Shown here one piece after another: positions 1 to 64,000 of a stretch of DNA of 64,000 nt. The position numbers and the translations under genes are program-made. The notes under the pieces were generated by a model that saw only the letters and a list, made by a program, of their open reading frames with translations, was not told where the DNA came from and searched no databases. The stretch lies in the sequence record MZ475895.1. One strand, 5' to 3'. Position 1 is the stretch's first letter; each line of letters begins with the position of its first letter.

Positions 1-415
1 CAGCCTGAGTAGGATTGCGTACACCACCACCAATAACAAGACCGTTGTACGTCGGGTTTAGGGACGCACCAAGCGGCATTGCATCAACGCCTTGCGTGAA
101 GAAGCGATAGTCCAGCGTCTTCTTGCGAGGTACGGTGAAGATACGAGAAGCTGAATGAACCAGCATCCAGTTGTCACCGTCTTTGTAATAGACGACTACA
201 GGCTGGGTTGTTGTCTCATCAACAGTGATAGTTGCCTTGAGGGATAGTGCATACACAGAACCCGTTGGCGTAATGTCCATCTGAGATGTGTTGTTGCTAA
301 ACGTACCACCAGCAACACGAAACGTCAGGACGTCGGTATGACCAGAAATCGTTACGCTATCTGACCACGTAACTGGACCGCTGGCCTGCTCGACTACAGG
401 AATCAATTCAGCCAT
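1..415 (-). CDS. Partial ORF running off the window start; probable virion/tail-associated protein (MAELIPVVEQASGPVTWSDSV...)
   Basis: Manually translated open frame from ATG at 415 with RBS GAGGA, open to position 1; beta-rich; lies in the tail module. Confidence 0.65.
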   Translation of the reverse strand, partial: MAELIPVVEQASGPVTWSDSVTISGHTDVLTFRVAGGTFSNNTSQMDITPTGSVYALSLKATITVDETTTQPVVVYYKDGDNWMLVHSASRIFTVPRKKTLDYRFFTQGVDAMPLGASLNPTYNGLVIGGGVRNPTQA

Positions 416-440
416 TGCTTTTCCTCACGATGTAGAAACT

Positions 441-463
441 AAAAAGGGCGGCCGAAGCCACCC
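441..463 (-). terminator. Intrinsic terminator GGGUGGC-UUCG-GCCGCCC-UUUUU
   Basis: 7-bp stem with a G.U pair, cUUCGg loop and U tract right after the 478..1650 stop. Confidence 0.85.
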
Positions 464-477
464 TGTGAGGAATAGGC

Positions 478-1650
478 TTAGGCGCCTGAAGTTGGAGCTG
501 GGTCTGCCGCTTTGTAGCCACGCAGGAAGAAGACACGCATACCGGTGTTGTTCGGACTGTTAGCAGTCAGAGCTTTATAGGTACGCTTCTTCGGCGTAGT
601 GCCATCGCTTTCCATCTCGTTGTACACCTGCACGTCGAGGTCGGTACCGTTCGATACAACGTCAGCAGACGCGTAACCAACAATATCCATCTCGTACGGG
701 TAGCTGTAGCGCTGCGTGTTGAAGCCAGCAGGCAGACGGAAGTCGAAGTGGTTATCCTCAGAGAATGGAACCATCTGATATGGGTTGATAACCGCTGAGC
801 AGTCAGCACTGTGCAGATGCGCAGGAGCTGGAGCAGTCGGCGCATTCACATCAGATTCACGCACGGTAAAGCGCATGAGCTGGTACGAACCTGGGCTGTA
901 CGTGATAGGACGCACTTCGGTGTTGTTATCCGCAGCGCCGCCACCGTTAACGGTGAACATACAGAACAGAGGAGCTTTACCATCGACAACCACAGTACCA
1001 TCGCTGTTGATAGCACGCTGAACAACGAACCACGCAGCACGGCAGCCATCAGAGTCATGGCCTTCTGCCTGAATGTGAACAGCGAAGCCGTGCTCAGTCA
1101 GAGAGATGTGGTAAGTGAACGGCGTAGCTTCTGGGTCAGCGAAGATCAGACTGTCTGGGTTAGTCTGAGTTGGCGTGGTAACGTTCTGTGGGAACGCCAT
1201 AGTGCCGCTGTAGTACACGCTGTTTTGGTTAGCACCAGCAATACCACGATGCCAGAAGCATACTTCGGTATCACCAGTTGCACCCTGAGTACCAGTGAAG
1301 CGAGCACCAATCTGACCTGAATACTCAGGCATAGAGTTGGAGGTGGTACCAGTAGTGCCTGTCTTAGACACAGTGCCCGTGTCAGAGATCTGCGTAGGCG
1401 AAGCAACATAAAGCTGCGTGCGCTTATCAGTTCCCTTCATGGCCACACGCCATTTCTGCGTAGCAGCCAGCGGATCAATGGTATCAGTCGCTTCGATTAC
1501 GAAGGACGACAGGTCGGTAGAAGGCACAGTGGTTGCTGCCGTACCGTTGAAGCTGATCAGCTTAAAGCCATTAGCCAACAAATCATTCAGAATGTCTTTC
1601 CACATCTTCAGGTTGTTGGTGTAGCCTGATTTAACAATCAGTTTGTTCAT
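478..1650 (-). CDS. Virion structural protein (tail/hair-associated), paralog of 1669..2655
   Basis: 390 aa; shares FxVIEAxxxxDPLxxxQKW, TEHGFAVHIQAEG, AWFVVQR, PLFCMF, INPYQ and YxYxxxMDxxGYxSADV blocks with the neighbour; tail-module context. Confidence 0.6.
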   Translation of the reverse strand: MNKLIVKSGYTNNLKMWKDILNDLLANGFKLISFNGTAATTVPSTDLSSFVIEATDTIDPLAATQKWRVAMKGTDKRTQLYVASPTQISDTGTVSKTGTTGTTSNSMPEYSGQIGARFTGTQGATGDTEVCFWHRGIAGANQNSVYYSGTMAFPQNVTTPTQTNPDSLIFADPEATPFTYHISLTEHGFAVHIQAEGHDSDGCRAAWFVVQRAINSDGTVVVDGKAPLFCMFTVNGGGAADNNTEVRPITYSPGSYQLMRFTVRESDVNAPTAPAPAHLHSADCSAVINPYQMVPFSEDNHFDFRLPAGFNTQRYSYPYEMDIVGYASADVVSNGTDLDVQVYNEMESDGTTPKKRTYKALTANSPNNTGMRVFFLRGYKAADPAPTSGA

Positions 1651-1668
1651 GTTTCAAATCCCCTAAGA

Positions 1669-2655
1669 TTAAGCTGAATCGCCGGCAGCAACAGGAAGCA
1701 TCAGACGCATACCACGGTTGTCTTTACCGTTAGCGTTCATACCCTGATACACGGTCTTATCAGCAGCTTTCAGCGGGTTCAGTTGCACCTGAGAGCCAGA
1801 AGACAGCACGTCGGCAGAGGTGTAGCCCAGCATGTCCAGTGTAGCGAAGTACACGTAACGCTGAGTGTTAATCATCTGCGGGAACAGCACGATAGCGCGG
1901 TTACCTTCGGCAATCATAACCTGTTGCATTGGGTTGATGATTGGGCCGCAGTCAGCGCTTGCCTGTACAGCAGACACAGGAACGGTAGCAGCATAGATGC
2001 CGTTCTCGATAACAACGTAGCGCTGAATCGATTCAGGCTTCAATGTATCAGGGTCGCCTGCCAGACCACCGCCACATGAGAACACAGCGAACAACGGACT
2101 CTGGTCACCAGGCTTAGTGTCGCCTTCCTGAACGCCGCGCTGAACAACGAACCACGAGAACGCAGTACCGGTGTTGTCGAAGCCTTCTGCATTCACATGC
2201 AGTGCTACGCCGTGGTCAGTAACAACCAGATCGTAGGTCAGTGGGTAAGCGGTAATATCAGCAGCCGCATCCATCTTCCAGTCAGCAATCTGATCGATGA
2301 AGAAGCTGGTCAGCAAACCAGACTTAGCCATACGACCGACCTGAACTGTAGCAGAACGCATAGCAGCAGTGTAGTCTTCGGCATCAACCTGAAGATCAGG
2401 CAGGACGTTGACCGACATCTGTTTGTTTGCGTTATCAGCGGTCAGGATGATGCCCCACTTCTGAGAGGTATACAGCGGGTCTACTGACGCACTAGCCAGC
2501 AGATAGAACGACTTGCCGGTAGGGGTGACAGTAGTGCCAGCCTTACCATCGACAGCGACCAGGGCAAAGCCTGACGTGATCAATTTAGCAACCAAGTCAC
2601 GGGTCAGTGCTTCCAGACCGATGAGCTTAGTCACATTAGTGTGTTGAATTGCCAT
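1669..2655 (-). CDS. Virion structural protein (tail/hair-associated), paralog of 478..1650
   Basis: 328 aa; same conserved blocks (DPLYTSQKW, TDHGVALHVNAEG, SWFVVQR, MLGYTSADV, NxxDNRGMR). Confidence 0.6.
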   Translation of the reverse strand: MAIQHTNVTKLIGLEALTRDLVAKLITSGFALVAVDGKAGTTVTPTGKSFYLLASASVDPLYTSQKWGIILTADNANKQMSVNVLPDLQVDAEDYTAAMRSATVQVGRMAKSGLLTSFFIDQIADWKMDAAADITAYPLTYDLVVTDHGVALHVNAEGFDNTGTAFSWFVVQRGVQEGDTKPGDQSPLFAVFSCGGGLAGDPDTLKPESIQRYVVIENGIYAATVPVSAVQASADCGPIINPMQQVMIAEGNRAIVLFPQMINTQRYVYFATLDMLGYTSADVLSSGSQVQLNPLKAADKTVYQGMNANGKDNRGMRLMLPVAAGDSA

Positions 2656-2662
2656 ATGTCAA

Positions 2663-3448
2663 TCACTCCAATACAAGATAGGTGACAGTGAGTTTAGGTT
2701 TTGCAGGGGACGTGCCGATATTCTTCATCCGCCACGAAACAACGTTGGTGTTATCTCGGTTAGCCAAGAAGCTATAACGACGCAGCTTTTTCAAGACAGG
2801 GTTACCGTCAGCATCCTCGTCGTAGAATACGCCATCATCTACCAAGAAATTAGCAGTAGAGCGGAATAAATACGGGTTTCTGTCAGAACGATCAGAGGAT
2901 TCGAACGCAGACAACTCAATGTCGAAAGCATTTGTCTCCACGCGTATGAGCATACACGATTTGTTCATCGTCAGGTCGAAGTCAAGTTGTTGGCCAGGCG
3001 TGAGATACGCACCAGCTTCGAACTCAACAGTTTTACGCACGCCCTGGTTTTCGTTGCCGCTCATATCAACCCACATCATCGTACCGTTAGCACCAGAGGT
3101 GAGGGTCATACCCGCATACTCAGGTTCAGGCACTTGCTTATTGGGATCGATACCAACAACAGTTAAACCAGTTTCATCTACAGCGGTTACGAACGGAGCA
3201 TCAAAACGATAGTTCGATCCTCCGAATTTCGCTTCCTCCCATGTTACGTTGTCTGTACCAAGTTGATACATCTTCTTGGTCTCTGTGACGTAACACAACA
3301 TCCCAGGCTTTTTATTACCTACAGACATTGCGTTACGATCAGCAAGAGTTGGCAGACAGCGCATACCCCCTCGAAGATATTTGTCCTCGAGGAGATATGG
3401 GAGAGCTGTAGATGCAGGCACCAAGAACGAAGTCATGTTGACCGGCAT
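2663..3448 (-). CDS. Virion structural protein / tail-fibre-associated protein
   Basis: 261 aa; N-terminal GGxR...ADRNAM...KPGMLCYVTETKKMYQL segment of a kind common in phage fibre proteins; tail-module context. Confidence 0.5.
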   Translation of the reverse strand: MPVNMTSFLVPASTALPYLLEDKYLRGGMRCLPTLADRNAMSVGNKKPGMLCYVTETKKMYQLGTDNVTWEEAKFGGSNYRFDAPFVTAVDETGLTVVGIDPNKQVPEPEYAGMTLTSGANGTMMWVDMSGNENQGVRKTVEFEAGAYLTPGQQLDFDLTMNKSCMLIRVETNAFDIELSAFESSDRSDRNPYLFRSTANFLVDDGVFYDEDADGNPVLKKLRRYSFLANRDNTNVVSWRMKNIGTSPAKPKLTVTYLVLE

Positions 3449-3460
3449 CTACTTTCTCCT

Positions 3461-6400
3461 TTACGCAGTACCTGAACCTGGGGTAGAAGAACCATAGGTC
3501 AGTTTGAACGTATACGCCAGATTATCAAACGGGAAGTCGTTGCGGTAAACAACATAGTCCACGCCGTTAATCTGAACTTCCGCAGGACCTGCAAAGTTGA
3601 AGTCGTCAAACTCCAACGCGCCATCCCATGAACCAGCAAAGCCCTGTGCAGACTCCACGAAGTAACCGTAACCCAGAGACTTAGGCCACGCAACGTAGAA
3701 GAACACGTTGTTGCTACTTGTACTGGTGTTAGCAGGGCACGTCAGCGTCTGTTGACCGCTAAGCGTCAGCGCATTTTGCAGACCAGAAACGAACTGTGCA
3801 TCGTAGTTCGTAACAGAGGTCACCTTAGTGCGATAGCCGAAGCGAGCACCCAGGTCAGCAACCTGCTCTTTCTTCAACGTCACGTCTTTGGTTGCAGTCT
3901 TGCTTACACCGTTCTTGGTATAAGTCAGAGTGATTGTGACAACAGCATCAGCAGTCACTTTGTCAGACTTGAGCAAGCCGCCTACAACGCTCAGGCCAGT
4001 AGCAGTACCAGACTTAACAGCAACAGACCACACGCTACCGCTATCAGCAGTTACGTCAGGCGTGGTGCCATCAGACATAGTAGCAGTACCAGTGTACTGA
4101 GTGTTCACGCCGCCGATGATTGAATCACTACCAGTGATAGTAACTGAATCAGGCGTTGCTGGTGCAGGCGTGTTCGTTACAGTCAGGTTCGCAGTTTGCG
4201 CTTGGCTGTTATACGAAGCAGTACCAACGATGATCGTCTGTTGTGCGGACGTCACAGTGTTACCAACGATCTTGTCCGTGCCGTTAAACGTAAACGCAGT
4301 AGAGCTACCGCTTGAACGACTAACAACAGGAGTCAGGTCAACCGTGCTACCGCCAGAAAGAGTCAGACGCAGAACATAAGTACCGGTCTCACCTTTGTTG
4401 ACAGCAGTTGGACCCACCAGCTCGCGCTTAGTGATAGTCTCAGCTTGGTTGATAATCTGAATCGTTTTCTCTGGCGTGTATGCTGTACCATCAACAGTGA
4501 CGTTAGCAGCACGCAGCATTGCGGTTTGGTTCTGGCTGATCGTGTTCGCAGGAACATTAACTTTCGTGCGACTTGCGGTCGTACCAGACTGCAACTGAGC
4601 ATACGCAGCACCCTGAGGCAGTGTCCACGTTGGGTTAGTCGCGGTGTATTCTACCACAGTGCCTGACAGACGAGTCACACGCACATAGTATTCACCAGCA
4701 GTACCTCCCTCAGTGATTGAGTCAGGACCCACAATGTCTACAGTGCTTACGGTGTCAGTCGGACCAGTTACAGTGAAGCTAACAGTACCAGTCTTCGTCA
4801 CGCCACCAACAGTTGCAGTAACGTTGATAGTGAACGTCAGACTTCCGTAGAACCCGTTAAGAGCTTTCGTGGTACGAATGCGCCAGCCAGTTGTTCCACC
4901 AGCAACGATCTCGAAATACTGAGCAGTCGCAGCAGGCAAGGTGTAGCTGAGTTCCGCACTTGTGCCTTCACGCGTAGAGTTATCGCTGAACGTCAGAGTG
5001 CTATGCAGGTCCTTCGCAGTCTGTGCAGCATCGTTAAATGCATACGCAGGCGTAGGAGCAGCAGGCTGAACGGACAGCAGACTGATAACAACCACGTTCT
5101 TGATCAACACGGATTTCTGTGCAGTCAAGCCACCAGCAGTCGCACGAATCAATGCAGTGCTATCCTGAGTTACTTCGCCAGCAGTCAACACACCCGTTTG
5201 AGCGATTGATGCGAACGCGCTACCCTGAATAACTGACCACGTAGGTGAGGCCACCTGAACTTCACTTCCATCACTGTAGATTGACCATGCAGTGTATGGG
5301 CTGGTGGAGTTCTCGTTCATCTGGTCTGCGCCACGCACTTCCAGACTAACAACAGTCGGTGGGTTACCAACGATTGATACAGGCAGCGTTGCAGTCTTCG
5401 TAATACCGTTTTCAGTATACGAGGCGTAGATGGTCACGCTGGACGTAGCGACAGGAACAGCACCAACAGTCAACGTTGAGTTATCGAATGTAGCGTACTG
5501 GTTAGTCGCTTGCAGACGGAACTCATTCGGGCTAACTGTTTCGGTATGACCATCAGAGTAAGTAGCAAGTACGGTGTAACCCGTCTGCGTCTTCTCCTGC
5601 ACGGATGATGGACCGATAATCTGAATCTTCGTCAGGTCAACAACAGGCACCACATTGACGACAGTCAGATTGAGCGTAGCGTTGACCGTGTGCGTACCTT
5701 CTTTATAAGAAGCGGACAGCACGACAGGAACGTCAGCAGTCACAGTACCAGCAGTAACGGTCTTGTTGACGATGGTCACAATATCCAGACGGTCAGCAGT
5801 AAACGTCAGAGGGTCAACGGTACGCGTGTGGCCATCAGAGTAAGTAGCGAGGAACGTGTAGTTCGCGCTCTCACCGCTGCGAATCGTGTTCGCACCCTGA
5901 ATCGCCAGAGCAGTAACGAAGATCTCTTCTGCTTCATGGATGATTGTGATAGGCTTGGTGCCTGTAATCGTCTGCGAGCCTGACGTGTAACTTGCATTCA
6001 GCGTAACAGCGCGATCTTGTGCTGTCTCTTTGCGTGCAGTAACGACATTAGCATCGATAGCGGTGTAGGTAGCAGGAGACGCTGTGAATGAATTGGCGGT
6101 TACCATTTCAGTGTCACCGTTCGACCAAGTTACCTTGAACGTGTACGAGGCAGAAGCCTGTGACGCGATGGTATCTTGTCCGAGAATCTCCAGCTTAGTC
6201 ATCACCTGCGCCTTGACTGTTACGTCTTTGGTCGCTGTGAAATCTACGCCGTTATAGGTGTACGTTGCAGTCAGAGTAGAAACGGTATCAGTCGCAACTT
6301 TCTGTGCGGTACCCACCAGACCAACAAGCGACAGCACATCCGTTTTAGATGAGGTGAAGTTATTAGGCTGGACAGTTGCAACAGCGCCTGACTTATAGCG

Positions 6401-7474
6401 AGCAGTCACGCTGTAGGTTTCTTTCTGCTTGTACAACAGGCTGCTAGAACCAATGATGGCGATAGATACCAGCTCATCATTTGGGATGAATGCGTTCTTA
6501 ATCAGCAGGTCGTAAGTAGCTGTTACCGTATTGCCGTACACAGGGTCAATCTTGGTCGCAGTCACTTTGAGAACTACGTCAGCAGACAAATCAGGAGCGG
6601 TAACAGTACCGTCTTCTGAGATAGTCACACCGATAACGTTCTCTTGAATCGTCCACACAACGCCAGTAGGATTGTGCTCGATACGGTCAGACCATTCAGC
6701 GTCGATAGCCAGCTTAACGCTAGAGTTATCTGACATGTACGAAGCTGAACCAGGCAGGCTGATACGCAGATTCATTAAGTGAGGAGATTCCCACTCAACG
6801 TTGTCTGACACAGGCTTGATCCACTTACCAATGTATTTGTTCGCATTGGCTGGGTCCTGATCAACGATTGCCAGAACGTAGCCAGGCTGCGGCTGATTCG
6901 AAGAAGCTACCTCAACAAACGCTGAGGAGTTAAGACGAATCATCGTGCGAGGATAGTCTGGATGATCGTGATTGGTCGGATAGCGTGGGTCTGACATACG
7001 TGGGTCAGAGCCAGATACCGCAATAGGGTCTTCTGCATCAGCAGGGTCCGTCTTCGTCTGCACACTACCGATACGATTCGTAGTAGCGTGAGGGATTTCG
7101 AGATCCCCTTCTTCGATGCCCAGGTCACCAGCATTCTCCACAACGCGGCGGAAGAACTGCTTAGAGTTAAACAGCGAAGCGTAGTCAGGAACGGACACCC
7201 AAGAACCACGGTGATTGCCGTCAGACACATGGCTGGTGCGGCGCAGCACATACTGATACTGTGGGCTGCCTGAGTTAGCATCAATCCAAATCAGATTGTA
7301 TGGCTTCTCAGAGAATGACGGCTCTGTCAGCGACACTACAACTTGATACACATCGGTCTGATCGTTCGCATTGGGACGAAACAGGAACGTGATTGGGTTG
7401 CGTGGAGTCAGGCCGCGAGTACGGGCCAAAGCGATGTACTGCTTGGCGAATCCGTCAATGGTGGTCACACTCAT
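3461..7474 (-). CDS. Large Ig-like-repeat fibre protein (tail fibre / hair / adhesin)
   Basis: 1337 aa; about ten ~95-aa repeats (xLxIxGxxxI...YxxxAxYSDG...VTLxASYT...TATxxVTI); N-module shared with 7471..8103 and 8114..8752; C-module shared with 8788..9474. Confidence 0.75.
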   Translation of the reverse strand: MSVTTIDGFAKQYIALARTRGLTPRNPITFLFRPNANDQTDVYQVVVSLTEPSFSEKPYNLIWIDANSGSPQYQYVLRRTSHVSDGNHRGSWVSVPDYASLFNSKQFFRRVVENAGDLGIEEGDLEIPHATTNRIGSVQTKTDPADAEDPIAVSGSDPRMSDPRYPTNHDHPDYPRTMIRLNSSAFVEVASSNQPQPGYVLAIVDQDPANANKYIGKWIKPVSDNVEWESPHLMNLRISLPGSASYMSDNSSVKLAIDAEWSDRIEHNPTGVVWTIQENVIGVTISEDGTVTAPDLSADVVLKVTATKIDPVYGNTVTATYDLLIKNAFIPNDELVSIAIIGSSSLLYKQKETYSVTARYKSGAVATVQPNNFTSSKTDVLSLVGLVGTAQKVATDTVSTLTATYTYNGVDFTATKDVTVKAQVMTKLEILGQDTIASQASASYTFKVTWSNGDTEMVTANSFTASPATYTAIDANVVTARKETAQDRAVTLNASYTSGSQTITGTKPITIIHEAEEIFVTALAIQGANTIRSGESANYTFLATYSDGHTRTVDPLTFTADRLDIVTIVNKTVTAGTVTADVPVVLSASYKEGTHTVNATLNLTVVNVVPVVDLTKIQIIGPSSVQEKTQTGYTVLATYSDGHTETVSPNEFRLQATNQYATFDNSTLTVGAVPVATSSVTIYASYTENGITKTATLPVSIVGNPPTVVSLEVRGADQMNENSTSPYTAWSIYSDGSEVQVASPTWSVIQGSAFASIAQTGVLTAGEVTQDSTALIRATAGGLTAQKSVLIKNVVVISLLSVQPAAPTPAYAFNDAAQTAKDLHSTLTFSDNSTREGTSAELSYTLPAATAQYFEIVAGGTTGWRIRTTKALNGFYGSLTFTINVTATVGGVTKTGTVSFTVTGPTDTVSTVDIVGPDSITEGGTAGEYYVRVTRLSGTVVEYTATNPTWTLPQGAAYAQLQSGTTASRTKVNVPANTISQNQTAMLRAANVTVDGTAYTPEKTIQIINQAETITKRELVGPTAVNKGETGTYVLRLTLSGGSTVDLTPVVSRSSGSSTAFTFNGTDKIVGNTVTSAQQTIIVGTASYNSQAQTANLTVTNTPAPATPDSVTITGSDSIIGGVNTQYTGTATMSDGTTPDVTADSGSVWSVAVKSGTATGLSVVGGLLKSDKVTADAVVTITLTYTKNGVSKTATKDVTLKKEQVADLGARFGYRTKVTSVTNYDAQFVSGLQNALTLSGQQTLTCPANTSTSSNNVFFYVAWPKSLGYGYFVESAQGFAGSWDGALEFDDFNFAGPAEVQINGVDYVVYRNDFPFDNLAYTFKLTYGSSTPGSGTA

Positions 7475-8103
7475 GCTTTTTTCTCCAGAATATCGGTCGC
7501 AAGCAATTGACCATATGAAGCCTTAACTGTCGAATCAGCAACAAACGTAGAACCATTCTGACCGACGGTAGCATCCATGTTGACTTTATCCTGCACGGTC
7601 TTCACTTCGACCAGAGGCTTCTCTGGGTGCATCTCATCGTGAGGCAGCGGTGTACGCTTGTCAGTATTGCGTGGGTCAGATACAGCAACAAACGTTGGAC
7701 GACCAACAGAAGCAGGCTCAGTTGTGAGACGAGCAATACCATACTCATCCACAGCAGCATTAGGAATATCTGCGCCGCCTTCAAGGTCAGCCGGATCGTA
7801 ATACTGCGGTGCCCAGAACGAGTTGAAGTTCTTCACTTCTTCCCAAGTGTTCTGATAGCCACCAGACGGTTGCTTGTTCTTACGCGCAATGAACTTGCGG
7901 TAGAAGGCGCTGTTAACATCCATGCACAACCAGACGACATTCATCGGCAACACAACGCCAACAGGCTCTTGCGATGCAACAATGTGCGTGCAGCTAATGT
8001 TGAGTGTCGGGTTAATCTGGCGCACGATTTGGTCTTTCGTCGTATCGTCAGCGAAACCAGTAACGGCCAACAGAGCAGCGGCCAGATCATTCAGTGTAGT
8101 CAT
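7471..8103 (-). CDS. Fibre N-module paralog (start reassigned to MTTLNDL at 8103)
   Basis: GGAG RBS before ATG 8103 removes the overlap with the upstream gene; VWLCMD...W...FNS...DPRNTDKRTPLPHDEMHPEKP motif. Confidence 0.65.
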   Translation of the reverse strand: MTTLNDLAAALLAVTGFADDTTKDQIVRQINPTLNISCTHIVASQEPVGVVLPMNVVWLCMDVNSAFYRKFIARKNKQPSGGYQNTWEEVKNFNSFWAPQYYDPADLEGGADIPNAAVDEYGIARLTTEPASVGRPTFVAVSDPRNTDKRTPLPHDEMHPEKPLVEVKTVQDKVNMDATVGQNGSTFVADSTVKASYGQLLATDILEKKA

Positions 8104-8113
8104 AACCGCTCCA

Positions 8114-8752
8114 TTAGTTGGAAGGTGAGGCGAGTTCGGACTCACGTACTTTACGCCATTGAAGCGTGTTGTCTTCAAGCACCATAATCTGGTTAACTTG
8201 AGGTACGTTCTGGTCCTTAATCGGAACAAACTCTTCGCCGTAGCTACCGTTGATACTGATCATGGTGGCAGGCTTCTCGGGGTGCGTGTGATCTTTCGGG
8301 TCACGGTTATTCGTCAGTGTTTCATCACCTTCGAGGATAACACGAGATTCAGCTTCTGGATAAGACAGATAGCCGACACCACGAGTAAGAGAAGTGGCCA
8401 GAGGAGGCAGCGACTGATTAATGACTTTGAGATCATCTGGGTCATATTGCTGGTCAGTCATCGCATCTTCATAGAAGTACAGCTGGGTCCATACGTCTTT
8501 GTACGGATCGATTGGGTCTTTCACTGTACGCTTGAAAGCAGTACGGAAAGTGGAAGACTCTGGGTCCAAGTCAATCCAGATACCATTGACAGGCAGGACC
8601 ACATAACGCGGAATCGCATACGAGCAGTAGAACAACAGACCTAACTGCGAACCGTCTTTGGGCAGACGAAACATGATTGGGTTTTTGTTCTGCTGGTGGA
8701 TATTCGTAAGCAACTCAACGTTACTGATGAACTGTTCAAGTTTCAGTTCCAT
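8114..8752 (-). CDS. Fibre N-module paralog
   Basis: 212 aa; NPIMFRLP, IWIDLDPES, NNRDPKDHTHPEKP match NPITFLFRP, IWIDANSGS, DPRYPTNHDHPDYP of the 1337-aa protein. Confidence 0.65.
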   Translation of the reverse strand: MELKLEQFISNVELLTNIHQQNKNPIMFRLPKDGSQLGLLFYCSYAIPRYVVLPVNGIWIDLDPESSTFRTAFKRTVKDPIDPYKDVWTQLYFYEDAMTDQQYDPDDLKVINQSLPPLATSLTRGVGYLSYPEAESRVILEGDETLTNNRDPKDHTHPEKPATMISINGSYGEEFVPIKDQNVPQVNQIMVLEDNTLQWRKVRESELASPSN

Positions 8753-8782
8753 TGTGTTCTCCGTGTAACCATAAGCGGTGAT

Positions 8783-8791
8783 TAAAATTAT
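8783..8791 (-). promoter_or_regulatory. Candidate late-type motif ATAATTTTA
   Basis: 31 nt upstream of the 8752 start; overlaps the upstream stop codon. Confidence 0.3.
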
Positions 8792-9474
8792 ACAGGGTCG
8801 CCGGACTTGTTGCTGGTACTGCCGTATTTAATACGGAATACATAATCGAGGCTGTCGAATGGGAAGTCGTTACGATAAACGACATAATCATAACCGCCTA
8901 AAGATACTTCGGCTGCACCTTCAAAGTTGAAGTCGTCAAACTCCATTGCACCATCCCACGAGCCTGTAAAGCCTTGCGCTGTCTCTTGGAAGAATCCATA
9001 CATGAGACGCTTAGGCCAAGCAACATAGAAGAAGCGTTTGTTGTCAGACGTCGATTCATCTGGAGGGCACGTAATGAGCTGGTCGCCTGTCTCTGTGAGA
9101 GTAGCGAGCGTAAGCGATCGGAAGAATGCGTCATCGTAATCGGTAAGCGACATAACTTTGTCATGAATACCAAAGCGAGGTCCGTACTCACCGCTGAACG
9201 GAACGGAGACATGCACCGTGTTTGAGACACGCAGCGGCGTATCTGTATTGCCATACACCTTAGCAGTCAATCGATGTTCGCCCGTATCAAGAGTCAGGTC
9301 AGGCGCATCCAGACGAACAGTTCCTGTGCGTGAATACAGGACCTTACCGTTCTGATCTTCGATTGTTGTTTTGGTGACGCCCGTAGTGTTGTCATTAGAA
9401 ATGGTGGACTGCATAGTATACGCACGAGGAAGCGCGATATAGTCCATGCTGTTACCAACGGCCAAAATGAACAT
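8788..9474 (-). CDS. Virion protein carrying the C-terminal module of the large Ig-repeat fibre
   Basis: 228 aa; FFYVAWPK...QGFxGSWDGAxEFDDFNF...DYVVYRNDFPFD nearly identical to the end of 3461..7474. Confidence 0.7.
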   Translation of the reverse strand: MFILAVGNSMDYIALPRAYTMQSTISNDNTTGVTKTTIEDQNGKVLYSRTGTVRLDAPDLTLDTGEHRLTAKVYGNTDTPLRVSNTVHVSVPFSGEYGPRFGIHDKVMSLTDYDDAFFRSLTLATLTETGDQLITCPPDESTSDNKRFFYVAWPKRLMYGFFQETAQGFTGSWDGAMEFDDFNFEGAAEVSLGGYDYVVYRNDFPFDSLDYVFRIKYGSTSNKSGDPV

Positions 9475-9490
9475 ATGACCTCACAATACG

Positions 9491-9516
9491 AAAAAGGAGG
9501 ACCGAAGCCCTCCCTT
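9491..9516 (-). terminator. Intrinsic terminator after the tail sheath gene
   Basis: GGGAGGGC-UUCG-GUCCUCC-UUUUU. Confidence 0.85.
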
Positions 9517-9520
9517 ATGA

Positions 9521-11197
9521 TTACAGACTCAGACTGGTGGAGGTGCTGCCTGATGGGTTGATGTTGAAACGATAGATCAAACGCTTAGTGGTACGCGTCG
9601 GGTCAAGAACAATATCCAGAATCAGGTCGCCGTTAGCGATTGTCTGATTGGTGTTGTTCGTTTCGTCACACACAACTTGATAGCCACGAGAACCAGAGCT
9701 ACCACCACGCAAGCCACGAGCCAGTTTGATCTCTTCGAGGAACTTCTCGACCATCGCTTTGAGCTGCTCACGCAACACGTTATCGTTGGGATCAAACAGG
9801 CCAGTACGCGCTGAACGAGAACACACTTCAAGCACATAGCCAACCATACGCTGAATCTGAATCTGCTGGAATGCAGAACTCTGATTGTACAGCGTACTTG
9901 CCTCCCACACTGCAAAGCCACCGCCACTAATGTCAGGCAGTTTGCGGATGTAGTTGACCTGCTCACGGGTCAGCGCATCTCGGTCGTCCTGATCATACTT
10001 CTGAGTAAGAGCAAGAATGTTCAGAGGACTTGATGCAGTGATACCCGCAGGTGCGAACCAGCTACCGCGATTGTTATCCGTGTACGCGAACACAGCACAG
10101 ATCTGACCAACACAAGCCACCAGCAAGTAGCGACCAGTGTCTTCGTCAAAGATCTTAATGTCAGGCGTGTACAGGGCCATGTTGGTATCGTTCAGGTTCA
10201 GCGTCTGGCGGCGATAACGAATCGCTTTAGATACCGACTGCTCCGAAGTAGGAATACCACAGATAACAAAGCAGTTGATGTGGGCAGCAGCGGCAGCTTT
10301 CATGCCACGATGCACGATGTAGTCCTGAATAGGGCTAAGCAGCAACGTAACACGAATCTCTTCAGGGTCACCGAAGTAATCCTGATAAGCAGCAGCCAGT
10401 TGGTCGGAGGTAACAGTATCACCGTCAGCACCACCTTTGAAGAAGATGAAGTCTGAGCCGAAGAAACTGATATCCGTAGTGAAGTACGGGTTACGGATGA
10501 AACGATAGTTGGAGCTTTCGTTTTCCATAACTGTATCAAGGCGGTACTGACGATCAAACTCATCGGAGTAATCGTACAGGCTTGCCTGATAGCTGTTTAC
10601 AGGGTTAGACCCGTTGATGTAGTTCTCGTACTCGTCGATGTAGAACAGTTTGCTGTTATACTTCGTACGGTCGTCAAACGCAGACAGGCCTTTAGGCACG
10701 GCAGAACGAATCTGGAGCGCCATGTTGTTGTTCCAGTCACCTGGGTTTTCCAGACAGATGTAGCCGATGATGTTATCATTCAGCGGGTCAGTCGGCAGGA
10801 AGCCCAATTGAGCTGGGTCGTCAACGCCAACAACGTTACCGTCTGCGTCAGTGTATGGAGTTACACGAACAACAGGCTGCAATGCAGTTGGGTCGTCAAC
10901 AGTCAGCACACCAACAGCATACTTGGCGTTCTTAGTGATACGCACATAGGTAAGCTGGTTGGTTTGCTCTGAAACAGGAAGAGCCAGATACAGGCCTAGA
11001 CCGTATTTTGGATCTTTGGAACCGAAAGTGTTTTTCAACACGTCTTTACTGCGAACAGAAACACGCTGGTTAACAGGGCCACGAGAAGCCTGTCCAACGA
11101 TGCCTACTACTGCTGTAGATAAAGACGTTGCACCAACGGAGAGATCCTTGACACCAGTGTAGACACCAGCAGAGGGATGCGTTGAGTTAACGGGCAT
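9521..11197 (-). CDS. Contractile tail sheath protein
   Basis: 558 aa; HPSAGVYTGVKDLS start, GIVGQASRGP, CLENPGDWNN, GSWFAPAG, QRMVGY, VVCDETNNT and LILDIVLDP are sheath-family hallmarks. Confidence 0.9.
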   Translation of the reverse strand: MPVNSTHPSAGVYTGVKDLSVGATSLSTAVVGIVGQASRGPVNQRVSVRSKDVLKNTFGSKDPKYGLGLYLALPVSEQTNQLTYVRITKNAKYAVGVLTVDDPTALQPVVRVTPYTDADGNVVGVDDPAQLGFLPTDPLNDNIIGYICLENPGDWNNNMALQIRSAVPKGLSAFDDRTKYNSKLFYIDEYENYINGSNPVNSYQASLYDYSDEFDRQYRLDTVMENESSNYRFIRNPYFTTDISFFGSDFIFFKGGADGDTVTSDQLAAAYQDYFGDPEEIRVTLLLSPIQDYIVHRGMKAAAAAHINCFVICGIPTSEQSVSKAIRYRRQTLNLNDTNMALYTPDIKIFDEDTGRYLLVACVGQICAVFAYTDNNRGSWFAPAGITASSPLNILALTQKYDQDDRDALTREQVNYIRKLPDISGGGFAVWEASTLYNQSSAFQQIQIQRMVGYVLEVCSRSARTGLFDPNDNVLREQLKAMVEKFLEEIKLARGLRGGSSGSRGYQVVCDETNNTNQTIANGDLILDIVLDPTRTTKRLIYRFNINPSGSTSTSLSL

Positions 11198-11198
11198 G

Positions 11199-11249
11199 AT
11201 TTATCTCCTTTTAAGACTGGTAGAAATTATCGTCAATTAGGAGATAAAT
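11199..11249 (-). promoter_or_regulatory. RBS-sequestering inverted repeat with an internal candidate late promoter (ATAATTTCTAC, 11220-11230)
   Basis: Perfect 11-bp inverted repeat ATTTATCTCCT / AGGAGATAAAT; the 3' arm is the sheath Shine-Dalgarno. Confidence 0.7.
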
Positions 11250-11251
11250 GC

Positions 11252-11277
11252 AAAAAGGGCAGCCGAAGCCACCCTTT
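11252..11277 (-). terminator. Intrinsic terminator after the DHH gene
   Basis: GGGUGGC-UUCG-GCUGCCC-UUUUU. Confidence 0.85.
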
Positions 11278-11280
11278 AGG

Positions 11281-12360
11281 TTAACATGCACAGCTTGCTT
11301 GTTCGTGATCGAATTTGACATTCAGATCAATGGTCGGATAAGCAGCCACAAACTCTTCCAGACTTACGTTAAAGCCTGCGGCATTCGCATGACCATCACC
11401 GCCATGCAGACGCGCTGTATGTTTCGCAGAACCCGACTCAGCACCTGTTTTGAAATAACCACTACGCACTGAAATATACACACGGTCTTTGTTCTCACCG
11501 CCGAGACGCGGCATAATAACTGTGTGGAAGCGATTGTGGTTTTCGTAGACGTAGGCAGCGAGTTGAGAACCGATACCACGACCAGCAGGAACAACAACGT
11601 GAGGTCCGTGACAGATCTCATTAGCTTCTGAGAAGAACGCGTGTTCATTCAAATGCTCTTGGAACTTCTGCTCACGGTTTTCAGCACGTTTCTGGCCCAG
11701 AGTAATGATCTGCTCAATGTCACCGTGAACCAGAACATCGATAGCACGTTCAACAGTGCTTGGCGTGCTCACGTACAACACACCGTGCGGTTCCACCTTC
11801 TTAAACGTTTCCGGTGCGTGACCGTCGTAGAAGAAGAACGCACGTTTGTTCTGGCGCTGCCACGTATCGTAATCAGACACCAACTGAGCCATGCGAATGA
11901 CGTTGTTAGCGCTACGACCAGATAGCGACTGGAAGCGAGAGATATGATGGAAGTAGGCAAGCAGTGCACCACTACCACCAGCAGTGAAAGTAAGCTGTAG
12001 AGGCTGTGCACCAATGCGGCGACACTCTTCGGCATACAGTTCATGCGAACGGCAGTTGTGGTGGTCAAGCACAACAAAGTTGGCTTGATAGCGCTGCGTC
12101 AACACAGCCATCTGGCGTTCGGTCAATGAGAAGTCAACGATGATGATCTCTTTGTACAGAGCGTCAACGTCTTTGTCTGATTGTCGAACTCCTACCATGT
12201 CTTCGATAGCTGTACCATCAGCAAGAGCAATAGGTGCATTGTCTTTTGCGTAATGGGCAGGCAGGTAATGGATGTCGTCAGTCGAACGCGCTAGTGCGGT
12301 GATGGCTGCTGCGAAAGAACCATCCGCACATCCTTGATGATAAATCACAAGTGTAGTCAT
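11281..12360 (-). CDS. DHH/DHHA1-family phosphoesterase (nanoRNase/oligoribonuclease-like)
   Basis: YHxxCADG, IVDFS, VLDHH, SDYDTW and C-terminal GGDGHANAAG motifs. Confidence 0.85.
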   Translation of the reverse strand: MTTLVIYHQGCADGSFAAAITALARSTDDIHYLPAHYAKDNAPIALADGTAIEDMVGVRQSDKDVDALYKEIIIVDFSLTERQMAVLTQRYQANFVVLDHHNCRSHELYAEECRRIGAQPLQLTFTAGGSGALLAYFHHISRFQSLSGRSANNVIRMAQLVSDYDTWQRQNKRAFFFYDGHAPETFKKVEPHGVLYVSTPSTVERAIDVLVHGDIEQIITLGQKRAENREQKFQEHLNEHAFFSEANEICHGPHVVVPAGRGIGSQLAAYVYENHNRFHTVIMPRLGGENKDRVYISVRSGYFKTGAESGSAKHTARLHGGDGHANAAGFNVSLEEFVAAYPTIDLNVKFDHEQASCAC

Positions 12361-12363
12361 TGC

Positions 12364-13209
12364 TTATGCCCAATGAGTAAAGGAAGATTGTTCAGGCGGG
12401 TTGGTGATTTTGTTCACCATTTCCTGAAGGCCCGCAATTGTTGCGTCTAAGCCCATCTGGTACTGCTTATGTGCAGTATCAAGACCGTACCGCATTGCCA
12501 CACAGTACAACTGCCATTCGTCAGAGGACTGGAGCATGGCAATCTTTTTGCGGTAAGCATCACGCTTCTGGCGAGCACGCAACAGACGCTGCATCAAATT
12601 AAGATTTGAGACAATTCCAGTCAGCTTCTCTAACAACTGCTCCAGACCTTCGAGGTCATCAACCATCAACTTGAGTTTAGCATCAAGGAAGATTGCTTGA
12701 CGCTCCGCGCGTTGATCTACGGAGAGATTGCGGCAGCGGTCTGGATGAGTCAGCTTAGCGATCTTGCGATAGACCTGCTTGCATTTGATTTGCAGTAGTG
12801 TCGCTTCGACTTCACCTGCATTCATACCATCTCTGGTAGCTTCGTCGTCATCTTCTACGACAAAGTTTTCTTCCATCTCTTTGCGCAGTTCTTCCGCAGC
12901 CAGCTTGTCTTCCAGATCATCTGATTCATCCAGATTGATTTGGTGCGCTTCAAGGATAGCAGTCAGACGGTTTACTTCCGCGATACGATCACGGTTAAAC
13001 TCGTTCAGCTTGTTGATGCAGTTCGTGCAGCGGTCGCGGTCAGCAGTGAAGCGAAGTTCAAGAGCATCGGCTTCGGCCTTGACGTCTTCGAGAGTTTCGT
13101 CAGCTTCTGCCTGTTCGAATGCCTGTTGATCTTCGTACTCTGCCAGCTCAGTAGAACCGTGAACAATCAGGCCGTGTTCAGCCACAACAACCAGTTCAGT
13201 TCCTGTCAT
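12364..13209 (-). CDS. Coiled-coil protein with a central J-domain (DnaJ-like)
   Basis: CKQVYRKIAKLTHPDR with an intact HPD motif; start moved to 13209 (ATGA overlap with the upstream stop). Confidence 0.7.
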   Translation of the reverse strand: MTGTELVVVAEHGLIVHGSTELAEYEDQQAFEQAEADETLEDVKAEADALELRFTADRDRCTNCINKLNEFNRDRIAEVNRLTAILEAHQINLDESDDLEDKLAAEELRKEMEENFVVEDDDEATRDGMNAGEVEATLLQIKCKQVYRKIAKLTHPDRCRNLSVDQRAERQAIFLDAKLKLMVDDLEGLEQLLEKLTGIVSNLNLMQRLLRARQKRDAYRKKIAMLQSSDEWQLYCVAMRYGLDTAHKQYQMGLDATIAGLQEMVNKITNPPEQSSFTHWA

Positions 13210-13400
13210 GGGCGAGTAAGCTCCGAGATAGGTTTGGCTAAGAGTTCTGTAATGCGTGCCGGGCACTCAGGGTTACGCTTCAAGTTCTTGTGCAACCACT
13301 GCAAGTTACCGCCTGACGCAGATACTTCGCTACGGAACGCAGGAAGTTTCAGTACAGCGCCGTGCTTGTTCAGCAACGCATTCAGTTCTTTCAGTAACAT
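13206..13400 (-). CDS. Small hypothetical protein
   Basis: 64 aa; AAGGA RBS; fills the gap between genes. Confidence 0.55.
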   Translation of the reverse strand: MLLKELNALLNKHGAVLKLPAFRSEVSASGGNLQWLHKNLKRNPECPARITELLAKPISELTRP

Positions 13401-13409
13401 CGTTTATCC

Positions 13410-14042
13410 TTAAAGAGATGAGGTCATTAAATCGAGAAGGTTTGAGACTACATGAGCAGGACCAATTGAGATACCCGCTTGCACGGGCAGATGAACACGA
13501 CGAGTAAACAACTCCATCGGGTCTGGGCCACCGCCAGTCACTACGATACGAGGTATCTTTGGAAACATCTCAAGGATATCACGCAGTCTTTCAATTTTAT
13601 AGCTGGTGCTGTCTATCGTCACGTTCGATATGATCAGCATTGACGGTCGCTTGCTTTTGAGTTGTTCATAGTCGAAGCGATCACCATACAGCGTAACCCA
13701 ACGCGGCTTCAAGGCTGTTGTCTCTGAATCTTCAACAGCCGCATGGAAGATAGATAACGCCGCCATCTTCGCACGGTAGTCTGACGGGAAGCTACTGATA
13801 ACCGTGATGCGTGGGTCAAGGCCAAACGGACTTTCAATCATCTTTGCAAGATGCGTCATCTGCTTGGTCTTTGAAAAAATCTTGCCTTTAAAGTAAGGCG
13901 ACATTGGCTTAAAATCTTGTGAGGCTTCGACCACATCGAATGTCTCACGTTTGCCGAAAAGAAGCTGAGGGTCAACTCCCAGCGTCTGCATCTGCTTTGC
14001 TACTGCGGGTTCAAAGTCAAAAGTTAACACAATACCCTCCAT
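13410..14042 (-). CDS. Degenerate DnaC/IstB-like AAA+ protein (helicase-loader-like, Walker motifs lost)
   Basis: Start MEGIVL at 14042; pattern ITVISS...AKMAALSI / MLIISNV...STSYKIERLRDILE...PRIVVT follows DnaC topology, but without GKT or DD. Confidence 0.45.
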   Translation of the reverse strand: MEGIVLTFDFEPAVAKQMQTLGVDPQLLFGKRETFDVVEASQDFKPMSPYFKGKIFSKTKQMTHLAKMIESPFGLDPRITVISSFPSDYRAKMAALSIFHAAVEDSETTALKPRWVTLYGDRFDYEQLKSKRPSMLIISNVTIDSTSYKIERLRDILEMFPKIPRIVVTGGGPDPMELFTRRVHLPVQAGISIGPAHVVSNLLDLMTSSL

Positions 14043-14055
14043 TGTTCTTATCGGG

Positions 14056-14064
14056 TATTTACAG
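14056..14064 (-). promoter_or_regulatory. CTGTAAATA motif
   Basis: 14 nt upstream of the 14042 start; overlaps the upstream Leu-stop codons. Confidence 0.4.
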
Positions 14065-14415
14065 TTTCTGCGGCACACGCTGCCATACGGCGAACTTCAC
14101 GTTCAATGCGCATTCTTCAAGCTCAGCCTCACGTCTAGGCTCGTACTTAGGTGCGTATTGCTGTAGGTGCACAGGACGCTCTACTGAGGCAAGACTGAAT
14201 ACACGTATCGGGTTCGTCACCTGAGAGTACGAATAGTCTTCAATGATAACGAGATTTTCGATGCGGAGAACACCAGAAACTTCAAACACTTCAGGCAAGG
14301 TGCTGGGTTCGATTACTGTCCCCATAACCTTTTCTTGATAGTCAACAAGTGCCTTAATTAAAGCACGACCAACACTAGTAGACAGTGTAAGATTATACTC
14401 TGTGCGGAATTCCAT
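14059..14415 (-). CDS. Hypothetical protein
   Basis: 118 aa; AGGAG RBS. Confidence 0.6.
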   Translation of the reverse strand: MEFRTEYNLTLSTSVGRALIKALVDYQEKVMGTVIEPSTLPEVFEVSGVLRIENLVIIEDYSYSQVTNPIRVFSLASVERPVHLQQYAPKYEPRREAELEECALNVKFAVWQRVPQKL

Positions 14416-14431
14416 GGTGTTCTCCTCAGTA

Positions 14432-14812
14432 TTACATCAGCGCCAGAGTCGGGTCGACGTAGGTGTATTGAAACACTACGTTCCAGCCCGATGGCGTGTT
14501 TCTGTTTGGGTGATAGCGATAGCCATACACCATGATAATGCCTTTCACTTTGTCTGGGTCTTCGAGAGTAGGATTGTATTCAACGTAAGACGGTTCCAGT
14601 TTGAGTGCGTCGGCGATATTGATTGCCCAGTCGTCTAAGTCGTAAGGACTGTCCGGCACTGGCCATGAATACGAATACTTAGGCCAGTGCTCAGCCTGCA
14701 TATCGGTATCTTTTGAAATCCAATCCAGATGGCGGTAACCCATACGAAGGGCGACAGCATGAATCAGGCCTCGGTTGTTCATGTAGCTTTGAAGCTGCTT
14801 GACAGTAAGCAT
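14432..14812 (-). CDS. Hypothetical protein
   Basis: 126 aa; GGAG RBS. Confidence 0.6.
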   Translation of the reverse strand: MLTVKQLQSYMNNRGLIHAVALRMGYRHLDWISKDTDMQAEHWPKYSYSWPVPDSPYDLDDWAINIADALKLEPSYVEYNPTLEDPDKVKGIIMVYGYRYHPNRNTPSGWNVVFQYTYVDPTLALM

Positions 14813-14883
14813 GGAAGTTCTCCATCAGGTAAAAGACAACAGGCACCGAAGTGCCCGTCAGAATCTCAGCGAGATGGCTTAAA

Positions 14884-15354
14884 TTACTTACTAAGTCCGC
14901 GCAGCAGGATAGTTGCTGTTTTAACGAATTGCTTGCGCTTATCGTCAGGCAGTTTGGCATACTCACGCAGCAGGTCCTGCACTTCTTTTTCGTTCCCGAC
15001 GTAACTATCAGTACCGCGATCACCTTCGATACCATCAATGCCTTTCAGCACATTGGTCTTAGTGACACGCATCTTGAAGGTAGCGCGAACAACATCACAG
15101 GCACGCGTCCTATCAGGAGTGGTGCTGATAGTGGAAATGTCGTAGATTGCCTGCACAGAAAAACCTTCAGGATAAGCAGCGAACACTTCTGCCAGATCGA
15201 TATGAGCCATGTTATTAGGAGCTGGAATTTTAGCTTCCATACTAACAGTGAACGTCTCGCCGTCTTCGGTACTGTTGTTACCATCGAAGGCGATTTTACC
15301 ATCCTGTCGCATAGTGTATGCAATCAGTTGATACAGTGGATCAACTAAACTCAT
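14884..15354 (-). CDS. Hypothetical protein
   Basis: 156 aa; coupled to the helicase stop codon. Confidence 0.6.
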   Translation of the reverse strand: MSLVDPLYQLIAYTMRQDGKIAFDGNNSTEDGETFTVSMEAKIPAPNNMAHIDLAEVFAAYPEGFSVQAIYDISTISTTPDRTRACDVVRATFKMRVTKTNVLKGIDGIEGDRGTDSYVGNEKEVQDLLREYAKLPDDKRKQFVKTATILLRGLSK

Positions 15355-16955
15355 CAGAATCTCCTCATGCCCAAGTTGGACGGTTGTCCTTTAACAGGGG
15401 CTTCTGGTTCAAAAAAGTCAGGCAGTTCAGCATCGAGCGCTTCTCCTCTCGATATGACTCCCATCCAGTTACGCAGTTTCTTCGGCGTGCGTTTGGCTTT
15501 CGCATAACCAAACTTCCAACAGAACTTCAATACACCCCGCGCGAAGCCCATCGACTTCTCCATCTTAGGATCGATGAAGACACGAATCACAGGCGTGCGC
15601 TTGTTATCCATCGGCGTAAGAATACGACACGACTCCTGTTTCCAGTTCGGTTCGTTGTTCATCGGCATGATGTAATACAACGTATCCCAACGAGGAACGT
15701 TCAGGCCGCGCTGCATCAGCTTACGCATACCTACCACACAACGAATCTTACCAGCACGCGCATCATCGATAATCGGCTTACGGCGCTTCGCTTCTTTAGC
15801 TCCGCCTAAGAACACAGCCGCCACTTCTTCCATGTAGTGTTCGTTGATACGCTGCACAAGCCGTCGTGCCTGATCGGTAAAGTTGATTGGGATAGCAAGA
15901 GAGCGACCCGCATCAAGATCTCGAATAATCCACTCAAAGATCTTATCGTTACGATCAGGGTGGTTGGCAAGGAACTTACAGAAGTTCGTCCAACCCGCTT
16001 TGCCTGTGAACTTGTTGTTGCTTTGCACCTTCTTCGACGTTTTATGAATCGTCACTTTAGGCACAAGCTCCTCAACAAACGCTTCGGCAATCACAGGACC
16101 GAAGATTGATTCAATCAAATAGTGACGACCGTCTTTACGCTTCGGCGTTGCTGTCAGACCAAATCGATACTTCATTTTAAGAGACGCCAGCACACGGCTG
16201 TAACAGCTTGCGTTACCAGCATGGCACTCATCGACAAACAGCGTACCGTAGTTCTCGTTCAACAACTTGAGTCGCTTCTTCGAGTTCTTACTGTCGCTAA
16301 TCAATGACTGATAGGTCACCAGAATGATCTGGAAGTTCTTATAGTCATCGAGTGTCTTTGGAAAACCATACAACTTCTTGCCGTACTTTTCTTCAAGCTC
16401 AGGCAAGTTCGTCATCTGCTGGATAGTCTCTAAGAAACCATCAAGGAAGTCTTTCTGGTCAGCCATGATAACTGTACGGAAACCCGAATGACATGCACCC
16501 GCAGTACCGATAACAGTCTTACCAGAACGTGGAGGTGCTTTGAACACACCACACAGTTCATCGAACATATCCGCGAACGGTTGCTCTTGGTACTCACGCA
16601 GCTTACCTGTGAACTTCACTTTATAATCGTACGGCACACGACTCGTACCGTTAACGAACTTCACCTCGCTCAGACTAAGACCAGCAGTCTTTTCGAAGCG
16701 GTGCATCTCACCGTACGGGATCGAAACGTAGCGCTTACCCTTAATCTCAGAGTATTTGGCAAGGACGGTAATATCAATCAGGCCACCACGAGAACACGAA
16801 CGGCATTCTTCTGATGGTCGAATTGAACGAAACTCACAGCCCTTACACGCAGCATTATCGAACTCGTAGTGAGTCATCTTCTTTATGATGTTATCGGCAT
16901 CAACGGCCTTAACAGGAATGTGCAGACGACTATCGACCAGTACTTTTGCGGTCAC
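15354..16955 (-). CDS. Superfamily 2 DNA helicase (UvsW/XPB-like) with an N-terminal Cys cluster
   Basis: APPRSGKT, VDECH, GLTATPKRKDG, RGLNVP, QESCRIL; N-terminal CxxC...CxxC. Confidence 0.85.
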   Translation of the reverse strand: MTAKVLVDSRLHIPVKAVDADNIIKKMTHYEFDNAACKGCEFRSIRPSEECRSCSRGGLIDITVLAKYSEIKGKRYVSIPYGEMHRFEKTAGLSLSEVKFVNGTSRVPYDYKVKFTGKLREYQEQPFADMFDELCGVFKAPPRSGKTVIGTAGACHSGFRTVIMADQKDFLDGFLETIQQMTNLPELEEKYGKKLYGFPKTLDDYKNFQIILVTYQSLISDSKNSKKRLKLLNENYGTLFVDECHAGNASCYSRVLASLKMKYRFGLTATPKRKDGRHYLIESIFGPVIAEAFVEELVPKVTIHKTSKKVQSNNKFTGKAGWTNFCKFLANHPDRNDKIFEWIIRDLDAGRSLAIPINFTDQARRLVQRINEHYMEEVAAVFLGGAKEAKRRKPIIDDARAGKIRCVVGMRKLMQRGLNVPRWDTLYYIMPMNNEPNWKQESCRILTPMDNKRTPVIRVFIDPKMEKSMGFARGVLKFCWKFGYAKAKRTPKKLRNWMGVISRGEALDAELPDFFEPEAPVKGQPSNLGMRRF

Positions 16956-16957
16956 AT

Positions 16958-17506
16958 CTATTTCCTTGAGTTCGGTAGACCGTACTCACGCTGATTGATG
17001 ATGTTCAGAGTATCGACAAGCGCACGATAAGCAAACCCGCACTTGTCAATGTCCTTGATATAGAGGTCAAGCTCTGCGACCACCGTTTCGAGATTATCAG
17101 CGTAGCGGTAGTATTCCACCATTACGTTTCTGACACAGCGCTCACGTTCTTTCGCAGCACCTACGGCTTTCAAGTCTTTGGCATACGTAACCGAAGCATA
17201 ATCTTGAAAACGTTCCAGCATATCATTTAACAGTTTTGAGGCTGAATGAATGGTGGTCAGTATCTCGGTCATGCGGCTACGATAAGCCTGGTCTTGAATT
17301 ATCGACTCAGCCACTTTGCTTAGCGCGTTAGTATCAGAGATATTCAACGTTCTGATCTTACGCATCTTAAACAGTTTGCGAGCTTCTTCTTGGTACTCAG
17401 CCAGAGGCAACTGGAACAAGTCGTTGGTTTTGAAAATGTCGCGGACTTTTTTGTAGCGCTTATCGTCCTTAATCTTTAGGCGAATGCGTTTTAGATCGTC
17501 CATCAA
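16958..17506 (-). CDS. Helical hypothetical protein (possibly a UvsY-like recombination mediator)
   Basis: 182 aa, all-helical/coiled, next to the UvsW-like helicase; the UvsY idea rests on size and position only. Confidence 0.4.
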   Translation of the reverse strand: MMDDLKRIRLKIKDDKRYKKVRDIFKTNDLFQLPLAEYQEEARKLFKMRKIRTLNISDTNALSKVAESIIQDQAYRSRMTEILTTIHSASKLLNDMLERFQDYASVTYAKDLKAVGAAKERERCVRNVMVEYYRYADNLETVVAELDLYIKDIDKCGFAYRALVDTLNIINQREYGLPNSRK

Positions 17507-17937
17507 TCACCTTTATCAGTAACGAGCAGCGGACTTTCAGGTGTCTTGTGCGGCATAGCAAAGAAGCTGCCGTGATCATCACGATACACGAGCAAGCCAC
17601 CAGACGGACCTTCAGTCGGGCATGTAAAGTTAAACAAACGTTCAAGCGGAGGCATGTAGCCTACAGACACAGCATTGAACGTACACCACTTGGCAGATAC
17701 TTCAATCAGTGAACCGACAACTGTTTCAGCGAGGCGCAGATACGATTGACGGAAGTGATAGCTGTGCTCGATTGGAGACGCGCTATCAATCACTAACTCA
17801 TTGCCGTACACTGCTTTATAGATCAGGCAGAAGCGACGGCGACCACGAGGTGCATTCGGTATTTCATACAGCACATCATGTATGATGGAAGAAACGTCCC
17901 CAACGAGAACGTTTCTTTTGACAGCAAGGCTGATCAT
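17503..17937 (-). CDS. Hypothetical protein
   Basis: 144 aa; ATGA overlaps at both ends. Confidence 0.55.
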   Translation of the reverse strand: MISLAVKRNVLVGDVSSIIHDVLYEIPNAPRGRRRFCLIYKAVYGNELVIDSASPIEHSYHFRQSYLRLAETVVGSLIEVSAKWCTFNAVSVGYMPPLERLFNFTCPTEGPSGGLLVYRDDHGSFFAMPHKTPESPLLVTDKGD

Positions 17938-19112
17938 TGAGGCAGATAACCGAAGTACAACAGGCTGTGCGTGTCGAACTTGTAGTTAAGGCTGAACGCC
18001 GTTAACTTGTTGATGTTCGCACCGTGGAAACCCATCGCGTGTTTTTCTTCGCGTCCGATAGACTTCAACAGCTCACGCATGATACGCAGATCGAGGTGCG
18101 TGCTCAGTTCGCGTTCAACAGGCTTGGCCAGTGACATACTGTCCTGCACGTTACCTGCATCAGTACCAAACTTGAACTTGATCTCTTTCTTCTTCAAGAT
18201 GATCTTTGCACTGGTGTTACCCTTCTTCTCAATCAACGTCGAGATGTTGGTGAACGGTGCAGACAGGTCACCTTTGACAACAACGCCAATCAACGGCTTG
18301 CCGAGTTGCACCAGCATGTTATCCATGTAACGGTAATCTTCATCACTTGCCTGAATCGGAGGCAGCGTCAAAACGAATGAATCAGACTCAGCAGCAAACG
18401 AACTACTGTCAACGTGGAACGTTACCTTCTCTTCACCACAGAAGCGGTAAACGAGGTCGAACATCGCACCTGTCAGACTGAAACGGAACGGCTCTGCTTT
18501 CTTTTTCAGATCGCAAGTATAACGAGAAGACGTCCAGTGACCCGGACTTTGAATCTTCATCGATTTACCATCACACACAACACGACAGATAATGGTCTGG
18601 TTAGTGATCGTATCTTTCATGCTAGTCAGACGCACACCCTGAGTCATTGCGTCGATTACTTCACGCGACATAGGATGACCGCCGGAGATGTGGTGCTTGA
18701 GACCCTGCTCAACCATCGGGATCTGTTCGTCAGACAGAGGACGGATTTTGAAATCAGCTTTGTACTTACCGTTCTGCTCTGCGATAGCAACTTGCTTACC
18801 ATCAAACGTCAAGGTCAATTCTTTACGCTTGGTGATCAGACCGTTCAGGCTGTTCGGGTCGATGTTGAACACCGTATCAGTGTCAGCAGTTGCGCCAGGT
18901 ACCTGATAAGCAACGAACGTATCAGGTGTACGGCCCAGAACGAAAACATCCGACTTGTAGGTTACGATCAGATGGATGTGCGTCAGCTTATCATCTGATT
19001 CAGAGAAACGAGTAACGCTATCAACACGCTTTAAAATGTCAGACAACAACGTGCCTGTAAGCGTAATGTTGCAGGACTTTGATGGTTTTTTAGGAAGTCG
19101 GCAGGTCTTCAT
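17934..19112 (-). CDS. dnaN: DNA polymerase III beta-like sliding clamp
   Basis: 392 aa with three repeated alpha/beta units (e.g. FNIDPNSLNGLI, FSLTGAMFDLV, HLDLRIMRELLKSI); replication-block context; clamp loader present in the window. Confidence 0.6.
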   Translation of the reverse strand: MKTCRLPKKPSKSCNITLTGTLLSDILKRVDSVTRFSESDDKLTHIHLIVTYKSDVFVLGRTPDTFVAYQVPGATADTDTVFNIDPNSLNGLITKRKELTLTFDGKQVAIAEQNGKYKADFKIRPLSDEQIPMVEQGLKHHISGGHPMSREVIDAMTQGVRLTSMKDTITNQTIICRVVCDGKSMKIQSPGHWTSSRYTCDLKKKAEPFRFSLTGAMFDLVYRFCGEEKVTFHVDSSSFAAESDSFVLTLPPIQASDEDYRYMDNMLVQLGKPLIGVVVKGDLSAPFTNISTLIEKKGNTSAKIILKKKEIKFKFGTDAGNVQDSMSLAKPVERELSTHLDLRIMRELLKSIGREEKHAMGFHGANINKLTAFSLNYKFDTHSLLYFGYLPQ

Positions 19113-19374
19113 TTTTGTCCTCTAAAACAAATTGGAGAATACCCTCAATGTTTACAGCTTTCAGTTGCTGTCCTGTCTGCATCAACAGACCATTGAGCAC
19201 GCCGAGTAAATCAGCGCTGTGGCAATTGGGTGCAATCTGATGAACGAAAATATCGTCAGGGATATCACCAGGATTAAGCTGCCAAGCAGTACGCAAGGCA
19301 GCTCCCATGAATGACGGTCGTTCCACCAGTTGCTTGTTCAGAAACGAACAAACATCTTCGGCGCTCAACATCAT
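19090..19374 (-). CDS. Hypothetical protein
   Basis: 94 aa between the polymerase and the clamp. Confidence 0.55.
   Translation of the reverse strand: MMLSAEDVCSFLNKQLVERPSFMGAALRTAWQLNPGDIPDDIFVHQIAPNCHSADLLGVLNGLLMQTGQQLKAVNIEGILQFVLEDKNEDLPTS
19149..19157 (-). promoter_or_regulatory. CTGTAAACA motif upstream of the clamp gene
   Basis: 37 nt upstream of 19112. Confidence 0.5.
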
Positions 19375-22300
19375 TTCTTCGTAATCCTCTTGACTGCGTT
19401 CTTGAGGAGACTGCGGCTGATTTTGATTTTCTTCTTCGCATCACCAGCAGCTGCGGCAGCTTTCTTAGCCTTCTCTTCGGCTTCGTATGCTTCCCACTGC
19501 TTGATGTTCTTCGGAAGTTCTTTCTTCCACAGATCAATGTTCTTCTGATCTTTCTTGGTCAGAGGATTCACTTTGCCCATAGAACGAATCTTGATGCCAT
19601 TAGCCCACAGTTGCTTCTGCATCCACGTGGACATGAGATGGTACTGGTCTTCCATGATGCTATCAAGTTTCTTATCGACGTCGAGATCAGCTTCGCCCAA
19701 CTCATCACGCTTCTGCTCAAGGCCAGCACGAATATGCTTCCTGAGTTGTTCGTAAGAGAAGTCCCAGCCTTCAACATCTTTCTCTGATGCACCGATCTCA
19801 AAGTCGATCTCAGGGACAGATGTGAACTCAAACCCTGGATGACGTTTCTGTACAAGTTCGACCACTGCACTTGTCATGGCACGCTCAATCATATCAAGCG
19901 CGAGGAAAATCCAATCGTAGTGACAGTCAACGGTCAAGGAGTCATGCACCGATACGTTCATATCAAAGTCAGGATAGACACCGTTTGCTTTCCAGTACTC
20001 AAACTTCATGCGGTCCAGAATACGAATCGCACTCATCATCAAGTCAGAACCAAAGCCCTGAACGGGACTGTTTACCGCACGACGGTTACATGCTGCATGA
20101 ACCATGTTCGCGTCTTTGTGCGACTCAGGTAACATGAAGCCCCACAGGTAACGACGACGACCAACAGGCGATTCAACGAAGAAGTTCTGATGAGCAAAAC
20201 TCTGAATCTTATCAAACCACTTCAAGCCAACAGGGAAGCGTTTAAGGAACTTGCCTTTGATCTCTTCGATCTCACCAACTTCACGTCCAGTTGACTTCGC
20301 AAGACCTTTGTTACCCTGCTGGTAGATCAGTCCGAAGATTACTGTCTTAACCGCGTTACGTACGGACTTTGTTACGTCCATTACGTTTGGAATACCGAAG
20401 AAGTATGCGGCGTTAATCTTATGCACGTCACCTTCTGCTTCTACGCGGTGCTTAATCCACGGGTCAGGCACGGTACGATAACGATGACGCAACTCACGAC
20501 CTTGTTCGAATACGTCTGCTACACCTTGGTCACCCGAGATGATTGACCAACCTCTAACTTCGTGCGCCGAGTAGTCGACCTTGATTAACAGGCGATTCTT
20601 ACGCGCAATCAGAATACGTTTGATCAACTTACCCATCTCGCTACGACTCGGAACCTGTTGCAAGTTCGGGTCAGATGCAGATGTACGACCTGTCACAACT
20701 TTTAGATAGCTGTACGTTGGTCGAATCGAACGGTCATGCTTGAAGTCCTCACTCTCGCCCCACAGCTTCAACAGGCTGTTAACGTAGGCGTTCTTGAGTT
20801 TGTACGCTTTACCTAACTTGGTATACAGCGAGACAAGAGGAAGTTCTTTGTACGCCTCTTGGAAGTCTTTATCGAGCTTCGCAGACTTCTTACCGTTATC
20901 ACGGAGTTGCTCGCCTTCCTTGAGAGGTTTCAGGCGCATCACATCGATGAACAGGATTTGCTTATGCTCCTGCTTCGACATATCGAACTTCGTGACCTCG
21001 ACTTTGCCCATAAGACCCATCTTAGGAACATTGTCGTCTCTGCATATCACGGCGTTCGCTGCTTTAACTTCAGGACTCGACATGAACTCGCGTTCAACGT
21101 TTCGAATCTCTTCATTGATTGGACTGTTTGGCAAGTTGAGCTTAAACAGGTAATCAATGTCGGCACCAGCGCCTGTTGTCTCCAAGACACTGAACGCATG
21201 AATCTGGTCGGAGATTTGCTCACCCACCAGCGACTCATACTTCGTGTACTTGCTATCGACGCCACGCTTAATCTGCGACAGATAGATACGGAACGGAACG
21301 ATAACGTCAAGGCCCGCATACTCCTGTACAGCTTCGTCAAGGTCAGAGTCGGCGATTGTCGCACGCATCTCTTTACCAAACGATACTTCGTGATAAACAG
21401 TCGTACCGTACTGCATTGCAAGGTTGGCTAAGTTGTAGTAACCTTGGCCAGTAACGGTCAACAGCGATTTCGCGTTTTCATCGTTACCAAACTCACCCGC
21501 TTGAATATCCCAGACGTCAGCGCAATAACTACGAATGCCAAAGTTGGAACGCATTACGTTCAGGTCAAACTTCGCATTCGTATAGATCTGAACCTTGTTG
21601 TCGTTGTCTTCGAAGTAGTCACGGAACATATCACTAATTCGACGCAACTCTTTACCGCTGAACGGACTGTCTCTGTGATAGATTGGAATCACATAGGCTG
21701 TCTCACCGTCGCACGACAACTGCACGGTCTGAATCTTGTTTTTGATTCGATTCAGGTTCTCGGTTTCGGTATCGACTGCGACCAGCTTAGCACGCTTCAT
21801 CTTTTTCAAGATCTTCTCAAGCTGCTTAACTTTGGTCACATACACCAGCTTCCAGTTGCGATCTTTACCGCAGGTCACTGGCTTGATCGCATAGCGCATA
21901 CCCTTGTTGAGCCACGGCAACATCCAACGTGCCATGTAACCCAGAGTATACGACGATGCGTTTATCACAGCAGGGTTCAGGACTGTGTGATAACTGACGT
22001 TCGGCAGATGAATGAAGCTATGCTTCTTGCCATCGTGCTTGAGCTTGGTGGGTATCTCAACTCCGTACCAGTGCTCATAGTGTTCTTTTGAATACTGAAT
22101 CCTTTCATTGTTGAGCGCCTTGAACGGAGCTTTACCAAAAGTCAGAACGTAGTCTGGCTTGTAGTCAACAATCAGATCACGAATACGATCAGCGAATGCT
22201 TGGTCAGCATCTTCCTTGTACTGCTCAGACTTATCATACGTCTTGAACATGTTGTAGCTAACAACGAGGAAGTTCCAATCGTCTAACGTGGTCTTTGTCG

Positions 22301-22535
22301 GGAACACGTCTTCGAGATACTGAATCTGATTCAAGAACAAATCGCCTTCTGTGCTGCTAAAGATCTTACCATTACGCAGGTCTTCAGTTGGCATGTGATC
22401 GAGGACAAGTAGTGCTTTACCGCCTTTGGCGCTTTTACTAACGCCTTTTAAAATACGAACCCCGTCATAAGTCTGCACGTCGGCAAACTGTTCAGGTGGA
22501 TCGAAGTCAAGAGCAACGTGCTTGATTTTCACCAT
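19371..22535 (-). CDS. polA: Family A DNA polymerase with an N-terminal UDG-like domain and a 3'-5' exonuclease
   Basis: Exo VAVDTETE / NAKFDL / YAGLD; TGRTSASDPNLQQVP; motif A DYSAHEVR; motif B RNAVKTVIFGLIY; motif C VHDS. Confidence 0.95.
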   Translation of the reverse strand: MVKIKHVALDFDPPEQFADVQTYDGVRILKGVSKSAKGGKALLVLDHMPTEDLRNGKIFSSTEGDLFLNQIQYLEDVFPTKTTLDDWNFLVVSYNMFKTYDKSEQYKEDADQAFADRIRDLIVDYKPDYVLTFGKAPFKALNNERIQYSKEHYEHWYGVEIPTKLKHDGKKHSFIHLPNVSYHTVLNPAVINASSYTLGYMARWMLPWLNKGMRYAIKPVTCGKDRNWKLVYVTKVKQLEKILKKMKRAKLVAVDTETENLNRIKNKIQTVQLSCDGETAYVIPIYHRDSPFSGKELRRISDMFRDYFEDNDNKVQIYTNAKFDLNVMRSNFGIRSYCADVWDIQAGEFGNDENAKSLLTVTGQGYYNLANLAMQYGTTVYHEVSFGKEMRATIADSDLDEAVQEYAGLDVIVPFRIYLSQIKRGVDSKYTKYESLVGEQISDQIHAFSVLETTGAGADIDYLFKLNLPNSPINEEIRNVEREFMSSPEVKAANAVICRDDNVPKMGLMGKVEVTKFDMSKQEHKQILFIDVMRLKPLKEGEQLRDNGKKSAKLDKDFQEAYKELPLVSLYTKLGKAYKLKNAYVNSLLKLWGESEDFKHDRSIRPTYSYLKVVTGRTSASDPNLQQVPSRSEMGKLIKRILIARKNRLLIKVDYSAHEVRGWSIISGDQGVADVFEQGRELRHRYRTVPDPWIKHRVEAEGDVHKINAAYFFGIPNVMDVTKSVRNAVKTVIFGLIYQQGNKGLAKSTGREVGEIEEIKGKFLKRFPVGLKWFDKIQSFAHQNFFVESPVGRRRYLWGFMLPESHKDANMVHAACNRRAVNSPVQGFGSDLMMSAIRILDRMKFEYWKANGVYPDFDMNVSVHDSLTVDCHYDWIFLALDMIERAMTSAVVELVQKRHPGFEFTSVPEIDFEIGASEKDVEGWDFSYEQLRKHIRAGLEQKRDELGEADLDVDKKLDSIMEDQYHLMSTWMQKQLWANGIKIRSMGKVNPLTKKDQKNIDLWKKELPKNIKQWEAYEAEEKAKKAAAAAGDAKKKIKISRSLLKNAVKRITKK

Positions 22536-22574
22536 CTAGTCCTATCAGAGTGTGTAACACAATATGATGGCTGT

Positions 22575-22583
22575 TATTTACAG
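22575..22583 (-). promoter_or_regulatory. CTGTAAATA motif upstream of polA
   Basis: 40 nt upstream of 22535, immediately downstream of a terminator. Confidence 0.6.
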
Positions 22584-22596
22584 ATTTAGAAACGAG

Positions 22597-22620
22597 AAAG
22601 GGCAGCCGAAGCCACCCTTT
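22597..22620 (-). terminator. Intrinsic terminator
   Basis: GGGUGGC-UUCG-GCUGCCC-UUUCUC. Confidence 0.8.
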
Positions 22621-22626
22621 GTGTTT

Positions 22627-23874
22627 TTATTTACATGCTTTGATTGCATCAGTGATAAGGTACTGCATGTTAAGCAGAGTAGGCTTGTTCACAGATTTAG
22701 CTCCAGTGAACTTGCCGCCCATCGTCTGAGCGGTGATCTCCCAATCATTGATATCGCCATCAAAGGCAGAGAACGGAGCCTGAATAGCGACCGTCTTGCA
22801 CTTGTGATCTTCGATAGTCGCTTCATAGTACCAGTCCGGGCCTTGGCCCATACCATCGGTATGAACTGCGCGGAACTTGTATTTGCCACCTGTAGCACGC
22901 GTCAATTGATCTGCGATTTTGTTGTGTTGCGCCTGCGTGAACTTTTCAAACTTAGCAGGGGTAACTTGCGCAAAGGCAATGTCGCCGCCCAATGGCTGGA
23001 CAGGTGGGAACAGAACATATGGACCCTTCTTAGCTGCACCGCCTTTACCGTCCGTGCTTTGCACGCCAGCAACGAATGCAGCGAACGCCTTGTCGAAGTC
23101 GTTGAACGTACCCAGCTGCTTAGCTTTGCGATTGTCTGGATGACCGTGAACTACTTCTTCAATGTGCTCACCGAACTTCACGCTAGCCACAGTGAATCTA
23201 CCTTTGCCTATGAGATCCTTATAGGAGAATTTCATGTCAGCGCTTTCACCGAAAATGATAGCAGTGTTCGGTCCGTCTGGCGACGGTGCATAGAAGTAGA
23301 AGGAGTCACTTGAGCCATCATCGGCCATGCCCCCGATAGCGGAGCCAGGAACTTTCTTCAATCCCGAGAACTTAGCAATACGCTTACCTGACAATACGTC
23401 ATCGCCATCATCAGGCTCAAACAGAGTTTGGAATTGTTCCATCGTGTGAACGACTACGCCGGAAGCAGCAGAGCCAGCAGCCTTGCCCGACTTAGCATTA
23501 GTAGCAGCTACACCACGCTTGGTCGTAGCAGCAACAGCATTACCCGCAGCAGGTTTGATTTTGATCGCACGCAGAGCATTGATGGTAGCCACCAGCGTCT
23601 TCGCCTTGTACAAGTTACGCACAGCGGTGACGAGGGTTTTACCAGCAGCTTTCTTGGCGAGGCTCTGAGTAGCATCTTCGTCTTTCAGCAGCTCAAGCAG
23701 CGTAGACAACTTAGACGTGTCTAGCTCTTTGATCTTAACCAGCTCTTCCAGACGTTTGGTAATCACAGCAGCGTTCTTACCAAACAGGATAGCGGCGTTA
23801 GCCAGCTGCGGCTTAGTCGCAGATTCAGACTTAACCGTCTGCTCTTTATCGAAATTCAATTTAATCAGTGACAT
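22627..23874 (-). CDS. Lys/Ala-rich putative internal head protein with an SxSA leader
   Basis: MSLIKLNFDKEQTVKSESA; N-terminus shared with 42320..43441 and 43452..44453. Confidence 0.6.
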   Translation of the reverse strand: MSLIKLNFDKEQTVKSESATKPQLANAAILFGKNAAVITKRLEELVKIKELDTSKLSTLLELLKDEDATQSLAKKAAGKTLVTAVRNLYKAKTLVATINALRAIKIKPAAGNAVAATTKRGVAATNAKSGKAAGSAASGVVVHTMEQFQTLFEPDDGDDVLSGKRIAKFSGLKKVPGSAIGGMADDGSSDSFYFYAPSPDGPNTAIIFGESADMKFSYKDLIGKGRFTVASVKFGEHIEEVVHGHPDNRKAKQLGTFNDFDKAFAAFVAGVQSTDGKGGAAKKGPYVLFPPVQPLGGDIAFAQVTPAKFEKFTQAQHNKIADQLTRATGGKYKFRAVHTDGMGQGPDWYYEATIEDHKCKTVAIQAPFSAFDGDINDWEITAQTMGGKFTGAKSVNKPTLLNMQYLITDAIKACK

Positions 23875-23883
23875 GTTAAGTCC

Positions 23884-24435
23884 TTACTTGCGGTTTTTAG
23901 TCCAGTTAGAGTTCTGAGGTTTCTTTTCGCTTTGTGGCGAAGTGTTTTCCTCGTTAATCTCCTCCTCGTCCTCATCTTCGTCCTCGACGACAGGCTCAGC
24001 AGCAGGCGCGGCTTCGATCTTAGTCACTTCGAGAATTTGAGAGGGCAGTGGATTCTGATTTACAGATGAAGCGACAGCAGCAGGTTCGCTTACTGTAGGC
24101 TCTACAGCAGCAGTCGCACCTACAACATGTTCGTGGACGATCTGCTTAGTCAGCAACGCGCCTTTCTCAGCGAGAATCTGATCAGCACGTTCTTGGTCCC
24201 ACTTAACCCACAGGATATCGAGACCCTTGTGTGCGTACATGAAACCCTGAGGCAGCTTACCACGGCCGTTGAATGGCAGACCGTTAGAAGGAACGCCAGG
24301 CTCGAACTCGTCCATCAGTTCCCACTTGCGCTTAGCCGTGATACACTTCGGCCCCCACACGCCATCACATGCACCATCATACAGATCGAGCATGGTCATG
24401 ATGACTTGGAGCTTCTGATAGAATTTATTCAGCAT
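23884..24435 (-). CDS. Protein with an N-terminal peptidoglycan-binding-like domain and an acidic tail
   Basis: LQVIMTMLDLYDGACDGVWGPKCITA resembles PG_binding_1 (LQxxL...DGxxGxxT); acidic EDEDEDEEE run. Confidence 0.5.
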   Translation of the reverse strand: MLNKFYQKLQVIMTMLDLYDGACDGVWGPKCITAKRKWELMDEFEPGVPSNGLPFNGRGKLPQGFMYAHKGLDILWVKWDQERADQILAEKGALLTKQIVHEHVVGATAAVEPTVSEPAAVASSVNQNPLPSQILEVTKIEAAPAAEPVVEDEDEDEEEINEENTSPQSEKKPQNSNWTKNRK

Positions 24436-24697
24436 CTTTCTTTTTCTCCGGACGAGGGACGTCTTTGCCGATGATACGTTTGAACAAACGCAGAGCCATA
24501 ACAGCTTCGGTTTGAGCCATGCGAGATTGCTGCTGGAACTGCATCGGATTTTCTTTCATCCAATCAACTACACGCTGCAACTCACGCGCATTAATCAGCT
24601 TTTGGGCCAGCTTACCTTGAAGGTACACACGAACACCAGTAGTGGTGATCTTCGCTGCACTGGTGCTCTCTGCCAAATTGATCACAATCTTAGTCAT
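24425..24697 (-). CDS. Small basic protein with an SxSA leader
   Basis: MTKIVINLAESTSAAK, 90 aa. Confidence 0.6.
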   Translation of the reverse strand: MTKIVINLAESTSAAKITTTGVRVYLQGKLAQKLINARELQRVVDWMKENPMQFQQQSRMAQTEAVMALRLFKRIIGKDVPRPEKKKDAE

Positions 24698-24709
24698 TAT
24701 CTTTTCCTT

Positions 24710-24733
24710 AAAAGAAAGGGGCCGAAGCCCCTT
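24710..24733 (-). terminator. Intrinsic terminator after the giant helicase
   Basis: GGGGC-UUCG-GCCCC-UUUCUUUU. Confidence 0.8.
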
Positions 24734-24736
24734 ATC

Positions 24737-27700
24737 TTACACTGACTTGTCTTTCGACGCAGTGAGTTTCAGTTTGGTCAATGCAGCCAGACACTGTTTC
24801 ATGTTCGGGATGCTGTAGCCAGCTTTCTGAATACGGTTGATACGCGCTTTCGCACCAGCAACGTTCTTCACGAAACTAATCCACATACCAGACGACAGGC
24901 TGAACGTACCGAACTTACGAGTGTTCGGGATTTTCGTTCCCACGAAGCGTTTCACTTTCGGGTTAGTCGCAAGGTCGAACATGATGCGCAGACGATCTTC
25001 CATCACCATCGGATATGCTTTGATGTGCTTAACATCTTTCGCAGAGGTATGACGAATCTGGAAGAACTGTTTCAACTGCGACTGCGCCTTAACAGCCAGC
25101 TGGTAGTTGAAGCTCAGCTTAGGCGTAGACTCATCGAAGAAGTCCTGAACGAACTCCAGACGGCGAGAGGACGGACCGTCAAAGTCCAGCTTCTTAGCCT
25201 CGATGAAGTCCAAGAACTTCTCAAAGTCAGAGTAGTACGCGCAGTCGATATACACGTAATCCCCGAACTCGGTGAACTCGAAGTCCTTGAGCGCTTTCGC
25301 ATCTGGGTCGGTCGCATCAGCATACAGAGCAACGAAGCCGTTGTACACAGTAGGCGTCAGCTCCAGAGACATATCGGTACCGTCGTCCAGTGTAACAGCA
25401 GTACCACGAACAGCCTTGCGCACTTTGTTGTCCAGCGGAGGAAGTTCAGCAGCCTTACGACGACGAACACGGGCAGCTGCCTGCTCTACGCCTTCGTTGA
25501 TTGGCTTACCTTCTTCTTTGTTCGCTTTACGTTGAGTAACGCGGGCGTTCTTACGCTCTTGAGCCTCAACTTTCTTCTCGGTTGCTTTCGAGTCGGCAGT
25601 TTGAGTCTCATCGGTCACGGTGTCTTCGACTTCAACGCGCTTGGCTTCTGCCTCAACACGCTTGCGGTCTTTAGCTGTCGCCCACGGCTTACGCACTTCA
25701 AAGAAGCGTTTCAGATCAGCAGGGGATACCTTACCAGCGTAATGCACTTTGTTCGCAGGCACAGTAACGATTTCCTCGCCACCAGCAAGACGAACACGCA
25801 CGGTACTGATAGGGCTGTCCGCACGCAGCTTACCGTCAGCAGTACGAACCGTAACGCTCACGATGATACCGTTACCGAACTCAGTCACAACAGGTGCACG
25901 GTTCAGCGCGTCTTTCACGTTCTCGCCACTTGAGAAGTTCTGGTTGCGTGCCCAATCAAGCAGACGCTCCAGTCCCCAGTTATGACGGTCTGGGATCTTC
26001 TGGTTAGCAACGATAGGTACCTGCTCCATGATACGGAAGTCACGCAGAGCCGGAGTAGCAGGCAGCGGCTGCATTGCTGCAATCGTTGTCTTACGCATCT
26101 CTTGGAACTCTTGCGCTTCAATATCGTTCAGGTCACGCTTGGCCAGGAAGTACGGCTTAAAGTCTTCCATCGTGTTGTTATCGATCAACAGACTTGCATT
26201 CATCTTGATTGGAGCAAGCTGATACTGGTCGAGTTTCTCGTAACGCTGGTTACCTTTCTCGTCGAAACGAGTTTTCTCCAGCGTCTTCCACATCAGACGT
26301 GCAACCTTACCTACTTCAAGAGTCTTGTTCGTCATCACCCAATCGATGAACACGGCTTCGCGTTTCATATCGCCTGGCTTACCGTTCTCATCAAGCACGG
26401 CAGCAGCAACATCAGGACGGAAGATACGCGCAGTAGACTGATCGTATGTACCCGGCGACCACGGTGTGTCACAGCGAATGATACGACTACCCATCTGCAT
26501 GTTGTGGCCTTCACTGATTGCCTGTTCGTTAGCAATCAGAATCTGCACACGGTCATCGGTCTTGAACGCGTCAAGGTTGGCCTCTTTGTTCTGGCCTAAC
26601 TTACCGACTTCACCGTGATACACAACAGCGACCTTCTTATAGTTCTCAGGCAGAGAGTTATAGATTGCGTTTGCAGCACGCGTGTAGCGAGTGAACACAA
26701 TCAACTTGCCCTGAACCTCTGGTTTCCAGTAGTCCGGGTCTTCCGGAGGTGGAACCATTGAAGGTGGCAGTGTTTGACGCTGGAACTCTTCGGACTGTTT
26801 ACGCGCCAGATACTTCTGACCCTGATAGACAGCCATATCAAGTTCACGAGGAGTAACGCCCTGCGTCCAGTTAAAGATTTGTTGCTCTTTGACCAGCGGG
26901 TCACGTTCAGGCTGCACTTCAAAGTGCTTGCGAATACGCTCGATGATGGTCAGGACTTTAGCAGAGACGAACTTGGTGACGCCCGCGTTTTCAAACGTCA
27001 GACGAGCAACGTCATCACCCATCGGGTCGGTCAGCATCATCTCCATGCGCTGGAAGTACATGTTGAGGTCAGCGTTACCTGCGAGCAATGCGCCCAGGTC
27101 ATCACCTTCTTCAATATCATCTTCGTCAATGTCGTCAGAGGCAGTAGCTTCTGCACCATCCTCTTCGTCATCTTCACCAGCAGATGCAGCACGGCGTTTG
27201 GCGTTGTTAGCAGCTTCCTGCAACTTCTCCAACACCTGAGCATACATCGCGTTATACACCTCTTGGTGCAGCGATGAGTTAGGCACAGTCGGGTCATCAA
27301 TCTCAACCTGAATGAAGGTATCGATTGGGTTCGGCAACATGAACGCCCAGTTCTTACGCTTGAACGAGATGAACGCCGTGTGGTTAGACATACGCGAGTG
27401 AGCACGACGAATCATTTCAATGTCGTCTTTCGCGCCGTCGTATGCAACGTCGAGAGAGTCACCGAACATCGCAGGCGTCATCAGTGCAGCCTGACCAACA
27501 ATGTCACGCACGCGGTCAGTTACCAGAGTACCAGTAGCGATACGCGCATAGCGAACAGATGGTGCGGTGAATACTGCTTTGGTGTTGAAGTGCACCTGAG
27601 AGCCTGACTGGCCTCCAGAGAAGTTCTTAACCTTATGCGACTCATCCAGCATAACGTAGCTGAAATTGAAGCGGTTAACGAACTCAACAGCACCACGTAC

Positions 27701-30571
27701 GCGAACACGCACGCCACCAATGTCAACGTTGAACGTACCAGTCTGCAAGAAGCTCAGGCCAACGATGAAGAGGGTGTTCTGGGGAGCCTGCTTAATCACG
27801 TCGTACATACGGTCTTCACCCCAGGAGTTCACGGTGTCAGACGTAATAGGTACGGCGTTCCAACCATCAGCAATCTTGTGCAAGTCATCACACCAGTTCG
27901 ATACGAGGTTGGTAGGGCAGATGATCAGAGGACGAATGTTCTCTTCACCCAGGTCATTCAGCTCCTGAATGGTAGCAGCAATATCGGACAGACCAATGAT
28001 TGTCTTACCACCGCCAGGCGCGATAAAGACTGTAGCGTAACGCGGACGGCGGCGCAGTGTTTTGTGCGCTTCTACCTGATGTGGTAAGAGTGCAGCACCA
28101 GCTTTGAGTCCAGGAATACGAATGTCTTCAATCGTGATACCCTGATCAGGCTTAAGGCGTTCAATCTCAGTTTCCGCAGATTCGAAGATCTCCAGAGACT
28201 TAGGAATGACCGCGCTGTACATCTTGGAGAACGGCAGAATGATTTGCTGCAAACGTTCTGCGCCTGGCGCTTCGTCGCTTTCAACCAGAGAGCTAAACAG
28301 CTTCTTACGATCAGCATTGCCGATAGCAGCAGCCAGCTCACGATACAGCGCACCACCGAAGTAGTTGTTCAGTCGCGCCATGTCGCTGATTTTGGCAGTC
28401 TGACCCATCACAAAGTAATGCGTGTGATTAGGCAGAGACTCCATAGCACCAGCAATGTCACCGCTCATCTCAGTAACGGTAGTCGCTACCATGTTCGAGC
28501 CGCGCAGGCCAGACGCATCGTTGAGCACGCGTAGCATGATACGCATAGCAATCAGACCAGAATCACCCTGAGCCAGAGTAAAGTCATTCTCAATCAGACC
28601 CGCGTACAGGTTGTTGTCGAGAGAGCTTTCGGTCAGTGACGCGTTCTCTGCATCCATACCGATTGCAGCACGCGCTTGCTTGATCAGCGTAGGCAGATCA
28701 GGCACCAGCTTGTGGTTGAATGCGAAAGAATACGCAGCCACAGTCTGTGCGATGATGCTAACAAGGCCATCAACTTCCGAGTCTTCGGTAGTCGTGAACA
28801 CGATGGTCTTATCGTTGACGCTATCGATCAGTTTGCCCTTCGCAGCTTCCAGTTTAGCCGCCTGCAACAGCAGGTCATTAGCAACACGATACGAGGTCAT
28901 GTTACCGCTAGACTGGTTGCTCATGATGTTGCGGATAACGTTCGACGCTGAGCGGAAGTTAGGCGTTTCGCCAGGCTCTGCAAAGTCGTAACCAAGCATA
29001 TCAGCAACGTCTAACGAGTTAGGCGCTTTCATACCGACAGTACGGGTTTCGTTAACCGACAGGCCACCACCGTTCGAGGTGTTAACCACCAGCGCGAAGT
29101 CTGGGTCGACGCCGATACACACGTTGCTGAATCGCGTTAACGATTTGGCTTCCGCCTGCATCGAGTTATCGAAATCGAGGTTGCCGTTCTGAATAGCGAA
29201 GATGTTGGTACGCAGCGTCTGGTGTTCAGTAGACAGCGGTACGCCTTTCGCAAACAGATGTTCCAGCACGCGGTTCAATTCGGTTTCGTAGTTGCGCACC
29301 ATCTCAACGTCAATGTCTTCACGGCGCGGCAACACAGACAGCGTACCGTTAGGCATGATGGTCAGATCGTTCTCATCTGCCACAACATCATGGACAGCGT
29401 AGCCGAACTTCTCACGCAGTTGTTTGAGCGCAGGCAGACCAGTAGCAGAGGTAACGTAACGTGGGATACGCGCAGCACGCGTGATACCAGTACGAGTAGA
29501 ACCACTGATACGGAAGTAATAGCTCGTCCAGCCCTGGAACCAACGATACAGACACATGGTCTGAGTGTCAGCACCCTGAGAGATGTACTCAACCATCTCT
29601 TTGCTCAGGTTAACAATCAGGCCGCCTTCTGCGCGAATGTCGGTAGCAATTGCTACTTCGTTGAACTCCAGCGGATAGTCGTGGCTGATCTTCATCGCTT
29701 CGAGTTTGCGATCAATCATCTGCTTGCCTGGGATAGAGCGCAGGCCCAGAGTCATGAAGTCGCCGAGCGCATCAACAACGTCTTTGTCCAGATTACGGAA
29801 CAGGTTGATATCCAGATTGTGCATCTTCGGGTGAACACCACGAAGCGCCGCGTTGTAGATAGACCAGTCTTTGCCGAGAGGGATACGAACAACTTTGGTC
29901 TGGAACACGTTGGCGTTGGTACGCGCTTCACCGAAGATATCCTTGTACAGGGTCTTCGCGGCGTTGATAGCTGCCTGAGCAATATCAGAGCTATACACCT
30001 GAATGTTCATCTGCTCAAAGTTAGAGTCGTTATCGACACGAGGACGATCACTACCCTGACTGTTCGTAACGTTGAAGTTACCCGCACCAGCAGCTGGAGA
30101 CTGCGGGCATGGCGTGCCTGACATGATAATGTCTTTGCCGCCTGGGTACACGGTACTGTTTTCGATGATAGCGCCTGAGGTATTACTCAAGTTCTCCGCT
30201 AACGCCGTTTTGATTTCACGCGACAGCTTACCGCTGTTCAGCAGCACCTGAATCTTGTTCGTGGACATGTCCACATATTGCTGCACACGCTTGGTGAACT
30301 CTTCTGGCGCTACTTCCAGAATGTCTTCGAACTCAGCACCATTACGGATGATGTAGTTGAGCAAGTCGAATGCTGCATAGATACGGGCGACAGTTGACGC
30401 AGAGAACACGGCCAGTGTTTCATAGTGACGGCGTGCTTTGCCTGTCACGTACATCTTGGACATGAGCTGCTCGGAGCCGAACGGTACAGGTTTTACCGCC
30501 AGCGCCTGATTAAAGCTATCAGCAATTTGCTGGGTCGCTGTGGCGGAGGTACTGATAATCTGATTCATCAT
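24737..30571 (-). CDS. Giant SNF2/SF2-type helicase-domain protein, probably virion-associated
   Basis: 1944 aa; LLPHQ, APGGGKT, LIICP, MLDESH, IATGT, SEGHNMQ, QSTARIFR; N-terminal IISTSA. Confidence 0.8.
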   Translation of the reverse strand: MMNQIISTSATATQQIADSFNQALAVKPVPFGSEQLMSKMYVTGKARRHYETLAVFSASTVARIYAAFDLLNYIIRNGAEFEDILEVAPEEFTKRVQQYVDMSTNKIQVLLNSGKLSREIKTALAENLSNTSGAIIENSTVYPGGKDIIMSGTPCPQSPAAGAGNFNVTNSQGSDRPRVDNDSNFEQMNIQVYSSDIAQAAINAAKTLYKDIFGEARTNANVFQTKVVRIPLGKDWSIYNAALRGVHPKMHNLDINLFRNLDKDVVDALGDFMTLGLRSIPGKQMIDRKLEAMKISHDYPLEFNEVAIATDIRAEGGLIVNLSKEMVEYISQGADTQTMCLYRWFQGWTSYYFRISGSTRTGITRAARIPRYVTSATGLPALKQLREKFGYAVHDVVADENDLTIMPNGTLSVLPRREDIDVEMVRNYETELNRVLEHLFAKGVPLSTEHQTLRTNIFAIQNGNLDFDNSMQAEAKSLTRFSNVCIGVDPDFALVVNTSNGGGLSVNETRTVGMKAPNSLDVADMLGYDFAEPGETPNFRSASNVIRNIMSNQSSGNMTSYRVANDLLLQAAKLEAAKGKLIDSVNDKTIVFTTTEDSEVDGLVSIIAQTVAAYSFAFNHKLVPDLPTLIKQARAAIGMDAENASLTESSLDNNLYAGLIENDFTLAQGDSGLIAMRIMLRVLNDASGLRGSNMVATTVTEMSGDIAGAMESLPNHTHYFVMGQTAKISDMARLNNYFGGALYRELAAAIGNADRKKLFSSLVESDEAPGAERLQQIILPFSKMYSAVIPKSLEIFESAETEIERLKPDQGITIEDIRIPGLKAGAALLPHQVEAHKTLRRRPRYATVFIAPGGGKTIIGLSDIAATIQELNDLGEENIRPLIICPTNLVSNWCDDLHKIADGWNAVPITSDTVNSWGEDRMYDVIKQAPQNTLFIVGLSFLQTGTFNVDIGGVRVRVRGAVEFVNRFNFSYVMLDESHKVKNFSGGQSGSQVHFNTKAVFTAPSVRYARIATGTLVTDRVRDIVGQAALMTPAMFGDSLDVAYDGAKDDIEMIRRAHSRMSNHTAFISFKRKNWAFMLPNPIDTFIQVEIDDPTVPNSSLHQEVYNAMYAQVLEKLQEAANNAKRRAASAGEDDEEDGAEATASDDIDEDDIEEGDDLGALLAGNADLNMYFQRMEMMLTDPMGDDVARLTFENAGVTKFVSAKVLTIIERIRKHFEVQPERDPLVKEQQIFNWTQGVTPRELDMAVYQGQKYLARKQSEEFQRQTLPPSMVPPPEDPDYWKPEVQGKLIVFTRYTRAANAIYNSLPENYKKVAVVYHGEVGKLGQNKEANLDAFKTDDRVQILIANEQAISEGHNMQMGSRIIRCDTPWSPGTYDQSTARIFRPDVAAAVLDENGKPGDMKREAVFIDWVMTNKTLEVGKVARLMWKTLEKTRFDEKGNQRYEKLDQYQLAPIKMNASLLIDNNTMEDFKPYFLAKRDLNDIEAQEFQEMRKTTIAAMQPLPATPALRDFRIMEQVPIVANQKIPDRHNWGLERLLDWARNQNFSSGENVKDALNRAPVVTEFGNGIIVSVTVRTADGKLRADSPISTVRVRLAGGEEIVTVPANKVHYAGKVSPADLKRFFEVRKPWATAKDRKRVEAEAKRVEVEDTVTDETQTADSKATEKKVEAQERKNARVTQRKANKEEGKPINEGVEQAAARVRRRKAAELPPLDNKVRKAVRGTAVTLDDGTDMSLELTPTVYNGFVALYADATDPDAKALKDFEFTEFGDYVYIDCAYYSDFEKFLDFIEAKKLDFDGPSSRRLEFVQDFFDESTPKLSFNYQLAVKAQSQLKQFFQIRHTSAKDVKHIKAYPMVMEDRLRIMFDLATNPKVKRFVGTKIPNTRKFGTFSLSSGMWISFVKNVAGAKARINRIQKAGYSIPNMKQCLAALTKLKLTASKDKSV

Positions 30572-31065
30572 TCACCCAGTTTAGTGTAGTTGTCAATCAC
30601 TGACTGCCACAAAGCAGGCACCTGAAGGCGACGATCAGCAGCAATGTCCGAGAGAGTCATTGCCAATGCGTATGCACGCAGAGGTTTGAGTCCTTCAAAC
30701 TTATCACGAGTGAACACCGAACCTAATTGCTCGTTGGTCAGTTCGTTATACTGCTCGCGGTATTCTGCACGATACTTAACGTAGTTACCGTCATCAACAG
30801 GAGTGGTGTCAGGCGCGGACTGTGCGAATTGAATCGTCTTAGCCATAGCATCCATCAACAGCAGAAGGTCTGCTTGATCGTATGGCGAAATGTCAGGCAC
30901 GCCAGCTTTACCCAAAAGGTCCACAACTGATTGCGGCAATTGGATAGGCTCACGCGAATCTGACACGGACTGCATAATCCCTTGAGCTGCACCAGCGTAG
31001 CGTTTATCACTACCAGCCAGTTCAGCCAAGAGAGAAACGAGTCGTGCGTTAATCTCTAAACTCAC
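30568..31065 (-). CDS. Hypothetical protein (head-block context)
   Basis: 165 aa; AGGAG RBS. Confidence 0.6.
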   Translation of the reverse strand: MSLEINARLVSLLAELAGSDKRYAGAAQGIMQSVSDSREPIQLPQSVVDLLGKAGVPDISPYDQADLLLLMDAMAKTIQFAQSAPDTTPVDDGNYVKYRAEYREQYNELTNEQLGSVFTRDKFEGLKPLRAYALAMTLSDIAADRRLQVPALWQSVIDNYTKLGE

Positions 31066-31075
31066 GGTGATTCTC

Positions 31076-31858
31076 CTAAGTAAAAATGCTCTTGACCAAA
31101 CTGTTGAGTTTCTTCTCTACGGCGGTGCGCTTGTGAGAAGTCAAAAAACAGCACAGTCTGCGAGACTGTAAGTGCAACGCAAAAGCATTACCCTTAACGC
31201 GCATACAGCTAATCCCCAGGTCCAGATTCCATGGATGCCACTGACGTGGTAATAACATGGCTTGCTGAATCGCCGGATAAGTGTCCGTAACAACAGGCGA
31301 AGGGGACTTTGCAAGTTTCTGAGTCAAATTATCAGTCTTGAACAAAGCCTTAGGCTGTTTGTTAGAAAACCAGTAAGGAACCTGTCTGTGGAGTATCTCA
31401 CCCACTTTCGGGATTCCTGTGCGATTAGTCTGCGGCACGTATACCAAGTATATATCAACTGTCGTGTTAATGCAATTGGCTACGCGATTAAAATCGCTGG
31501 TGGTTCGTGAGTGTACCTCAGCAAGACGAAACTTGCTATTGAACTCAATACGTTGCAGCCAGCGTTTCAGATCTGTCTGTTGCAGTTTAAGCAGCGCACG
31601 CGCACTATCGATTGAATGACGAGTGACACGCGGCACAGGACGAATCAAATACTTTGTGCTGGTGCGAGACAGAGAAGACAGGAAGCCATCAACAACACGT
31701 TCCATGCCAAGAGGCTGTGGCAGCGAGTTGAACAAATCTACCGCTGTTTGTGTTGAGATGTACGATCCCCAAGCATCAAGATACTCAGGGTCTACACAAT
31801 CAGGGAAGTTCCGCAGATCGAGACCGACAGCAGAACCATAGGCTTTCAAACGACTCAC
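31076..31858 (-). CDS. Hypothetical protein
   Basis: 260 aa, basic. Confidence 0.55.
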   Translation of the reverse strand: MSRLKAYGSAVGLDLRNFPDCVDPEYLDAWGSYISTQTAVDLFNSLPQPLGMERVVDGFLSSLSRTSTKYLIRPVPRVTRHSIDSARALLKLQQTDLKRWLQRIEFNSKFRLAEVHSRTTSDFNRVANCINTTVDIYLVYVPQTNRTGIPKVGEILHRQVPYWFSNKQPKALFKTDNLTQKLAKSPSPVVTDTYPAIQQAMLLPRQWHPWNLDLGISCMRVKGNAFALHLQSRRLCCFLTSHKRTAVEKKLNSLVKSIFT

Positions 31859-32220
31859 CGTCTACCTCCATGAAGCAACTTCGAACCTCTTCGGTTCGCT
31901 GAGCCTATCTGGTTATTATCACAATCATGGCACAGCAGCTCCAGATTGTGTTTGAGATTGCTTCCACCACGTGAGTGGGGAACTTTGTGGTTAAGAATCA
32001 GTTGTGGTGTACGCTTACCGCAACGTTCGCACGCTTGACCACGCTCATCGATGATCTGCATTTTGAATGCGTGCCACTCTGAACGGTCCATACGAACATG
32101 CGTACCAGCACGCGCACGCTCCATGCCTGAAACACCAGCAAGGCGTTGAGTAGTAGACAGGCTACGACCCCGACCGCCATTCTGTCTTGCAGCGATACCG
32201 CCACGCGCTCTATATACCAT
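31855..32220 (-). CDS. HNH endonuclease
   Basis: CERC...HKVPHSRGGSN...NLELLCHDCDN. Confidence 0.85.
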   Translation of the reverse strand: MVYRARGGIAARQNGGRGRSLSTTQRLAGVSGMERARAGTHVRMDRSEWHAFKMQIIDERGQACERCGKRTPQLILNHKVPHSRGGSNLKHNLELLCHDCDNNQIGSANRRGSKLLHGGRR

Positions 32221-32239
32221 GAGAACCTCCTACAGTTTA

Positions 32240-32248
32240 TTTTACAGT
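32240..32248 (-). promoter_or_regulatory. CTGTAAAAA variant motif upstream of the HNH gene
   Basis: 20 nt upstream of 32220. Confidence 0.3.
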
Positions 32249-32253
32249 TGTTT

Positions 32254-33075
32254 TTATGCTGAGGAGCTGAATATCTCAACTGTTTTATTCAAGCCCGCCT
32301 GGTACGCCATCTCAATGTCTTTGGCAGCGTTACGGATAATCTGCGTAACAGCAGCATCGGCTTTGGCGATCTCTTCGATAGCGAGGTTCTTTTTGTTCCA
32401 CGCTTTGATCAGATGGTTAACACCAACAAGAATCGTACCAGCAGACTCTGCAAATGGACCCATAACTTCGGCATTAAGGATTTCAGCAAGCTGGGAAACG
32501 TCACGCAACGCACGAAGGTCAGCAATGATTTCACGCATCTGATTGTATAGCTGCATCAGCGCATAAATGTCACGGCTTTGTTTCTTGTCGCGGTAGTTCT
32601 CCTCACAGATACGAGCCATAGACTGACACTGACCAAACATTGTCATGTACTCGGCGATCTGTTCATTCTCTTGCTTGATAACGTCAGGTACTTCTGACAG
32701 CACTTCCATCAGTTCGCCTTCTAAGGCAACGAGGTCTGTACCGCCCATAGACTTGACTTTCTTTTTCTTCTTCGCCTCTTTGATTGTCTCAACGGCGTTA
32801 GTCTTCTTTTTCTTTTTCTTCGCTTTCTTTTCTTCTCTCACGGCCAATGCTTTCTGTGTGGCCGCAATATCCGCATACATCTCATCGGCATCAATGCGCG
32901 TAGGCATAATGTCTTTCGAGCTATCGGATTTCTTTTTCTTTTTAACCTTCACGCCTTTGCTAACTGTCTTAGCTTTCTTGACGGAAGTCTTTGCCTTCAC
33001 CGTCGCCTTCTTTTTCTTCTTGACAGGAAGAGGCTGAGCGTGTGAGCCAATGTCGTCCAAGCTTATGGCTGGCAT
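32254..33075 (-). CDS. Protein with a poly-Lys N-terminal region and a helical C-terminal domain
   Basis: 273 aa; KKKKK runs; function unknown (small-terminase-like is only a guess). Confidence 0.55.
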   Translation of the reverse strand: MPAISLDDIGSHAQPLPVKKKKKATVKAKTSVKKAKTVSKGVKVKKKKKSDSSKDIMPTRIDADEMYADIAATQKALAVREEKKAKKKKKKTNAVETIKEAKKKKKVKSMGGTDLVALEGELMEVLSEVPDVIKQENEQIAEYMTMFGQCQSMARICEENYRDKKQSRDIYALMQLYNQMREIIADLRALRDVSQLAEILNAEVMGPFAESAGTILVGVNHLIKAWNKKNLAIEEIAKADAAVTQIIRNAAKDIEMAYQAGLNKTVEIFSSSA

Positions 33076-33097
33076 AGTGAAATCCTCTGAGGAAATG

Positions 33098-33125
33098 AAA
33101 AAGGGAACCCTGTTAGGCTCCCTTT
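33098..33125 (-). terminator. Intrinsic terminator
   Basis: GGGAGCC-UAACAG-GGUUCCC-UUUUU. Confidence 0.75.
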
Positions 33126-33133
33126 AGGGTTTG

Positions 33134-33934
33134 TTAGAAGCTGTGTGCGCGAATACGATCAGCAAGAAGCGAGAAGTATTCAGGGCTGTAGCGATACACC
33201 TTAGCGTAGTAGTCGAGCAGCTTAGGCACATCAACACCCGCAGCGGCAGACACGCTATCCAGCGCAGGGAACTGGCGCTCGTCAAGCTCATCGCTCGGCA
33301 GCACAGCTACCATTGAAGCTGAGGTGATTTGTTCGCTGTTACCGTCGAAGTCAACAACGAGGAAGCTGTTGTCGTCAGTAACACGCGCAGCAACGAAGCC
33401 AACGGTCAACGCACCAGACGCAGACACGAAGCTGAGCATGTCGCCACCCTGAGCACCAGCACGGTCAGCAGCATTAGCAGACAGAGACTGAGCGACTTCA
33501 GGCAGACGTGCGTTCAGGTTGAAAGTAGAAGCGCCAGACACAGAACGAATCATATCGATCAGGTCGGCGTTATCGTTTGCTTCTGACTGGCGCACCAGAA
33601 CATCTTCACCGCTTTCAGATTTGCGAACAGCCCACATGCGCTCTTGTTTGTCCATATACATGTTCTTGGACAGAGCCTGGAACTCATCGCCCATCTGAGC
33701 AACAGGAACGATATCCTGCATACGGGTCAGAATGGTACGAACGAAGCTGGAGGTTTTACCCTGCTCAATCATCGAGGTCGCACCCTGAACAGGCATGAAC
33801 TCGCGATCACAGGAAGCGCTCACGATAGCACCGAAGTTATCGGTAATATCTTCGTTTGGGGTATGTGTAACTTGCACGATGGCCACACTCTGGGTGTCGT
33901 TGAGCTGGTCAATCTGCTTGATGAAAGCGTCCAT
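33134..33934 (-). CDS. Putative head/prohead protein with several internal SxS(A/G) sites
   Basis: Start reassigned to MDAFIK (AGGAG RBS at normal spacing); RSVSG, QSLSA and DSVSA motifs. Confidence 0.55.
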   Translation of the reverse strand: MDAFIKQIDQLNDTQSVAIVQVTHTPNEDITDNFGAIVSASCDREFMPVQGATSMIEQGKTSSFVRTILTRMQDIVPVAQMGDEFQALSKNMYMDKQERMWAVRKSESGEDVLVRQSEANDNADLIDMIRSVSGASTFNLNARLPEVAQSLSANAADRAGAQGGDMLSFVSASGALTVGFVAARVTDDNSFLVVDFDGNSEQITSASMVAVLPSDELDERQFPALDSVSAAAGVDVPKLLDYYAKVYRYSPEYFSLLADRIRAHSF

Positions 33935-33962
33935 TGTCATCTCCTGGGATATGTTTGACAAT

Positions 33963-33972
33963 ATGAAATTAG
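33963..33972 (-). promoter_or_regulatory. Candidate late-type motif CTAATTTCAT
   Basis: 29 nt upstream of 33934. Confidence 0.4.
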
Positions 33973-33983
33973 TATTTCGAGGG

Positions 33984-35147
33984 TTACCTGGTCACGCTGT
34001 AACGCGCATTTACCCAGATACTTCGGTTACCAACAGTTGCCCACTTGGTAGTAGGAGCGTTTGTGATGCCGAGCTTGCCGAGAGAACGCGCGCCATCGAT
34101 AGCACCAGAACCCTGAGAACCATCACCATCGTTGATACCAGCTTTCGACAGTTTGTTCTTCAAGTTGGTGACAGGACCTTGTATCTGTGTTTCGATTCTG
34201 CCTAAAGCAGCTTCGATAGCAGGGGTGCGGTCCATATTGAGGTTGACTACTTGCCCAGTGAAGTCAAAGGCCATACTGCCCTCTGCTTGCAACTGAGCTG
34301 CGAGCGCATAGTAACACGCACACGTTAGCCAACCATCAAGTATTGTACCTTGCATGTTCGTACCACTAAAGCCCGTAACGCGAGGGCCTACCATGTTGAA
34401 CAGCGCAAGGCCACGATAGAGATAACCAATCAGATCAGCCTGAGTGTATTCCAACTCAGGTATCACGTTAAATGCACGCGCTTTGTTTATATGGTCTTCG
34501 ACAAAGGAAGCAGCGAGCAACACTTGAGGAGTGATTACCCACAGCTTATACGTGTACATCTTGGTCGTCTTACGTGTCGCAGAAGTGTGTGAGGCGATAA
34601 GCGAGATAGGTTCGAGGCGACGAGTCGCTACCCATACAGGCACTTTGAACACGCAGGTATCAGCGCGGTTCACAATCATCTTAACACCCGCATCGCTGGA
34701 ACTAATGTCCGTCGCAATGATTTGGTTGTTGAGAGATAACTGGAAGCGCAGCTTATCACCACGAGTATCAAAATGAAAAGGCAACGTTAGCTCAAACGTT
34801 TCTTCATCGCCAAACAAACACACAATGTCTGTTACACGGTTTTCAGTCAGAGGCTCAACGGTCAGTTCTTGGCGCGACTGCACGAGTCCCTCTTCGGACT
34901 CATATCGCCATGAGACAGTCAGACGTTTAGCGTCCGTAAGCCCCATGTTAGGAACTGCAAGGTCTGCGGTCCAATAGCCAGGCACTTCACCTGTTGTGGC
35001 AACCACTTGAGCAAGCACAGAACGATCTGAGGGATCGATGAGCGTTACCACAGGCCCCATGTCGTCTGACTGAGGATAAATCGGTTCGTCTAGGTCGTTG
35101 AAGAAACCTTCCTCAATGACCAATACGTTACCTTCAACAGTGCGCAT
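33984..35147 (-). CDS. Putative neck / head-tail adaptor protein
   Basis: Start MRTVEG; beta-rich N-terminal half and helical C-terminal half (YTQADLIGYLYRGLALFN...CACYYAL), an architecture typical of adaptors; structural context. Confidence 0.45.
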   Translation of the reverse strand: MRTVEGNVLVIEEGFFNDLDEPIYPQSDDMGPVVTLIDPSDRSVLAQVVATTGEVPGYWTADLAVPNMGLTDAKRLTVSWRYESEEGLVQSRQELTVEPLTENRVTDIVCLFGDEETFELTLPFHFDTRGDKLRFQLSLNNQIIATDISSSDAGVKMIVNRADTCVFKVPVWVATRRLEPISLIASHTSATRKTTKMYTYKLWVITPQVLLAASFVEDHINKARAFNVIPELEYTQADLIGYLYRGLALFNMVGPRVTGFSGTNMQGTILDGWLTCACYYALAAQLQAEGSMAFDFTGQVVNLNMDRTPAIEAALGRIETQIQGPVTNLKNKLSKAGINDGDGSQGSGAIDGARSLGKLGITNAPTTKWATVGNRSIWVNARYSVTR

Positions 35148-35148
35148 A

Positions 35149-36255
35149 TCAACCTGCCTTAGTGAGTCCCAGGTACTCAATTAAATTGCGTAGCTGGTCA
35201 TTGAACCCACCGGATATAAGCGCTCTCGCCATATTCAAGTGATTCGAAGAAACTGCACGCACAACCTTAGCCTGATACTCTGGAACGTTTTGCATGTTCT
35301 GAGTCAGGTTGTAGAAATAGCTGCGCACAAAGTTAGTTCGCTCCACATTGCTCGCTTCCATATCAGACGTATCTTGCGTCGGAGTAAGAAGCATATACAG
35401 GGCAGCAAGCAGTTCAGGAGTCGGGTCAACAATCTGCGATGCGATAGCGGCACTAAGTTTCATCATGCCTTTCGCAACGAAGTCCGCGACAGTTTTGTCG
35501 ATATACTCGGTGCCAGACTTGCCTACGTTCGGAAGATACAGTTTCGGCAGAATGTACATGCAGAAGTAAAGAGGGAAGTCTTTACGCATAACGTCCGAGA
35601 TAAGCATCTCTGAATAGTCTTTCCAGATGTTCACGTTGTAGTGCCATTCATCGTACGGCACAGTGCGCATCAGGTTAGACACACTCAGGTCGAGCACCTG
35701 ATTGGCTGTCGTAGCCAAGTCGATGTAGTTTGCAGCAGGCGAAAGGGACGCACTCGAAACCAATTGAACGTAGTTACGAGTCACAGCACCAACAGTGTTA
35801 TAAATAACATTGAGGAACTCAAGTCCGTTGCCGTTAAGCGCAAACAACACAGAGCGAGGTAGACCGACAGTCAGGTATTCGTTATTGTCAGCTACACCCC
35901 ATAAACGCCAATAGCGCCCACGACCAAGCTGCGTCAGAGGTTGAGGCAGCACGCGGTTGGGGCGCGGCTTGAGGCAAAACGTGAAGCAGATACCGCTGTC
36001 AATCATGATCACTGAATCATCGGGACGATTCGAGTAACCCATCGACATTTGATTGTCGGTACTGAATACGTTAACCAGAGTGAAGTTCAGAGCTTTGGTG
36101 AAAGGCATCTGAGCTTCAATTATCTGGGAGATGACTTGACGCAAGATAGTGTCAAGCACATAAGGAGAAGCACTTCGCATTTGTTGCGGTCGATACTGAC
36201 CACCGAAAGTGCTTTCCTTGAATGTGCGATCTACCTTGTAGTGGGTCATTGCCAT
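35149..36255 (-). CDS. Hypothetical protein (structural block)
   Basis: 368 aa; TAATG coupling with the upstream gene. Confidence 0.6.
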   Translation of the reverse strand: MAMTHYKVDRTFKESTFGGQYRPQQMRSASPYVLDTILRQVISQIIEAQMPFTKALNFTLVNVFSTDNQMSMGYSNRPDDSVIMIDSGICFTFCLKPRPNRVLPQPLTQLGRGRYWRLWGVADNNEYLTVGLPRSVLFALNGNGLEFLNVIYNTVGAVTRNYVQLVSSASLSPAANYIDLATTANQVLDLSVSNLMRTVPYDEWHYNVNIWKDYSEMLISDVMRKDFPLYFCMYILPKLYLPNVGKSGTEYIDKTVADFVAKGMMKLSAAIASQIVDPTPELLAALYMLLTPTQDTSDMEASNVERTNFVRSYFYNLTQNMQNVPEYQAKVVRAVSSNHLNMARALISGGFNDQLRNLIEYLGLTKAG

Positions 36256-37544
36256 TACTTGACCGACTGTTTAAGCAGACGCTTCTGTTGAGGACTCAGA
36301 CCCATAACGTCGGAGATTTGATCAATCTTCGCCAGAGTCAGAACGCCTTTAGCAGTGCCGCTAGAACCAGTCAGGCTGATCTTAACGAACTCACGTCCTT
36401 CACGACCTGTGACCAGCTGGTGGATAAGAGTGTTCTTACCGCTACGTCCCGCACGCAATGCGCTGCTTGCCATGCCCAAAATCTCGGTAACAGCTTCGCG
36501 CTTCTCAGAAGGAGACAGGCCAGGAACGAGACGCACATAAAGGCTATCGTTCTGCACACGCACGGAGTCGAAGATTTCTTTCTTGCGACCACGAACGGTA
36601 TGCTGGCGTTGACCCAACTGAGTCATGTTACGCAGGTCATCAGTCGAACGATTGATAGGCTTACGTTCGCTGTAGTTCAGGAATCCATCCAGAGCCATCA
36701 GCTGGTTGATAGCACGCTTCATTTCAGGAGCGGTTTCAATCAGACGGCCCAGTGGGAATGAGTTAGGAACTTTCTCATCCACCAGCGAGGTGATGTAGTT
36801 TTCACTCAGACCAGTAGCCACTGCAATCTTGGTAGAGACTACGATAGCATAGGTCGGATAGTGCAGGCCGTCAGAGTTCACGAAGTTATCGATGAACACA
36901 TAGGTCTGGAAGATGATTGGGTCAGTACCCTGCGCGATGAAAGTACGTGTACGAATCTTAGAGTAATCTTCTTTACTCAGAATCTTCGACAGGTAGTTAG
37001 CGATGGTAGCAGCCAACTTGGTGTGTTCTTTCGGTGCGCCGTTCTTAACGTCAATGCTCATCAAACGCACCAGCTGGGTCTGCTGGTCTTTGGCCTGATT
37101 GATAACACTAAGCAATGACTTGGAAGCGCCTGTCTGATCTTTGAAGGCACTGAACGTTTTGCTATTCAGAATCTGATAAGCAACGGACAACTCGCCGATA
37201 GCCTGAGACAACTGACTGACCTGAGCGTTATATTTAGCTTTGTTCTGGACGTCAGAAATATCAATCTTCGACAAGTCGATCACTTGGTTCAGATCGATTG
37301 ACTTGGCCTGTTTACCTTTGATTGAGCCTTCCAGATCAGAAAGTTCAATCGCTTTAGGGCTGGCGCTAACAGACAGCAGCTTCTTAGGAATGGTTACAGA
37401 GGTAGCAAGAGAGATAACGTTTTCAAGTACCTTCTTGAACTCTTTAGCAGTACGTGCATTACGCAACGCCACCATGTTCCCAGAGCCGTAATCAACGGAT
37501 GCGCTGATGCTGCTAACTTCATTGTTTTTGGCAGTCTTAGCCAT
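36255..37544 (-). CDS. Putative head/core protein with N-terminal SxSA sites
   Basis: Start MAKTAKNN (GAGGA RBS); SSISA and LSVSA motifs. Confidence 0.55.
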   Translation of the reverse strand: MAKTAKNNEVSSISASVDYGSGNMVALRNARTAKEFKKVLENVISLATSVTIPKKLLSVSASPKAIELSDLEGSIKGKQAKSIDLNQVIDLSKIDISDVQNKAKYNAQVSQLSQAIGELSVAYQILNSKTFSAFKDQTGASKSLLSVINQAKDQQTQLVRLMSIDVKNGAPKEHTKLAATIANYLSKILSKEDYSKIRTRTFIAQGTDPIIFQTYVFIDNFVNSDGLHYPTYAIVVSTKIAVATGLSENYITSLVDEKVPNSFPLGRLIETAPEMKRAINQLMALDGFLNYSERKPINRSTDDLRNMTQLGQRQHTVRGRKKEIFDSVRVQNDSLYVRLVPGLSPSEKREAVTEILGMASSALRAGRSGKNTLIHQLVTGREGREFVKISLTGSSGTAKGVLTLAKIDQISDVMGLSPQQKRLLKQSVK

Positions 37545-37578
37545 GATTATCCTCGGCTGGGGCAATTGTTCGAATCGA

Positions 37579-37589
37579 GTAAAAATTAG
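37579..37589 (-). promoter_or_regulatory. Candidate late-type motif CTAATTTTTAC
   Basis: 35 nt upstream of 37544; identical copy at 38446-38456. Confidence 0.5.
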
Positions 37590-37657
37590 CGACAAGGAGC
37601 TGTTTATTTCTGATCTTAGCGCAGGAAGACTTTACAAATTTTTTGACTGAGAATGAC

Positions 37658-37685
37658 AAAAGGGCCACCCGAAGGCAGCCCTTTT
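37658..37685 (-). terminator. Intrinsic terminator
   Basis: GGGCUGCC-UUCG-GGUGGCCC-UUUU. Confidence 0.8.
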
Positions 37686-37717
37686 GTTTTCGCATCTGTG
37701 TAGCTGACCGAAGTCAA

Positions 37718-38383
37718 TTAAACAGTTACTTTACCTTTTGCTTTAGTCTTGGCAGCTTTCTTAGCGCCAGTCTTCTGAGCAGCGGTACCTTTGTGGTGAA
37801 CAGCTTTAGCAGTAGTCTGCTTGCCACCTTTCAGACGCGGTAACGGCTTAAGGGTAGGCTTCTTCAGGGTAACTGCCTTCGGCGCCACTTTCGGAGTCAC
37901 GATCTTACCGGCCTTGATGGTCGGCTTGTTCGCTTTACGCGCGGCCAGACGAGCTTTCTGTTTCGCGATCAGGTTGCTGTAACCAGCTTTCTGTTTCGCG
38001 GCCAGGTTGCTACGTGCAACTTTCTGACGGGCCAGCAGCAGTTTACGCACACGGCTCTGAGAAGCTTGGGTAGCTTTCAGACCTTTGGCGTATTTAGCCT
38101 GGCGCTCTTTCAGACGCTGCTCAATGCTTTTGCCTTTGGCGCGAGCTTTGGTTTTACGCAGGTGGGTAGCACGTTCACCATCGAACTTTTTCTCAGCAGC
38201 GGTTTTCTTCGCAGCAGGCTTTTTAGCCGCAGCTTTTTTCGCTGTTGGAGTTTTGGTGCCAGCAGTTTTAGGCTTACGTGCAGTGGTTTTCTTCGCAGCA
38301 GGTTTTTTAGCAGCGGTTTTCTTGGCTTTAGATCCACCTTTAACCGGGTCGGTAGGTGAAGTCAGTTTGCGTTTTACGGCCAT
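37718..38383 (-). CDS. Histone H1-like (Lys/Ala-rich, PAAKK-repeat) DNA-binding protein
   Basis: KKPAAKKTTARK, KKAAAKKPAAKKTAAEKK; almost no acidic residues. Confidence 0.7.
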   Translation of the reverse strand: MAVKRKLTSPTDPVKGGSKAKKTAAKKPAAKKTTARKPKTAGTKTPTAKKAAAKKPAAKKTAAEKKFDGERATHLRKTKARAKGKSIEQRLKERQAKYAKGLKATQASQSRVRKLLLARQKVARSNLAAKQKAGYSNLIAKQKARLAARKANKPTIKAGKIVTPKVAPKAVTLKKPTLKPLPRLKGGKQTTAKAVHHKGTAAQKTGAKKAAKTKAKGKVTV

Positions 38384-38445
38384 GATTATATCCTCAAGTT
38401 ACAATGAAACTTCGTCCTATGGACATTAAGTTTTGAAATCAGCAA

Positions 38446-38456
38446 GTAAAAATTAG
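38446..38456 (-). promoter_or_regulatory. Candidate late-type motif CTAATTTTTAC
   Basis: 63 nt upstream of the histone-like gene. Confidence 0.5.
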
Positions 38457-38498
38457 TATAATCCCCGTAGGAATAAACAGGAAATTTCCTAAACATTT

Positions 38499-39578
38499 TT
38501 ACTGTACTGTATATCCGATTTCAGACAACACCGCGTCCAATTCTTTCCGTGCTCGCACACGCAAAGACTTTTTAATTCCCGATGCCTTAAGGTAATCCTT
38601 AAGGCCATCACGTGGGTCGATATCCGCAAGCGCCAACTCACTAACATCAACTGTATCTATATTATCGAGATCGACACGTTTATTCGTGGAATTTATTTGG
38701 GAAATGTTAGGCACGCGTGTGCGTATGTCTGCTGGGATAGAGACTTCTTCTTTCACTATAACTCGATAACGAATAGCAGAGTTGGCTTCGAGACGCGACC
38801 AATCCTTTTGAGTTTCAATAAATACTGTTTCCAGTCTAAAGCCAGGCTTGCTATCAACAAACTTCTGCTTAACCACCAGCTCTTTGTTCTTGTACTGCGC
38901 CTTGAAGTGAATGAAACCTTTAGGCAGGGACTCGCCGAATGTCTTTTGATACGGTGCACCACAGTACGTGAAGCGTTTCTTCTCCAGCACTTGATGCAAA
39001 TGGATGTGACCACTGATCGTGTAATCGCGTGGGTCAACCTTAATGTCGTGCTTCGCTTTGAGAGGACGACCGTTATCGCCCAGAGCACCAACAGCTTCAA
39101 CGTGACAGAAGTTAAGACACGGCTTCTTGTGCTTGATGCTTTCCTTTGCAGGGTGCGGCAGGAAGTTAACAACGATGCCGTCAATCTCAACCTGTTCTGG
39201 TCTGAGGTAGATGTGCAGCGACTTGAGGAACGACCACTCACAGAATGTTTTAATCAGGTCCATGCTGGTGGTTGTCATGTCCGCCCAGTCATGGTTGCCG
39301 CCACAGTAATGACTTTCAATGATACCGTCATACTTAAGGAAGTGCTGCATCAGTCTGCGCTTAGTCTCATCGTCCATGCGGAACTTATCAGTAATGTCGC
39401 CTGGGATAAAGATGTGCTTGATGCCGTGCTCAAGGGCATACTGGTAGATGCGATCAATTGTTTCGAGTTGACGATCAACGTGATCTTGTGGGAAGTGATT
39501 CGATAAACCTTCCAAGTGCCAGTCAGCGGTTGCAAGTGCTTCAAGGAACGCAGTGGCGATCTTACTCTTTTTCATCAT
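38499..39578 (-). CDS. sbcD: SbcD/Mre11-like nuclease (calcineurin-like phosphoesterase)
   Basis: ADWH, PGDITD, GGNHD, CH and SGHIH motifs. Confidence 0.85.
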   Translation of the reverse strand: MMKKSKIATAFLEALATADWHLEGLSNHFPQDHVDRQLETIDRIYQYALEHGIKHIFIPGDITDKFRMDDETKRRLMQHFLKYDGIIESHYCGGNHDWADMTTTSMDLIKTFCEWSFLKSLHIYLRPEQVEIDGIVVNFLPHPAKESIKHKKPCLNFCHVEAVGALGDNGRPLKAKHDIKVDPRDYTISGHIHLHQVLEKKRFTYCGAPYQKTFGESLPKGFIHFKAQYKNKELVVKQKFVDSKPGFRLETVFIETQKDWSRLEANSAIRYRVIVKEEVSIPADIRTRVPNISQINSTNKRVDLDNIDTVDVSELALADIDPRDGLKDYLKASGIKKSLRVRARKELDAVLSEIGYTVQ

Positions 39579-39604
39579 TCTGTTCCATACGTTTTAGTGT
39601 AAGC

Positions 39605-39613
39605 TATTTACAG
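39605..39613 (-). promoter_or_regulatory. CTGTAAATA motif upstream of sbcD
   Basis: 27 nt upstream of 39578, directly after a terminator. Confidence 0.6.
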
Positions 39614-39616
39614 AAT

Positions 39617-39637
39617 AAAGGGCAGCCGAAGCCGCCC
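39617..39637 (-). terminator. Intrinsic terminator
   Basis: GGGCGGC-UUCG-GCUGCCC-UUUAUU. Confidence 0.7.
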
Positions 39638-39674
39638 AATGTTGGTCAGATGATAAAAATTATTGTACAAATAG

Positions 39675-39697
39675 AAAACGCCCCGTTAGGAGCGTTT
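39675..39697 (-). terminator. Intrinsic terminator after 39700..40470
   Basis: AAACGCUCC-UAAC-GGGGCGUUU-UCUAUUU. Confidence 0.65.
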
Positions 39698-39699
39698 GC

Positions 39700-40470
39700 C
39701 TATAGATCAGTATAGGAGCGAGTGAAATACGACTGCACCATTGGCCGAGTACCTGCAATCAAGTTTTGACCGAAGAATATATCGTCAGCACTAAATCGAA
39801 ACAGTCGATTGTTAAACACGCATTCATACTTGAAAGGATTTCGTGGCGTATCGTTTTCTGTCGTGTCCAAATACAGAATCATGTCGGAATCATCATAGCT
39901 GGTGTAGCTGTATGATGAGGCATTGATAGTCATAGACTCACAGCGAATGTAGCGGAAGGTGGGCGGGTTATCCACGAAGTTATAGGTGTCTAGTTCGACC
40001 TTACCTACTCGCGCAACACGAAAACTATTATTGGCATCCGTTACCATCAATGCGCTAATAGTCAGGGAAGGCGACTGAGCTCCTGTGCGAACATGAGTAC
40101 GTCCGTAAAACATTCGGCTTCTTAACGTGGTATCGTTAGAAAAGAAAATTGTATTGCACGGAGTCCATGCAAGCGCAGTCACCTCTTGACCTAGGGAACA
40201 ACCTCCAGCCAGAGTAGTGCCCGTGTGGATGTTGCTTGCGTTAGGCGTAGCAGTGTATGCCCACTTCAGGTTTGACGCATAGCGCTTGGCCGCGGCCACA
40301 CCACTAACAGTATTAGCCTGACCATTTATGCCGAGCGTGAACAGCGATTTGTTTACGACGTCTAATGGCGAAGCCACGTTGTCAAGCAGTGAGGTCTGAT
40401 CATCAAACGCAAACACTTGAGGACACAGCTTGTCGAATACACCGTAATTGGTTAGATGATATTGCATCAT
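39700..40470 (-). CDS. Hypothetical beta-rich protein, probable distant paralog of 40983..41807
   Basis: 256 aa; N-termini align (YxxxxxxxFxxx...xFDxxxxxxDxxxSPxxxV...GIxG). Confidence 0.55.
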   Translation of the reverse strand: MMQYHLTNYGVFDKLCPQVFAFDDQTSLLDNVASPLDVVNKSLFTLGINGQANTVSGVAAAKRYASNLKWAYTATPNASNIHTGTTLAGGCSLGQEVTALAWTPCNTIFFSNDTTLRSRMFYGRTHVRTGAQSPSLTISALMVTDANNSFRVARVGKVELDTYNFVDNPPTFRYIRCESMTINASSYSYTSYDDSDMILYLDTTENDTPRNPFKYECVFNNRLFRFSADDIFFGQNLIAGTRPMVQSYFTRSYTDL

Positions 40471-40973
40471 GACCTCTCTTTAAATCTCAGCCAGTCATTC
40501 CACCAGTAATCAACAGGAATGGATTTGCGTAGCGCATAATCAATGCAGTTCTGAGTTCCTGAAGGAGCACCACAGCACAATGATGCAAGTCTGTCTGTGT
40601 TATCTACCATGAAGTGATTACGTTTGTTCAACGCGAACCCTACATTGCCGTCCATGTGAAGCACGTCTTCTTTCGAACTGACTATGTGGACTTCGTGGCT
40701 TTTGTTCAGCAGCACATCGAGATCCCAAACGCTCTCAGTAGGCCAGCGTTCGTTGAAGCCTAAATAAGGAATGCACGACACGATGCGGTGGCCCTGAGCA
40801 AGACCGGCAGCAGCGACAGCTTGGTCGAAGCCTAACGCACAGCCTACCCAGAGCTCCACATCTGTGTCTATCTTTAACAACTGACGATGGGCGAACTTAT
40901 AGAGGCGTTGCTTTGCCTCAGAACCGTACCCACCTAAATACTGTGGACGGTGACCAGTGAATGAAAGTTTCAT
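40467..40973 (-). CDS. SLOG-superfamily protein (YspA/DUF1273-like)
   Basis: SFTGHRP, GCALGFDQ, CIPY, RNHFMVD, SGTQNCIDYA. Confidence 0.8.
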   Translation of the reverse strand: MKLSFTGHRPQYLGGYGSEAKQRLYKFAHRQLLKIDTDVELWVGCALGFDQAVAAAGLAQGHRIVSCIPYLGFNERWPTESVWDLDVLLNKSHEVHIVSSKEDVLHMDGNVGFALNKRNHFMVDNTDRLASLCCGAPSGTQNCIDYALRKSIPVDYWWNDWLRFKERS

Positions 40974-40979
40974 GATCAC

Positions 40980-40988
40980 TATTTACAG
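40980..40988 (-). promoter_or_regulatory. CTGTAAATA motif upstream of the SLOG gene
   Basis: 7 nt upstream of the ATG; overlaps the upstream Leu-stop codons. Confidence 0.3.
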
Positions 40989-41807
40989 TTGTATTGTGGC
41001 TCTACTGCGTATCGAAAGTGAAGGCTTTGTGCCCGGTGCTACAGGCAAATTGATCTGATCGCTTACTACCAGTTCGTCTTTGAGTTTGACGATCACCTTT
41101 AGTGCTGGAGAGTACATGATGCCCAAGTCCAGTATAGGCTTTTCGTCCTCAGGCACGAAATTGCCTGTCAGCCAAGAGATGCAGTTAGAGTTTATCAGAG
41201 CGGCACGTCCACCGTAGCCAGGACGTTCGTGGCCGTAAGAGGCTTGACCTCGCATGATAAGCAGCTCAGGCAGAACTGGACCAAATGAATATTTGGGATT
41301 GTCGTAGCGATAGGTTTCGTAAGAGGCAGTGTTGCCTAGCGTGTATATGTCAGGGCCTGTGATAGTATTCATTCGAGCAACGAATGTGTAGGAGTAACCG
41401 CCACCATATGCGCCATAGCAACCGAACATAGGCATAGACATTGCAACTGTTGAGTCACGCGCAACCTCAGGAAAAACAGTAGCCAAAGAGTTTGTGTTTT
41501 GGTGAGCTACACCCATAACAGTATCTGCACCAACGTTATACGAACCTATCACAGGGTTCGTTATCATGTCACTGAATTTTGTTCGGCGGGTATTGAACAT
41601 GAAATTGGTCATATAGTAGTTGTTGCCTAGTTGGCCTACAACGCCATTGACGAATGTTCTGCCTGCAATGCCTCGTGCTTTGGGCGTCAGTGCAACTATC
41701 TGATCAGGTGACTCTATCTCATCGATGTTGATTGCATCGCGTGAGTCAAACATTACCAGCTCACCAAATTGTTCGAATGTAGTATTTGCTTGCGCTAGAT
41801 ATAGCAT
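40983..41807 (-). CDS. Hypothetical beta-rich protein
   Basis: 274 aa; AAGGA RBS. Confidence 0.55.
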   Translation of the reverse strand: MLYLAQANTTFEQFGELVMFDSRDAINIDEIESPDQIVALTPKARGIAGRTFVNGVVGQLGNNYYMTNFMFNTRRTKFSDMITNPVIGSYNVGADTVMGVAHQNTNSLATVFPEVARDSTVAMSMPMFGCYGAYGGGYSYTFVARMNTITGPDIYTLGNTASYETYRYDNPKYSFGPVLPELLIMRGQASYGHERPGYGGRAALINSNCISWLTGNFVPEDEKPILDLGIMYSPALKVIVKLKDELVVSDQINLPVAPGTKPSLSIRSRATIQL

Positions 41808-41907
41808 ACAAAATTCCTTAGAGGCAGGTCAGAGCAAACGTGGAACGCTTACTTGCTGAACTTTGGAGGGAGTTAGGCACAGAGCACTTCCATGTGCTCA
41901 CCTACTG

Positions 41908-42273
41908 TTACGCGATGACTGTGATCTCGTGGTCTTTAGACGCCCACACTTTCTCACGGATGTTACGAGGCATAACGATGCAACCGTTAGACGCTGTGCC
42001 TGGTGCTTTGATGCTATCGCCATGCATCTGGAAAGACGCACGACCAAACATCTCATTGTCCTTGTGCGGCACTAAGTCCATAATGTACGGACCAGTCTTC
42101 TGGCTAGTGCGTGGAGGGCTGCACGTATAAGTACCCTGGGGCAATGGGCCTTCATTCTTGACTGCTTGCGACTGAGGGTCATTCTTGTGAGCACCCAGAC
42201 CAGCATAACCACGAGCCACCAGCTGGTGGTTGGCGTCAAACAATTCGCCTGTACTCTGTTTATAAGTCCACAT
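41908..42273 (-). CDS. DUF2778/Tlde1-like L,D-transpeptidase-fold protein
   Basis: GYAG...NDP...GPLPQGTY...FQMHGD...SNGCIV (H...SxGC catalytic pattern). Confidence 0.75.
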   Translation of the reverse strand: MWTYKQSTGELFDANHQLVARGYAGLGAHKNDPQSQAVKNEGPLPQGTYTCSPPRTSQKTGPYIMDLVPHKDNEMFGRASFQMHGDSIKAPGTASNGCIVMPRNIREKVWASKDHEITVIA

Positions 42274-42294
42274 AAGATTCTCCTGAGAAATGAG

Positions 42295-42315
42295 AAAGCC
42301 CCAATTAAGGGGCTT
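42295..42315 (-). terminator. Intrinsic terminator
   Basis: AAGCCCC-UUAAUU-GGGGCUU-UCUC. Confidence 0.65.
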
Positions 42316-42319
42316 GTGA

Positions 42320-43441
42320 TTAATGCCAAGAATTTTGAGCAGCCATGCGGTCTACTTTCTTAAACTTCTGCAATTTCTTGATCGATGTTTCAAGAGCTTT
42401 GCGGGCGCTTGCGTAAGGTGCACCTGGATTAGAGCCACCGCCATTGCCACCGAAGTTAGCATAACTATTCCATTTGCCTGTCTTACTATCCTTGCTCATA
42501 CGGTAGCTTGCTGTGCCGAGTTTGTACTCAATGCTGTTCGCTTTAACCACGAACTTACCTTTCGACACGCCACCTTTCTCGATCAAGTTCTTAACGATGT
42601 TCTTGACTTCTTTCGAAGCTGGCCAGTGGTCATGAGCTTGGATAGTTACCTTGGTACCCGGTACTTTCTTAGTGCTATAACTGTCGAGAACAGTTTTACC
42701 AAGCATTGGCTTATCTTTAGACGGATCGCCAGCCATTGCGTCATCTAAAGAACTGGCTTTGGGCTTACCCAGAAGTTTTTCTGCACGATCAGCTTTGATT
42801 GCACGTTTCTTCTCTGGTGAATAAGCACCGCCGCCTACAAGATCTTTACGCTTCTTAGTAGAGGCTTTCGCAACAGGAGCTTTCTTCGCTGCTTTGGTCA
42901 CAGTCTTACTACCCAGCGCATCGAACTTAGCAGAAGCCAGGAACTTAGGCTTGAACTGACCGCGCTTGCCAGTAACGCCGAACTCGTTCAGCTTGGCAGT
43001 ACGCAATGCAGCTAATACCTTAGGAGCTTTTTCAGTAATGCCCTGAAGAGAAGTTGAGGTCAGTCCCATCTTCAAGCCAGACAGTCCGTGCTTACGCGCA
43101 TAAGACGCAGACTCTTTCAGATGCAGCTTGGCTTCTTTGAGTGCGGCGCTGCCTTTAGCTTTATAGTCAGCAGCTTTGGCAGAAGCGCGAGATTTTGCAT
43201 CACCGGTCAGCGTTTTGACTTTAGCGCGGGCCTTGCTCCACGCATCGATGTTACGCGCAGCACTAACGCCAGCAGTCTTAGCTTTCTTCAAATGACCGAG
43301 GATGGTCGTCAGTTCTGCTTTCTTCTCTGAGTTAATAACCAGAGTAGCAACGCCATTCACCTTAGCGATTTTGTAGCTAGGCTTTTTAGCAGCAGACTCA
43401 GACACAACGTGATCTGCAAGATTGATTTTAATGAGTGACAT
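42320..43441 (-). CDS. Lys/Ala-rich putative internal head protein with an SxSA leader
   Basis: MSLIKINLADHVVSESA; paralog of 43452..44453. Confidence 0.65.
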   Translation of the reverse strand: MSLIKINLADHVVSESAAKKPSYKIAKVNGVATLVINSEKKAELTTILGHLKKAKTAGVSAARNIDAWSKARAKVKTLTGDAKSRASAKAADYKAKGSAALKEAKLHLKESASYARKHGLSGLKMGLTSTSLQGITEKAPKVLAALRTAKLNEFGVTGKRGQFKPKFLASAKFDALGSKTVTKAAKKAPVAKASTKKRKDLVGGGAYSPEKKRAIKADRAEKLLGKPKASSLDDAMAGDPSKDKPMLGKTVLDSYSTKKVPGTKVTIQAHDHWPASKEVKNIVKNLIEKGGVSKGKFVVKANSIEYKLGTASYRMSKDSKTGKWNSYANFGGNGGGSNPGAPYASARKALETSIKKLQKFKKVDRMAAQNSWH

Positions 43442-43451
43442 AGAGATGACC

Positions 43452-44453
43452 TTATGCGTTGTATTGAGTCAATGGCCGTGGCTTACGCTTCGGCAAACGT
43501 TTTGTTTTTATACCAGCAGCTTTATCTGAGGCGCGTTTATCTTCGCGTGCAGAGATGCCAACTGTTTGTGACAGGTAGCTGGTCAATGAAGCCTTAGACA
43601 AGGTTTCTTTGCGCTTGCCTGAGTCAACAACATATGAATTGCCCGAAGCGTGCGTGATCTTGAGCTTGAGCTTACCATTATCATAATGGATGTTGCCGTC
43701 AGCATCACCGTACAGTTTGGCAGACGCAGCTTTTTCCTGATACTTCTCCAGCTTGTCGATAATGCTACGCAGAGCGCTACTGCTTTTGTAGATATTGTTC
43801 AGATGCTTCTTACCTTCGTCCACTTTAGGCGCGGCAGCTTTCTTCGTCACAGGCTTTGTAACTAAACGCTTGGTAGTTTTCACAGCAGGTGCTTTACCCG
43901 AAGCTGCGATCTTCTCACCAATCTTATCGAACTTATCACCAGTAGCATATCGAGGCTTCAAAGGTACTGTGCGATGTGCACCGTCTTTTGCACGGAAACT
44001 ATCAGGCTTCGCTTTACTGATCTTGCCTAACGTATAGGTCGGGTCAGTTTGTGTGATATACGACGCTTTGATGGACAGGTCGAGCGCACTCAAGCCAGCT
44101 TTCTTCAAAAGATCAGCAGCAGCTTTAGCAAGTGCTTTGGCTTCTGTTACACCGTGCTTGATAGCTGCTTTGTTATCACTAATCTTTTCACGAATAGGCG
44201 CTTTCTTTGCAGGGGTCTGAGCCTGACTTAGCTTGAGTTTCAATTTCTCAGTAGCAACACCAAGCTTTGCCGCAGACACACCGAGAGTTTTGGCCTTCTT
44301 GAGATTAGCAACGGCCTTCGTAACAGCGGACTTGTGTTTGCTGTCAATTACGAGGGCCTGTGCACCGCCGATAGGAACGAGATGATAAGCTGGCTTGGCT
44401 TTGGCCGATTCAGATACTGCAAACTCCGCCAAATTGATTTTGATAAGTGACAT
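43452..44453 (-). CDS. Lys/Ala-rich putative internal head protein with an SxSA leader
   Basis: MSLIKINLAEFAVSESA; LVIxSxxK...LKKAKTxGVSAA shared with the neighbour. Confidence 0.65.
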   Translation of the reverse strand: MSLIKINLAEFAVSESAKAKPAYHLVPIGGAQALVIDSKHKSAVTKAVANLKKAKTLGVSAAKLGVATEKLKLKLSQAQTPAKKAPIREKISDNKAAIKHGVTEAKALAKAAADLLKKAGLSALDLSIKASYITQTDPTYTLGKISKAKPDSFRAKDGAHRTVPLKPRYATGDKFDKIGEKIAASGKAPAVKTTKRLVTKPVTKKAAAPKVDEGKKHLNNIYKSSSALRSIIDKLEKYQEKAASAKLYGDADGNIHYDNGKLKLKITHASGNSYVVDSGKRKETLSKASLTSYLSQTVGISAREDKRASDKAAGIKTKRLPKRKPRPLTQYNA

Positions 44454-44462
44454 AGCTGTTCC

Positions 44463-45059
44463 TTAGACTCTGCCGGTCATAGTAAATTCTTTGCCCGCAG
44501 AGTAATCTCCTAAGGCCGCATAAAGAGAATCACGCAACATCTTCTGAATGATATCCGAGTTATACGCGGACGCGTCGCGGAAAGCGACTTCAACAGTTTC
44601 AGTGCGTGGGTTGATTACAGCATAACGTAGAGGAGCAATCTCCTGAGCGTCACACCACAGATCGACAACGTGCTGTAGTCCAGGCGTCATCTGAATTTTG
44701 AAATCAGACAGCAGGAACACAGCACTTTGAATTGGCGGCGGAGCAGACTGAGAGACAACAGCATTGTCTCCAAGTTTCTCCATAGCCATAGACGCATTGT
44801 ACACTGAGGAGAATTTCGTTTTCAGTGCAGAGGTCTGTACTACCTTATAGCTATTCGATGAAATGCCCTGACGGCGCAGCTTGGCGATACGCACAACGTA
44901 ATCACCAGAATCGTCTGAGGCAAATGCAACGTAAGCGTAGCTCACGAAGCCAGGCTCCTCACTAAGCAGCTTGTGGTCGAGGGCACGAACACCCAAGACA
45001 GCACTAAGTGCCTGTAGGCCCATCTGAACTTCGCGGGACAGAGACACGTACATTTCCAT
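44463..45059 (-). CDS. Hypothetical protein with an SxS leader (start reassigned to MEMYVSLSR)
   Basis: Start 45059 avoids overlap with the lysozyme gene; internal VVSQSA. Confidence 0.6.
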   Translation of the reverse strand: MEMYVSLSREVQMGLQALSAVLGVRALDHKLLSEEPGFVSYAYVAFASDDSGDYVVRIAKLRRQGISSNSYKVVQTSALKTKFSSVYNASMAMEKLGDNAVVSQSAPPPIQSAVFLLSDFKIQMTPGLQHVVDLWCDAQEIAPLRYAVINPRTETVEVAFRDASAYNSDIIQKMLRDSLYAALGDYSAGKEFTMTGRV

Positions 45060-45066
45060 TAGCGAA

Positions 45067-45636
45067 TTATTTAACCCCCACGTGTTTAGCCAGATTGATA
45101 ACGCGAGTAACCCAACCATACACGTTCTCTTCTTGGTCTTCTGACTTCTTCGCCAGATTAAGCAAGAATGCTTTACGCATGGAGTTGAAGCTATCTGTAA
45201 GTACAGAAATGTCACGCACCTTAGCGTACAGGCCTAAGGTCGATAACGTTTTAGGTCCGATGTTTGGTGCAGGCACAAAATCGGGATACAACTTCTGGCG
45301 ATTGTTGAATACGTTCAGCAAGCCTTGAAGCTCCAGCGCAGCAGTACCCGCACCTGAGTTGACTGCATAGTCAAACACATAGATGGCGAGTTCTTCGCTG
45401 TACTTGGCAATGTCATCGCACTTGCACAAGTCCCAATAGTTCTTGGCATAGATCGCTTCTGCGGTTTCACGAGGCAATACTTTCATATCACCCTGATAAC
45501 CATAAGCGCGAGCGACTGGCTGAGTGATACCCCAGCGAGTGGGGCCGCCACGGTCAGCAGCGCGATTTGTGTAACGTTCGCCACCTTCTCTGTCGATAAG
45601 CTCTGAGGTAGCGCGAATAGCTAATTGACTAGGCAT
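45067..45636 (-). CDS. Endolysin, glycoside hydrolase family 108 with a C-terminal PG-binding_3-like domain
   Basis: REGGERYTNRAADRGGPTRWGIT, FDYAVNSG, IGPKTL, GWxxR; start MPSQLA. Confidence 0.85.
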   Translation of the reverse strand: MPSQLAIRATSELIDREGGERYTNRAADRGGPTRWGITQPVARAYGYQGDMKVLPRETAEAIYAKNYWDLCKCDDIAKYSEELAIYVFDYAVNSGAGTAALELQGLLNVFNNRQKLYPDFVPAPNIGPKTLSTLGLYAKVRDISVLTDSFNSMRKAFLLNLAKKSEDQEENVYGWVTRVINLAKHVGVK

Positions 45637-45660
45637 GATATTTACCTTTACGAAGTGTAC

Positions 45661-45671
45661 GAGAAAATTAT
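45661..45671 (-). promoter_or_regulatory. Candidate late-type motif ATAATTTTCTC upstream of the endolysin
   Basis: 25 nt upstream of 45636, after a terminator. Confidence 0.4.
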
Positions 45672-45684
45672 CATAGGGAACGAC

Positions 45685-45704
45685 AAAAGGGGCCGAAGCC
45701 CCTT
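45685..45704 (-). terminator. Intrinsic terminator
   Basis: AAGGGGC-UUCG-GCCCCUUUU. Confidence 0.8.
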
Positions 45705-46042
45705 CAGAATAGCCATCTAATTGAATAGCAGAACAAGCCTGACCAAAAACCAATATGAGCGCAGTATGCGTGTTGCATGAAACGTGATTGCACATACGGC
45801 TTTAGGAAGCAATCATACAGCGCACCATACATACCACCGAGTGCTGCGAACACTAGCATCGTACAGGCAAGCTGCATCTGAGGCATATCTACGACAAAGA
45901 TACCAACAAGGACGATCAGCACTTCAACGATTACCAGATGATAGATGTTCAGCGGTTTGGTGAAGCCTCCGCACACAAGAGGTCTGAGGTCAGCAGACGC
46001 AACCATCAAAAACAGGATTAGAAATTGATAGTCGATTGACAT
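45704..46042 (-). CDS. Small multi-pass membrane protein (holin candidate by position)
   Basis: 112 aa with 3-4 hydrophobic segments, directly upstream of the endolysin. Confidence 0.5.
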   Translation of the reverse strand: MSIDYQFLILFLMVASADLRPLVCGGFTKPLNIYHLVIVEVLIVLVGIFVVDMPQMQLACTMLVFAALGGMYGALYDCFLKPYVQSRFMQHAYCAHIGFWSGLFCYSIRWLF

Positions 46043-46347
46043 GCGTGATCGACCTCATCGGTTGTGATGCGTTGTTGACGTCTGGCCTTGAGGGCGACTT
46101 GTGCCATCATACCGTTCTTGACCATTTGCTGCAACTCTTCCTCAGTCAGTGCGCTCATTGCCTGTTTGATATGACTAAGGTTAGCGAGGTCGCGAGGGTC
46201 GAAGTGGTCAGAATGTTTGTGGACGACAGCACTGCCAAGACGACCAACATCCATTCCTGCACAACGATGCCAGACTTCATCCGCATCAGGGTCAGTCTGC
46301 ACAAGCAGCGTGCCGTGACGCTCAACGTCATGAATGTTACGACTCAT
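46018..46347 (-). CDS. Hypothetical protein
   Basis: Start MSRNIH with GGGAG RBS. Confidence 0.55.
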   Translation of the reverse strand: MSRNIHDVERHGTLLVQTDPDADEVWHRCAGMDVGRLGSAVVHKHSDHFDPRDLANLSHIKQAMSALTEEELQQMVKNGMMAQVALKARRQQRITTDEVDHACQSTINF

Positions 46348-46348
46348 A

Positions 46349-47062
46349 TCAAACTCCCTGATTAGCAACGTAGGTGTCGGTGATGTTCGCAGTCTTCTCA
46401 ACGTTACCGCGAATGTAACCTATCTCAAACACCTGCACATTATGTTTGACCACAGCTTCACCGTCAGTCTCACACGCACCGCTATGAATGTCCAAGAAAG
46501 CCTGACACAATCGGTCAGTAACAGGCTTAGCTAAGATCTTCATCAGCGTATGCTTCTGGACAGCAGTCATCTTGATCGGCAGTGCATCAATCTCACGCTC
46601 GATAGACTTGCGCCCGCCACCGTACACCCAACGACAAATAGTGTTAGTGATTGGCTTCTGGTGCGTCTTGCTCGGCAGCTTATAGATGAATGTCATCAGG
46701 CTATAGAACAAGCTGCCATCGACTGCGCGTTTCTTCAAGTCATCAAGATAAGCACCGACAGGTGACAGCTTACCTTTCTGAGGAACTAATTGGTCGAGCT
46801 TGAGATCAACATCAAGCCCGTAGCGGTTAAGCACCTCAGAGTGACCGAACACAAAGACGATGTGCTCTGGCAGATCACGAATCGCAATCGCGTTGCGACT
46901 GTAATCACGCGAGCCTACAATGAAAATGTATTTGCGGTATTTCTTCGCTGGATTTAAGAACCCATTGGACGGCACAAAGGTGACGCGCTGTGCTTCACCT
47001 TTCTTTTTAAGCCACCCCATCACCTGCTCTGGGCTCTGTCGCGTTACTGCAATTACTGGCAT
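46349..47062 (-). CDS. Hypothetical protein
   Basis: 237 aa, coupled to sbcC. Confidence 0.6.
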   Translation of the reverse strand: MPVIAVTRQSPEQVMGWLKKKGEAQRVTFVPSNGFLNPAKKYRKYIFIVGSRDYSRNAIAIRDLPEHIVFVFGHSEVLNRYGLDVDLKLDQLVPQKGKLSPVGAYLDDLKKRAVDGSLFYSLMTFIYKLPSKTHQKPITNTICRWVYGGGRKSIEREIDALPIKMTAVQKHTLMKILAKPVTDRLCQAFLDIHSGACETDGEAVVKHNVQVFEIGYIRGNVEKTANITDTYVANQGV

Positions 47063-49383
47063 CAGATCACCTTACGACTAAGAGACGACACACCAGACTT
47101 CTTAGTGACCGTCCACTGATTGTTAGAGAAGTGCTCAACATCGTTTGGAGTTATCCAGTAGATGTTAGGAATGATCTGCTTGAGAATCGGCAGGAAGTTG
47201 TTGACGATGTGACTGCTCACAGCAGGACTGCAACTGTTGTCCGGCTCATCAAGAACGATGAAGTTGGTGCGACGGTTAGCCGGAATGAACGGCATGATCG
47301 CTACAGCAAACAGCAATCTAAAACAGTTCGTCTCTGCACCACTCATGATACCAATGTCCGTAGTCTTCTTAGAGATCATACGAGTCACGGTAGCACCAAC
47401 ACCCTGCTTGGTCGTGAACAAATCAAAGTGCATCGGTTCAGGGAACACAAGCGAGGAGTATTCGTTCAGCTTCTTCTCAATCTGTTTCAAACGACCTTCG
47501 ACGGCTTTCAGTTTCAGCGCGTTGTTCGAGTATGCTTTGTATAGCACCTCAAACACTTTGCGCTTATCGATCAGAGGCTGCAAGTCCGCGAGCTTGCCAC
47601 GAAGTTCCTTGAGAGTCTCCTCGTAGTGCTCATGCTCTTGGATGCGCATCTTGATCTTCTGGGCCTTGTGCTCTTTCTTATCAATGTCGTCTGTCAGCTT
47701 CTCAACTTCCTGAGTAACCTTCTTGAACTCGGCATCAAGCAGATAGAAGTCGTTGGAAGGTTTGCCTACAGCTTTGAGCGCACCAAGCAATTCACGCAAC
47801 GTCTCAAGGTCTTCGATGCGACCCTCAATGACTTTACGTTTCTTCTTCGGCTTCTCAATCTTCTTCGGCTTCTTCAATGAATCGAGGCGAGTGTTGAGCT
47901 TGTCATACTTCTTGGCAGACTCAAACTGCTCTTCCATTTTATCCAACAGCTTACCGACCTTCTTCATACGAGCTTGAAGTTCTTCACGGTCGAGCTTCGG
48001 CTTCTTGACCTTGTTGTCCTTGAGAGCCTGGAGTTCAGCAGACAACGCATAGTAGTCCAGAGCTTCGATGCAGTCATCAACAGTAGCCCGTGCACGGGTT
48101 GCCGCTTTAGCCATCGACTTCATATCAACATCCTGAGAACACGTAGGGCACTTTGTACCTTCAACATGTTCGGACAGATGCTCAAATGCTTTTACGATTG
48201 CTCGCGCTTCTGCTCGCGCATCACGAGCTTCTTCCTCAGTTCGTTTAGGACTTTTGAGCTTAGATAGCCGCTTTTCCAATTGTTTGACTGAGGACTGCCA
48301 TGCTCGGTATTCTTCTTGCTGGCCATCAATCTCCTCCAGGAGCTGTTCGATTTCTTCCTCTTCGGCCACCAGCTTGCGATGCTTCTTGCTTGCGGCTTTG
48401 CTATCAAAGTCCGAGCAATCGCCGAGTTCTTCAAGTTGCTTGTGCAGCTTTTTCAGATCTGCCTTATACTCTTCCAGCAGTTCCTCATACTCGGCGTACA
48501 TGTCGTGCAGTGCAAGGTCGGAGCGGAGTTTCTTTAGCTCCTGTTTGGGATCATCTGACTCAATGCCAAGCGTGTCGAGTTGATGTTTAATCTTCTCATA
48601 CTTCTTGGCAGTGTTACGTTCGGTACTTACTTCAACCAGACGCTCGGACAAGTTGTTACGCTTGGCCTTGAGCTTGTCGATCATGCTGATAATACTTTTC
48701 AGCGTGTTCTTTTCTTCTGCATGGATGTCCAGCGCGTTTTGTTTACGCTGCATAACGTCCAGCATATCGGCCAGGCCTTTAGATTCTGTCTCGGCATCTT
48801 TTGCCAGATCAAGTTTCTTCTTGAGCGCTGCGCGAATGTTATCGAACACATCGAGGTTGAACAAGCTGGTCAGGTACTTGAGACGATCAGCAGGAGCAGC
48901 ACGCTGGAACGGATGAGAGATCTGCGACTGGATGTAGCAGTAGCTGTAGAACTCATCTTTAGACAGAGGCCAGTGCTTCTGTACCCAAGAGCGTGCAACG
49001 TCCTGACGACCAACCTTCTGGTCTTCGCCGTTGTAGAATACCTGATACTTGGTAGACGACTGCACGACACGAACGATGCCACCAAGCGGTGACTTCCATG
49101 ACAGGTCAATCGAGCTACCCTTGCCGAGCATGTTACCCTTGTCTTTCTTTTTCATCGCAAGGGGATCAGCTTCATACAGCAAGGTAGGTATTGCAGCGAA
49201 CAGCATACTCTTACCTACGCCGTTCGTGTTTTCCTTAACGTCTGGACTATCGAGGTTCTTCCCGCAGATTGTTGCGAAGCCCTCTTTGTCAAGGCCATCA
49301 ATGTCGAGTTCCTTGTATACGCCAACGTCGCGCAAGTGAATCTCTTTCAGGCCAATACCGTGTTGCTGTTTTACTTTCGCCAT
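47062..49383 (-). CDS. sbcC: SbcC/Rad50-like ATPase
   Basis: NGVGKS Walker A, long coiled coil with a CPTC hook, MSGAE signature, VLDEP Walker B. Confidence 0.9.
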   Translation of the reverse strand: MAKVKQQHGIGLKEIHLRDVGVYKELDIDGLDKEGFATICGKNLDSPDVKENTNGVGKSMLFAAIPTLLYEADPLAMKKKDKGNMLGKGSSIDLSWKSPLGGIVRVVQSSTKYQVFYNGEDQKVGRQDVARSWVQKHWPLSKDEFYSYCYIQSQISHPFQRAAPADRLKYLTSLFNLDVFDNIRAALKKKLDLAKDAETESKGLADMLDVMQRKQNALDIHAEEKNTLKSIISMIDKLKAKRNNLSERLVEVSTERNTAKKYEKIKHQLDTLGIESDDPKQELKKLRSDLALHDMYAEYEELLEEYKADLKKLHKQLEELGDCSDFDSKAASKKHRKLVAEEEEIEQLLEEIDGQQEEYRAWQSSVKQLEKRLSKLKSPKRTEEEARDARAEARAIVKAFEHLSEHVEGTKCPTCSQDVDMKSMAKAATRARATVDDCIEALDYYALSAELQALKDNKVKKPKLDREELQARMKKVGKLLDKMEEQFESAKKYDKLNTRLDSLKKPKKIEKPKKKRKVIEGRIEDLETLRELLGALKAVGKPSNDFYLLDAEFKKVTQEVEKLTDDIDKKEHKAQKIKMRIQEHEHYEETLKELRGKLADLQPLIDKRKVFEVLYKAYSNNALKLKAVEGRLKQIEKKLNEYSSLVFPEPMHFDLFTTKQGVGATVTRMISKKTTDIGIMSGAETNCFRLLFAVAIMPFIPANRRTNFIVLDEPDNSCSPAVSSHIVNNFLPILKQIIPNIYWITPNDVEHFSNNQWTVTKKSGVSSLSRKVI

Positions 49384-49604
49384 TAGATATACTCGAAGGC
49401 TTCTTCCTGAATCAAACCTTTACCGTGAGTCTGCTCGAAGATTTCGATTTCATCATCGGTGTAAGGCTCAGCAGATTCTGCGATTACGTGATACGCAATG
49501 CTTTCATCGCGGTTGGCCAGATGCTCAGGCTTTACGATACGCCACACTGGAACTTGAATTGGTTCGCGATCAATCATTGGTAAACAGTCTCCGTTACTAC
49601 CCAC
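49383..49604 (-). CDS. Small hypothetical protein
   Basis: 73 aa; start uncertain. Confidence 0.5.
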   Translation of the reverse strand: MGSNGDCLPMIDREPIQVPVWRIVKPEHLANRDESIAYHVIAESAEPYTDDEIEIFEQTHGKGLIQEEAFEYI

Positions 49605-49786
49605 ATGTCAGGGTCATTATACTTTTGACGCAGTTCTTGGAGAGCTTCGTCGGAAAGAGGTTGGCTGGTGGTGCAGACGCATTGAGCAACGACCTCCGGC
49701 TTAGAAGTAACAGGGTTAATGTCGTGATCGTGACGCATCACGTTCCACTGTTGCTTAGGGGTCATTGAAATATAAAGGTGTTCCAT
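49574..49786 (-). CDS. Small hypothetical protein
   Basis: 70 aa; weakly similar in pattern to 49383..49604. Confidence 0.5.
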   Translation of the reverse strand: MEHLYISMTPKQQWNVMRHDHDINPVTSKPEVVAQCVCTTSQPLSDEALQELRQKYNDPDMWVVTETVYQ

Positions 49787-49823
49787 AGCGCTTGCCTATG
49801 TGTAGTGTATTGTTGATGGACGT

Positions 49824-49832
49824 TATTTACAG
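49824..49832 (-). promoter_or_regulatory. CTGTAAATA motif heading the sbcC-containing operon
   Basis: 38 nt upstream of 49786, after a terminator. Confidence 0.6.
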
Positions 49833-49850
49833 TATTTGAGGCATACAGAC

Positions 49851-49881
49851 AAAAAGAAGGGCCACCATCTAGGCAGCCCTT
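49851..49881 (-). terminator. Intrinsic terminator
   Basis: GGGCUGCC-UAGAU-GGUGGCCC-UUCUUUUU. Confidence 0.8.
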
Positions 49882-49888
49882 GCATGTC

Positions 49889-50335
49889 TTAATATCTACG
49901 AGGCTTCTTAGGCTTCTTGATCGTAGACTTAGGACGCTTGATAGCCCGCAGTGCTTTGCGTGCTTCCACAATTTGTTTGGCTACAGTGGAACGACGAGCT
50001 TTGACCTGGTCTGTATCTTGGTCAGTGCCTTTCAGCTTATCGAGTCTGTTCCATTCTTGCACCAGACGATCAACAACACCAGCACGACCTACGCGTTGCT
50101 GGTTGATGCGCACAATGTCCTGATGAGTCTTCACGGAGTTTTGTGCGTCTTTCTGTTTAGCACGCGCAGATGCAACGTGGTCAGAGTTACCCTCAGCAGA
50201 CTTCTCGTTAAGCTGCTTACGTCTAAGTGCCAGACGGCGTTGCGCTTGCTTGAGTTCGTCTTTGGAGTTCTCCAGTTGCGTCTGCATGTCTTCAAGAGGA
50301 CTTGAGCGTGCGCTCAGACTAACGAGAAGTTCCAT
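49889..50335 (-). CDS. Basic coiled-coil protein with an SxSA leader
   Basis: Start MELLVSLSAR; Arg/Lys-rich. Confidence 0.6.
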   Translation of the reverse strand: MELLVSLSARSSPLEDMQTQLENSKDELKQAQRRLALRRKQLNEKSAEGNSDHVASARAKQKDAQNSVKTHQDIVRINQQRVGRAGVVDRLVQEWNRLDKLKGTDQDTDQVKARRSTVAKQIVEARKALRAIKRPKSTIKKPKKPRRY

Positions 50336-50342
50336 AGGTTCC

Positions 50343-50894
50343 TCACACAGGCTGTATGGTAATGATCTGGACGCCTTGTTCATTACGCGACTTGAGAATG
50401 CGGAAGCGGAAGTCTATTGGATAAATCCATTCGAGTTCATCCATAAGACCATCAAGAATCATCTCACGTTCTTCTTCGTCACCACCGAATTCTTTATCAA
50501 GATCAGCAGCCATGATAAGATTGTACGTGCGTTGCCAATAGTTGAAGGCTTTGTTCTTTGGCCCAGGAAGAATCTCCAGCATCGTGTCTGTCTTGCCTGC
50601 CTTTGCAAAACCTTTAGCAGTAGCGAAGTCTTGACTGAACGACAGGTACTTGTTGATCATCACGAAAGGATTCTTAGCCTGCTTAAACAGAGCCATGAGT
50701 TCTTTTTCGTACAGACCACGATACAGAGGCATCTCAGGACGTTCGGGGTATTTAGCGATCAGATCATCAAGCGCAGGGCTGGAGCGATTAGCGTCAATCA
50801 CATGCCCTTTATCGTGGAGCATCGTCCACATAATGTCTTGCTGTCTGTCGGTGTAGGCAGGTATCTTAGCACTGAGGCTAACCATGAGTTCCAT
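50343..50894 (-). CDS. ADP-ribosyltransferase (R-S-E clade, VIP2/Alt-like) with an SxSA leader
   Basis: LYRG, YLSFSQDFATAKGFA, DELEWIYP (ExE); N-terminus MELMVSLSAK. Confidence 0.75.
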   Translation of the reverse strand: MELMVSLSAKIPAYTDRQQDIMWTMLHDKGHVIDANRSSPALDDLIAKYPERPEMPLYRGLYEKELMALFKQAKNPFVMINKYLSFSQDFATAKGFAKAGKTDTMLEILPGPKNKAFNYWQRTYNLIMAADLDKEFGGDEEEREMILDGLMDELEWIYPIDFRFRILKSRNEQGVQIITIQPV

Positions 50895-50905
50895 ACAGGT
50901 TCCTT

Positions 50906-50933
50906 AAAAGAAAAGGCGGACCGAAGCCCGCCT
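50906..50933 (-). terminator. Intrinsic terminator
   Basis: AGGCGGGC-UUCG-GUCCGCCU-UUUCUUUU. Confidence 0.75.
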
Positions 50934-51022
50934 CTGAGTAATGTGCGCTATGCACTCGACGGTTAAGTCTCCTGCTATTGTTTTACCTCGTTGCAGTAAA
51001 CGAGGAGATAAGGATCACCTCC

Positions 51023-51559
51023 TCAGACGGTACCTAATACTTCAAGCACATCTTCGTCGTCCACACTTGCAGACCACGAACGCATAACAGAAGCATTGCC
51101 GCGATTGCCTGTCAGCATTGATTTAACTGCTGGTGTGGCTTCGATTTCGGCATAGTGTTCCAAGAGAGCTTTGTCATCTTTGAACCACATAATGGAGTTA
51201 CCATCCTTAGGGACGATCAAGAATTGGGTAGGCTTCTGGGTGACGTTTAGCGTCAGGTAGTAATCCCCAGCACCTTTAGGAGTCAGCATCGGCATTGGCT
51301 TCATCGCATACATGAAGTCCTTAGCGTGCATGAGTTTCTGATCGCCGAGCAACCAGATTGCGCCTTCTTCGCCTTGACGCACAGCAGACAAATCGCCTTT
51401 ACGTGTTGCAATCGTTCCGAATACATCTTTATCGAAACGTGACAGACCGAAGATCAGTGATGCGAGACGCTTCAGGTCCGGGGTCGTGCATGGACTGTTG
51501 ATTACAGCCATACCCTCAGACCCAAGTGTGAATTTAGAGAGTGAAATAAAGAGTTCCAT
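51023..51559 (-). CDS. Hypothetical protein with an SxS leader (alternative start 51571)
   Basis: MELFISLSK matches the MELxVSLS starts of the next two genes. Confidence 0.6.
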   Translation of the reverse strand: MELFISLSKFTLGSEGMAVINSPCTTPDLKRLASLIFGLSRFDKDVFGTIATRKGDLSAVRQGEEGAIWLLGDQKLMHAKDFMYAMKPMPMLTPKGAGDYYLTLNVTQKPTQFLIVPKDGNSIMWFKDDKALLEHYAEIEATPAVKSMLTGNRGNASVMRSWSASVDDEDVLEVLGTV

Positions 51560-51590
51560 CGTAACGTCCATACCGTCTTATGAATGTATG

Positions 51591-51600
51591 GTAAAATTAG
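51591..51600 (-). promoter_or_regulatory. Candidate late-type motif CTAATTTTAC
   Basis: 32 nt upstream of 51559, after a terminator. Confidence 0.5.
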
Positions 51601-51624
51601 TGTTCCTTAAGACATTTCTGAAAT

Positions 51625-51654
51625 AAAAAAGGGCGACCCTTAGGCCACCCTTTT
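51625..51654 (-). terminator. Intrinsic terminator after the clamp loader gene
   Basis: GGGUGGCC-UAAG-GGUCGCCC-UUUUUU. Confidence 0.8.
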
Positions 51655-51669
51655 GTTAGTTATTTACCA

Positions 51670-52947
51670 CTACTTCTTCTTTTTCTTCTTCTTGGGCTTT
51701 TCGTCTTCGTCGTCATCTTCGACTTCGTTACCCAATTTCACAGACAGCTTGCCTTCATAAATGTCGGCCATCAGACTGAGGATAGTTGATTCCAACATAA
51801 TGTCAGCAGGCACGGAGGTACTGTTGAATGCTACCTCTGCTTCTGCCAGTGCTTTCTGCAAATAGATCAGGCAAACAAGATTGACCTTAATCTTCTCTTG
51901 CTTAACCATATTCAGGAACATCTTGAGGCCAGCAGACTGCCACTTGTTTGTGTCAGAGTAATGACCGAGTGCACCGTGAAGTACCCAGCGTGCTTTCGCT
52001 ACGATTGCTCGTGGGTTGTTTGCTTCACGCAGGAACTGAATGACGCCGATAAGATCCATCGCAATGAACGCACCGATAGTCTGAACTGCTTTGCCTTCCA
52101 TTTCGATTTCTGGATCGGCTGCCGCAAGTTCTGCCACCAGCTTCTTATCAAACGCTTCACCACCTTTAACTGACGCAAAGATGTTTTGCATCATCGTGAT
52201 TGCACCACGCATCTGACCGCCTGAATACTCGGCAACCTGATGCAACGCTGATTCAGCTTTATCACGCGCTTTATCTTTCTTAGGCATGATGCCAAGAATA
52301 TCAGCGATCTCTGACAGACGCTTCGCAATGATGTCAGTAGGAATCGGCCTGATAGGAAGTTGTGTCATACGACTGATCATCGTATCTTTCATCTTCTCAG
52401 GGTTCGTGGTCACAAAGATGAACACGACATGCGCTGGTGGTTCTTCAATGATCTTGAGGAACTTCGATTCGGCTGCGCTCGACATGAGGTGCGCTTCATC
52501 GAGAATGAACACACGGCGCTTGAACATAGGTGCCAGAGGTGCTGAGTCAACGATGCGCTGCGAGCCTTCAACTTTACCAGAGTCGCTACCCATATCGAAC
52601 TCTTGCACGTCAGGGTGCTGGCCGTTGTTGTACATCATGCGACACGAGGCACACTTACCGCACGCGCTAAACGAATCACAGTTGATGTACTTTGCGACGA
52701 GACGCGCAAACGTTGTTTTGCCGCTACCCAGATGACCTGTGATAATCATCGTTGATGGAACTGTTTTCGACTTCTGCCAACCGTTCATGATCTTGACGAT
52801 GTGGTCTTGGCCTACATAGTCTTCGATACGAGTCGGTCGGAACTGAGCGGCAAAGTTTACCGTAGTCAGTTCAGTAGAAGATTCGGACTTGGAACTATCT
52901 GAACCAAAGTCGCGTTTCTTCTTCTTTTTCTTTTCTTCTTTCGCCAT
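51670..52947 (-). CDS. dnaX: DNA polymerase III gamma/tau-like clamp loader ATPase
   Basis: FRPTRIEDYVGQ, GHLGSGKTT, Zn motif CDSFSACGKCASC, ILDEAH, LKIIEEPP, ISR (SRC-like). Confidence 0.9.
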   Translation of the reverse strand: MAKEEKKKKKKRDFGSDSSKSESSTELTTVNFAAQFRPTRIEDYVGQDHIVKIMNGWQKSKTVPSTMIITGHLGSGKTTFARLVAKYINCDSFSACGKCASCRMMYNNGQHPDVQEFDMGSDSGKVEGSQRIVDSAPLAPMFKRRVFILDEAHLMSSAAESKFLKIIEEPPAHVVFIFVTTNPEKMKDTMISRMTQLPIRPIPTDIIAKRLSEIADILGIMPKKDKARDKAESALHQVAEYSGGQMRGAITMMQNIFASVKGGEAFDKKLVAELAAADPEIEMEGKAVQTIGAFIAMDLIGVIQFLREANNPRAIVAKARWVLHGALGHYSDTNKWQSAGLKMFLNMVKQEKIKVNLVCLIYLQKALAEAEVAFNSTSVPADIMLESTILSLMADIYEGKLSVKLGNEVEDDDEDEKPKKKKKKK

Positions 52948-52983
52948 GATGCTATTGCCCTTTAGTTTGATGCTTACTGTCGA

Positions 52984-52992
52984 TATTTACAG
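52984..52992 (-). promoter_or_regulatory. CTGTAAATA motif upstream of the clamp loader
   Basis: 37 nt upstream of 52947, after a terminator. Confidence 0.6.
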
Positions 52993-53001
52993 ATTTTAGA
53001 C

Positions 53002-53037
53002 AAAAAGAAAGGACCACATCCAAAATGGAGGGTCCTT
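53002..53037 (-). terminator. Intrinsic terminator
   Basis: AAGGACC...UCCA-UUU-UGGA...GGUCCUU-UCUUUUU. Confidence 0.7.
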
Positions 53038-53088
53038 AAAAAGTCTATCTCTGGTATGGGACAGCTATCACTAGTGGCAACAGGTGAT

Positions 53089-53298
53089 TCATGCAAAGCT
53101 CATCTCCCAGCGGGGCGTCACGCGGGAAAAGAGTTTAAATTCTTCAGGTGGGTTAGACTTGATTTCGTTGATGGCTGCTTCAACGTCATCGTAATCGTGA
53201 AGTCCAGCTTGTACGGTCTGCGTAACGAACGTACCATCTGAATTGATCAAGTCAGCGACGACTCGATAACTTGGGCGACTCTGTTGCATCCTAAACAT
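53089..53298 (-). CDS. Small hypothetical protein
   Basis: 69 aa; AGGAG RBS. Confidence 0.6.
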   Translation of the reverse strand: MFRMQQSRPSYRVVADLINSDGTFVTQTVQAGLHDYDDVEAAINEIKSNPPEEFKLFSRVTPRWEMSFA

Positions 53299-53337
53299 AA
53301 CATCTCCTGAATATTAAACCTCAACGTTCTTGAATTA

Positions 53338-53346
53338 TGTTTACAG
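53338..53346 (-). promoter_or_regulatory. CTGTAAACA motif
   Basis: 40 nt upstream of 53298. Confidence 0.5.
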
Positions 53347-53392
53347 ATTGCTTCGGTCCGTCCTTGCGATCTAAAGTCAGAATAGTCTTAAA

Positions 53393-53639
53393 CTCCAATA
53401 AGCTCTTGTTAGAACGTATTGGAGTCCACCCTGTCAGATGACGGTCGTTCAGGGCTTTCTCCCCGCACACTTATATAGCGCCGTGCGGCAGGCTGCGCTC
53501 GCGAGGTCTTATGTTTTCCACGGCAGGTGGTCCAGGAGGTAGCGTCCTCTGAAAAGATACCCGCCGCACAACAGCCTCGCTATCGGCCAATCAGCGATAC
53601 GCGGTGTTACGCTGAATCGACCTAAATGACTCTGGCCGA
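53393..53639 (-). ncRNA. Candidate structured non-coding RNA (multiple helices, predicted pseudoknot); family unknown
   Basis: ORF-free GC-rich gap with at least five complementary pairs; several mismatches become G.U wobbles only on the minus strand. Confidence 0.5.
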
Positions 53640-53650
53640 GTCGTGTACAA

Positions 53651-53703
53651 AAAAAAGAGTTCGGTCCCAATCAAAAAGATGGCGAAAAAGAAAGGGACCG
53701 AAC
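53651..53703 (-). terminator. Hairpin plus U8 tract (terminator/attenuator) upstream of the candidate ncRNA
   Basis: Perfect 10-bp arms GTTCGGTCCC / GGGACCGAAC, 25-nt loop, followed by UCUUUUUUUU on the minus strand. Confidence 0.6.
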
Positions 53704-53748
53704 AAAAGACACTCAGCGCAAACTCCTTATGCACTGTTTTTGTACTTG

Positions 53749-53758
53749 GGAAAATTAG
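53749..53758 (-). promoter_or_regulatory. Candidate late-type motif CTAATTTTCC
   Basis: Heads the non-coding gap; an AAGGAG element follows about 25 nt downstream. Confidence 0.35.
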
Positions 53759-53785
53759 TGACATTCCCTTTTATTCAGAAAATTC

Positions 53786-54361
53786 TTAGTCGATGGTTAA
53801 TTGCATCTGACGCAGAGTTTTGAGAAAATGTCTGCGTTGGAAAGATTCGATGCGGTACGGATGATCGATATGTTTGTTCCAGCCCTGATTAAATAGCATA
53901 ATGTTGTCGGGCAATTTCTCGGCACCATTCCACTTCGGTTTATCATCTACAAGCAGGTAATTGCCTGCACCATGAACCGAATCAAGGAACGCAATTTTAT
54001 CAGGGTAAATCATTGGACTAATCACATGGAAGTGGTCTATCACGTGGAGAAGTCCGCGCATCGCTAGACGCGAGTAACGAGTCCCAAGTTCGTGATAGCC
54101 GCGATGAGTGCAAACACCAACAGAGTAACCCTGCTGCACAAGATACTCCAGTGTGCCCTTTGCGTACTGACGCATACGCGCATCGAGCATGAACGTCGGA
54201 CTGTTCAGTATCTCACTGAAATGAATACCACCATTCTCAGGCGTAATGTATTCACCTTCACCGATAGTAACTCCTTTGTCAGCGAGTTTCTTACGCATCA
54301 CAGGGTGGGTCTCGAAAAACGTATCATCCAAATCGAAAAAGATTTTCTTTAGCTTTTGCAT
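53786..54361 (-). CDS. HAD-superfamily 5'(3')-deoxyribonucleotidase-like protein
   Basis: IFFDLDDTF, VCTHRG, DK, LLVDDKP. Confidence 0.8.
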   Translation of the reverse strand: MQKLKKIFFDLDDTFFETHPVMRKKLADKGVTIGEGEYITPENGGIHFSEILNSPTFMLDARMRQYAKGTLEYLVQQGYSVGVCTHRGYHELGTRYSRLAMRGLLHVIDHFHVISPMIYPDKIAFLDSVHGAGNYLLVDDKPKWNGAEKLPDNIMLFNQGWNKHIDHPYRIESFQRRHFLKTLRQMQLTID

Positions 54362-54696
54362 TAATGCCTCGTGCTGTTAAAGAGCATGGGAATGTCGTTG
54401 ATATGTCCGAGATTGAGAAGTAGGTCTGTGTGTAGCAGGCGCATCTCATCCGCGTTGCAAATGACAATGACTTCTTGCAGTGGGTCAATTAAGAACCGAG
54501 GCACCTCAAGCAATTCGACGGTCATGCCGTCATCAAGCTCATCAACAAGGTGCGCACCCTCCATCCATGTTCTACCTTCAGCATCATCTTTCAAATGACC
54601 GATAAAGTATTCGTCATCCAGCTCTATCATCATTAGTGCTGTGTGATCAATTTCTAGATCATCAAATTCAAAATGAAAGTCATCGTCGTTGCACAT
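54361..54696 (-). CDS. Acidic hypothetical protein
   Basis: 111 aa, Asp/Glu-rich. Confidence 0.55.
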   Translation of the reverse strand: MCNDDDFHFEFDDLEIDHTALMMIELDDEYFIGHLKDDAEGRTWMEGAHLVDELDDGMTVELLEVPRFLIDPLQEVIVICNADEMRLLHTDLLLNLGHINDIPMLFNSTRH

Positions 54697-54698
54697 GG

Positions 54699-55289
54699 CT
54701 ATGCCCTCAGGTCAACCAATATAGATCCGCTTAGGTCACGCAGCATCTCTCGACCAAGAGGCGTGTACATGATTTGATGCACAGCAATACGTTCGAGGAA
54801 CTGTTTGCTGGAATGCACATCGTGTCCTGTACGCTTTCGAACAAACTCTATGATCGAGGGAGCAGGTTGAATGAGGAACGTCAGTATCTCCGCATCGTGG
54901 AGAACACTACCCATGTCAGTGATTGGCTTTAGCTCAGTCTCCTGATCAAGGATATATCGGATAACGCGTTCCTCGTTACCAGTTTTAGGATTATGCTTAA
55001 AGAAGGTGCGAGCAGATTCAACCATAAGTTTGAAATCATACTCGTCATCCGCAGTAGGCATTCTGAGAAAGAGAGCAGCAAGCAACAAATTTATTTCCAC
55101 CTGTGGACCACGTTCAATGTTGAGCATCGCGTGTGCGGTGAGCACTACATCAAGCGCATAGTCACGGGTATACAGAGGATGAGAGGCTACTGTTCTGTCA
55201 AAATAGTCAAGGGCTGTGCGAAGTCCGTGACGAGATAACAGGTGCTCTGCCTTAACACGAGCTAGGCGTTGCACCCTAGTCTTCTCCAC
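54699..55289 (-). CDS. Degenerate HD-domain-like protein
   Basis: HPLYTRDYALDVV...LLAALFLR...VLHDAEIL follows the HD fold pattern, but the HD dyad is replaced. Confidence 0.45.
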   Translation of the reverse strand: MEKTRVQRLARVKAEHLLSRHGLRTALDYFDRTVASHPLYTRDYALDVVLTAHAMLNIERGPQVEINLLLAALFLRMPTADDEYDFKLMVESARTFFKHNPKTGNEERVIRYILDQETELKPITDMGSVLHDAEILTFLIQPAPSIIEFVRKRTGHDVHSSKQFLERIAVHQIMYTPLGREMLRDLSGSILVDLRA

Positions 55290-56250
55290 CGATCTCTTTG
55301 AGGCTATTCTTGATTGCTTTGCGCAGCGTCTTGCCTACGTCAATGCCATCAACATGTTTTGCGAACACATGCGCAAACAGCGTCGTCGGATTTTTCATGA
55401 TTGCTTTATCGAGGTCAGGACGACCCTCAGCGATTTGCATTTCACCAGGCCACAGTTCAGCAACGGCGGAGCTATCGTTAGCGGCGATAAGCTCAAGCTC
55501 GCGTACTGAGATAGAGTTCTGGCGGGCAATCGTTCGGAAGATGAGGTCAACGAACGGCAGGAGATCTTCTGACACAACGTTCTTAACGTCTTTGGCATCG
55601 CCAGCACGTTGAAAGTCTTCCATGAGATCTGTCAGGACTTTCTTGTCGATCTTATGCACGTTGCGCAGTTTGTTGAACAACACCATCCAGCGAACTTTAC
55701 GCTTGGAACTAATCAGGTGCGTCCACACACTTTCACCGAGAGCAATCAGCAAACGATTGTACACGTCAACTGAAACCGACTCACGGCTAACGAACACGGT
55801 CAGCTCATCATGCCACTCGTCTTTCTTAAACTTAGAACGGAACGAGTGTGTCTTGGAGCCTGACTGCTGGACAAAGTTGATGCGCTTGCAACGGCGCAGT
55901 GCTTCATGCAGCTTGTACTTCTCGATCACTTTCGGGAGTCGCTTCACTCCCTTACGACATGCTTTGGCGCAATCGGTTTCACGACCGTAGAGCGCGAGAG
56001 AAGGAAGGCCAGACATTACAGCGAGGCTCGCGTAAGGTCGGACAGTAACTCCACAAACAGACATGCCGGGTTCAGGGTCTTTGCCCAGTACGGCAAGAAC
56101 ATCGCCTGCTTTAGGACTGAACTTAATTGACTCTGGGTCAGGAGTACCGAGTGTTGCAGCCAGAAGGCCGACGGTCTTGCCTGTCGCCAGAACCAAATGA
56201 TTTTTGTTGCCCTGCCTCACGACAAGGTAATCTTGCTCACTATGTTTCAT
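55276..56250 (-). CDS. Hypothetical protein, possibly an inactive zincin-like metallopeptidase fold
   Basis: LLIALGESVW and KNPTTLFAHVFA sit where HExGH and NxxExFAExF usually occur. Confidence 0.4.
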   Translation of the reverse strand: MKHSEQDYLVVRQGNKNHLVLATGKTVGLLAATLGTPDPESIKFSPKAGDVLAVLGKDPEPGMSVCGVTVRPYASLAVMSGLPSLALYGRETDCAKACRKGVKRLPKVIEKYKLHEALRRCKRINFVQQSGSKTHSFRSKFKKDEWHDELTVFVSRESVSVDVYNRLLIALGESVWTHLISSKRKVRWMVLFNKLRNVHKIDKKVLTDLMEDFQRAGDAKDVKNVVSEDLLPFVDLIFRTIARQNSISVRELELIAANDSSAVAELWPGEMQIAEGRPDLDKAIMKNPTTLFAHVFAKHVDGIDVGKTLRKAIKNSLKEIGGED

Positions 56251-56261
56251 AACAACCCTAG

Positions 56262-56774
56262 TTAACGAGGAATGTAATCAGAGACGTTAGCTTCCTTAGC
56301 GTCTGCTGTACGGTGGCGAATCAGGCGGCTAGTTGTATCTGCTGGTGGGAAGCAGACAATAGGCTTGACGACCATGACTGTCAGTTGTTGCGGCCACATG
56401 TCGTGATCGATCATACGCGAGGCAATAATATGTGCGGCGCGTTCTGCATCTTCACGTAAATGGTCAAACTCCAACAGCAACACCTGAGGCTTCTGATCAA
56501 TCTCGTTAACAGCATGATCAAGTTCCATCAGGTTCGTAGCAACATAGCTTCGGCAAGGCAGCGTTCCAGAGTAATCACGCGGTCCGATATAGACAACGTT
56601 CTCTGGGTCAACATCATCGATTGCATTGCAGATGAAATCAGGGACGAACTTGCCCAAGTCCCCTTCCAGTGCGACAAAAGACATATCAAAAGGATCGTGC
56701 CTCATAACGGTCATGACAGCACGTCCATAGCCAGACAGATAGTTCATCAGTCTGTATACGAGATCACTATGCAC
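56262..56774 (-). CDS. Hypothetical protein
   Basis: 170 aa; GAGG RBS. Confidence 0.55.
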   Translation of the reverse strand: MHSDLVYRLMNYLSGYGRAVMTVMRHDPFDMSFVALEGDLGKFVPDFICNAIDDVDPENVVYIGPRDYSGTLPCRSYVATNLMELDHAVNEIDQKPQVLLLEFDHLREDAERAAHIIASRMIDHDMWPQQLTVMVVKPIVCFPPADTTSRLIRHRTADAKEANVSDYIPR

Positions 56775-56785
56775 GTTAACCTCTT

Positions 56786-56941
56786 TTAGAATGCGGGAGT
56801 GTAGGTGTATTTGCGCTTCTTCAACTTCGCTGCCGCGTGTTCACGGTCTAAGTCGTCGAAGATACCTACCCGTCGGTGGTAACGAAATTTCGGATGAACG
56901 GAAATATGTTTGACGATAGCACTTACGGGTTCGGTAGGCAT
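56786..56941 (-). CDS. Small basic protein missed by the ORF track (MPTEPVSAIVKHISVHPKFRYHRRVGIFDDLDREHAAAKLKKRKYTYTPAF)
   Basis: 51 aa; GAGGTG RBS; fills the intergenic gap exactly. Confidence 0.6.
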   Translation of the reverse strand: MPTEPVSAIVKHISVHPKFRYHRRVGIFDDLDREHAAAKLKKRKYTYTPAF

Positions 56942-56952
56942 ATATCACCTCG

Positions 56953-57969
56953 TTACTTGTACTGTCCCGTCACAACAAAGACGAGAGAATCAGGTTTCTT
57001 CCGCCCGTTAACAATGAGATACTTGAACGGACGTGTGGGTTCAAGCTGGCCTTCGACCACTTGAGTGATTGCAATATCTTTGACTTCACCAAAGGTCAGA
57101 GCGTTGTCCATCTGATCGAAGGAGAAGGCATTTGAAAGCGAAACAGAGTTGTGAGACTCTACCGTAATACCTTCAGGCTTCTTGGAGGCACTACGTTTCG
57201 AGTCCAGCCACTTCTGCCAATCGAACATCGCATGGTTCATTGAACGAGAGACGAGCGAACGGGGCACTTTCCCTTTCAACGATTTGCGAAACTCGGTCAC
57301 AACTTCCGACACAGGAGGACCAGCATTAACGCGACGACGATCTTTCAGAATCGTGCGCATCTTATCAGACCAGTAGTTGTAGGCATCAACTCGAATCTGA
57401 ATGTATTCTTCAAGGCGCTGAGCCTGTTCGAGGGTACACTCAATTTCGAACGTCACCTGACTTCCACGTTCTGTACCGTTGTGTTTGATAGCAGCTTTCT
57501 CTGCTTTCGTCTCGCTGATCAGTTTTTCTTTTACACACGCCGCCCATGCATATGCAAATGTGAGACGCATGTCAGGATAACGGTTCATCACCTGCACGCG
57601 TGTTTGAAGCAACAACGGAATGGCATAGCCCAGATGACAACGACGATCAATAAAGGCAGAACGGAGTTCTCCAATATCTTTGTCCAGCTCGTTGAGGTCA
57701 TTGAACAAATAACCCGAGTCACGGTACGACTGAGAAATGTGGTTACCTTCACGAAGTACATCGTCGATGGTCAAACCTTTTTCAACGATGCTGTTGTATG
57801 CTTCTTCCAAAGTAACATCAGGCCAAGTGCGATAACCTGTTTGGTCTAAAGTAAGATGACGGAAGCAATACAATTCATACATGTGCAAAAAGTCCGCGAA
57901 TGGCAGACTTTTGGGATATACGAATTTTTTAATCACCTTCTTCGGTTTGATAACTGCTTTCTTGATCAT
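56953..57969 (-). CDS. Protein with a C-terminal TnpB/Cas12f-like WED-REC lobe and no RuvC
   Basis: TFEIECTLEQAQRL...RVDAYNY has the same TxEQ...L...YN spacing as HTH_OrfB_IS605; ends exactly where RuvC-I would begin. Confidence 0.5.
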   Translation of the reverse strand: MIKKAVIKPKKVIKKFVYPKSLPFADFLHMYELYCFRHLTLDQTGYRTWPDVTLEEAYNSIVEKGLTIDDVLREGNHISQSYRDSGYLFNDLNELDKDIGELRSAFIDRRCHLGYAIPLLLQTRVQVMNRYPDMRLTFAYAWAACVKEKLISETKAEKAAIKHNGTERGSQVTFEIECTLEQAQRLEEYIQIRVDAYNYWSDKMRTILKDRRRVNAGPPVSEVVTEFRKSLKGKVPRSLVSRSMNHAMFDWQKWLDSKRSASKKPEGITVESHNSVSLSNAFSFDQMDNALTFGEVKDIAITQVVEGQLEPTRPFKYLIVNGRKKPDSLVFVVTGQYK

Positions 57970-59659
57970 TGCGTTCTCGCTGGAGTTTGGCGGCTATTTT
58001 GAGATATTCTCTATTTACAGTTTCTGGGTCTGTAGCGAACCCTCGCTTAGTGAAAAGGTTACGCTTGACCTTACCCATGCTATAGCCGTTATCCCAGAGT
58101 TTCATGAATATCAGACAGTTTAACGTCGGGTCCATGAATGGTTTTTCTTTCAGAGCAACGTCACCAGAATACTTGGTCAGCAGGATAGCGCCGTCGAACT
58201 CTGCGCTACACCACTCGGCCTCAGCTAAGACCTTGAGCAGGTTGTAATTCTCCATACCCTGAATCAAATGACTAAGGATGGTATACTGGTCACGCTTGTA
58301 CCGAGCAACAGGAACTCGATGCGAACACCCCGAAGCATTTTTGAAGAAGTGATCTGTCGTGCGAGAATAAGAGGCGTTCTTAATTCTCAGGCACAACTCC
58401 TCAACGACAAGAGATGCAGGCTCGAACATAGCCTTCCACTTACCCCAGATGCGGGTGGCATAGTTCTTGATTTCTTCCTCTGTCATTTTGTACTTCTTGC
58501 CTACGTTTTGTACCTTAGTGTCAGATACAAGTTGACGGAAAATATCCGTCATCATAGCGCCGGGATCTTCCTTTTCCGAAGAGGTATCAAACGTCTGTTT
58601 GAAATACCTCTGATTACTCCACCCGCTATATATGCCGCCGTAGTTCAAAGTCTTGGACGTGCCCCTCGTGATCTTTAGCGTCTTCGCCACGTAGTCATGG
58701 TCAAGATGTTCAAGCATCGGACATTCGAGGCCGTACTCCGACATGAGGTCTAGCAGCAAAACAATCTGAGCATTCGGCATATCAAAGTTACGACCATAAG
58801 AGTGATCGAAACATAGCAGCTTAACAATCTTCGGCAGTGCAGCCGCTGTACCGAATAGACGACTACCAACATGGTTCATCGAATACTCGTCGTAGAACTC
58901 CACCAGCCTATCATTCGGGTTATCGTTGACAAGACGTAACCCAAAGCGGCAAATCTTCTTCAGGAAAGAATCAAGGCGCATGTGCAAACCGTAACGTCGG
59001 TTAGTACGAGCGTTCTCCTTAATGTCCAAGAAGCGGTCCAAATAAAATCTATAGGGACGCTGATTAGCCTGAGCACGATTGATAAGCTCAATCACTTCCC
59101 TGTTCTTGCTTTTGTGGTAGATAAAGTTATGAGGGCGTCTAAACGGCTTCGCCTTCACTTCTTTTTCAAAAGCGGCAGCAACCAAGTCATCCTGTGACTG
59201 AAAAATCGCCCTGCGACGATTCGGCTTCAACAAATTGTACATGGGCTCCTCAAGAGCACACAAATCTGCTAAAGTTTGGGCAAGAACGGTGTTAAGCGAA
59301 TACTTACGGGCGATCCCCTTAATGTAATCAAAGCGGGTTTTGTTCACCTTACGGTCTAACCACAAGCGAACACCGTCATTTTTCTGACGAACCATCGCAT
59401 AACGCATCTTTTCATGAGCCCGCATGTAACTATAGGTCACTACGGTTTCATTATAGACGTTTCGTTTCTCCATCATGCGGGATTTATCGATCAAATGGAT
59501 GAAAAACCACGCCAAACTTTCGTAAAACTTATCTGATTTAGCGCCTTTCGGCTTGGGGCACTGATAAATCATGTCCCAGAAATACTTATGAAAGGATTTA
59601 GGTACCGCGCCCGCCCATCCTGGGGGCACAGCTTTCTTCCCGTACACGGGTTTGGCCAT
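57929..59659 (-). CDS. Divergent PolA/T7-RNAP-superfamily polymerase (TV-Pol-like)
   Basis: GSRLF, NFDMPNAQ (motif A), RGTSKTLNYGGIY (motif B), LIQGMEN, AEFDGAIL (motif C) in canonical order. Confidence 0.6.
   Translation of the reverse strand: MAKPVYGKKAVPPGWAGAVPKSFHKYFWDMIYQCPKPKGAKSDKFYESLAWFFIHLIDKSRMMEKRNVYNETVVTYSYMRAHEKMRYAMVRQKNDGVRLWLDRKVNKTRFDYIKGIARKYSLNTVLAQTLADLCALEEPMYNLLKPNRRRAIFQSQDDLVAAAFEKEVKAKPFRRPHNFIYHKSKNREVIELINRAQANQRPYRFYLDRFLDIKENARTNRRYGLHMRLDSFLKKICRFGLRLVNDNPNDRLVEFYDEYSMNHVGSRLFGTAAALPKIVKLLCFDHSYGRNFDMPNAQIVLLLDLMSEYGLECPMLEHLDHDYVAKTLKITRGTSKTLNYGGIYSGWSNQRYFKQTFDTSSEKEDPGAMMTDIFRQLVSDTKVQNVGKKYKMTEEEIKNYATRIWGKWKAMFEPASLVVEELCLRIKNASYSRTTDHFFKNASGCSHRVPVARYKRDQYTILSHLIQGMENYNLLKVLAEAEWCSAEFDGAILLTKYSGDVALKEKPFMDPTLNCLIFMKLWDNGYSMGKVKRNLFTKRGFATDPETVNREYLKIAAKLQRERNDQESSYQTEEGD
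58012..58020 (-). promoter_or_regulatory. CTGTAAATA motif upstream of the TnpB-lobe gene
   Basis: 43 nt upstream of 57969, inside the upstream CDS. Confidence 0.5.
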
Positions 59660-59693
59660 CTTGGAACCTCAAAAAGCTCGTTCTCTTGGCTGA

Positions 59694-59702
59694 TCTTTAC
59701 AG
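59694..59702 (-). promoter_or_regulatory. CTGTAAAGA variant upstream of the divergent polymerase
   Basis: 35 nt upstream of 59659. Confidence 0.45.
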
Positions 59703-59715
59703 AATCCTGCTTGTT

Positions 59716-59955
59716 CTACGTCAGAGACTCAAATTCTATCAGATAGTTGATTAGGTTAGGTAGATTAGGTATGGCATAGCATCTTATGCAGCATGAGCGC
59801 ACTATATTCACACGGAATACAGCCTTCTCTCCCAAATCCCTAGCGCCTAGACGCATATCCCTAGCCCACAGACATATCGTAGGGGTCGAAAACGCGAAAA
59901 CCGCTTTAGCATGGTTATTTGGTGCCAATTCAGCGGAATTGATTTCTAAGCGCAC
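59716..59955 (-). CDS. Possible small ORF (may be non-coding)
   Basis: 79 aa with a GTG start and weak RBS; region rich in short TAGG/CCTA repeats. Confidence 0.25.
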   Translation of the reverse strand: MRLEINSAELAPNNHAKAVFAFSTPTICLWARDMRLGARDLGEKAVFRVNIVRSCCIRCYAIPNLPNLINYLIEFESLT

Positions 59956-60001
59956 TTTGAGACTATTCTTATTGCCGTAGGTCGATTCTGTAGGAAAGTG
60001 G

Positions 60002-60661
60002 TTATTTTTTGCGCGAAATTTGCTGATTCAGTTTTTTGCCGATCTGCGTCAAAACGCGCTCAACGGTCTCTCCGTCACGCTCACCGATAGCCATAGCGAG
60101 CCTTTCGCCCTGTTCACGCGATAGCTCAGGCATAATCAGCTTGAGCATCTTTGATCGCGCCTTTGCAGACTTTGATTTGCCTTTTGACAGCGATTGCGTT
60201 TCCATTTCGGCAGCAACACGGCTCATTGTGCGCTGCACGCGACGATCTGCGAATATATCACCGAAGATATTGCCAAACAGGTCTTGGAACGAGCGTCCGC
60301 CACCAAATATCTCGTCCTTAGTGAAGCGCACTTCCTTTCCTAGCGCATTACGCTTAACGCTGTGCGTGCTTTCCACTTCGTTTTGGACGCGTGCACCTTC
60401 GATGAAGTTCTCATCAGGCCGTGATTTCTTACCTTCAGCACCGGGCTTAGTGACGCCGTTACGCAGCTCAGCACGCCCCTCAACAGCCGCATCAGGGTCA
60501 AACATGTCATCAGTGTTGACGCTCTGATTAGGGTCAAAGGGAATCTTGTCTGTCAGCTTGTTTTCATCTGGCCACGAACGAGGGATATCCGACGCAGGTT
60601 GAGGGCTATTCGTCATATCACCGTTCTTCTCGCTGTTCAGACTCACATAAATCTTGGTCAT
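60002..60661 (-). CDS. Putative head-associated protein with an SxS-type leader
   Basis: MTKIYVSLNSEK; internal QSLSK; low-complexity N-half. Confidence 0.55.
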   Translation of the reverse strand: MTKIYVSLNSEKNGDMTNSPQPASDIPRSWPDENKLTDKIPFDPNQSVNTDDMFDPDAAVEGRAELRNGVTKPGAEGKKSRPDENFIEGARVQNEVESTHSVKRNALGKEVRFTKDEIFGGGRSFQDLFGNIFGDIFADRRVQRTMSRVAAEMETQSLSKGKSKSAKARSKMLKLIMPELSREQGERLAMAIGERDGETVERVLTQIGKKLNQQISRKK

Positions 60662-60670
60662 TTGTTTCTC

Positions 60671-61777
60671 CTAGAGAATTTTAAAGCCCTTGAAAATGTT
60701 ATACGCGTATTCTTTGCGCTGCACGGCACGGGTGGTGCACACCCATTCCCATTGATCGTTCTTTGCTGTGCGCTTCTTCGGCGCTTCCATCACTTTCAGC
60801 ACATAGTTTTTGAAAGGCAGAACCAGCAGATCTTCAGGCTCAAGCGGACCGCAACGCGCAGGCAGAACAACTGTCAGGTTACCTACAGTCAGTTCCTGAT
60901 CGTAATCCAGCACGTTTGCTTCTTCGCTGATATTGCCTTTGACGTAAGGCACGCCCAGATCGAATATCATTGTGGCATGTGTGAAAGCCTCAACGCCACC
61001 GATTCTGATCGTTACGTTCTTGCCACGAAACTTATCCAGCGTTTCCGCTTTCAACTCGACCGCTACGCCGTTCAGCATCAGCATAGGACGTGGGAAAGCA
61101 GGAAGCACTTTCTCATTCAATCTGACCGAATAAGTCGCCTGCGTAAAGTATTTTGGAATAAGCTGATCGAACTCAACGAAGCCGTCTTTGCGTACCTGAC
61201 GGAACGTTGAAGGGCTGGTGGACTGATCGTATGTGTAGCCTTCAATGCGTAGCGCATGGTGCTGCATCATAACGTTGTACACGAAGCCTGTGCTAATGAA
61301 TCCAGGCACAATGCCTTGACGAAAGCACACAGCACAGTTGGCGTTGTTACCGCCATCCCATTTGACGCTCATCTCTTCTTCGGTGTCGCCCATGAGGTCT
61401 GCTGCGCTCAGCGTTGCGTTTTCGCCTTCGTCGAGGTCATCAAGGCTAACCGTTTGACGTCCACCACCAAACATGCCTTTCGACACAGTGTTCAGCTTGA
61501 CGTTGCCCTGAGTGCCGAGGCTTGAACGGCCAACGCTTTTCATTCCACCCAAGTTGGAATCAAAGTCGTCGTTGACTGTTTTGTTGCAACTGCACGTCAG
61601 ACCGAATTTTGCTTTCTTGAATATGATAATGTCCGTAGCGTCAACAGCTAATGCCTGTTCTACCTTGGACTTGACCACTTCCTGAATGGAGTCGAGGCGC
61701 TGCTGCACTCGCTTTGTCTCGTAGGTCTTGTGGCGATCATATTTATTACGGGGTTTGCCACGTTCAATCCAGCTCAT
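60671..61777 (-). CDS. Putative head-completion / neck protein
   Basis: CSC...CAVCFRQG Cys motif and beta-rich C-terminus, as in head-tail joining proteins of large phages. Confidence 0.45.
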   Translation of the reverse strand: MSWIERGKPRNKYDRHKTYETKRVQQRLDSIQEVVKSKVEQALAVDATDIIIFKKAKFGLTCSCNKTVNDDFDSNLGGMKSVGRSSLGTQGNVKLNTVSKGMFGGGRQTVSLDDLDEGENATLSAADLMGDTEEEMSVKWDGGNNANCAVCFRQGIVPGFISTGFVYNVMMQHHALRIEGYTYDQSTSPSTFRQVRKDGFVEFDQLIPKYFTQATYSVRLNEKVLPAFPRPMLMLNGVAVELKAETLDKFRGKNVTIRIGGVEAFTHATMIFDLGVPYVKGNISEEANVLDYDQELTVGNLTVVLPARCGPLEPEDLLVLPFKNYVLKVMEAPKKRTAKNDQWEWVCTTRAVQRKEYAYNIFKGFKIL

Positions 61778-61796
61778 ATTAATCTCCTTTGTTGCT

Positions 61797-61806
61797 CTGA
61801 AATTAT
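61797..61806 (-). promoter_or_regulatory. Candidate late-type motif ATAATTTCAG
   Basis: 20 nt upstream of 61777 in the divergent intergenic region. Confidence 0.4.
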
Positions 61807-61875
61807 TGTGCTGTTTCCGTGCCTTTCACATCAAAAATATTTATTTAGTAGCACAATGAAAATACGGAGTTTCAT

Positions 61876-62424
61876 ATGCGCGTTCTTTCAGGCGACCCGG
61901 GTAAGGTTAACTTCGCGCTGTCTGTCCAGGAGTTCAAGGACAAACGCATTACTGTTATAGGCACGCGGATGTTCCGCAGTCCTATTCAGAACCTGCATTA
62001 CGATATGCGTCAGCCCACAAAAGAGTTTCTTGCCGAGCTTGAGCTAATATGGAAACTCTACGGACCGTTCGATGCCATGTGCTTTGAGCGCTTCCAGTCT
62101 CGTGGTCTTGGCGGCAACACCATTGAAGCTATCAGCCTCATGCTCGGTGTCATATCGTTCTTTGCGTTGAAGAAGAAATGCCCTCTTGATTTAATCACTG
62201 CTAGTCAGTGGAAAAATGCTTTCAACCGCAGCATGGACCTTAAAGGCTATTATGCGGAATACAATCTGACGTCAAAGAAAAGCCAAAAAGCAATTCATGA
62301 ATTTGATGCGAGCCTTATTGGCGTCTATACCTTTTATCGTCATTCAGAAATCAAACCGTTTGCAGGCTTCAATCGTATCATCGATGCGTATGTTCCACGA
62401 TTCCTGGAAGCACCTGTTCTTTGA
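61876..62424 (+). CDS. RuvC-like Holliday junction resolvase
   Basis: VLSGDPG, CFERF, HEFDASLIG catalytic acidic pattern. Confidence 0.75.
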   Translation: MRVLSGDPGKVNFALSVQEFKDKRITVIGTRMFRSPIQNLHYDMRQPTKEFLAELELIWKLYGPFDAMCFERFQSRGLGGNTIEAISLMLGVISFFALKKKCPLDLITASQWKNAFNRSMDLKGYYAEYNLTSKKSQKAIHEFDASLIGVYTFYRHSEIKPFAGFNRIIDAYVPRFLEAPVL

Positions 62425-62433
62425 GGAAATGAA

Positions 62434-62769
62434 ATGAACATTGAACTTGAAACCCGTGTAATGAACATGCTGGCAGGCATTAGCCGTCATCTGGTTAAGC
62501 TTGGTAAAGGTGATGTGGCTGCCTACCAAGATCGTTTCTTCTACGAGCATTCATTCAGTACGCTGAACAAAGAAGACGACGAGACCGATGTGGTCGCTGT
62601 GTTGCGCGAAAAGATTGTGGCAGAACTTGCCGTGCGCGACATTGCACTGACCGAAGATTATCAGCCTGTGCTTACCTACAGACCGATGATTTTGCATCCG
62701 ACAAACGAAGGTGAGTTCGTGTCGATCGTGGTTGGTTTCCCACTCGACGCACCAGTGGTCCTGCCATAA
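62434..62769 (+). CDS. Hypothetical protein
   Basis: 111 aa; GAGGA RBS. Confidence 0.6.
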   Translation: MNIELETRVMNMLAGISRHLVKLGKGDVAAYQDRFFYEHSFSTLNKEDDETDVVAVLREKIVAELAVRDIALTEDYQPVLTYRPMILHPTNEGEFVSIVVGFPLDAPVVLP

Positions 62770-62772
62770 ATT

Positions 62773-62781
62773 CTGTAAATG
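62773..62781 (+). promoter_or_regulatory. CTGTAAATG motif on the plus strand
   Basis: 33 nt upstream of 62814; orientation flips with gene direction. Confidence 0.5.
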
Positions 62782-62813
62782 ATCTTACTTGGTTAACCTG
62801 TAGGATATTTGCG

Positions 62814-63473
62814 ATGGCGAAGTCAGTGAAAGAACGAAAAGCGGTTACGAAGATCGCTAAAACAAAGAAGGGAAAAATTCCTATTCGCATTATCGAGGAC
62901 ACGCGCCCAATAATCATTTGCCCCGAGATGGAAGACAAACCTCGTCCGTTTCGTTTTCGCGGTCAGTGCCCGATAACAACCTGCCAGTATTGCACACGCG
63001 AAACTGCAACTGGCTGCATGTCGTTAGATCGTAAAGAGTCTTCCGACCGTTCTATCTCTAACCGCGAGATTGCGTACTATAAGCGTAGCCTCTTTCCTGA
63101 ACTTAAAGAGATGGATCAGAAACAGTTGGACACGACTGTTCGACGGGCACAGACTCGTACCCGTACTGCTATCTGTCTCAATATGTTTATTGCCTCCGTT
63201 GATGATTCTGATTCTGATCGTTCATTTCAGTACGTGAAGGGCAGACACCCGTCAGTGGACAATGTGCATAACTACATGGTTCAAACCTTTACCGACTACA
63301 GACCTTGGATGCTTGCCTATCTTGATGATGAGCAGCGCTTCGAAGAACTGGTCGGTAAGATAGCAAATTCTGAATTTAATTTAGGTACAGCCTTGCGTCT
63401 TACGCCTCGTAAGTATCAGGTGTTCTGCAAAGCTCTAAACGACCTTAAACAATCTGGAGAAACCAATGAGTGA
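62814..63473 (+). CDS. Hypothetical protein with a Cys-rich (Zn-binding-like) segment
   Basis: CPITTCQYC...GC; basic N-terminus. Confidence 0.55.
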   Translation: MAKSVKERKAVTKIAKTKKGKIPIRIIEDTRPIIICPEMEDKPRPFRFRGQCPITTCQYCTRETATGCMSLDRKESSDRSISNREIAYYKRSLFPELKEMDQKQLDTTVRRAQTRTRTAICLNMFIASVDDSDSDRSFQYVKGRHPSVDNVHNYMVQTFTDYRPWMLAYLDDEQRFEELVGKIANSEFNLGTALRLTPRKYQVFCKALNDLKQSGETNE

Positions 63474-64000
63474 TAACTTCATTACTCTTGAGCAATATCG
63501 CGCGATGATCGAACGCAACATCCTGACCGAACCCGCGATGTTAGTCAAGAACCAGACTCAGCCGCTTGGGCGAATCATCTTCCAAGCGCTGGGCGACAAC
63601 ATGCAGATGAAGGACATCATTGTTCCTGACTCTCGCAACGCGATTGACCTGACGCAGCAAGCGCCGCTGTCTAACCTGCTGGCCAGCTCGCAACTCAAGT
63701 CGCTGATTCAGCTTCGCCGTCTGGTAATCTTGAATCCGGATGATATGCCTGCACCAGAGCAAGGCATTAAGAAGCCTACTCTGTCGCAAGAGCCCGTTGC
63801 TGGCGCTACCTCGATCGATGGTACTACGATTCCAAACGCGACTGTTATCGTTGAGCAAAACGGTAACGTCTGGACTGGTACTTCGAACGGTAGCGGTGCT
63901 TTCACTGTTGACGTGTCCGGACTTGCAGAAGGTCCATTCAGCGTAACAGTTACAGCCGACAACTATGCGCCTTCGCGCTTCACTTACACCGCTGGTCCTC
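63466..64000 (+). CDS. Partial ORF, Ig-like-domain virion protein (runs off the window end)
   Basis: MSDNFITLEQY... then KPTL...IDGTTIPNATVIV...NGSGAFTVDV...SVTVTA, a bacterial Ig-like pattern; GGAG RBS. Confidence 0.65.
   Translation, partial: MSDNFITLEQYRAMIERNILTEPAMLVKNQTQPLGRIIFQALGDNMQMKDIIVPDSRNAIDLTQQAPLSNLLASSQLKSLIQLRRLVILNPDDMPAPEQGIKKPTLSQEPVAGATSIDGTTIPNATVIVEQNGNVWTGTSNGSGAFTVDVSGLAEGPFSVTVTADNYAPSRFTYTAGP

Follow-up and report, generated by a model that had tools for sequence, protein, structure and literature searches.

A predicted TnpB-like recognition lobe without a nuclease, encoded beside a divergent family-A polymerase in Erwinia and Dickeya jumbo phages

The window analysed here, 64,000 nucleotides of record MZ475895.1, belongs to Erwinia phage pEa_SNUABM_14, a jumbo phage of 264 kb. 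The ORF list and the record annotation place the gene for a 338-residue protein (QYW04543.1) at 56953..57969 on the minus strand. The ORF is genuine, and every sequence string quoted from it in a preliminary description was located in the translation: VTFEIECTLEQAQRLEEYIQIRVDAYNYW corresponds to residues 171-199, VPRSLVSRSMNHAMFDWQKW...KKP to residues 235-265, and LTFGEVKDIAI to residues 291-301, beyond which only the final strands precede the stop codon. The upstream gene (phrog_30690; 57929..59659, minus strand), which specifies a protein of 576 residues, overlaps the 5′-end of the first by 41 nt, and both products are annotated as "hypothetical protein." Farther upstream lies an intergenic region (59660..60005, minus strand), defined from cassette boundaries and a spacer alignment, which is exchanged together with both genes.

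Nearby genes are concerned with DNA metabolism and include those for a clamp loader, a 5′-nucleotidase-like protein and a Holliday junction resolvase. The 338-residue protein gene occupies the same syntenic slot across four phage genera, and no transposase is annotated or was detected among its neighbours, as the preliminary description had stated in denying it a transposon setting. Neither the hallmarks of an IS200/IS605/IS607 element (TnpA, terminal hairpins) nor an adjacent CRISPR array was found at the gene. Its product is basic (pI 9.2) and belongs to a family restricted to Erwinia and Dickeya jumbo phages, with 13 clusters at 90% identity and seven representatives at 50%. Searches of Pfam, PHROGs, NCBIfam, PADLOC and the PDB with phmmer/hmmsearch gave zero matches for this protein. 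The sole recurring match, of a WxD...GK(R/H)P stretch to collagen-adhesin B repeats, was dismissed as a short chance motif.

The gene was said to possess its own CTGTAAATA motif, and this promoter-like element is indeed present on the minus strand at 58012-58020. It precedes the ATG by 43 nt and lies inside the 3′-end of the upstream gene, where it forms the codons for T-V-N. The window contains seven copies, all on the minus strand, where 0.44 would be expected. An exact copy precedes the orthologue by 41-51 nt in all ten loci examined, from Snuvirus to Salmondvirus and including two metagenomic contigs. With a conserved promoter-like motif of its own, the gene can be expressed apart from its upstream neighbour. 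A variant, CTGTAAAGA, lies at 59694-59702 (minus strand) within the intergenic region; alignment of orthologous spacers reveals conserved blocks and AGGGAT(A/T)T repeats in this exchanged segment.

The protein has a helical domain at its N terminus and, at its C terminus, a domain that resembles the REC lobe of TnpB. The N-terminal domain (residues 1-165; 57475..57969, minus strand) was delimited from AlphaFold2 (AF2) secondary structure and alignments. Residues 1 to about 20 are Lys-rich and disordered, and residues 24-163 are all-helical in the model; the family alignments reveal the conserved motifs DFLxxYE, YRTWP, GxAIPLL and YxW. No relatives of this domain were found in Pfam, PHROG, NCBIfam, PADLOC or the PDB, and its hhalign scores against either half of TnpB (11-16) are at background. 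The earlier view that a domain of unknown type is fused to the TnpB-like half is supported.

The C-terminal domain (residues 166-338 plus the stop codon; 56953..57474, minus strand) was assigned by Foldseek against PDB and BFVD, and by hhalign. The AF2 model of the whole protein, built on an alignment of nine sequences, has a pLDDT of 76.8 overall and about 80 in this domain. In the model the domain consists of a strand, β1 (171-177), a helical insertion (180-256, with helices at 180-207, 221-230 and 237-256) and a β-barrel (282-337), that is, a WED barrel with a helical REC segment inserted between β1 and β2, as in a REC lobe (domain boundaries as defined in PMC10097598). The 12 best PDB matches of the model are all Cas12k, TnpB, Fanzor2, Cas12f or Cas12n (E from 0.0095 to 0.46, probability 0.6-1.0), and a target-normalised TM score of 0.64 was obtained with 8ex9_A, a structure of ISDra2 TnpB that resolves the REC lobe alone. 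In BFVD the top three places are taken by members of the protein's own family, and TnpB/Fanzor-type "transposases" or unnamed entries fill ranks 4-20; the Yoloswag and JA11 orthologues, modelled independently in BFVD, agree with our model. The structural E-values are modest, ranging from 0.006 to 0.5 and all exceeding 0.001.

Sequence comparison leads in the same direction. When the C-terminal half was compared by hhalign with the portion preceding RuvC in seven genuine phage TnpBs, 153 co-linear columns covering TnpB residues 7-167 were aligned with a score of 27.0, and the scores for the three remaining combinations of domains were 11-16, making the signal specific to this pairing. Plain hhalign of the family against the same seven TnpBs gave E = 0.011 and a probability of 3.8% (3.8-13.5% across the TnpB comparisons); because an unrelated control alignment reached E = 0.049, the raw E-value was not accepted and a column-shuffle null was used instead. 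In 300 shuffles the mean score was 12.9 +/- 2.8 and the real score was reached once (empirical P ~0.007, z ~5), so that the profile-profile similarity is weakly significant. No match at E up to 10 was found to the TnpB models PF12323, PF01385 and PF07282 or to NCBIfam TnpB, using as queries nine family members, isolated halves and three distant members, and the PHROG TnpB models also failed to match the protein.

The family-conserved residues E181/Q182, T225, R228, V235 and L239 fall near the TnpB-invariant E17/Q18, T61, K64, V75 and L80. Two of these are exact column matches (T225 with T61, V235 with V75); R228 lies one column past K64, at the second K of the conserved KK, and L239 is one column ahead of L80. 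S221, T225, P236 and R237 are invariant in the family, and R228 and S238 nearly so, all of them in the REC-like helices. Invariant R237 is aligned at the position of ISDra2 K76, and the P236-R237-S238 stretch with the TAM-reading K76/F77; K76 of ISDra2 TnpB reads the G of the TAM (PMC10097598). Of the motifs remarked on earlier, the "YN" pair is present in this sequence but is not conserved, being replaced by N, D or S in the Erwinia phages and missing in the Dickeya phages.

The protein ends one column before the RuvC-I motif IGIDLG, and a RuvC domain with its D-E-D triad is absent; the C-terminal half scores only background (12.3) against the RuvC half of TnpB. Neither of the two ORFs downstream, of 51 and 170 residues, gave a relevant match. 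The TNB/zinc finger (CxxC...CxxC) is also absent, the family possessing neither the C-terminal region nor the cysteine pairs. AF2, Foldseek and hhalign therefore support the architecture first suggested from the sequence, a TnpB/Cas12f recognition lobe (WED and REC) which stops where RuvC-I would start, and from the predicted structure we conclude that the C-terminal half is folded like the DNA/RNA-recognition portion of TnpB/Cas12 proteins, the nuclease portion being missing.

The product of the upstream gene was identified from its AF2 model (pLDDT 79.8), Foldseek and invariant residues. Its top 46 PDB matches are Pol I, Pol γ, Pol ν, T7 DNAP, DpoZ, T7 RNAP and POLRMT. Among 16 sequences D293 (motif A), K336 (motif B) and D489 (motif C) are invariant, as are H464, G468 and E470, and E487, which accompanies D489 in motif C; a second database search added no sequences to this alignment. 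Weak profile matches fall on motif B of Pol γ, and motifs A and B of T7 gp5 align in register. The model thus displays the right-hand palm, fingers and thumb of family A, and the Asp of motifs A and C and the Lys of motif B are in place. Pfam DNA_pol_A (PF00476) gave no match at E up to 10. A 3′-5′ exonuclease domain is not recognizable, the matches to DNA polymerases spanning some 310 columns that correspond to the polymerase domain. The steric-gate position is occupied by Q or H and motif C reads (F/H)DG, and the matches include both DNA and RNA polymerases. Judged by its modelled fold and invariant residues, this protein is a very divergent family-A polymerase with intact catalytic residues. 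The preliminary description overlooked the gene, which adjoins and is co-exchanged with that of the 338-residue protein, and which we regard as the decisive context.

The two genes are adjacent in 10 of the 10 loci in which the 338-residue protein is encoded, and the pair is found in Snuvirus, Yoloswagvirus, Rivsvirus, Salmondvirus and Alexandravirus-like phages. In the sister phage SNUABM_34, whose flanks are 98% identical, positions 56953-60005 are swapped as a single 3,053-bp cassette, the replacement carrying a polymerase of 23% identity and unrelated small proteins. Such exchange between near-identical phages is the pattern expected for functions in conflict with the host. We considered whether the 174- and 135-residue proteins of SNUABM_34 might be diverged halves of the 338-residue protein; BLASTP and hhalign indicated that they are unrelated. 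In the polymerase tree the TnpB-like partner is found on both sides of the deepest split. The sister phages pair the polymerase with the unrelated 174-residue protein, from which it follows that the enzyme can do without the WED/REC domain.

A structured RNA at 53.3-53.8 kb, 3.2 kb downstream of the gene, had been put forward as a ligand. This RNA is genuine and conserved (z = -6.3, 16 covarying pairs), but seven loci of related phages that lack the gene retain it at about 70% identity; there is therefore no specific co-occurrence, and we have abandoned the proposed partnership. The gene itself is separated by 12 nt from the next ORF downstream and overlaps the one upstream, leaving no adjoining non-coding DNA, and no guide RNA (ωRNA or crRNA) was found at or beside its 3′-end. 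The cassette contains no strongly structured segment (over 84 windows z falls no lower than -3.8), and an Rfam search of the locus gave zero matches. The upstream spacer of 342 nt was also considered as a guide-RNA locus and rejected, its folding being unremarkable (z = -0.11) and matches to σ70-type promoters being zero.

Several readings of these data were weighed. A domesticated RNA-guided or RNA-binding regulator, which would load a phage RNA to find its targets in the manner of TldR or dCas12, could be imagined from a fold that Foldseek places in an RNA-guided family, from the real structured RNA nearby, and from the precedent of nuclease-dead TnpB derivatives acting as regulators (PMC10691335; bioRxiv 10.1101/2023.11.30.569447). 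In TnpB, however, WED and RuvC jointly grip the scaffold of the guide RNA, and REC and RuvC between them build the channel for the heteroduplex (PMC10097598). With RuvC missing, no RNA candidate at the locus or in Rfam, and the downstream RNA conserved where the gene is not, we consider such a regulator highly improbable. It is distinctly unlikely, in our opinion, that the resemblance to TnpB is convergence or a modelling artefact, the C-terminal half being then a generic OB-fold with helices such as occurs in single-strand-binding or structural proteins. Foldseek E-values above 0.001, a shallow alignment, an hhalign signal with control background close by and the variable "YN" would all be compatible with it, but PDB and BFVD return only TnpB-superfamily proteins ahead of the noise, the topology (β1, helical insertion, remaining barrel) is specific, and the co-linearity extends over the full lobe and ends exactly at the REC-NUC linker, in addition to the result of the shuffling.

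A stand-alone, sequence-specific dsDNA-binding regulator of transcription or replication, acting independently of the polymerase, is rather unlikely. WED plus REC is the exact TAM-reading unit (PMC10097598), and the basic charge, the alignment of P236-R237-S238 with K76/F77 and the gene's own promoter-like motif would suit such a protein, for which the blocks and repeats of the exchanged spacer offer a possible candidate site. Against this stand the strict linkage to the polymerase and exchange with it as a unit, and no helix-turn-helix or other regulator signature was detected in the protein. The promoter element proposed earlier as its recognition target was rejected because CTGTAAATA persists, equally and in equivalent places, in phages lacking the gene, and forms a system independent of it. 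What stands of the proposal of a phage-domesticated, nuclease-free WED/REC module is thus the architecture, the absence of RuvC and the lack of a transposon; the RNA partner and the reading of promoter elements do not.

Constant adjacency and joint exchange with the polymerase point instead to a targeting module reused with that enzyme, and our preferred explanation, which we advance tentatively as having somewhat less than an even chance of being correct, is that the 338-residue protein is a nuclease-free, nucleic-acid-binding WED/REC partner or subunit of the upstream family-A polymerase, the interaction being inferred. In TnpB it is WED/REC that grips the TAM-containing DNA duplex and forms the lining of the guide-target channel (PMC10097598). 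As a partner, the protein would dock onto the polymerase through its N-terminal helical domain and accommodate a DNA duplex, a primer-template or a hybrid in its WED/REC cleft, and this binding might give the polymerase its site or substrate specificity, whatever its product may be. It is very doubtful, though conceivable, that a TnpB recognition lobe uncoupled from its nuclease directs a dedicated family-A polymerase to a specific phage or host site or substrate. Such an arrangement might employ a nucleic-acid guide, for example in site-specific priming or synthesis; as a variant, the family might be a relic of a stand-alone WED/REC protein that fused with RuvC to give TnpB. No paper describing the pairing of a TnpB-like module with a family-A polymerase was found in the literature searched.

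Compared with ISDra2 TnpB (PDB 8EXA/8EX9), Cas12f, Cas12k and Fanzor2, the protein has in common the REC-lobe architecture, namely an OB-type WED barrel with REC inserted after the first strand, as well as the length of the lobe (~170 residues) and the order of its elements, to which is added, in the case of TnpB, weak co-linear sequence similarity including the (T)xEQ start. Unlike TnpB, it lacks the whole NUC lobe (RuvC D-E-D, TNB/zinc finger and C-terminal domain), has an additional N-terminal helical domain of 165 residues, and matches no Pfam or NCBIfam TnpB model; its locus has no ωRNA, IS ends or TnpA, and is found at a single fixed syntenic position in jumbo phages. TldR, σ-associated dCas12f, Cas12k and Cas12m are modules derived from TnpB that have lost cleavage and been recruited to serve RNA polymerase/σ factor or Tn7 transposase, and some are phage-encoded (PMC10691335; bioRxiv 10.1101/2023.11.30.569447). 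These still have a RuvC fold, whether inactivated or trimmed, and a guide RNA encoded alongside, whereas the locus described here has neither, RuvC being absent rather than inactivated, and the machine associated with it is a family-A polymerase.

Single-subunit polymerases of the family-A type are known to employ accessory factors, such as thioredoxin (T7 DNAP), Pol γB, TFB2M/TFAM (POLRMT) and gp2 (N4 RNAP II). The likeness we propose is that of a small separate protein which may supply nucleic-acid contacts to the right-hand polymerase that it is encoded with or acts upon, although the 338-residue protein is related to none of these factors in sequence or fold. The TnpB/Cas12 derivatives in the literature surveyed all retain the RuvC lobe, including those in which it has lost catalytic activity. 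A naturally occurring protein that keeps WED/REC alone would show that the recognition lobe is an autonomous, transferable module for nucleic-acid recognition, and would offer a minimal scaffold of about 170 residues for studying DNA reading of the TAM/PAM type. That the protein is always found together with a second, uncharacterised polymerase suggests a two-protein function in nucleic-acid synthesis across this group of jumbo phages and, were the polymerase indeed guided, a targeting module would here be coupled to an enzyme of synthesis instead of destruction.

Erwinia phage pEa_SNUABM_14 (MZ475895.1) infects Erwinia amylovora and has a genome of 264,285 bp, with window positions equal to record positions minus 124,000. 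The TnpB-like gene (56953..57969, minus strand) specifies a protein of 338 residues, annotated as hypothetical (QYW04543.1), for which no match was found in Pfam, PHROG, NCBIfam, PADLOC or the PDB sequences. The strings quoted in the preliminary description are indeed present: VTFEIECTLEQAQRLEEYIQIRVDAYNYW at residues 171-199, VPRSLVSRSMNHAMFDWQKW...KKP at residues 235-265, and LTFGEVKDIAI at residues 291-301, beyond which lie the closing strands and the stop codon. The "YN" pair is not a motif of the family, being N, D or S in the Erwinia phages and lost in those of Dickeya. The family comprises 13 clusters in a collection of 5.8 billion proteins, yielded seven representatives when 1.84 billion were scanned exhaustively with an HMM, and is present in 22 phage records. 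Every named member belongs to a jumbo phage of Erwinia or Dickeya (Snuvirus, the Alexandravirus-labelled SNUABM_28/35/36, Rivsvirus SNUABM_5, Yoloswagvirus and Salmondvirus); the other clusters derive from metagenomes or assemblies, on contigs of phage size. Residues 250-272 (window ~57154-57222; W-x-x-W-L-D-x-K-R-x-x-x-K-(K/H)-P) weakly resemble the collagen-adhesin B repeat WxDxxNxxGKRP, a likeness that we judged to be chance; this stretch accounts for the sole PDB-sequence "hit" and, in the large search, for the retrieval of a repetitive protein of 1112 aa.

An AlphaFold2 model built from a nine-sequence alignment (mean pLDDT 76.8, approximately 80 in the C-terminal half) possesses a helical N-terminal domain (residues 24-163), a single strand (171-177), three long helices (180-207, 221-230 and 237-256) and five strands (282-337). 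The proposed likeness to TnpB and Cas12f was borne out when this whole-protein model was compared with the PDB using Foldseek: the 12 best matches all belong to the TnpB superfamily (E 0.0095 to 0.46, probability 0.6-1.0), including Cas12k, ISFba1 TnpB, mimivirus Fanzor2, AsCas12f, ISDra2 TnpB, Cas12n and dCas12f. The target-normalised TM score is 0.64 against 8ex9_A, an ISDra2 TnpB structure in which the recognition lobe alone (166 residues) is resolved. In BFVD the protein's own family is found first (itself, Yoloswag and JA11), these independent models agreeing with ours, followed by the TnpB/Fanzor "transposases" of chloroviruses, mimiviruses, klosneuviruses and siphoviruses. In ISDra2 TnpB, the WED domain is a beta-barrel (residues 1-12 and 117-176), REC (residues 13-116) consists of helices inserted between beta-1 and beta-2, and RuvC starts at residue 185 (PMC10097598). 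The phage protein has the same WED/REC topology and length, and ends at the REC-NUC linker. The TnpB-like fold of the C-terminal half is thus well supported.

For comparison at the sequence level, seven genuine phage TnpBs were fetched with a short consensus query and aligned. By hhalign, family columns 173-334 and TnpB columns 7-167 are co-linear over 153 columns (E 0.011, probability 3.8%), and the alignment ends just before the RuvC-I motif IGIDLG, which agrees with the earlier observation that the protein stops where RuvC-I would begin. Because an unrelated control alignment gave a nearby value (E = 0.049), both families were split into halves and scored against a null of 300 column shuffles. 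The C-terminal half against the pre-RuvC part of TnpB scored 27.0, a value reached by one of the 300 shuffles (12.9 +/- 2.8), while three other domain pairings and a reversed profile scored 11-16; the signal is therefore weak but specific (empirical P ~0.007). In this register conserved residues of the phage family coincide with, or adjoin, conserved residues of TnpB: E181/Q182 are paired with E17/Q18, T225 with T61 and V235 with V75, while R228 lies one column after K64, at the second K of the conserved KK, and L239 precedes L80 by one column. By this alignment the invariant R237 would occupy the position of K76, through which ISDra2 TnpB reads the guanine of the TAM (PMC10097598).

Neither RuvC, TNB nor a zinc finger was found in the family by alignment or hhalign, and the two downstream ORFs (51 and 170 aa) gave no relevant matches. 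As originally noted, there are no transposase genes or IS ends around the gene, which occupies an identical syntenic slot in Snuvirus, Alexandravirus-labelled, Rivsvirus, Yoloswagvirus and Salmondvirus phages. There is no room beside it for a guide-RNA gene, since the next ORF begins 12 nt past its stop codon and the upstream gene overlaps its start. No strong RNA structure was detected in the cassette: among 84 windows of 160 nt (56600-60100) the most negative z was -3.8, inside the polymerase coding sequence, and Rfam gave no match. Lacking most of the defining features of TnpB and TldR, the protein is a REC-lobe-only derivative or relative.

The upstream gene (57929..59659, minus strand) overlaps the start of the TnpB-like gene by 41 nt and encodes a 576-aa protein of phrog_30690, a family without an assigned function. 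Across 9 to 16 aligned homologues the invariants are G265-x-R267-x-x-G270, N291-x-D293-M294, K336 within TRGT(S/A)KTLNYGGIY, H464-x-x-x-G468-x-E470 and S485-x-E487-x-D489-G490-A491, which correspond, in family-A polymerases, to motif A (DYSQIELR type), motif B (RxxxKxxxFGxxYG), the IQG segment and motif C. When PDB sequences were searched with a profile, Pol gamma motif B alone was recovered, weakly (E 0.2-0.5); hhalign against T7 gp5 placed motifs A and B in register. An AlphaFold2 model (16 sequences, pLDDT 79.8) gave 46 consecutive top PDB matches of family-A type (best E 0.0013, probabilities ~1): Pol I (Klenow, KlenTaq, Bst, Aquifex), Pol gamma, Pol nu, T7 DNA polymerase, DpoZ, T7 RNA polymerase and POLRMT. 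From these motifs and matches, the neighbour is a family-A-type polymerase that has diverged greatly and retains its catalytic carboxylates; its steric-gate position is Q/H and its motif C is (F/H)DG, and the product may be either DNA or RNA. It is an accessory second polymerase, since this group of phages reportedly has a distinct replicative Pol I bearing a UDG domain, together with a beta clamp and clamp loader (PMC7412058). The clamp loader is encoded within the window. The module sits in a DNA-metabolism region, as judged from a clear clamp-loader match (DNA_pol3_delta2/AAA) at 51670-52947 and, at 53786-54361, a weak match to 5'-nucleotidases of NT5C type that falls below the Pfam cut-off (E = 0.00056); both lie on the minus strand.

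HMM scans of 25 loci indicate that the polymerase is universal in the phage group. Directly 3' of it lies the TnpB-like gene (325-390 aa) in 10 distinct loci, the alternative being an unrelated 174-aa gene (156 aa in locus L034). Phage pEa_SNUABM_34 is 98% identical to the window up to 56952 and again from 60006; the intervening 3,053 bp, containing the TnpB-like gene, the polymerase gene and a 342-nt upstream spacer, are replaced by 3,062 bp (3954-7015 of its locus, L006) encoding a 23%-identity polymerase and proteins of 174 and 135 aa, neither showing any relation to the TnpB-like protein. Being replaced jointly, the two genes behave as one exchangeable module. Such exchange between 98%-identical phages would fit a host-conflict function or replication specificity. 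The deepest split in a maximum-likelihood polymerase tree has full support; the TnpB-like partner is found on either side of it, the 174-aa partner on one side alone. If the midpoint root is right, this suggests an ancestral pairing, with the 174-aa protein having come in later as a replacement. The spacer 5' of the polymerase gene (59660-60001, minus strand; 342 nt) is unusually long, as in all relatives (330-500 nt), and is not unusually structured as RNA (z = -0.11). It carries the conserved blocks TGACACCAAATAACCA and TGTGAATATAGTGCGCTCATGCTGCAT and two AGGGAT(A/T)T direct repeats on either side of a short palindrome, and could serve the module as a cis site.

The evidence best supports a role for the protein as a subunit of the adjacent polymerase that binds nucleic acid and is free of nuclease, a reading that adds a presumptive interaction, ligand and product to the observed fold, RuvC loss, polymerase identity and genetic linkage. 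The WED/REC cleft would hold a duplex, as TnpB holds the TAM duplex, or a primer-template, and the novel N-terminal domain would dock the protein to the polymerase. Descent of the C-terminal half from TnpB is likely, though not proven, and a convergent OB-fold protein remains an alternative.

So does the RNA-guided regulator of the preliminary description, for which an RNA some distance away had been put forward as partner. This element of ~450 nt (53300-53785, minus strand), flanked on one side by the 5'-nucleotidase-like gene and on the other by a 70-aa ORF that precedes the clamp loader, has no Rfam family and is very likely a real non-coding RNA, judging from its very stable predicted structure (z = -6.3), compensatory changes in 16 of 116 predicted pairs and 84% mean column identity over eight phages, which exceeds that of the flanking genes. 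However, it is also present in phages without the TnpB-like gene, at ~70% identity in seven related loci (L028-L034) and 99% in SNUABM_34, so co-occurrence gives no support for a dedicated partnership. A stand-alone, sequence-specific DNA-binding regulator also remains. The promoter-like nonamer CTGTAAATA occurs seven times in the window (0.44 expected), always on the coding (minus) strand (14056, 22575, 39605, 40980, 49824, 52984 and 58012), ~37-43 nt upstream of start codons where checked, and has the appearance of a class of phage promoters similar to the T4 late TATAAATA. Contrary to the possibility entertained earlier, the TnpB-like protein is not its reader, since the motif is found at equivalent places in phages lacking the gene. 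The gene does have its own copy, as claimed, at 58012-58020, 43 nt upstream of the ATG and within the polymerase coding sequence; all 10 loci retain the nonamer unchanged, 41-51 nt upstream of the orthologue, although the proteins of the most distant members are only ~25-33% identical. The clade-1 polymerase tail keeps ETVNxEYxK amid variable surroundings (57990-58030), its T-V-N codons spelling the CTGTAAATA of the downstream gene, which probably explains this conservation; the segment is apparently under coding and promoter constraint together.

A full-text literature search found no description of a RuvC-less TnpB or of a TnpB-polymerase pairing; the sole mention was in a Fanzor survey, where candidates "lacking the RuvC domain" were dismissed as false positives or incomplete proteins. 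The known families nearest to the phage protein are TnpB, Cas12f and Fanzor2, and the nuclease-dead TldR, Cas12k and sigma-associated dCas12f; each of these retains the RuvC fold and has a guide RNA beside it (PMC10691335; PMC10097598). Unlike these, the phage protein has neither, and its interest lies chiefly in the isolation of the recognition lobe and its coupling to a polymerase.
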